This document shows, one piece after another, positions 1-29,102 of a DNA stretch of 29,102 nucleotides; the first letter of the stretch is position 1; the number at the start of each line of letters is the position of its first letter. Origin of the DNA: an uncultured Thermococci archaeon (GTDB lineage Archaea; CAYQAE01; CAYVLA01); the NCBI GenBank assembly GCA_964549615.1, contig CAZJVP010000064.1:1-29102 (forward strand). The letters run 5' to 3'. The notes under the pieces were generated by a model. It was given only the letters and a program-made list of their open reading frames with translations. It searched no databases and was not told the DNA's origin. A program made the translations under genes and the position numbers.

Positions 1-63
1 GCGTTCTTCTTCGAGGCCTACAGGCAGCAAAGAGGCCTACGCATGGACGAGGATCGCTTCTGA
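1..63 (+). CDS. 3' end of a gene entering from the left (…AFFFEAYRQQRGLRMDEDRF*), product unknown
   Basis: Frame 1 is open to TGA at 61-63 with GC3-rich codon usage; too short to identify. Confidence 0.5.
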   Translation, partial: AFFFEAYRQQRGLRMDEDRF

Positions 64-487
64 TCTCCGCTTTTCGCACCCCGCCCGTTCGCTCTGAGGT
101 CGAGAGAACCATGGCGCATTCCCTCGCCTCAGGTCACCGCCATTCGAGCACTCGTAGGTTCACGAGGCCTCGCTGAGCACGGCCTCGGAACATAGGGACC
201 GACGGCGAGAGGATCAGGCAGCGTTCCCCGTCCTTCGCTGTACGCGTCCTCGTAACAGGGCGCATTAATCTCTTTGCCGCAATGCTCTTGGTCTGAGTCG
301 CTGCGCTCGGCCAAGGAGGTTGATCCCGCCGCGACGCGCATGACCGAACGCGGGGGATCGAAAGATGACACTCGCGTGCCGCGAGGACGGGTTCCAGAGC
401 GTTCCAGCGAACACTTAATTGACGTTGCACTCACCTTTGCCTCTCAGCAAATCCAAGACGCGAGGAATCCGAAAGAAGGGCGAGGCG

Positions 488-1642
488 ATGGTCATGTCTG
501 TAGCAAGCGGAATCCCGGTGCGGGGCATCGGCGGGACGAAGCGGCGGGGGCCGGCAATGCGATTCTGGGCCGTTTTTCTCGCAATGGTCCTTCTCTGTGC
601 CGTCGCGAGCGGCGCATTCTTGTCTTCCCTTCACAAGTTCAAGGCGGAGAAGGAGAAGTCGACAGATCTTTCAAGACGCCTAGCCGCCTCCGAGGAGGCG
701 ATTGCAGATCTCTCCCAGCAGCTCTCCGAGTCGCAGCAAGCTACAGCCGACCTATCCCGAAAGCTCAAGGACGCAGAGGAGACGTCTGCCGCCCTTTCCG
801 AAGAGCTCCTCGAATCCCAAGAGGCAATTGCAAACCTCTCCCAGCGTTTGGCCGAATCACAGCAAGCAGCGGCAACCGCGGCTGAGCAGGCCAAGGCATA
901 TGCGGCGCTGCTTGAAAACTACCAACAACTGGTGCGAACCTACCAAGAACAGCTCCTAAGTGCCAACCTCACGACGAATGCCACGCCTACCTACCCCGCT
1001 TCCAGAGCCGCGTGGCTAATCGCACCGGCCGTGGTTGCCCAGAGCGCCGGGCCCTTCCAAGTTCAGTACAAGGGGGTGGCGACGAATCTGAGCCTAGAGA
1101 TGATTCCCGGCAAGGGAAGGGTGCTTGTAAGCACCAGGCCACTCATGGGCGAGGTGTTCCAGGATACCGCTGTTCTGGCCAAGCAAACCGCCGAGCAGCT
1201 GTCAGGCGTAACCCTTGCGACGTTCGACCTCATATTCTCCATCAGTTCGCCGCTCGAGATCCCGGCGGTGGATGGGCCGAGCGCGGGAGCGGCCATGTGT
1301 CTGCTCGTGCTTTGCCTAATTGAGGGAAGATCGCTTGATCCCGGCTTCGCCCTGACCGGGACCGTCAGCTCGGATGGAACGATCGGGGCGATCGGCGGAC
1401 TCGTGGAGAAGGCCCAGGCCGCCAAGGACGCAGGTATGACCGTCTTCGCAATCCCGGAGGCAAACTCACAACTGACGGTGTACAAGGCAGAGAAGGTCAC
1501 CGTGGGCCGGCGGGTCTACGAAGTGCTTGTGCCTGTGCAGGTCTCAGCAGAGGAATACATCGAGACGAACATAGGAATACAGGTCGAAGTCGTCAAGGAT
1601 ATGGCCGATCTGCTCCGGCTTGCCACCACCAAGCAGGCGTGA
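488..1642 (+). CDS. Membrane-anchored Lon-like (peptidase S16) serine protease lacking an AAA+ domain, with a coiled-coil stalk
   Basis: DGPSAG (catalytic Ser) and IGGLVEKA (catalytic Lys) motifs, LTGTVSSDGTIGAIGG; N-terminal hydrophobic helix FWAVFLAMVLLCAVASGAFL; no Walker A. Start uncertain (419/488/494/557). Confidence 0.85.
   Translation: MVMSVASGIPVRGIGGTKRRGPAMRFWAVFLAMVLLCAVASGAFLSSLHKFKAEKEKSTDLSRRLAASEEAIADLSQQLSESQQATADLSRKLKDAEETSAALSEELLESQEAIANLSQRLAESQQAAATAAEQAKAYAALLENYQQLVRTYQEQLLSANLTTNATPTYPASRAAWLIAPAVVAQSAGPFQVQYKGVATNLSLEMIPGKGRVLVSTRPLMGEVFQDTAVLAKQTAEQLSGVTLATFDLIFSISSPLEIPAVDGPSAGAAMCLLVLCLIEGRSLDPGFALTGTVSSDGTIGAIGGLVEKAQAAKDAGMTVFAIPEANSQLTVYKAEKVTVGRRVYEVLVPVQVSAEEYIETNIGIQVEVVKDMADLLRLATTKQA
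665..874 (+). repeat. Five degenerate 42-nt (14-aa) tandem repeats encoding a coiled coil
   Basis: DLSRRLAASEEAIA / DLSQQLSESQQATA / DLSRKLKDAEETSA / ALSEELLESQEAIA / NLSQRLAESQQAAA. Confidence 0.8.
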
Positions 1643-2244
1643 GAAGATCGACCGTGCCGCGGGGAAACTGCTGGCGGAGACCCTTGAAACCTGCTCCACC
1701 GCATCCAAGCCCCTTCCCAAGTTCGCCATGATCGTTTGATTCGTCCGCGACGCTCCGATCCATGCAGCTCTGAAAGATCTCGGCGGAGCCTTTCAGAGCC
1801 AAGCAACGACGCAACTCGCCCGGGCTCAGCCAAGCGGAAGCCGGCCCAGCAATGATCCAGTCTTCGCGGCGAGGAAATCCGAAGAACCCGGGCTGAGCCC
1901 GAGAGGGATACTACGCCGGAGCGTTTTCCCTACGCTGCAGATCATTCAGAAGAGCTAGCACAATCCGGGCGGTGTTCTCTCTGGATTGCCTAGGTGCATC
2001 CAGAATGGTCGCTACATCGGTGAAGACCGGCACCGCAACCGATGTCCACCATCTTCTCAATGTGTTGCTTCGAGCCTGGGACTGAGCATCCAACGTGTCA
2101 GCTGCAGTGGCCAACGCGCTTCGTTTCAGGACCCCCTCAGCATCCTGGATCGGAGACTAGCGACTACACAGGTGCCAAGAGAGAGGCTTATGCAGATGGA
2201 CCTCGTGAGGGAATTGTGATTGCTCTCTTGGCTCGGGCGGCGAG

Positions 2245-2253
2245 ATATTTAAC
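2245..2253 (+). promoter_or_regulatory. TATA box of the tRNA-Thr gene
   Basis: ATATTTAAC about 26-34 nt upstream of the tRNA 5' end in a GC-rich background. Confidence 0.6.
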
Positions 2254-2278
2254 TCAAGTTGACTGAAGGACTGCAAGG

Positions 2279-2366
2279 GCCCCGGTGGCTTAGCCGGTAT
2301 GGCGGCGGACTTGTACTCTTTCGACGGGAGATCCGCAGGTCGTGGGTTCGAATCCCACCCGGGGCT
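2279..2366 (+). tRNA. tRNA-Thr(UGU) with a 15-nt intron at canonical position 37/38 (2316-2330)
   Basis: Acceptor GCCCCGG/CCGGGGC, discriminator U, anticodon stem GCGGA/TCCGC, loop CT-TGT-A|A, T arm GTGGG-TTCGAAT-CCCAC. Intron CTCTTTCGACGGGAG forms a BHB (CTTG/CGGG central helix, 3-nt bulges). No encoded CCA. Confidence 0.93.
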
Positions 2367-2506
2367 TTAGACCCAAAGCGCAACGGCACGGGAACCCACC
2401 CAAGGCGTGGCCAAGGGCGCCATCGGCTCCGCGACATTGCACCTCGGACCCAAGACAAAGCTCAAACTTTTATGCGGCTGCGCCGTGTCCGCAGGGGAGG
2501 CAGGTT

Positions 2507-3397
2507 ATGGCGAAGTTCTCCGGAGTCTTTCCTCCGATGATAACCATCTTCACCCCTAAGTTCGAGGTGAACGAGAAGGCCACGCGCGAGCACATCGACT
2601 TCCTGATCGAGAAGGGGGCCAACGGAATCATTCCGTGCGGGAGCACGGGCGAGTTCCCTACGATGTCGACATCCGAGCGCCAGAAGGTGATCGAGTTCAC
2701 GATCGATCAGGTGAACGGCAGGGTCCCGGTGGTCGCAGGGACAGCCAGCACGGCAACGGATGAGACGATCCGCCTGAGCAAGTTCGCCGAGGATGCGGGC
2801 GCGGACGGCGTCCTCATCGTTCCGCCGTACTACTACAAATCCACCGAGGAGGAGATCTACCAGCACTACAAGGCCGTTTCCGAGGCCATCGACATACCCA
2901 TAATGCTGTACAACAACCCTTGGGTCTGCGGCTACTACGTCTATCCCGACCTAGTGGCAAGGATGGCCAGGGATGGGATCATACAGTACGTCAAGGAGAC
3001 CCACGGCGACCTGGCCTACGTGCATGAATCGATCCAGAAGGCCGGCAAGCACCTAACCCTTTTCTTCGGCCGGGACGAGAACTCGTTTGAGGCCTTCATG
3101 GTCGGGGCCCAGGGCTGGGTGTCCGGAGCTGCGAACCTTGTGATCGAGATGGAATCCGAGATCTTCAACCTAGTGAAGGCCGGCAAGATCGACAAGGCGA
3201 GGGAGAAGTACTACAAAGTGCTCCCCTTCTTCTACCTCACGGAGAGGAAGGGTAGGTGGATCGCGCGCGTCAAGGCCGGGCTCAAGATGATGGGCCGCGA
3301 TGCCGGGGACCCAAAGCCCCCGCTGCTTCCCCTTAACAACGTGGAACTCGCCGAGCTACGCAACGTGCTCGTGCAGATAGGGCTGCTTTCCGAATAG
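2507..3397 (+). CDS. Dihydrodipicolinate synthase/N-acetylneuraminate lyase (DapA-like) family aldolase/lyase
   Basis: GSTGE motif, PPYYY, LYNNP, Schiff-base Lys in YVKET; ATG 2507 preceded by GGAGG, with TTTTAT further upstream. Confidence 0.9.
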   Translation: MAKFSGVFPPMITIFTPKFEVNEKATREHIDFLIEKGANGIIPCGSTGEFPTMSTSERQKVIEFTIDQVNGRVPVVAGTASTATDETIRLSKFAEDAGADGVLIVPPYYYKSTEEEIYQHYKAVSEAIDIPIMLYNNPWVCGYYVYPDLVARMARDGIIQYVKETHGDLAYVHESIQKAGKHLTLFFGRDENSFEAFMVGAQGWVSGAANLVIEMESEIFNLVKAGKIDKAREKYYKVLPFFYLTERKGRWIARVKAGLKMMGRDAGDPKPPLLPLNNVELAELRNVLVQIGLLSE

Positions 3398-3399
3398 CA

Positions 3400-4440
3400 C
3401 TACAGCCAGCGCGCAAACCAGTCGAAGGCCTTCGCCCCGCTGAACGCATGGGCGCCGGGGAAGATGTCGCAGTCCAGCCTGTCCGCCGCGCCGGCGGCTC
3501 GATAGATGCGCGCAAGATGGGCATATGCCTTCTTTGCATCATCGATGACGAAGCACGTGTCCTGCTCGCCCATCTCGACCAGGAGCGGCCGGGGCGCGAT
3601 GAGGCCCGCAACGTCGGCGATGTCCCCGTACAGAAGGAGGCCGGGGCTGTACTGGCTTCCGCAGGTGTTGGCCTTTCCCCGGTCGCTCAGGGCGTCCCCG
3701 CGAACCGTGCTGATATACCCGCTGATGACCGCGACCTTGATCCTTGGGTCCAGCGCGGAGAGGTAGGTGGTCATCGTTCCCCCGAAGGATAGTCCCACAC
3801 AGCCTATGCGCCTCGGGTCAACCTCGGGCCGCGCCGCAAGGTAGTCGATCGTGCGCATCCCGTCCCAGATGTTGAGCGTCAGCAGGTGGTAGCCGAAGTA
3901 GCCATAGGCAAGGTAGCTGACGTTGCACTTGTCCCGGCCCTCCCTCACCCAAGCGGCGTCGGGCGACCTTTCCCCGAAACACCTCCAGTCGGGCGCGATG
4001 ACCACGTAGCCCCTCTGCGCGAACTTCCTGGCATAGTCGTAGTTGAGAGCGGCCACGTGCCTCCTGTCCCCCTCGGTCTGCGCCAGCCCCACCACATCCT
4101 CCTTGCCCCTGCCGTGTCCGTGGGCAGCGAGTATTCCCGGTCGCCTCTCTCCCTTCCTCAAGCCATCGGGGATCAGGACGTAGGCCGGGACTGAGGCGAA
4201 TCTCTCCGAATCGAAGATGACCTTCTCCCTCGTGTAGCCGTCCTCGCGGCACGTCTCCACAACCTCCGGCCTTAGAGGGACGCGGCCTGGGAACTTGCCG
4301 AGGTTCTTCAGAAGCTGCCTCTTGAAGGTCGCGCGCCAAAGGTCATAATCCCTCTTGCTCTTCCCTCTGGAACTCAAGCTCGGTCTGGTCCGAAGAAGGG
4401 CGTTCACCGAATCGCGAACGCCGATCAGCCTTCTCGACAT
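3400..4440 (-). CDS. Alpha/beta hydrolase (dienelactone hydrolase/acetyl esterase-like)
   Basis: HGHG, APDWRCFGER, nucleophile elbow GLSFGG, LIAPRPLL, GEQD (Asp), PGAHAF (His). Confidence 0.85.
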   Translation of the reverse strand: MSRRLIGVRDSVNALLRTRPSLSSRGKSKRDYDLWRATFKRQLLKNLGKFPGRVPLRPEVVETCREDGYTREKVIFDSERFASVPAYVLIPDGLRKGERRPGILAAHGHGRGKEDVVGLAQTEGDRRHVAALNYDYARKFAQRGYVVIAPDWRCFGERSPDAAWVREGRDKCNVSYLAYGYFGYHLLTLNIWDGMRTIDYLAARPEVDPRRIGCVGLSFGGTMTTYLSALDPRIKVAVISGYISTVRGDALSDRGKANTCGSQYSPGLLLYGDIADVAGLIAPRPLLVEMGEQDTCFVIDDAKKAYAHLARIYRAAGAADRLDCDIFPGAHAFSGAKAFDWFARWL

Positions 4441-4549
4441 CCCATCACCGGGGCAGCAAGAACCCTAGCCTCTATTAACTCTCGCTGGACCATAGTGCCG
4501 ACACATTCTAAAGCAAGCTTAGAACCTTCGCTGACAAGGTGCAGCCGGC

Positions 4550-5245
4550 TTGTGGAGATGGTCCAGTCCCAGGCCCAGCAGGCCGAGGAAGTCAAAAGCG
4601 CAGCTTGAGAAGGAGAGGCGGAAAAAGGTCGAGTCGTTCCTCAGGGAGGGCGTGATCAAGAGCCCGCTTCTCGCCGATGCGATGCTCAAGGTGCCAAGGG
4701 AGGAGTTCGTGCCGCCGGAGTACAGGGATCACTCCTACCGGGAGATACCCCTCCCCCTCCCGGCCCTAGAGGCGACGGTCTCTTCTCCGCGGAGCTACGC
4801 CATCTTCTACGAGGCGCTTGAGCTTAGCAGGGGTGACCGGCTGCTTGAGATCGGCACGGGCTCCGGCTACGGCGCCGCCCTGGCGCGCGAGATAGTCGGC
4901 AAGGAAGGCCTTGTGATAAGCCTGGAGATCGACCGCTCCGCGTTCAGCTACGCCCGATCCAATCTGTCCCGGCTGGGTTATGGTGACATCATACTCATAA
5001 GGGGCGACGGGTACCTGGGCTACGAACCCGAGGCCCCGTACGACAAGATATCCGTTACGGCGGCGGTGCCCCGAATGCCGCAGCCCCTCCTCGAACAGCT
5101 CAGCGAAGATGGCCTAGCCGTCGCGCCGGTCGGCTCGGATGATAGCCAAAGGATCCAGCTCATCCGCAAGGACTCAACGGCGAAGACCATAGCAGGGTCT
5201 GCTTCCTTCGTGCCGATGATCAGGAGTAGGGCGGCCCGGGAGTAG
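4550..5245 (+). CDS. pcm: Protein-L-isoaspartate O-methyltransferase
   Basis: AMLKVPREEFVP, LLEIGTGSGYGAA (SAM motif I), GDGYLGYEPEAPYDKISVTAA, FVPMI. Confidence 0.88.
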   Translation: MWRWSSPRPSRPRKSKAQLEKERRKKVESFLREGVIKSPLLADAMLKVPREEFVPPEYRDHSYREIPLPLPALEATVSSPRSYAIFYEALELSRGDRLLEIGTGSGYGAALAREIVGKEGLVISLEIDRSAFSYARSNLSRLGYGDIILIRGDGYLGYEPEAPYDKISVTAAVPRMPQPLLEQLSEDGLAVAPVGSDDSQRIQLIRKDSTAKTIAGSASFVPMIRSRAARE

Positions 5246-5308
5246 AACGGCGCGTCTCGTTTGCGCACATGCTCAACCGATCGGCAAAGCCTTGACCTCT
5301 TCTTACCT

Positions 5309-6589
5309 TCACTTGGGCCCCTGCCGGGGTTCCGCCAACCTCGCCGCCCCCAATACCGACAACGCCACCAGACCCGCGGTCATCGCAAACAAGGCACGAA
5401 AAGAAACGAGGTCGACGATTATCCCGCCCACGACGGGCAGGAGCATGACGAAGGCAAGGGTCGTGTTAAGAACCCCCACATACGTTGGCCTTCTCACGAC
5501 CGGCGCGATCTCAAGAACGTAGTTGTTCTTCGCCAACCAGAGTCCGGTCGACCCCAAACCCCTGAGGATGAACACGAGCACAAACACAACGTGGTCGGGA
5601 GAAATCAAGGCCACCACTGGCGTCATCATCGAAATGAGAGCGGAGGCCCTGACGACGACCCGGCACCCCCTCGAATCGCCGACGAACCCCCAGGCCAAGT
5701 TCGCAAGAAGACTGGAGAGCATCTCGATGGCTACGAACACGCCTAGCCAACCCTCGGGCGCCCTGAGCGATTCCCTTGCATAGACCACGTAGAAAGGCAG
5801 CGAGAGAGACATCGCGTTCGCAAGCACCATGACGCAGAGAAACCTCCTGAAGTTTGGATCATCCCAAACGAGCCTGCAGACGTGGGAGAGGTACTCGCGC
5901 ATGGTCTTCTCCCGCTCGGCCTTCACGTGCCCAGCCGGCTCGACGACGAAAAGGAAGCATGCCACCGCAAGGACCAAGAAGGCGAAGGTGAGGAAGAAGA
6001 GCAGACAATAGTTGCCTGGGAACGGGAACTTCGCAGCGTCCCCCAGCACATGGGCAACGACGAGCCCGGCAAACACGCCAATGATCCCGGAGAAGAAGTT
6101 GCGGTAGCCGAAATACCGTCCCCTGCTCGTCGCCGGAATCGTTTTCCCGACGATGTCCATGAAAGCCAGCCCGCTGATCCCCCCGGCAAGGGAGAAGCTT
6201 CCAAGGCACAAGAAGAACAGGAGAAGGTAGCTCTGGGGGCCTAGACTTGAGGCCCAGGCCGGGGAGACGGCGAGGCATAGCCACGATGCCAACCGCAAAA
6301 CCGCGGCCACCCGGTAGAGCCCCATCTTCTTGGGCAGATGCTCCACATAACGAGCGACCACCAGCTGCGGCAGCAGCCAGCCCACGTTGGTCAGCGTGCC
6401 TACCAAGCCGATCAGAACGCTCGATCGAGTGAACAGCGAGACGAACACCGGCAAAACGGTGGAGGACTCCGAGAACCCCAACCCGCCGCCGTAGAATGCC
6501 CCATTCGCCACGCCGAGGGCGAAGTTCCTATGGAAGTGGTGATCGGGTACCTCAGCGTCCTCGCTTGGCCGCCTATCTCGGACTTCCAT
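5309..6589 (-). CDS. MFS transporter
   Basis: About 12 hydrophobic helices; WGFVGDSRGCR motif-A-like loop; RGRYFG. Confidence 0.88.
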   Translation of the reverse strand: MEVRDRRPSEDAEVPDHHFHRNFALGVANGAFYGGGLGFSESSTVLPVFVSLFTRSSVLIGLVGTLTNVGWLLPQLVVARYVEHLPKKMGLYRVAAVLRLASWLCLAVSPAWASSLGPQSYLLLFFLCLGSFSLAGGISGLAFMDIVGKTIPATSRGRYFGYRNFFSGIIGVFAGLVVAHVLGDAAKFPFPGNYCLLFFLTFAFLVLAVACFLFVVEPAGHVKAEREKTMREYLSHVCRLVWDDPNFRRFLCVMVLANAMSLSLPFYVVYARESLRAPEGWLGVFVAIEMLSSLLANLAWGFVGDSRGCRVVVRASALISMMTPVVALISPDHVVFVLVFILRGLGSTGLWLAKNNYVLEIAPVVRRPTYVGVLNTTLAFVMLLPVVGGIIVDLVSFRALFAMTAGLVALSVLGAARLAEPRQGPK

Positions 6590-6990
6590 TTTCGGCGAGC
6601 TTCACTTAGCCCGTATAAAGCTCTCCTGCCCCCAAGCAGTGAACGACTGACACCTTTGGCGATAAGCAACGTTCCGTCGCGATCGAAAGACCGGCAACCC
6701 GCCTGTGTCAAGCCCTGAAGGGCCTGCTGGATGGCCCTAGCATGAGGTCCTCGGTTTCAGGACGGTTCTTAGGTTCACGGGCTCCGCAGCATCCTTTGGG
6801 GCTCCTCCCACAACCAGCCCATCTCGTATCGGGCGACTCCCACCTGCGTGGTGGACATCCCACGATATCCCAAATGTGGACGGCCATGGTCCCGGTGTTG
6901 AGTAGACGGTTTTCGCCCAGCCCCCACCTCGGGGGCAGCGGACTCAAGGGAGGGGCAGGGTTTGTCTGTAACCCGATCAAATCCCCCGGA

Positions 6991-8064
6991 TCACCGAATC
7001 GGGAACCTGACCACCTTCCCAGTCTTCGACGAGCGGTATACGGCCACGACGACTTCAAGAGCCTTCCTTCCCTCGTGGCCGTCGACCAGGGGCTTGCGAT
7101 CCTGCTGTATCGCATCCACGAAGTCCTGCATCTGGAGCGCATGGGAATCGGCCGTGATCGCCGAAGCCTCCGCGGCGGCCGACAGCTTGGCCTTCTCCTC
7201 CGCCCGCTCCTCCTCCCCTTGCACAGCCCATTTCACCATCTTTCCCCCCTCGATTATCGCCGTTCCCTTCTCGCCGTGGATCTCGAGCCTCTCGGGCAGC
7301 CCCGGGTATATGGACGTGCTCCCCTCGATGACGCCCCGGGCGCCGCTCTTGAACTCGATGATCGCAAGCCCTAGGTCCTCCGTCTCGATCTTGTGGGTCA
7401 TCACCCCTATCCTTCCAAACAGCCATGCCGGATCGCCCATGATGTAGCGCTGAAGATCGATCGTGTGGATGGACTGGTTGATGAGGGACCCGCCCCCGTC
7501 GTACTTCCATGTGCCCCTCCACCCCCCCTTGTCGTAGTACTCCTGCGTGCGGTACCACTTCACATACGCATCGCCCAAGATCAGCCTGCCGAACCTTCCC
7601 TGATCAACAGCCTCCTTCAGTTTGCGCGTCGCGGCGTCGAATCGGTGTTGGAAGATCACTCCAAGCTTCACGCCTGCCTTCTCGCAGGCCGAGATCAAGG
7701 CATCCGCCCGTTCGAGGGTGATGTCTATCGGCTTCTCGACCAGCACATGCTTGCCCGCCTCCGCACCTAGGATCCCCAGCTTGGCGTGCAGCCCGCTCGG
7801 CGTGCAGACGTCAAGGACATCTAGGTCATCCCTCTTGAGCATCTCCTGCACATCGTTGTAAGCAGGGACCCCGAAGTCAGCCCCGAACTTCTTTGCCACC
7901 GCATCTATCGCATCGCAGACCGCGACGAGTTTAGCTCCCTTCACGTTCCCGAGAGCCTTGGCGTGGAAGGGTCCAATGACGCCTCCCCCGACGATGCCGA
8001 ATCCCAAAGCCTTCATCCGATCGCCGAGACCGCTGAAGCTGAGAAGCTCTTTAGTCTTTTTCAT
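6991..8064 (-). CDS. Gfo/Idh/MocA family NAD(P)-dependent oxidoreductase
   Basis: GIVGGGVIG Rossmann motif, VCTPSGLH, GKHVLVEKP, GGGSLINQSIHTID; the start may be ATG 8016. Confidence 0.92.
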   Translation of the reverse strand: MKKTKELLSFSGLGDRMKALGFGIVGGGVIGPFHAKALGNVKGAKLVAVCDAIDAVAKKFGADFGVPAYNDVQEMLKRDDLDVLDVCTPSGLHAKLGILGAEAGKHVLVEKPIDITLERADALISACEKAGVKLGVIFQHRFDAATRKLKEAVDQGRFGRLILGDAYVKWYRTQEYYDKGGWRGTWKYDGGGSLINQSIHTIDLQRYIMGDPAWLFGRIGVMTHKIETEDLGLAIIEFKSGARGVIEGSTSIYPGLPERLEIHGEKGTAIIEGGKMVKWAVQGEEERAEEKAKLSAAAEASAITADSHALQMQDFVDAIQQDRKPLVDGHEGRKALEVVVAVYRSSKTGKVVRFPIR

Positions 8065-8129
8065 TCACGGGCCGATCCAGCTGCCGTCCCGTCGAACCGC
8101 GCCGACCATCTGGTTCTGCTTTGCTCCGG

Positions 8130-9497
8130 CTAGACCCCTATGTACATCTGCAGATCGATGTTTGAGGGTCGAGAATTGTACAGCTCCGCCTCCTTCCTCT
8201 TAATGGAGACGAAGCTTGAAATGATGTGCTCACCTACCGCTTCCCGTATCACCCGGTCCTTCTCCAACTCGTCGAGGGCCTCATCCAACGACTTGGGTAG
8301 ATACTTCCTCCCGGGCCCCGGCTTGTAAAGGTCGACCTCGGTCGCCTTTCCCGGGTCCATCCCCTTCTCTATCCCGTCAAGCCCGGCCGCGAGCATGGCC
8401 GTGAACGCCAGGTACGGATTAGCCGAGGGATCGGGGGACCGGTACTCGATGCGCGCCGAAGCCGGCGAATCGAAGGGCACCCGTATCAGCGCAGTCCTGT
8501 TCCTTCTCCCCCATGCGATCGTAACGGGCGCTTCCCATCCAGGTATGAGCCTCTTGTAAGAGTTGCAGGTGGGATTCGTCAAGGCGGTCACGGCCCTCGC
8601 ATGCTCGAGGAGGCCGCCGACGTAGTTCAGCGCGATCTCGGACAGATCGTCCTTCTTGGAGTCGTAGAACAAGTTGATCTTCTTCCCCTCCACGATCTCG
8701 ACCAGGTTCTGGTGGGTGTGCATCCCGCTTCCGTTCATGCCTTCGAAGGGCTTGGGCATGAAGGTTGCCACCAGCCCCTCCATCTGGGCATACTGCCTTA
8801 TTATGTCCTTGAGCGTGATCGTTGCATCGGCTATCCTGACGGCGTTGCCGTACCTGAAGTCGACCTCGTACTGGCTTGGCGCGACCTCCTTGTGGTAGGC
8901 TTCGTACCTAATGCCCATCTTGCCCATCGCTTCCATGATCCTTCCCAGTATGGACCTTCCGAGTGCTGGCGGTGCGTCGAAGTATCCCTTGTCGTCTATC
9001 CTCGAGTAACCGTCGCCGGATTTGCCCAAGAGGAAGAACTCCAGCTCGGGTGCCACATAGAAGCCGAACTCCTTTCCCTCGACGTCCATTCTCTTCGACA
9101 GAGCCGACGATATCCTTGATACGGCCTTGGCCAAGAGGAACCTCGTGTCTCCTTCGAACGGTTGGTAGCCCACCTTGGCCTTGCGCGGATGGTAAACGTT
9201 ACAGATCGCCCGCCACACGTTCTGCGCCCATGGTACGGGATTGAAGGTCTCCGGGTCGGGGATGATCAGAAGATCGCTCTCCTCAACGGGCACGCCGTAA
9301 CCGTATATGGAGGACCCATCGATCTTGAACCCGTCCTTGAAGACGTTCCCATCCCTGAACTCGTCGATGGTCACGCTCTTGAACTTGAGATTGCCGAAGA
9401 TGTCGACGAACTGGAGATCGACGATCTTTGCCCCCTCGTCGGTCGCCTCCTTGAGCTTCTTCATGAAGCTCTCGAGAGCCCCAGAGCCATCGCCCAT
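8130..9497 (-). CDS. glnA: Glutamine synthetase type I
   Basis: IDGSSI, EESD, PELEFFL, HKEVAPSQYEV, FMPKPFEGMNGSGMHTHQ, SYKRLIPGWEAP, RNRTALIRVP, RIEYRSPDPSANPYLA. Confidence 0.95.
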   Translation of the reverse strand: MGDGSGALESFMKKLKEATDEGAKIVDLQFVDIFGNLKFKSVTIDEFRDGNVFKDGFKIDGSSIYGYGVPVEESDLLIIPDPETFNPVPWAQNVWRAICNVYHPRKAKVGYQPFEGDTRFLLAKAVSRISSALSKRMDVEGKEFGFYVAPELEFFLLGKSGDGYSRIDDKGYFDAPPALGRSILGRIMEAMGKMGIRYEAYHKEVAPSQYEVDFRYGNAVRIADATITLKDIIRQYAQMEGLVATFMPKPFEGMNGSGMHTHQNLVEIVEGKKINLFYDSKKDDLSEIALNYVGGLLEHARAVTALTNPTCNSYKRLIPGWEAPVTIAWGRRNRTALIRVPFDSPASARIEYRSPDPSANPYLAFTAMLAAGLDGIEKGMDPGKATEVDLYKPGPGRKYLPKSLDEALDELEKDRVIREAVGEHIISSFVSIKRKEAELYNSRPSNIDLQMYIGV

Positions 9498-9524
9498 GAT
9501 CTCGCCGAACTATGAGCCCTCCGC

Positions 9525-9541
9525 GAGAGAATAAATCTCTC
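9525..9541 (-). promoter_or_regulatory. Palindrome GAGAGA-ATAAA-TCTCTC enclosing a TATA-like element upstream of glnA
   Basis: Perfect 6-bp inverted repeat, 28-44 nt upstream of the glnA ATG; TTTAT on the minus strand at its centre. Confidence 0.45.
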
Positions 9542-9616
9542 ATCCTTCCGCACACAAGTATCCGGGCCGATCTGACCGAGATTCGCGCCTGGCGCTGAGC
9601 GGGGCTCCCAGCCACG

Positions 9617-9634
9617 AAAACAAAATATATTAAA
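9617..9634. promoter_or_regulatory. AT-rich BRE/TATA element in the divergent glnA / DUF362 intergenic region
   Basis: AAAACAAAATATATTAAA in a GC-rich background. Confidence 0.6.
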
Positions 9635-9696
9635 CAGCGCCAGGGAGCGCTTGGCTGGGACATCGCGCGGTCCTGCACGCCTGGGTGGAGACGAGG

Positions 9697-11028
9697 ATGA
9701 GGTTTGCCGTCAGGAAGATAAACCCGGGTAAGCAAAACAGGACGATCGTCCTAGTCAAGGGCAAGCCGTCCAGAACGGCACCCGAATCCTCCTACATAAC
9801 CACCCTGAAGGCACTTGAGCTTCTGTACGAGAATGACCGTAACTTCGAGAACTCAGCCTACGAGGTCTACAAGAGGACCGTCTTGATCAAGCCGAGCCTT
9901 CCAAGGCCGCTGCCTGAGCTGGATCACTCCAACATGGTGAACACGGATCCGCAAGCCTGCAGGGCGATCGTTGACTGGCTGATCGAGAAAGAGGTCAAGC
10001 GGGTGGTTCTCGCGGAATGCAATCCCTGGCCCGGGGTCGACGCGTGGGGGGTCTGCGGGTACAGGGAGGTTTTCGAAAAGAGCCCTTACAAGGGGATCGT
10101 GGAGTTCATGACCCTCGGGCCAGCCAAGGATGATGAGCTCATCGAGGTCGACTACAGGATGCCCAGGGACTTCTACACGGACGAGGACCTCGCGTTCCTC
10201 AAGGGGTTCGTGGAGGGGCGGGAGGGCACCAAGCGGTTCGCAAAGGCGAAGATCGACTTCGACCTCGCCACCTCCACGACCGCCAAGTTCAACAAATCCC
10301 TCAAGGAGGCCAGCGTGCTCGTCAACCTTTCAAAGATGAAGACACACATACAGACGGGCGCAAGCCTCGCTGTCAAGAACCACTTCGCGTTCCTAGAGCC
10401 GCCCGAATCCCGCTATGCCAAGCACCTAGGGATGGACCCCCTTCAGGGGAACTTCACCTACCAAGAGCTCATCCTCTCTTCGCTGAACCTCCAGCGCGCC
10501 ATAAGCTGCGTGGCCGCAGCGTTCAGGGCGCTCAGGATTCCGGAGCTGTGCGTCGTCGATGGCGTCATATGTGAGGAGGGCAACGGACCCCTGGAGCACG
10601 GCAAGCCTCGACAGGAAAACGTCGTTGCGGCCGCCTGGAACTGCCCCGCATCGATCGACGCCGCCCTGTCCACCGGCTTCATGGGGCTGCGAACCAAGGC
10701 TGGTCCGCATCTGCCGCCCCACATCCAGTGGGCTTCCAGTCAGGGCCTTGGAACGAGGAACATGGAGGAGATCTGCCTGGTCCTTGCAAGGGAGGATGGC
10801 ATCCCCGCCTCCTCGATCAACGAGGTTCGGAACAACCCCAACGAGTCCTTCCTGCCGCCCACCACCATGAAGTGCGGCTGTGCACCCAAGGTCTATCCCA
10901 GGGACACCCTTCTCCCGGTCGTCACCAGGGCCCTGGATGAGCTGCAATCGGAGGGCATCGACCCGAACCGACCGCTCCCGGTTGTGCGGAAGAAGATCGC
11001 CGCGCCGGCAGGGATCATCTGTGGATGA
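9697..11028 (+). CDS. DUF362 domain protein (putative Fe-S/metal-binding)
   Basis: VLIKP, NTDP, VVLAE, NLSKMKTH…SLAVKN, VVDGVICEEGNGP: the characteristic DUF362 motif order. Confidence 0.8.
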   Translation: MRFAVRKINPGKQNRTIVLVKGKPSRTAPESSYITTLKALELLYENDRNFENSAYEVYKRTVLIKPSLPRPLPELDHSNMVNTDPQACRAIVDWLIEKEVKRVVLAECNPWPGVDAWGVCGYREVFEKSPYKGIVEFMTLGPAKDDELIEVDYRMPRDFYTDEDLAFLKGFVEGREGTKRFAKAKIDFDLATSTTAKFNKSLKEASVLVNLSKMKTHIQTGASLAVKNHFAFLEPPESRYAKHLGMDPLQGNFTYQELILSSLNLQRAISCVAAAFRALRIPELCVVDGVICEEGNGPLEHGKPRQENVVAAAWNCPASIDAALSTGFMGLRTKAGPHLPPHIQWASSQGLGTRNMEEICLVLAREDGIPASSINEVRNNPNESFLPPTTMKCGCAPKVYPRDTLLPVVTRALDELQSEGIDPNRPLPVVRKKIAAPAGIICG

Positions 11029-11081
11029 GCGAAAGCCCGCCGGCCGGAACATTTAAACTCACGATCGAGACCCCCGCCGCC

Positions 11082-12164
11082 ATGCCCACCATGAAGGCCG
11101 CGGTTCTGCGGGGAAAGGGACGACTGGAGGTACTCGATGTACCTGTCTTCGCGCCAAGATACGATGAGTTCATGCTTCGCGTGAAAGCGTGCGGCGTCTG
11201 CGGCAGCGACATTCGCTACTTCAAGGGCGAGAATCCCTGGTCCCTTCACACCCTCGGATACGAGCAGGAAAACCCACCTAACATGATCCTAGGACATGAG
11301 TTCTCGGGCAAGATCGTTTCGGAGGGTAGGCCCAGGGAGCCGAGCAGAATCGGCGAGAGGGTTGCTGTCGAGCCTTACCGGTCCTGCGGCGAGTGCTACT
11401 ACTGCAGGATAGGCAAGCACAACATCTGCGAATTCCAGGAGCACCATGGGCATGACCATGGCTGGCGGGGCTATGAGTACGCCCCGGGCGGGATGGCCGA
11501 GTACACGCCTGCCTGGAGGTCCCACACCTACAAGCTTCCCTCCAACGTGAGCTACGACGAGGCAACCTTCATAGACGGCCTTGCCGTTGCCGTGAGGGCG
11601 GTCGAGCTGGGCGGAGTCGTCCCGGGAAGCGAAATCCTGGTGATCGGGGGCGGGCCGATCGGGTTGCTCATCGCCCAAGCGGCCAAGGGATACGGGGCGA
11701 ACAGGGCCTTCCTGTCCGATGTCTACGACAAGCCTCTGGAGGTCGCCAGCAAGTTAGGCGTGGACGATGTCATCGACGCCCGGAGGGCGAAGGTATCCGA
11801 CCACGTCCTCAAGGAAACCGGGGGCCTAGGCGTCGGGGTGGTCTTCGATACCACGGGATCCGCAGAAGCGATACTCGATGGGCTCAGGGCCCTCCAGAGG
11901 GGTGGAACCGAGGTCCTGCTAGCCGGGTATCACGGAGCCATCCCGCTTGACTTCTCCCTGATCTCCGGAGACAGAGCAATCAGGAGCCTGGCAAACAATC
12001 CGTACAGGACGTTCCAGACCGCCATCGACCTAATGGCCTCGCGCCGGGTGAAGGTGAAGCCAATGATCACCCACGTCTACCCACTGTCCAAGATCGGTGA
12101 AGCGTTCGAAGTCGTCACCCACAAGGAGGAGTACGGAGCGATAAAGGCCATCATACACCCCTGA
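11082..12164 (+). CDS. Zinc-dependent alcohol/polyol dehydrogenase (threonine/sorbitol DH-like, MDR family)
   Basis: CGVCGSD, GHE, structural-Zn CGECYYC…C, GGGPIG. TTTAAA at 11052-11057 favours a leaderless start at 11082 (ORF is open from 11025). Confidence 0.92.
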   Translation: MPTMKAAVLRGKGRLEVLDVPVFAPRYDEFMLRVKACGVCGSDIRYFKGENPWSLHTLGYEQENPPNMILGHEFSGKIVSEGRPREPSRIGERVAVEPYRSCGECYYCRIGKHNICEFQEHHGHDHGWRGYEYAPGGMAEYTPAWRSHTYKLPSNVSYDEATFIDGLAVAVRAVELGGVVPGSEILVIGGGPIGLLIAQAAKGYGANRAFLSDVYDKPLEVASKLGVDDVIDARRAKVSDHVLKETGGLGVGVVFDTTGSAEAILDGLRALQRGGTEVLLAGYHGAIPLDFSLISGDRAIRSLANNPYRTFQTAIDLMASRRVKVKPMITHVYPLSKIGEAFEVVTHKEEYGAIKAIIHP

Positions 12165-12198
12165 TGGCCAACCCTCGAAGGATGGCCTGTGACCCCGA

Positions 12199-13188
12199 AT
12201 GACACGAGAAACTGATTACGCCGTGGCACTGTCGCGGCTCTTCGACCGTCTGGCGCACTCCAAAAACGGCGGAGAGATCGCTGAATACCTCGCCGCTAAC
12301 AGCAACCTTCCCGGTCCCAGGGGAAACTTGGAGCTGGCACAGCTCTTCGCCAAAGCGGCCGCAGCCCACCATCGCAAGGGCTCTTGCCCGGTCTGGACGC
12401 TCTGCAAGAGCCTAGCGAGAATCCCTGCGTCGGAGGCTCCGACGAACGACCCCAGGGAATTCCTGCCCTTCTGCGGTGCCTGCGCGATCGGCGCCATCGC
12501 CTCGACCCATCCCTCCCTGCTTTCCGAAGCTCTCCTGACCTTGAGGGCCCTCTCCCGCGACCCCAGATGGCGGACGAGGGAATCGGTAGCAATAGCCCTG
12601 CAAGCTCTTCTGCAGGCGCAGCCTACAAGGACGTTGGAGGCGCTCAGGATATGGATCGTTGCGGACGACTGGCTCGCCATGAGGGCGGTGGCCGCGGCAA
12701 TCGCCGAGCCCGCCGTGCTTACGAACCGATCGACAGCAGAGGCTGGCCTTAAGCTGCACAGGGTGATCTTCGCGCATCTCATCTCCGCGAAGGACCGTTC
12801 ATCGCCCGGGTACAAGGTGCTGAGGCAGGGGGTGGGGTACTCCCTGAGCGTTGTGGTCCAAGCCCTGCCCGAGGAAGGCTTCGCGTTCATGCGGGAGCTG
12901 GCGGACGTGGGCAACCAAGATGTGAGACGCATCCTGAACGAGAATCTGTCGAAGGCTAGGCTACGGAAGAACCACCCGGATAAGGTAGAGAAGCTGGCCC
13001 GTCTTCTGGAAGGCCAGTCTGGAACTTGTGCATCCGTTGCCCTCGACCGTGCTTTGCCCTTGTCGCGCCTCCGCCCCGGGCCCGAACCTGCAGGCCGAAG
13101 AAAGGCATTAGCCCGGGCCCAACCTCGTTGCCCGAACGGCGCGGTACAGCCGACGCTTGACCATGAGGGTCCACAAGACGAAGCTTGA
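12199..13188 (+). CDS. HEAT/ARM-repeat-like helical hypothetical protein
   Basis: SNLPGPRGNLELA segment, DPRWRTRESVAIALQ and DVRRILNENL HEAT-like repeats; the last ~55 aa look non-conserved and overlap the convergent gene. Confidence 0.65.
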   Translation: MTRETDYAVALSRLFDRLAHSKNGGEIAEYLAANSNLPGPRGNLELAQLFAKAAAAHHRKGSCPVWTLCKSLARIPASEAPTNDPREFLPFCGACAIGAIASTHPSLLSEALLTLRALSRDPRWRTRESVAIALQALLQAQPTRTLEALRIWIVADDWLAMRAVAAAIAEPAVLTNRSTAEAGLKLHRVIFAHLISAKDRSSPGYKVLRQGVGYSLSVVVQALPEEGFAFMRELADVGNQDVRRILNENLSKARLRKNHPDKVEKLARLLEGQSGTCASVALDRALPLSRLRPGPEPAGRRKALARAQPRCPNGAVQPTLDHEGPQDEA

Positions 13189-14340
13189 CACAAATAGCGT
13201 GGAGGAGGCAACCAACCACTCGATGACGTAGACCCAGAGCAGTGCGGCATCTTTGGCCCTTCTTGCCATCTCCTCAACCTCGGAGAAGGCCTTCAGCGCA
13301 GCATCCATCGTGCCCTCGCACTGCGAGAAGTCCTGGTTCATGTAGTGCTCCACCCCCTGCGCATGGATCTGCTCAAGCTTCCTGGCCTCCCGCTGAATCC
13401 CATCGGTGTTTGCCCCGAACTTGTCGATGAAATCTCTGAGCGATGTGAGGAGCGACATGCGCGATCTGAACTCGTGGAAGTACGACTTGACCCTGTGGAA
13501 AACCTCGACATCCTCGATCAGCCTCCTCTTCGTGCAGTACAGGATCATGTTCATCAGGATGTCGGGGGAGTACTGGTTTGAGGCAGGCCCGCTCGGGTAC
13601 GAAAACCAACCGTTGCCCAGGAAATCCCCCGTGGTCATCGTCCGGCCGCCCTCGTAGTCCCAAGCGATGAGAAAAGGAACCTGCCCCAGCGAAGGGAAGT
13701 TTCCTACCTGCCAGGCCAAGGTGCCTGAACCCTGCCGAGGTATGACCAACCTGGACACCGCGTTGACTGCGAGCTTCTCGATCCCAAACTTCACGAACGG
13801 CGTGAGGACCGGATCGGGGAAGTTCCTGTTTATGATGACGCTGAAGAACATGGTTCCCGACTCTCCCCCTCCCTTCTGGGCCACAGCGGGTGCGTCGTTT
13901 GGAAAAGCCTTGGACGTCTGCGAGTTGGCCCATGCGTTGTGTATCTGAGGCATTATGCTGAAAACGCTCCCATCGTTAATGCCCCCAGCGCCCTGCCGGA
14001 TCGCCTCATACATCCACTGGTCCTGCTTGGGGCTGAACAGGTCGTACTCGGGCGCGGCCAGCATTATCATCCTGTAGCCACCCATCTCCTCGTAGGTGCG
14101 GGGGAAGTAGAGCCTGATGAACTTGATCGCGTCCTGCACCGTGACCACGTCAGTTGCTCTGGACGGAACGGGGACGTACTCCACCAGGGGCTCACTTCTG
14201 AAGAACGTGAATAGGCGGTTCAACTGATCGATGTGGCCGGTTGCGAGAACCCTTATCTTCTCTAGGCCTTGACATAGCGGCGAAAGAGTGAGAAGAAGCA
14301 CGACGAAGGTCACGATCGACCGCGACCTCGCCCTATCCAT
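13108..14340 (-). CDS. Secreted, C-terminally membrane-anchored protein (possible class I glutamine amidotransferase-like fold, helical stalk, TM + RR tail)
   Basis: Signal-like N-terminus (RSIVTFVVLLLTLSPLCQG); C-terminal TM LLWVYVIEWLVASSTLFVSSFVLWTLMV followed by KRR; TTAAT in palindrome CAGATTAATCTG (14363-14374) about 25-30 nt upstream of ATG 14340. The fold is an inference. Confidence 0.75.
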   Translation of the reverse strand: MDRARSRSIVTFVVLLLTLSPLCQGLEKIRVLATGHIDQLNRLFTFFRSEPLVEYVPVPSRATDVVTVQDAIKFIRLYFPRTYEEMGGYRMIMLAAPEYDLFSPKQDQWMYEAIRQGAGGINDGSVFSIMPQIHNAWANSQTSKAFPNDAPAVAQKGGGESGTMFFSVIINRNFPDPVLTPFVKFGIEKLAVNAVSRLVIPRQGSGTLAWQVGNFPSLGQVPFLIAWDYEGGRTMTTGDFLGNGWFSYPSGPASNQYSPDILMNMILYCTKRRLIEDVEVFHRVKSYFHEFRSRMSLLTSLRDFIDKFGANTDGIQREARKLEQIHAQGVEHYMNQDFSQCEGTMDAALKAFSEVEEMARRAKDAALLWVYVIEWLVASSTLFVSSFVLWTLMVKRRLYRAVRATRLGPG

Positions 14341-14392
14341 GGCGTACGCTGTGCGGCCGCCCCAGATTAATCTGCCTGCGCGACCCATCGCA

Positions 14393-14575
14393 TCACCCAT
14401 CCAATTTGGTACCTCCGCGCAGCATGGTCGCCTCAACGGCCCGATACAGCCTGCGCCTCACCATCAAGGTCCAGACCACAAAGACGGATGCGAAGAAGGC
14501 GGAGGAGGATGTGAGCCATCCCGCAACGTTGACCCAAAACGGCTCACCGTCCTCCTCCTTCCTGGCGACCTCCTC
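14393..14575 (-). pseudogene. Remnant (or mini-gene) paralogous to the C-terminal anchor of the neighbouring 13108-14340 gene
   Basis: EEVARKEEDGEPFWVNVAGWLTSSSAFFASVFVVWTLMVRRRLYRAVEATML aligns ungapped with EEMARRAKDAALLWVYVIEWLVASSTLFVSSFVLWTLMVKRRLYRAVRATRL (31/52 identical by hand count). Confidence 0.75.
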
Positions 14576-14777
14576 CCCGAGGGACCGGACTTTGCGTCTA
14601 ATAACCCTTTCGCGGCCACGTGGAGGGCCCCTACGGCGCGGCAAGCCGCCGGGTGCACCAAACCCCATCAATCTGACGCACAAAGAAGACAGAACGAGGA
14701 GGAGGCGCCGAAAGTAATTTATGTGGGCCGTTTGGCATGCGGCCCAGCCGCTTCGACGCAAACCTGAGGTTCATCCG

Positions 14778-15617
14778 ATGGCCATCGACGAGAGGGTTCT
14801 CGGACTTGCGCTTGTCTCGGTCATCCTCTCCGCCCTGATCGTCTTCACCCTTGCCAGGGAGAAGACGGATCGGCCCATCGAGATTCTGGAGAACCGGTTC
14901 CCCTCGGTGATGCCGGCCGCCGAGACCACCTTCAGCTTCTCCATCATGGCGCGGCAGAGGCTGGAGGACGTCAGGATAAGCTTTTGCGCAGTGACCCCCG
15001 CATACCCGGTGCAGGCCGACCTCCTGGTGCCCATGAGGCAGTACCGATCCGACGAAGGACCGTCTGAGGTGCTAGAAAACCTCGCGAGGCTGACCTGGTT
15101 CAGAAACAGGACTTCCGCCCTGGGCATTGAGCCGGACGAGATAGATCGGACGATCAGCGCCGGCAACTCTCAACTCAGGATGCTGCTCCTAGATTACACC
15201 AACCCTCTCCGCGCCATCCTAGGGCAGAACGCCACCTCAAAGGTCCCCCTCATCTACGGCGCGACGGTGAACGAGACGGGCCATCCGTGCTACCTGGAGG
15301 GGGGGCCGAACTTCTTCCCCTTCCCGGAGCTGAATATAAACGTCCTCACGATCTCCCATAATGAAGACGAGAAGAGGTATGTTCCGACCGACAAGATCCG
15401 GAAGGGATCCGGCCAACTACAGGTCTCGGAGGCCCCCAGGGGCATCGTGGAGTTCCGCGATGTCGCCAAGGACGATACGATAACCGTGATCGCCACGGTG
15501 GAGCCGCGCACCTTCTCACCCCCGTCCTCCAGGAAGGACATCGCCCTGATTCAACTGATCCGCATATACATCAACGGAGACCCCTACGGCGAGCCGATCC
15601 TGAACGTGGTGAGGTAG
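14778..15617 (+). CDS. Hypothetical N-terminally anchored membrane protein with a beta-rich extracellular domain
   Basis: TM VLGLALVSVILSALIVFTLA at the N-terminus; coding-like codon usage; several NxS/T sequons. Confidence 0.7.
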   Translation: MAIDERVLGLALVSVILSALIVFTLAREKTDRPIEILENRFPSVMPAAETTFSFSIMARQRLEDVRISFCAVTPAYPVQADLLVPMRQYRSDEGPSEVLENLARLTWFRNRTSALGIEPDEIDRTISAGNSQLRMLLLDYTNPLRAILGQNATSKVPLIYGATVNETGHPCYLEGGPNFFPFPELNINVLTISHNEDEKRYVPTDKIRKGSGQLQVSEAPRGIVEFRDVAKDDTITVIATVEPRTFSPPSSRKDIALIQLIRIYINGDPYGEPILNVVR

Positions 15618-15622
15618 ACAGA

Positions 15623-16594
15623 ATGTCGATCCACAGACTCCTCGCCCTAAGCACCATGGCTTTGTTGGTCCACCTTGTCGCGGGGCAGAACCTGCCGAAG
15701 CCACTGATCGTCGTCTACAGCGGCACGGACACCGCGATCGCCCAGGCCCTCGCCTCGCTGATCGAGCAGGATCCGAGGTTCGATGGGGAGACCCTCGTCG
15801 TCTCAAGCCCCAGTGCCGTCGACTTGGCCACCCTCCTGCCCACAACGCAGTGCATCGTGATCTACTCGGACCACAAGGACCATCTCCTGGGCCTTGAGAC
15901 AACCATCCCGCCCTTTTTCAACCTCGGGGGCGGGCTGGTCGGAATCAGGGACGCCTGCTACCAGCCTTCTGCCGGGAACCTCTCAAGGGATGTCTTCCCG
16001 GTTTATGGGAACTTCTCGATCGTCAAGACCTCCACTGCCCAGAAGCGGGTCCGGACCTACGTCCAGGTTGGCACGTCCGACTTGACCGCAGGGCTCCCGG
16101 AGAGGTTCCAACTCGTCAGCATGGGAACGTTCCTCCATGCGGACAAGAACGGAACCTACATCCCGATCCCGGCATCCGCCCGGATCATGTACGAGGACGA
16201 GGAGACCGGATCGCCGCTTGTGGTGAGCTACGAGAGCGAGGGAGGAGGTCGGTCCGTCGCCCTGCCGGGAGTGATGGTCGTCAAGACTGCGCGCGTTGAT
16301 GTGTACTACGGCACCCTGCTGGCGGACGAGAACTTCGTGAAGCTCTTCACAAACTCGGTCTTCTGGGCAGCCGCCAGCCCAAGGTTCGCGAGGGTCACGC
16401 AAGACCTAGCAGGCAAGCTAGCGACAATCCAGGAGGAAAGCCAGAGCATCAAGGAGCGGGCCGAGCTGGCGATGAAGAGGCAGCGACAGAAGCGGATTGT
16501 CACGGTTGGGCTGGTCTGGATCCTCGGCCTCAGCGCCTGCGCGCTCATCACGAAGAAGCTGGTCCTTGCGCCGATTCGGAACGAGGTTGCCTAG
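15623..16594 (+). CDS. Secreted, C-terminally anchored protein with a ThuA/class I GATase-like domain
   Basis: Signal peptide, FFNLGGGLVGI and GGGRSVALPG…FTNSVFWAA segments typical of this fold, coiled coil, C-terminal TM + KK; 5 bp after the upstream gene (probable operon). Confidence 0.7.
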   Translation: MSIHRLLALSTMALLVHLVAGQNLPKPLIVVYSGTDTAIAQALASLIEQDPRFDGETLVVSSPSAVDLATLLPTTQCIVIYSDHKDHLLGLETTIPPFFNLGGGLVGIRDACYQPSAGNLSRDVFPVYGNFSIVKTSTAQKRVRTYVQVGTSDLTAGLPERFQLVSMGTFLHADKNGTYIPIPASARIMYEDEETGSPLVVSYESEGGGRSVALPGVMVVKTARVDVYYGTLLADENFVKLFTNSVFWAAASPRFARVTQDLAGKLATIQEESQSIKERAELAMKRQRQKRIVTVGLVWILGLSACALITKKLVLAPIRNEVA

Positions 16595-16677
16595 CCTCCG
16601 GCTTGGACGCACAAGACCCGATCCCCATTGGAAGATACTTTTAACCCACCCCCGCCTGCCGGCCTAGCGGTGATTGC

Positions 16678-17457
16678 TTGAAGCTCTGTTGCACGAGCTA
16701 CTCGATGAGGGATTACATCACAAGAGGCAAGATGGACTTCTTCAGCTACATGGACTTCGGGCGGGACCTGGGATGGGATGCCGTTGAGCTGCACTACAGA
16801 CATTTCCCGACCATGGAGAGGGACTACCTCCGAAAGCTCAAGGCCCATGCAGTGAAGTCGGGCGTCGAGCTGGGCATAGTCTCGGGCGCCAACAACTTCA
16901 CCGTCCCCGACGCTCGAGAAAGGGAGGAGAACGTGAAGGGCCTGATCAGGGCGCTGGAGGTTGCGGAGTACCTCGGCTGCCCGCAGGTCAGGGCCTTCGG
17001 CGGGCCGGTGCCGGAAGGGATCCCAAAGGAGCGGGCCACCGAGTGGTGCATCGAGTGCTTCCGGAAGGTCATGCCGGTCGCTGAGGACAAGGGGATAGTT
17101 GTCGGGCTGGAGAACCACGGCGGCGTGACGCTGACCTCCGACGACGTCCTGGGGATCCTTCGGGCCGTCGACTCCGAGTGGCTTGGGCTGAACATGGACA
17201 CGAACAACTTCCCCAAGGAGGAGCGGTACGAGCACATGGAGAAGGTCGCGCCCCACATCGTGCAGATCCACGCCAAGGTCCTCGAAGCCGATGAGAAGAA
17301 GGGTGACCGCACGATCGACTACGACCGGGTGCTCTCCATCGCAAGAAAGGCCGGCTTCAACGGCTTCGTGTCCATCGAGTACGAGGGAAAGGAGGATGCA
17401 TGGAAAGGAGTCACGAAGGCGTCCAAGTATTTCAGAGCGGTGCTCCGCGGCAGCTAG
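16678..17457 (+). CDS. Sugar phosphate isomerase/epimerase (xylose isomerase-like TIM barrel)
   Basis: GWDAVEL, GLENHGG, NMDTNN, QIHAK, GFNGFVSIEYEG metal-binding pattern; TTTTAA about 35 nt upstream. Confidence 0.9.
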   Translation: MKLCCTSYSMRDYITRGKMDFFSYMDFGRDLGWDAVELHYRHFPTMERDYLRKLKAHAVKSGVELGIVSGANNFTVPDAREREENVKGLIRALEVAEYLGCPQVRAFGGPVPEGIPKERATEWCIECFRKVMPVAEDKGIVVGLENHGGVTLTSDDVLGILRAVDSEWLGLNMDTNNFPKEERYEHMEKVAPHIVQIHAKVLEADEKKGDRTIDYDRVLSIARKAGFNGFVSIEYEGKEDAWKGVTKASKYFRAVLRGS

Positions 17458-17511
17458 CATTCCGTGACGCGCTTCCTGCGGGAAGCCGCAGATCTTTGCA
17501 CCATCGATGCA

Positions 17512-18537
17512 CTAGGAATCAACCGTTACGAGGGCCTTCACCGGGCGGACCCTGCCCTCGTCGATCGCCCGGAAGGCCTCAGGTGCCTCATCCAGGTTGA
17601 ATCTGTGGCTCACGAGCGGACCCACGCGAATCCTTCCCTCGGCGATCAGCTCAATCGCCCCTTGAAACATCCCGCACGAGTTCCTGGATCCAAGGACGTC
17701 CAATTCCTTTCGTATCACGACGATCGGTTTGAAGGGAATGGCCTCTCCCGTCAGGCCAACGAGCACGACCCTTCCGGCCGCCGACACGACGTCGATCGCC
17801 TGCCTGATGGTCGGCTCGCTCCCCACCGCCTCGATCACGACGTTGGGGCCGTCTCCCGATGTCAGGTCCTTTAGCGCCTCAGACAGATCCCGTCTCTCCG
17901 GATCGATCGCTGCATCGGCACCAAGCCTCTTTGCAAGGGCGAGGCGGCCCGGGTCGATGTCGGATGCAATGACCCAAGCCCCCCTGGAGCTAGCCACCTG
18001 AAGGACAAGCAGCCCTATCGGCCCGGCCCCGATCACGAGAACCGTATCACCGGACGTCACGCGAGCCCGTTTGACGGCTTGACACGCGACGGCGGCAGGC
18101 TCGCACAGGGCCGCGTGATCGGCAGGGATCTTTCCGGGCACGGGGTAGACCAGCTCTTCCGGGACGCGCACGTACTCGCACATCGCCCCGTCCTCGTGGA
18201 CGCCCATCACCCTCAGATTGACGCAACAGTTGTACCGTCCTTGCCTGCAAGGATAGCAACCCCCGCACCTCAGCAGCGGCTCGACCGTTACGAGCTGCCC
18301 TTCCTTCAGCCGAGAGGTCGGGCCAACCAGCGTGCCCGAGATCTCATGCCCCGGTATCCGCGGGTAGGTCTGGAAGGGCTGCGTGCCCCGATAGGCATGC
18401 ACGTCCGACCCGCAGATCCCGACTGCCTTGACCTTGATCAGAGCCCAGCCCCTGGTCGGCCCAGCGGGAGGAGGCCTATCCTCAACCACAATCTCCCTCG
18501 GCTTCCGGAGCACCACGCATTTCAGAACGCTCACCAC
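17512..18537 (-). CDS. Zinc-dependent sugar-acid/polyol dehydrogenase (YjjN/gulonate DH-like MDR)
   Basis: GICGSD, YPRIPGHE, CGGCYPCRQGRYNCC, GAGPIG, KELDVLGSRNS. Confidence 0.92.
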   Translation of the reverse strand: MVSVLKCVVLRKPREIVVEDRPPPAGPTRGWALIKVKAVGICGSDVHAYRGTQPFQTYPRIPGHEISGTLVGPTSRLKEGQLVTVEPLLRCGGCYPCRQGRYNCCVNLRVMGVHEDGAMCEYVRVPEELVYPVPGKIPADHAALCEPAAVACQAVKRARVTSGDTVLVIGAGPIGLLVLQVASSRGAWVIASDIDPGRLALAKRLGADAAIDPERRDLSEALKDLTSGDGPNVVIEAVGSEPTIRQAIDVVSAAGRVVLVGLTGEAIPFKPIVVIRKELDVLGSRNSCGMFQGAIELIAEGRIRVGPLVSHRFNLDEAPEAFRAIDEGRVRPVKALVTVDS

Positions 18538-19523
18538 CCGAGCGCTACCTTGTAGACGTCCCTCATCCCGGTCTCTTCCAAGACGCCTCGAAGCCTGCCG
18601 GGAACCCTTCCGCGTTCAAGGTCGTGGTGAAACTCCTCGTCGACTTCCTCTTTTTCGTACAGCTCTTGGCGACGAGCTTCGTGCTGCAGGACTGGGACGC
18701 CTTCTGCCTCGGCAGCACACTGCACCCCGTCACCCAGATCGCCCGCTTCTTGAAGGTAATTGCGCCAATCCACGGACCGGAGCAGATGGTGGTCAACCAC
18801 CACCTTGGGAACTTCTGCGGCCAGCCGTCGAAGAAGCCGCAGCGAGATCTCCCTCTCCTGCCGCCGGACCCTCTCGCTGTCGAAGATCGGGGGCCCAGCC
18901 ACCACGGCAAGCCCAGGCCCCTGAGCCAGCATCCAATCGACGCAGCCCTCGTTGAGCAACTGCACATCGGATGCATGAACCATCCTTTCCCCGCCGTCGT
19001 CGATCGACGTGCCCACGACGTATCCCTGGACGGTGCCCTCCGTCCCGTGCCAGAGCGCGGGCGAGAAGGAGATCGTCGTCTTCCCGAATCCGAAGCTCCT
19101 CCCGTCGGCAATCTGAAATGCGCTGGCCTTCCGCGCGTAGACCCTACGGAACTCCCTACCCCTCTCTCCCTGTTGGTCGGTGACGTTCCTGTCAGGATCC
19201 TTGCAGAAGAGCATCTTTCCCGTGTAGGCTCGATCTGCAAAAGCCCTTGTGCTGAAGGTCGTTACAAGATCGTTGCCAAGCGGGGACAGGTGATCCAGGT
19301 GGTAGTGAGAAGTGACCACGGCATCGGCCTGGTCGCAGAGCGCAAGCATCGCGGAGCGCTTCCTGATGAGCACCTCGTACTCGACGGGGTGCGGCTTCAG
19401 TCCGGACCTGGCATGGCAGGCGGCGCTTGGGTCTATCAGGACGGCAAGCTCTGCCGTCCTGACGAAGGTGCACATCGACCGTATGCCCATGCTCTCGAAA
19501 GCCACGAGTCGGACGTCCATCAT
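18531..19523 (-). CDS. UPF0282-family metallo-beta-lactamase-fold hydrolase
   Basis: AFESMGIRSMCTFV, VLIDP, SHYHLDH, WHG, HASDVQ, VDHHLLR. Confidence 0.82.
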   Translation of the reverse strand: MMDVRLVAFESMGIRSMCTFVRTAELAVLIDPSAACHARSGLKPHPVEYEVLIRKRSAMLALCDQADAVVTSHYHLDHLSPLGNDLVTTFSTRAFADRAYTGKMLFCKDPDRNVTDQQGERGREFRRVYARKASAFQIADGRSFGFGKTTISFSPALWHGTEGTVQGYVVGTSIDDGGERMVHASDVQLLNEGCVDWMLAQGPGLAVVAGPPIFDSERVRRQEREISLRLLRRLAAEVPKVVVDHHLLRSVDWRNYLQEAGDLGDGVQCAAEAEGVPVLQHEARRQELYEKEEVDEEFHHDLERGRVPGRLRGVLEETGMRDVYKVALGW

Positions 19524-19575
19524 GGCGCGCTCCGATGCCGCCCTGAAAAATGACCCGATCCGAAGATCTAGACCG

Positions 19576-20757
19576 CTAGATCAGGCCGTTGAGCCCCTCC
19601 TGCAGGTCGGCCCGGGCGGCATTCTCGATCCTTGCTCCCCCTTTGAACAGGTTGCCGCTGATGATCGCAGATCTCATGCCCTCGCAGAGCAGGATCTGCG
19701 GCCGGTCCTTCCAGAACGTGCAGCCCGAAACGATCAGGGAACCTCCCCTGGCCTCTATCGCCCGGTAGCCCTTCTTGCTGTGGTCCCAATCGCAGAAGTT
19801 GCACTGGGAGAAACTCACCACTCCTTTTCCCCCAACCAGGGCCACCCTTTCGGCTGGTCCCCAGAAGCTGTTGTTCGCAAGCTGGACGACCCCGTCGAAC
19901 TCCGGGCCCACCTCCATCATCGCATCCGAGCCCTCGCCCCCGACCCATTCCCCGTTCGTGATGAGGAGGCCCGGCCGCTGCGTGTGCTCGACTAGAAGGG
20001 CCCTGTGCGCCCAGTCCGCAGCTATTCCTAGGAAGTTCCCGTTGCACGCCCCGTACTTGGACTTGGTGAAGCGGTAGCCCACGCGGCAACCGTAACTGAA
20101 GGTGTTCAGGTGGTATTCCCAGTCCGACCTTGCGATGACGAACGCCTCGCAGTGGTCCCAGAGATACCTGATGAGTGCCTTGTCGTCAGGTGTGTTCGGC
20201 GCCTCCGACCTAAACCAGTAGTGCGGGTTGAAGTGCACGTTCTCTACCCTGCCTATATCGCTGCATCCATCGATGACCACGCCCTTGTGCAGGGGGGTGC
20301 CGAAGACGTTGCGGATGTGGTGCAGCTCGTGCGGCTGGCTAAAATCGATGCCGAAGTACGAGTTGACCAATGTCACATCCAGCACGGATGAGTGCATGCC
20401 CGTGCCGCGTATGGATGGCGGGTACGGCACAACGCCGGGAAGCATCTGTTCTGGGTAGAGGATGGTCACCCCCCTCAGAGCAGATGACGGTCCGAGCACG
20501 ACGAGCGGCGGGCCCTTCTCATCTCCCCGTCCGCCGTAGGCCAGGAGAACCGTTCCCTTCAACCCCTGAGCGTGGTGGGGCGATTCCCAACTTCCCTGAA
20601 GCGTCACGCCCGATGGCACTTGCAGGCTTCCGTCCAACCTGTACCGACCGGCCGGGAGGAAAACCTCGCCGCCGCCCGAGGTGCCCACCCTGTCCAGTTG
20701 GCTCTGGATCATGGCCGTCGCGTCCAAGGTCTCGTTGCGAGGCGGAGACACCGTCAT
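19576..20757 (-). CDS. Right-handed beta-helix (pectate lyase 3 / GH55-like) protein
   Basis: DATAMIQSQLD…GGGEVFLPAGRY…VPSGVTLQG N-terminal signature and Asn-rich coils; start uncertain (ORF open from 20859). Confidence 0.8.
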   Translation of the reverse strand: MTVSPPRNETLDATAMIQSQLDRVGTSGGGEVFLPAGRYRLDGSLQVPSGVTLQGSWESPHHAQGLKGTVLLAYGGRGDEKGPPLVVLGPSSALRGVTILYPEQMLPGVVPYPPSIRGTGMHSSVLDVTLVNSYFGIDFSQPHELHHIRNVFGTPLHKGVVIDGCSDIGRVENVHFNPHYWFRSEAPNTPDDKALIRYLWDHCEAFVIARSDWEYHLNTFSYGCRVGYRFTKSKYGACNGNFLGIAADWAHRALLVEHTQRPGLLITNGEWVGGEGSDAMMEVGPEFDGVVQLANNSFWGPAERVALVGGKGVVSFSQCNFCDWDHSKKGYRAIEARGGSLIVSGCTFWKDRPQILLCEGMRSAIISGNLFKGGARIENAARADLQEGLNGLI

Positions 20758-20972
20758 CCTTGCGCTCAAGCCCAACACCGCAAGGTTCGATGGATCAAGG
20801 TTCTTATAACTTCCATGGACCCCGCCCGGTGCCGTCACCATCCCGAGCCATTGCGCCAACGGGCGAACGGAGGGGCGGACCCTGCGCGTTCATTCAGCCC
20901 GTGGACCGGGCGGAAGTACTTATAGCCGCTACAAGTCAGCCGGAACGGGTGTCGCGCGTGAGCCGCAAGGAT

Positions 20973-21710
20973 ATGTGGTCGGAACCCTTCAAGAGGATGG
21001 TCGTGATGGGAGAGAGCACGGTGCAGGGCGGGCCGTGGTTGACCAGGCAAGAGGATCGATGGCCCGACGTTCTGGCCCGGCTGATAGACTCCTGCCAAGA
21101 TAGCCCAGTGGAGTACCATAACAAGGGAATCGGCGCCAATGCCATATCCCCCCGCAGTCCTGGATACCCTTCGTCGGCTAAGCCAAGCGCCCTGGAACGC
21201 TATCGCAGGGACGTGATCGATCTGAAGCCCGATCTCTTCATACTGTGCTACGGGCTGAACGACATGCGCGCGGCCATGGACGTTGGGGAGTTCTCCGAGG
21301 ACATGCAGACCATCATAGGCGATGTCAAGGATGCCTGCGCACCGCTCATCGTGCTGACCACGGTCTACTATATGACGGGGTGGAGGAGCTACCCGCCCTT
21401 CGACAAGGGAAGCGTCGAGTTGGCCCTGCAGTACAACGAGGCCATCCAACGGCTTGGAATAGCAAACGGCTGCATAGTCTCGGATGTCTGGGATGCGGAA
21501 GGCGGCGCGGACTGGCTGATCAACCCCGACGGGGTCCACGCCAACTACGTGGGAAACCTGATCATCGCGCACAGGGTCTTCAGGGACATCGCCGTGAACT
21601 GCAGTTGCCTCTCGAAGGCCACCTTCGAGCGGACCAGGGACACGAGATGGGTCAGGGACACGACGGCCTCCAGGAGGCAATTAGGGGACCCCTTCACGAA
21701 GACATGGTGA
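20973..21710 (+). CDS. SGNH/GDSL hydrolase family esterase
   Basis: Block I MGEST, block II NKGIGAN, block III YGLND, block V DGVH; CTTATA about 50 nt upstream. Confidence 0.88.
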   Translation: MWSEPFKRMVVMGESTVQGGPWLTRQEDRWPDVLARLIDSCQDSPVEYHNKGIGANAISPRSPGYPSSAKPSALERYRRDVIDLKPDLFILCYGLNDMRAAMDVGEFSEDMQTIIGDVKDACAPLIVLTTVYYMTGWRSYPPFDKGSVELALQYNEAIQRLGIANGCIVSDVWDAEGGADWLINPDGVHANYVGNLIIAHRVFRDIAVNCSCLSKATFERTRDTRWVRDTTASRRQLGDPFTKTW

Positions 21711-22191
21711 CGTGGAGCCTCTATTTGCCCAACACCCACACGCCTAGATGATCAACCTCAGCCCGGCAGGCGTCCCATGCCTCAATGCTCACATGGACCC
21801 GCCTGACTCCATCCCGCACCCAGCTTAAGGACCCTGGACCTCCTCCAAGACCTTGCCCTTTGAGCCCACGACCGCTGGCCTGGCCGTGTCTTGAACCGCT
21901 CGGTCGTTCAGCGCTCCGATCTGCCCGCCCGACGCAACCAGGGACGTCGGCCTCGTGCCGCCTCTTCACCGTCACGAGCCCCTGAGCACAGAGCCTCCAT
22001 AATGCCTTCGCCTTCTAGCCCCCGAGCATGCACCGAGACGTGGCCGCGCCTACATGCCAGATGCGTCCGAACCCTGTCGGTCCTGCAGCGTTCAATCCCT
22101 TGGAGAAGTCAGACGGGATGAACCAAGAAGGAATCAACGACCGCGGACACATGAGCCGGACCTGAGATCTCGACGATCGAGAACGATCGCC

Positions 22192-22620
22192 TTAGACGCT
22201 TCTGGTCGTCAATCTTCGTATGCCTCTCAGGCGATCAAGATGCTTGTCGAAGCTGTAAATCTCGGTTAGGCCGAGCCTCGTCATGGCTACCCATGCCAGC
22301 GCGTCGTTGGCGCTCACTTCAGCTTCCTTCGCCATCGCAAGTGCCTCTTCGTAGTCCTCTCGACCGACAGGGAGTATGGCGAGATTCCCGCTGGCCGCGG
22401 CCCAGGACAGGAATCCCAGGGACTCACGCAGGCCGAGACCCGTCTCGATGATGTTCACAACCTCGGACAGATGCGCAGTCGTCATGGCGGCCTCCTCTCC
22501 GGCCTCGAGGGCCTCCACGATCGACTTTGCTTCTTCTTTCGCCTTCTTCTCCTTCGGCGTCAGATCCCTGCGAGGAACCAGGAAAGCGTGCAGGAATACG
22601 TTGGAGTCGACAAACCTCAT
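22192..22620 (-). CDS. vapC: VapC PIN-domain toxin
   Basis: FVDSNVF, LSEV, NDAL, IYSFDKHLD acidic PIN residues; ATGA overlap with the upstream antitoxin. Confidence 0.92.
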   Translation of the reverse strand: MRFVDSNVFLHAFLVPRRDLTPKEKKAKEEAKSIVEALEAGEEAAMTTAHLSEVVNIIETGLGLRESLGFLSWAAASGNLAILPVGREDYEEALAMAKEAEVSANDALAWVAMTRLGLTEIYSFDKHLDRLRGIRRLTTRSV

Positions 22621-22856
22621 CGCTTAGGCCCCAATAATGCCCTCTTCAGCGAATGCGCATCCAGAAAATCTGCAGCATCCGGCACCCTGATGCTGTCGAA
22701 GAACTCAGAGGGCTTCACAGGCTCGACCGGCAGCATCTCTATCATGTTTCCGCGCTTTCTCAGCATGACACTGTCGGACTTCCAATCCCGCCTCCACTCT
22801 GCCGGGACTGAGACCCTTCCCTGCCCGTCAAGCCTCCTCACGACCGCTTCGGCCAA
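22617..22856 (-). CDS. vapB: AbrB/MazE/SpoVT-family antitoxin
   Basis: RRLDGQGRVSVPAEWRR AbrB fold; directly upstream of vapC; GAGGAG before the TTG. Confidence 0.88.
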   Translation of the reverse strand: MAEAVVRRLDGQGRVSVPAEWRRDWKSDSVMLRKRGNMIEMLPVEPVKPSEFFDSIRVPDAADFLDAHSLKRALLGPKR

Positions 22857-23139
22857 CGCTCCTCGGCTCCCCTTGCCAGGATTCAGTTTTTCACCACAAC
22901 TTCGATTTCACCCAAATTTAACTCTTTTGGCAATGAGCAACGTCGCCGCTCCCAGGCGTTCATGAGGGTCTTGGAAAGCGCGAGGAGCAGGTGACTTCAT
23001 AGTCCCCACGGACAACTCTTGATCCCCGTTTCAGCCATCGATCGACTCAACTGAGCGGCGCACGGACTGATTTGGTGCAGGCTCACCCAGGCCCGACCAG
23101 ATCTTCCACGCACTGCGCTATGATCTGACTACCCAAGAA

Positions 23140-23162
23140 GGGTTAACAAAGCAATTTAACCC
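23140..23162 (+). promoter_or_regulatory. Perfect inverted repeat GGGTTAA-N9-TTAACCC overlapping the TATA box of the nifB-like gene
   Basis: 7-bp arms at 23140-23146 and 23156-23162, ending 14 nt before the TTG start. Confidence 0.6.
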
Positions 23163-23176
23163 AGGCGGATGAGTCT

Positions 23177-24004
23177 TTGCCATTGCGAGAACTTCATCCC
23201 TGCTTCTCTGAGCAGGCCCACTTCCAGCATGCCAGGGTTCACCTTCCAGTGGCTCGAAAGTGCAATCTGGGCTGCAACTACTGTGAACGGCTGGTTGGCG
23301 GAGCTTCCTATCACGCTTACCGCCCCGCGGTCTGCGATAGGATCATGTCACCGGCCGAAGCGCTATCTTGCGTCAAGCAATGCCTCCTCACGGTGCCAGA
23401 GCTGAAGGTTGCGGGCATCGCAGGCCCGGGCGAGCCCCTTTGCAATGAGGAGACCTATCGCACGTTGGACCTCCTACACAGATCGTGGCCCGAGCTGATC
23501 CTCTGCCTGAGCACAAACGGCCTCCTTCTTTCGGAAAGCGTCCCGAGGCTCACCAAGCTTGGGGTCAGGACGGTCACCGTCACGGTCAACACAACAAACC
23601 CCACGACCGCCGCGGCGATCTACAGCCATGCCATCATCGATCGACATCTGCTGACAGGGCTAGCCGCGGCAGAAGCCATCGTTGAGAGGCAGATCCCTTC
23701 TGTCAGACGGGCCGCGGACGCTGGCCTGCTCGTCAAGGTCAACACCATCCTCATGCCCGGCATCAACGAGCGGGAAATTGGTCGGATAGCTAGGGCCGCG
23801 CGGGACGCCGGGGCCTGCGTCCAGAACATCATCCCCCTGATCCCACTTGGCAGATTCGGTTCGTCAAGGCCTCCCTCATGCCTCGAGCTGAGGGAAGCAC
23901 GCCGCAAGGCAGGCCGCTTCCTGGATCAGTTCGCGCTATGCCGACAGTGCCGCGCGGATTCGGTCGGCATCCCGGGGCGTCTGGACTCAACGCTAGGCCG
24001 GTGA
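23177..24004 (+). CDS. NifB-like radical SAM protein (single-domain archaeal type, no NifX domain)
   Basis: HPC, RVHLPVA, CNLGCNYC, AGPGEPL, LCLSTNG, TVTVN, VKVNT, CRQCRADSVG; the ExRP motif is altered to AYRP. Confidence 0.88.
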   Translation: MPLRELHPCFSEQAHFQHARVHLPVARKCNLGCNYCERLVGGASYHAYRPAVCDRIMSPAEALSCVKQCLLTVPELKVAGIAGPGEPLCNEETYRTLDLLHRSWPELILCLSTNGLLLSESVPRLTKLGVRTVTVTVNTTNPTTAAAIYSHAIIDRHLLTGLAAAEAIVERQIPSVRRAADAGLLVKVNTILMPGINEREIGRIARAARDAGACVQNIIPLIPLGRFGSSRPPSCLELREARRKAGRFLDQFALCRQCRADSVGIPGRLDSTLGR

Positions 24005-24042
24005 CCCAGGTACAAGATCCAGCCCCTCTGCGTGAGCGGTGG

Positions 24043-26445
24043 CTACCAAGTGAGGTCTTCCGAGGGCGCCTTCCCTTTTCCGGTGACCTTCTCCAGTATG
24101 ATCCTTTGCTCGATGGACGCAACCATCTTCTTGGCCGACTTCACGGCGTCCGGATTTACCGATATGGAATCGATCCCAGCCCGGATCAGGAACTCAACGA
24201 ACTCCGGGTAAACCGATGGTGCCTGTCCGCAGATGGAAACGGTCTTACCGTCCCGATGTGCCACATCTATCAGGTGCGCAATGGCCCTCTTGACGGCTAG
24301 GTTCCGCTCATCGAAGATCTTCGCCACGGCCTCATTGTCCCGATCCGCACCAAGCAGCGTCATGGTCAGGTCGTTGCTCCCGATGGAGTAGCCATCCACG
24401 AACTTGTTGAACTGGTCGGCCAGGATCACGTTCGAGGGTATTTCGGCCATCAGCCAGACCTTGAAGTCGGGACCCCGCTTGAGCCCCTCCTCCTCCATGA
24501 TCTTAACCACCTTCTCGCACTCCTCGACGGTGCGGCAGAACGGAATCATTACCCAGAGATTGGTTAGCCCGAACTCCTCCCGGACTTTCTTGACTGCCCT
24601 TACCTCCAAGCGGAAGGCGTCTATGTACTTCGGATCGTAGTACCTGGACGCTCCCCTCCAACCAAGAAGGGCGCTCGGCTCCACCGGCTCGAACTTCTCA
24701 CCGCCCCTCAGGTTCCTGTACTCGGAGGTCTTGAAGTCGCTGAACCTCATCACGACCGGCCTAGGCGCCATGCCGGCACAGGTCTGCCTCATGAACTCGG
24801 CCAACTGGTCAACGACCTTCTCGGGGTGGCCCTCCTCGATCAGCTGCAGCGGGTGGTCCCTGATGTAGTCGGTCCAGATGAACTCCTCCCTCATCAGCCC
24901 GATTCCATCACAGGGCAGGGCGCCGTGCTCTTCCTTGAACTCGACTCCGAGATTCATGTAGACCTTCGTGCCCGTAACCGGAATGTTCTCGGCCACGGCG
25001 ACCATCCCGGGCGCGAGGCCCGCCTCAACCTTCCTCACGGCCTCCTCAAGCACGCCCTCGTAAACCACCCCGTTCTTGGCATCGACGGTCACGGAGGTGC
25101 CGTTCTTGATCGCGTCGGTCGCCTTCGTCCCCTTGCTGCCCGTCCCCACGATGCACGGAATCCCGAGCTCGCGGCTTACGATCGCCGCATGACACGTCAT
25201 GCCCCCGGAGTTCGTCACGATTGCCCTCGCCTTCTTCATGGCCGGCACCCAGTCGGGGGCGGTCATCTCGGTGACGAGTATCTCGCCCTCCAAGAACTCG
25301 TTGATGCCCTCAACGGACATGATGACGTGAGCCTTCCCGGCCGCCACGCCCGGGCTTGCAGGCAGGCCACGGCAGAGCATCTTCCTCTCCGTCGTCACCT
25401 TGACCTCCTTCTCCTCAGGGGCGGCCTGCTTCAAAGACCACACCGTCTCGGGCCGGGCTTGAAGTATCCAAAGCTTGTTGGTCCGCTCATCCAGGCCCCA
25501 CTCGATGTCCATCGGCCGACCATAGTGCTTCTCGATGTCGATGGCGTATCTTGCGAGCTCGACGATCTGTTCGTCGGTCAGTACCTGGGCCTCCTTCATG
25601 GCCTCAGGGACCTCGCGATGTTCAACCCCGCCGCCCGGCTTCCTCACCAGCATCTCGGTCTTCCTGCTCACCGTCTTGCTGACGATCCTCAGGTCGGCTT
25701 TGCTCACGACGTATTCATCCGGAGTTATCTTGCCCTGAACGACGTATTCGCCCAGGCCCCATCCTGCCTCAATCAGCACAACATCTCTGTCCCCCGTGCT
25801 GACGTTGAGCGTGAAGATCACGCCGGCCGCCTTGGAGAAAACCATGAGCTGGACGACGGCGCTCAGGGCCACCGCCATGTGGTCAAACCCTTTCTGCACG
25901 CGGTAATATATCGCCCTGTTCGTGAAGAGCGAGGAGTAACACTCCTTGACCTTGTCAACGACCTCCTCCGCGCCCCTCACGTTCAGGTACGTCTCCTGCT
26001 GCCCGGCGAAGCTCGCATCGGGCAAGTCCTCCGCAGTCGCGCTCGACCTTACCGCAACGAAGGGCAGCTCCTTCGTCTTGGCGTCCTTCTGATATCTCTG
26101 CGCGAGCTTCCTATATGCGTCCGCGATCTCGTCGGCAAGCTCCTTAGGCATGGGGGCCTCGACTATCAGCTTCCGTACCTCGGCTCCGACCTTCTGGAGG
26201 ACTGGCGTGTCCTCGGGATCCTTCAGCTCGGACAGCACCTTGGCTATCCTCTTGTCAAGGCCGGCCTTCTTTATGAACAATCGAAAAGCAGCGGCCGTGG
26301 TGGCAAACCCGTAGGGCACGGGCACCTTCATCTTGGAGGTCATCTCGCCCAAGGACGCGGACTTACCGCCGACGAGCGGCACCTCTTCCCTGCCAATTTC
26401 ATCAAACCAAAGAACGAACCTTTTCTCCTTCGCAACGGCTGCCAT
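24043..26445 (-). CDS. ppsA: Phosphoenolpyruvate synthase (pyruvate, water dikinase)
   Basis: VGGKSASLGEM, VAVRSSATAEDLPDASFAGQQETYLN, DIEW, QARPET, GGMTCHAAIVSRE (phospho-His), SIGSNDL, ICGQAPS. Confidence 0.96.
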   Translation of the reverse strand: MAAVAKEKRFVLWFDEIGREEVPLVGGKSASLGEMTSKMKVPVPYGFATTAAAFRLFIKKAGLDKRIAKVLSELKDPEDTPVLQKVGAEVRKLIVEAPMPKELADEIADAYRKLAQRYQKDAKTKELPFVAVRSSATAEDLPDASFAGQQETYLNVRGAEEVVDKVKECYSSLFTNRAIYYRVQKGFDHMAVALSAVVQLMVFSKAAGVIFTLNVSTGDRDVVLIEAGWGLGEYVVQGKITPDEYVVSKADLRIVSKTVSRKTEMLVRKPGGGVEHREVPEAMKEAQVLTDEQIVELARYAIDIEKHYGRPMDIEWGLDERTNKLWILQARPETVWSLKQAAPEEKEVKVTTERKMLCRGLPASPGVAAGKAHVIMSVEGINEFLEGEILVTEMTAPDWVPAMKKARAIVTNSGGMTCHAAIVSRELGIPCIVGTGSKGTKATDAIKNGTSVTVDAKNGVVYEGVLEEAVRKVEAGLAPGMVAVAENIPVTGTKVYMNLGVEFKEEHGALPCDGIGLMREEFIWTDYIRDHPLQLIEEGHPEKVVDQLAEFMRQTCAGMAPRPVVMRFSDFKTSEYRNLRGGEKFEPVEPSALLGWRGASRYYDPKYIDAFRLEVRAVKKVREEFGLTNLWVMIPFCRTVEECEKVVKIMEEEGLKRGPDFKVWLMAEIPSNVILADQFNKFVDGYSIGSNDLTMTLLGADRDNEAVAKIFDERNLAVKRAIAHLIDVAHRDGKTVSICGQAPSVYPEFVEFLIRAGIDSISVNPDAVKSAKKMVASIEQRIILEKVTGKGKAPSEDLTW

Positions 26446-26757
26446 GCTCTCCACCACAAAAGGCGTGCGATCCGACCGCGGCGCGCGAAAATCAAAGACT
26501 CTGGCCGCGGCCTTTCTGGCGCCGCGTCTTCCGGAAATCTATTAAATGTTTATTTGAGGGAAAGATGGGAATAATCCCCTCGCTCCCGATCTCTCCGATG
26601 ACCGCGCTGTCCGTCGGATCCCCAGTCACGTTCACCCGCCAACCTTGTGCGTTTCGAAGACCTCCCAACGAGCCCAAGTGTCGTCGCGCGATCGCGTTGA
26701 TCTATGCGAGGCAGGTGTAGCCAAATATAAGCAAGCGATGGCCAAGTACGGACCGAA

Positions 26758-28164
26758 ATGAGAAACAGGCCGGTAGCCCGCATATCCCTAGTCCCTGAGA
26801 GGGGCGTGCTCGAGATCAACACCCATCCGCCGACCAAGATTCCCCTGACCGGCCCTTTCAGGGTCCTCCACCTTGGCCAACAGCGCGGCAACTACGTCTG
26901 TCTCCCCATGCATTTCACAGACATCCAGAGACTCCTCACCGAGAGCGGCTTCGATGTTCGAACGGACCTTGAGACCGACATTCCCCTTGGCCTCGATGTC
27001 AAGATGAAGGTGGAAATCAGGCCGTATCAAGAACAAGCCTACTTGAAGTGGGTGGAGGCCGGATGCAGAGGCGTGGTTGTCATGCCCACGGGGGCCGGGA
27101 AGACGTTCGTGGCCCTGCGAGCCATCGCCGACCTTCGCCAGACCACGCTGATCGTCGTCCCGACCATCGACCTGATGCACCAATGGCACCGCAACATATG
27201 CGCCAATCTCGGCCTGGCCGAGGCCCAGGTATCCAGGTGGGGAGGAGGGTATCGAGAGTTAGGGCCAATCACGGTCATGACCTACGAGTCCGGAACGATG
27301 CATGCTCCGCGCACGGCGGACAGATTCGCGATGATAGTCTTCGACGAGGTCCACCACCTCCCGGCCGAGTCCTTCAGGAGGATCGCGCAGGAATCGATCG
27401 CACCGAGGCGGATGGGTCTCACAGCAACGCCGGAGAGGGTCGACAACCTGGAGAGAGACTTGGACTTCCTCGTGGGAAAGATCGTGTACAGCGTTTCCAA
27501 GGAGGAGCTAGAAAGAAAGAGCTACGTGGCAAGTTTCCGGCAGGAGAGGGTCCTCGTGGATCTCACTCCGGAGGAGAGGGCTGAGTACGAGCAGCTTTGG
27601 CGCACCTACAAGCAGAACCTCAGAGCCGTGTTCGCGAGGACCCGGGGCTTTAGGGGAAATCCGATACAGATGCTCATAAGAAGGCTGCCTTTCGATCCGC
27701 ACGCGAGGGTGGCCCTAGACTCCTGGAGGCGCGGAAGGAGGATCGCGCTGGAGGCCGACTCCAAGGTCGACCAGGTCGAACGGATCCTGAAGCGATACAA
27801 GGAGAGGAAGATCCTGATCTTCTCAGAGTACGTCTCGATCGTGAACAGGATAGCAAGGAAGTTCGGGATCGCGAAGATCACGTCCTCAACGCCCCCCGTG
27901 GAACGGAGGAGGATTCTCCAGATGTTCAAGGATGGTCGGATCACGAAGCTCGTATCGGCCAAGGTTCTCGATGAAGGCGTTGACGTACCCGATGCAAGCG
28001 TGGGCATAATAGTCTCGGGCAGCTCAACCAAACGTCAGTACATCCAACGCTTGGGCCGCCTGCTCCGTCCCAAGGAAGTGCAAGCCGTCCTCATCGAGAT
28101 CGTCTCCATGAAGACGACCGAGATGCAAGCCTCGGAGAGACGCAAGAGGCCCGTTCGTTTCTAG
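26758..28164 (+). CDS. XPB/Rad25-like superfamily 2 DNA helicase
   Basis: IRPYQ, MPTGAGKT, VVPTIDL, FDEVHH, GLTATPER, VLDEGVDVPDA, YIQRLGRLLR; short N-terminal damage-recognition-like domain; AAATATAA at 26723-26730. Confidence 0.88.
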   Translation: MRNRPVARISLVPERGVLEINTHPPTKIPLTGPFRVLHLGQQRGNYVCLPMHFTDIQRLLTESGFDVRTDLETDIPLGLDVKMKVEIRPYQEQAYLKWVEAGCRGVVVMPTGAGKTFVALRAIADLRQTTLIVVPTIDLMHQWHRNICANLGLAEAQVSRWGGGYRELGPITVMTYESGTMHAPRTADRFAMIVFDEVHHLPAESFRRIAQESIAPRRMGLTATPERVDNLERDLDFLVGKIVYSVSKEELERKSYVASFRQERVLVDLTPEERAEYEQLWRTYKQNLRAVFARTRGFRGNPIQMLIRRLPFDPHARVALDSWRRGRRIALEADSKVDQVERILKRYKERKILIFSEYVSIVNRIARKFGIAKITSSTPPVERRRILQMFKDGRITKLVSAKVLDEGVDVPDASVGIIVSGSSTKRQYIQRLGRLLRPKEVQAVLIEIVSMKTTEMQASERRKRPVRF

Positions 28165-28256
28165 ACGCAACGCTCCATCGCAGCATGGGCACGCGCTCGC
28201 AAACATCTAAGAGATCCCGTGGAGCATGGATTCGCAGAAGCAGGGATGTGCCCCGG

Positions 28257-29102
28257 ATGACTTGCTCCTGCGGACTGTGCAGGGAACTGAGGAGCATCGT
28301 CGAAAAGGTGCTCAAGGATGCGCAGGTTGAGACGCCCGCACTAGCAAGGGCCTTCTCCGCTCTCGCGAGGCTTCACAAGAGGTATGGCGATCTCGAGCAA
28401 GCTCCCGCACAACAAGCGGAAAAGATGCGCAAAGCGATCAAGCTCATCAGGGATCTTTCAGAAGATGAAGTCCTTCGCAGCCGGGCGGACTGGGCGCTCG
28501 AGGGCTATATCTCGCTGGGGGAGTTTCTCGAAGAGATCGCTGCCGCGCGAACTAAGCCCAAGTACGTTTCGCAGCTTGTCGGGCGCCTGGCCGACCTTCC
28601 CAAGGAGGCAATCGATCTTCTCCCTTTCAGGCCGAAGGGAAGCTACACTGCCGAGATACTCGAGATGGACAGCAAGAAGGCCTTGGCACGGATAAGCACC
28701 GAGATAGGGACACACCAGAAGGCGATCTACATCTACATGTTCCTGGACCTCGCGGGTCCGAGGAGACGGCCTAGGATCTCCGTACGCCGAGGCATGGTGG
28801 AGACGGACATCCCCTTGGAGCCGAGCATCAGGACGGACGCCTTCAAGGAGAAGATCTACAGCAAGATAGAGATCAAGCTTCTCCACGAGAGGTTCAGCGA
28901 ACTCTCGCTTCCCCCAGAAGCGGTTGAGTCCCTCGTCAGGGGAAGCTCCTGGTATTCGGAGCTTGCCGACACGATCGTGATGCCGCCGATGTCGGAGATC
29001 GTGAAGGACTTCAAGCCACACTCGGGATACCCGAGCTTTGAAGAGCTGGAGAAACTCGAGGCGGAGATTCGCCCCACGGTCCTCAGCTACCTCATGAAGA
29101 AG
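28257..29102 (+). CDS. Hypothetical protein, truncated by the window end (not in the ORF track)
   Basis: Stop-free frame from ATG 28257 (or 28185) to the end: MTCSCGLCRELRSIVEKVLKDAQVE…RPTVLSYLMKK, with host-like codon usage. Confidence 0.75.
   Translation, partial: MTCSCGLCRELRSIVEKVLKDAQVETPALARAFSALARLHKRYGDLEQAPAQQAEKMRKAIKLIRDLSEDEVLRSRADWALEGYISLGEFLEEIAAARTKPKYVSQLVGRLADLPKEAIDLLPFRPKGSYTAEILEMDSKKALARISTEIGTHQKAIYIYMFLDLAGPRRRPRISVRRGMVETDIPLEPSIRTDAFKEKIYSKIEIKLLHERFSELSLPPEAVESLVRGSSWYSELADTIVMPPMSEIVKDFKPHSGYPSFEELEKLEAEIRPTVLSYLMKK

Follow-up and report, generated by a model that had tools for sequence, protein, structure and literature searches.

A NifB-family radical SAM protein with a remodelled plug loop in an archaeal genome without detected nitrogenase-like or MCR-activation genes

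To our knowledge, NifB was until recently thought to exist only for nitrogenase. Two uses of this protein beyond nitrogenase are now described, in nitrogenase-like reductases such as MAR and in the MCR activation complex. In the MCR activation complex, as described in PMC12176620, McrC and Mmp7 carry three L-cluster-like clusters; the housekeeping NifB of methanogens and alkanotrophs is thought to supply them (PMC12176620). Stand-alone nifB genes located far from nif genes are reported in archaea devoid of nitrogenase (PMC12176620; bioRxiv 10.1101/2023.10.20.563283), and NifB is reported as essential in methanogens without nitrogenase (bioRxiv 10.1101/2023.10.20.563283). According to a 2026 review, archaeal NifB homologs serve, among other targets, "archaeal proteins of unknown identity" (PMC13474568). 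In the resting state of the canonical enzyme, a flexible plug loop provides a cysteine that caps the radical-SAM cluster and a glutamate that binds K1 as its fourth ligand. Both residues are called strictly conserved and required for NifB-co production, and their substitution abolishes or strongly lowers NifB-co synthesis while SAM cleavage persists (PMC8179604).

The window analysed here, a stretch of 29,102 nucleotides from an uncultured Thermococci archaeon, encodes a NifB-like protein whose plug loop departs from this rule (Table 1). The frame of the gene is intact, and TTG is its earliest start codon. Public gene calls (P0001 and the Atlas record) start at Val25 and give a protein of 251 aa, a choice that would cut off Cys9 and His22; the TTG is the credible start, because close homologs begin with M-Q-E-L-H-P-C, just ahead of the HPC motif. 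A sigma-70 scan for a promoter of this gene gave no match, and the AATTTAA heptamer upstream is, from its sequence, a possible archaeal TATA element. The surroundings agree with those given in the preliminary description of this DNA: vapBC, with its PIN-domain VapC and antitoxin, lies upstream, a PEP synthase gene lies downstream, and no nif gene is found in the window or in the rest of the genome.

Table 1. Position of the NifB-family gene, its motifs and its flanking features in the window
Feature	Position	Strand	Remarks
GDSL/SGNH hydrolase gene	20946..21710	+	Conserved upstream neighbour
vapBC-type toxin-antitoxin pair	22192..22856	-	Upstream of the NifB-like gene
PIN-domain VapC toxin	22192-22620	-	
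Small MraZ/AbrB-like antitoxin	22617-22856	-	
AT-rich AATTTAA heptamer	23153..23159	+	Ends 17 nt before the TTG; read from the sequence
NifB-family radical SAM gene	23177..24004	+	275 aa, TTG start; lies between two minus-strand genes and is therefore monocistronic
HPC	23195..23203	+	aa 7-9; Cys9 invariant (70/70); counterpart in solved NifBs by alignment
RVH	23234..23242	+	aa 20-22; His22 aligns as the counterpart of K1 ligand His31/His42 (PMC10114646)
CNLGCNYC, CX3CX2C radical-SAM cluster motif	23261..23284	+	aa 29-36; Cys29, Cys33 and Cys36 invariant
Plug loop ERLVGGASYHAYRPAV	23285..23332	+	aa 37-52; Ser44 for the loop Cys, Ala47 for the loop Glu
AGPG(EPL), SAM-binding glycine-rich motif	23420..23431	+	aa 82-85; G83, P84 and G85 invariant
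CLSTNG	23504..23521	+	aa 110-115; Cys110 aligns as the counterpart of K1 ligand Cys115/Cys128 (PMC10114646)
TVTVN	23576..23590	+	aa 134-138; Thr136 aligned to the NifB Thr that contacts ribose (PMC8179604)
KVNT	23735..23746	+	Lys187/Asn189 match the strictly conserved Lys192/Asn194
PSC	23873..23881	+	Cys235; alignment with 7bi7
CRQCRADSVG	23939..23968	+	CRQCRAD aa 255-261, DSVG aa 261-264; Cys255/Cys258 invariant
PEP synthase (PpsA-type; PEP synthase/PPDK family) gene	24043..26457	-	Convergent, downstream, 38 bp from the NifB-like stop

Profile searches with the 275-aa protein returned Radical_SAM as the only Pfam match (6.8e-15), and TIGR01290 (nifB) as the top NCBIfam match, with 233.3 bits and an E value of 4.5e-69, below the curated cutoff of 343.65. 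This cutoff is not fully discriminating, since the NifB of the Heliobacterium chlorum nif cluster (L053), at 319.7, also falls under it; two methanogen-type single-domain NifBs reach 345.1 and 381.6. Among the 11 NifB relatives scored with this profile, the window protein (233) and its L094 ortholog (217) were the lowest. Solved archaeal NifBs match the protein over nearly its whole length (6y1x, E 1.6e-66; 7bi7/7jmb, E 2.4e-63). An AlphaFold2 model built with 70 homologs (pLDDT 94.7, pTM 0.92) has the NifB fold, a partial barrel flanked at both termini by stretches that bind clusters. Foldseek analysis of this model revealed close matches to 7bi7_B (TM 0.91, rmsd 1.4 Å), 7jmb_A (TM 0.92) and 6y1x_A (TM 0.87), the next fold family having a TM of at most 0.6. 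The protein-atlas record likewise reads "NifB family". The preliminary description had raised a place in a characterised non-NifB radical SAM family, and none was found: MoaA (GTP 3',8-cyclase), the closest of the other radical SAM families, lies far behind NifB (TIGR02666, 66.1 bits against a cutoff of 284.05; PDB MoaA, E 6e-4), which excludes membership of that family. IsrB was also considered as a relative and set aside, being unrelated to NifB beyond the radical-SAM motif according to PMC11423573. Judged by sequence profiles and predicted fold, the protein is a single-domain member of the NifB family, and no other characterised radical SAM family fits.

Sixteen alignment columns are invariant over 70 diverse family members, and the window protein has the expected residue in all of them (H7, C9, C29, C33, C36, G83, P84, G85, C110, N114, G115, Q172, N189, N217, C255 and C258). 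At least 90% of the same 70 sequences have counterparts of His22 and of Lys187, and the SAM-binding T113-N114-G115 is present. The retained His, Cys, Lys and Asn residues correspond to those described as ligands of K1, K2 and the fused K-cluster or as holders of the bridging sulfide (PMC10114646, PMC8179604, PMC6053413). The counterpart of Cys9, Cys18 in M. thermautotrophicus and Cys29 in M. thermoacetophila, is the bridging K1/K2 ligand (PMC10114646, PMC8179604), those of Cys255 and Cys258, Cys260 and Cys263, are K2 ligands (PMC10114646), and Lys192 and Asn194 of NifB hold the bridging sulfide (PMC8179604). Two further assignments rest on alignment: Thr136 would be the ribose-contacting residue, and Cys235 probably corresponds to Cys264 of M. 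acetivorans NifB, the semi-conserved third cysteine assigned to K2 (PMC6053413). All the motifs listed in the preliminary description (HPC, Cx3Cx2C, AGPG, TxTxN, Cx2CRxD, the RVH histidine and the CLSTNG cysteine) were located in the 275-aa protein, and the His and Cys residues that it had named as K-cluster ligands, all present here, are indeed given as such in PMC10114646 and PMC8179604. Its reading of DSVG in place of DAxG was equally correct; comparison of the consensus of close relatives with that of the diverse set revealed that DSVG instead of DAVG is typical of the close-relative clade.

The plug loop is where the protein differs. In a MAFFT alignment of 98 sequences, Ser44 occupies the position of the canonical loop cysteine and Ala47 that of the loop glutamate. 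Tyr45 and His46 lie in between, and the loop exceeds that of single-domain archaeal NifB by 3-4 residues. The lack of the usual Cys and Glu, as first read from the DNA, is thus borne out and bears directly on the mechanism. Twenty close relatives all share Gly41, Gly42, His46, Tyr48, Arg49 and Pro50. The loop is the weakest part of the AlphaFold2 model (mean pLDDT of 67 for residues 41-50). His46 is the likely replacement ligand. Classification of the best 120 database matches gave 58 His-type loops without Cys, 20 His-type loops with Cys, 32 canonical Cys-containing loops, 7 of other types and 3 that could not be parsed. The altered loop is therefore not tied to orphan status, since the His type occurs in 78 of these best 120 matches, some of which adjoin D/K/H genes.

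The genome (G000; 3.21 Mb, 104 contigs, 99.46% complete) was searched with profiles of the known client families. No match was obtained in it for PF00148, which covers NifD/K/E/N, CfbD and BchN/B-type proteins, nor for McrC/Mmp7 (PF04609), Mmp7 (TIGR03274) or McrA (PF02249). It has no NifH-like gene either, the best PF00142 match (48 bits) being an archaeal MinD (TIGR01969, 277.6 bits). Five alkanotroph or methanogen-type genomes, used as positive controls, were positive in the same kind of search. PF00148 is also without a match in the remaining four genomes of the class (G001-G004). G000 thus lacks L-cluster users of either known kind. The co-occurrence with nifH, nifD and nifK (usually also nifE and nifN) that goes with NifB is not found in this genome; nflH, nflD and nflK, which go with NflB/MarB, are absent from G000 and G001-G004 and present at three related loci (L018, L095 and L097); and the pairing of McrC/Mmp7 with MCR, which goes with the MCR-activation NifB, is lacking. 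A role in MCR activation is excluded for G000 because PF04609, TIGR03274 and PF02249 are all absent. The orphan status claimed from the window alone consequently holds at the scale of the genome, where the search for nif and nif-like genes found no nif set elsewhere. In the interpretation given by the preliminary description, orphan status and the K-ligand roles withstood analysis, and the connection between the altered loop and orphanhood did not.

Phylogenetic analysis placed the protein in a subclade of at least eight sequences (including P0002, P0004, P0006-P0009 and L094; 57-81% identity), which two trees support with SH-aLRT values of 81 and 97. Adjacent to this subclade are L018, from Bacillota, and a group with a Theionarchaea sequence among its members, the wider group having supports of 90 and 73. 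A single clade for all His-loop sequences was considered and rejected: it obtained an SH-aLRT of 87 in a 98-sequence LG+C20 tree, built with the loop columns dropped, but was split in an 83-sequence LG+G4 tree, and the deep branching of these sequences is unstable between the mixture-model and the simpler tree.

Several of these relatives have nitrogenase-like neighbours. At L095 and L097, two NifD/K-like genes and a NifH-like gene precede the NifB-like gene, in the order D-K-H-B, and at L018, H, D and K are found about 1 kb upstream of it, amid methyltransferase genes. The neighbours at the three loci score 240-260 bits with PF00148 (NifD/K-like) and 322-354 bits with PF00142 (NifH-like). Since the D/K proteins of these His-loop loci score under every NifD/K/E/N cutoff and their best solved matches, NifE and MarD, are distant (104-140 bits), these would be uncharacterised nitrogenase-like systems. 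The L018 D-like protein has as its top solved match MarD (9FMG, 140 bits), from the structure described as MarDK2H2 (PMC12552129). It keeps the cysteine aligned with MarD Cys270 and has a proline at MarD His429, so that its cofactor site differs from the characterised L-cluster site. L124, taken as a Mar-type comparator, has a D-like segment without a PDB match at 1e-30. Of the 12 loci that the first tree places in the His-loop group, 5 have D/K or H neighbours and seven have none in the DNA examined, which spans only 1.1 kb for one of the seven. The His-type loop appears compatible with function, because His-loop relatives are found in D/K/H operons, because His46 is kept in 20 of 20 close relatives, and because a His is present in 15 of 18 Asgard sequences.

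NifB-like genes without known clients are not restricted to this genome. Twelve of 32 NifB-bearing genomes tested, which were the best matches to the query alignment and not a random draw, have no PF00148, and ten of the twelve also have no PF04609 (G000, G042-G044, G046, G049, G052-G054 and G064; the completeness of the others than G000 is not stated). In an evenly drawn sample of 151 genomes of the Asgard phylum, each at least 80% complete, 33 carry NifB and 30 of these have neither PF00148 nor PF04609. Eighteen Asgard NifB-like proteins form a clade of their own (SH-aLRT 100); 15 of them have a His at the position aligned with His46, and their genes have a conserved setting that includes a Roadblock/LC7 gene and a gene for a 334-aa protein of no family. 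The papers searched included none on the His-type plug loop, and none on NifB in archaea that have neither nitrogenase-like nor MCR systems.

Candidate partners were sought in G000. Four NifX-like (PF02579) genes lie on contig C100, beside DUF5320, a DtxR/FeoA-type repressor and an Mrp/NUBPL ATPase. This family was rejected as a partner: relatives without the NifB-like gene have 2-3 copies each and three client-less genomes have none, so that it does not discriminate. NifX-like ORFs flank 2 of 167 NifB loci in a crude phmmer scan. A search of G000 for double-cubane cluster proteins (PF06050) gave no match, nor did one with the 334-aa operon partner of the Asgard genes as a single query. No shared neighbour was found among client-less archaeal loci outside the Asgard clade, and no candidate client or acceptor was found in G000 among the families and neighbourhoods examined.

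The history of the locus was reconstructed from its relatives. Over the 14 kb compared, the order of the genes is shared with L094, a metagenome contig of 100 kb: a lactamase-fold gene, a pectate-lyase-like gene, the GDSL hydrolase gene, the NifB-like gene and a convergent ppsA. L094 does not carry vapBC, which must therefore be a separate insertion between the GDSL and NifB-like genes. The NifB-like gene is missing from G001, G002 and G003; in G002 and G003, a gap of 6-27 bp separates GDSL from ppsA and holds neither a gene nor a remnant of one. G001 is the sister of G000 on the PpsA tree (support 96/97). Because the same site is occupied in two lineages that are not sisters, this pattern suggests an old presence followed by repeated loss. 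The window protein and its L094 ortholog share 57% amino acid identity, against 78-80% for the flanking GDSL and PpsA proteins. The dN/dS ratio of this pair is 0.23, with a saturated dS of 1.69, and that of the flanking genes is 0.09-0.13. GC3 is 0.72 in the NifB-like gene against 0.81-0.82 in its neighbours. The gene is thus under purifying selection (dN/dS about 0.23), and is constrained, yet accessory, dispensable in its lineage and fast-evolving.

Family membership by sequence and fold, retained core ligands, the loop change, the genome-wide absence of known clients and purifying selection are the established features to which we add a reading of function. What we infer in that reading is that clusters are fused, that a carbide is inserted, that His46 acts as a ligand and that a client exists. 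Tentatively, and at somewhat short of an even chance, we favour a NifB-type cluster synthase that is active, is gated by a His-based loop and serves an acceptor outside the known families. The protein would hold a radical-SAM [4Fe-4S] cluster together with the substrate clusters K1 and K2, as NifB does; K1 and K2 would be fused and a carbide inserted using SAM, and the result would be an L-cluster-like [8Fe-9S-C] core or something close to it. The protein departs from NifB in the plug loop, the gate for SAM, where a conserved Tyr-His replaces the loop Cys and Glu and His46 probably takes over as a ligand. The product would then be passed to an acceptor, which must lie outside the known families because none of these is encoded in G000. 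Counted against this reading are the absence of both the loop Cys and the loop Glu, which canonical NifB is described as needing (PMC8179604), as well as the TIGR01290 score in the lowest range, the dispensability in the lineage, the faster evolution, the lower GC3 and the lack of a conserved neighbour or candidate acceptor.

These same features can be accounted for in other ways. The chemistry itself may have changed, in that NifB-co would no longer be made and the reaction would stop at a fused [8Fe-8S]-type K-like cluster, yield a different cluster, or be another SAM reaction on a cluster or small molecule. Such a change would recall the canonical loop-ligand variants, described as losing NifB-co synthesis while still cleaving SAM (PMC8179604), and would agree with a TIGR01290 score in the lowest range among the relatives tested and with the proline found at MarD His429 in the D-like protein of L018, the nearest D/K-linked relative. 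However, no variation is seen in the core ligands of K1, K2 and the radical-SAM cluster or in the residues that contact SAM, the model fits a cluster-loaded NifB structure at an rmsd of 1.4 Å, and the conserved loop histidine could assume the role of ligand. We regard a change of chemistry as unlikely.

The gene could also be a relic of a nitrogenase-like D-K-H-B operon, left without a role once its clients were lost and now vanishing lineage by lineage. This would suit the D-K-H-B operons of some relatives, the patchy distribution (in G000 and the L094 organism, not in G001, G002 and G003), the faster evolution and lower GC3 with respect to the flanking genes, and a monocistronic gene with no conserved partner. 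It is harder to reconcile with a frame that is intact in both syntenic copies despite differences at 43% of residues, with the dN/dS of 0.23 and with the retention of all 16 family-invariant residues. Any loss of clients would moreover be old, because none of the 5 genomes of the class has PF00148, and over such a time a gene without function would have decayed; and in the Asgard phylum client-less NifB-like genes are the rule and have a conserved neighbourhood. We consider a relic unlikely as well. Finally, nitrogenase-like or McrC/Mmp7 genes might sit in a gap of the 104-contig draft, where a 4-kb operon can be lost, but with a completeness of 99.46%, no PF00148 in G001-G004 either and many other client-less genomes, a client in the unassembled part is very improbable.

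Returning to an active synthase with an acceptor outside the known families, the gene offers a clean test case for other users of the NifB product, in a near-complete genome where both known clients are excluded and the cluster ligands are intact, and its gating loop breaks the rule of "strictly conserved" Cys and Glu. Were the enzyme shown to be active, this would point to an undiscovered carbide-cluster protein, and would indicate that NifB chemistry can be gated differently, which is relevant to the expression of NifB in other hosts. More broadly, a third, undiscovered class of L-cluster-like cofactor proteins, supplied by His-loop NifB relatives, could exist in non-methanogenic, non-diazotrophic archaea, namely this lineage and most sampled NifB-bearing Asgard archaea, an extension that we hold to be possible though doubtful.

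Compared with the single-domain archaeal NifBs of Methanothrix thermoacetophila (6Y1X) and Methanothermobacter thermautotrophicus (7BI7/7JMB), the window protein has the same fold (TM 0.87-0.92, 38-40% identity in structural alignment), belongs to the same length class without a NifX domain, and has the same HPC Cys, K1 His and Cys, CX3CX2C motif, C-terminal CxxC, and Lys/Asn and Thr contacts. It differs from them by a loop without Cys and Glu, where Ser44 and Ala47 flank Tyr45-His46, by a TIGR01290 score of 233 bits against 345-382 for two methanogen-type proteins, and by a genome with neither nitrogenase nor an MCR system. The housekeeping NifB of methanogens and alkanotrophs is likewise stand-alone and without nitrogenase; its loop is the canonical Cys-Glu one, however, and McrC/Mmp7 and McrA are absent from the window genome.

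NflB/MarB, which accompanies Group IV NFL enzymes such as methylthio-alkane reductase (MarBHDK), is, like the window protein, a NifB homolog outside nitrogen fixation, and the same-loop relatives L018, L095 and L097 adjoin D/K/H-like genes. In contrast, nflH, nflD and nflK are absent from the window genome and its class, and MarB, compared here by its description only, is said to keep all NifB motifs (PMC13474568, PMC12552129) whereas the window protein does not. The client-less NifB-like proteins of Asgard archaea form a separate clade with only 36-45% identity to the window protein, keep a loop Cys (SCH type) that it lacks, and belong to a neighbourhood of Roadblock/LC7 and 334-aa protein genes, the latter unmatched in the window genome. 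The two nonetheless share a loop without Glu, a His at the His46 position (15 of 18 in Asgard) and a TIGR01290 score under the cutoff.

Public gene calls begin the NifB-like protein of the window at Val25 (251 aa), thereby leaving out the first segment of its gene, and this start removes the cysteine of the HPC motif together with the K1 histidine. With automated annotation, the window protein would seem more degenerate than it is in reality. Upstream of this gene, the vapBC pair is a genome-specific insertion: the syntenic metagenome contig L094 carries no vapBC between the GDSL and NifB-like genes.

Elsewhere in the window's own genome, four genes of the NifX-like family PF02579 are clustered on contig C100 (locus L188). 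One of them is a fusion with a ZT_dimer domain and another with DUF5320. Their companions encode a DtxR-type iron repressor with a FeoA domain, a protein of the metallo-beta-lactamase fold, an Mrp/NUBPL ATPase, and a pyridine nucleotide-disulfide oxidoreductase.

Locations and gene order of the features described
Feature	Locus	Position (nt)	Arrangement
Segment left out by public gene calls	window	23177-23248	
vapBC pair	window	22192-22856	between GDSL gene and NifB-like gene
PF02579 cluster	L188 (contig C100)	3933-16889	
NifB-like gene with [NiFe]-hydrogenase large-subunit gene, archaeal genome G052	L021	6544-8837	
NifB-like gene with DUF2099 gene, archaeal genome G054	L023	7090-8807	
Asgard neighbourhood	L204-L221		TopoVI-B, TopoVI-A, coiled-coil protein, 334-aa protein, Roadblock/LC7, NifB-like gene
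Asgard neighbourhood, convergent side	L204-L221		two ~280-aa paralogs, DUF2797, second radical SAM gene
Bacillota NifB-like locus	L018	7023-11594	downstream of H-D-K genes

Analysis of the Asgard phylum sample revealed a single conserved neighbourhood around the NifB-like gene, present in 17-18 of 18 genomes. No Pfam family was found for its 334-aa protein. The NifD/K/E/N/CfbD family (PF00148) and the McrC/Mmp7 family (PF04609) were both absent from 30 of the 33 NifB-bearing genomes of this sample.

A conserved operon, in the order ExbD, TonB, NifB-like, SBP_bac_11 and TPR, was also found in a bacterial NifB-like clade (L036, L114, L117, L123, L130, and L152) typified by the loop ERTVGxRARxxxGPGT, which is devoid of Cys, Glu, His and RP. 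PF00148 and PF04609 were likewise absent from G064, the sole genome of this clade tested.

Other contexts were observed. In G052, an archaeon lacking PF00148 and PF04609, the NifB-like gene and a gene for a [NiFe]-hydrogenase large subunit overlap at the 3′ end of the latter, and the NifB-like gene of the Bathyarchaeia genome G054 lies 12 bp downstream of a DUF2099 gene. Compact modules composed of one D-like, one NifH-like and one NifB-like gene, in the order D-H-B, were also encountered in a Baldrarchaeota MAG (L019), a metagenome contig (L100) and an Actinomycetes MAG (L030).

On either side of the NifB-like gene in the Bacillota relative L018 are two class I methyltransferase genes as well as CMD-family, cupin, and B12-binding radical SAM genes. 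Compared with MarD, the D-like protein of this locus retains the cysteine aligned with Cys270 but harbors a proline in place of His429.
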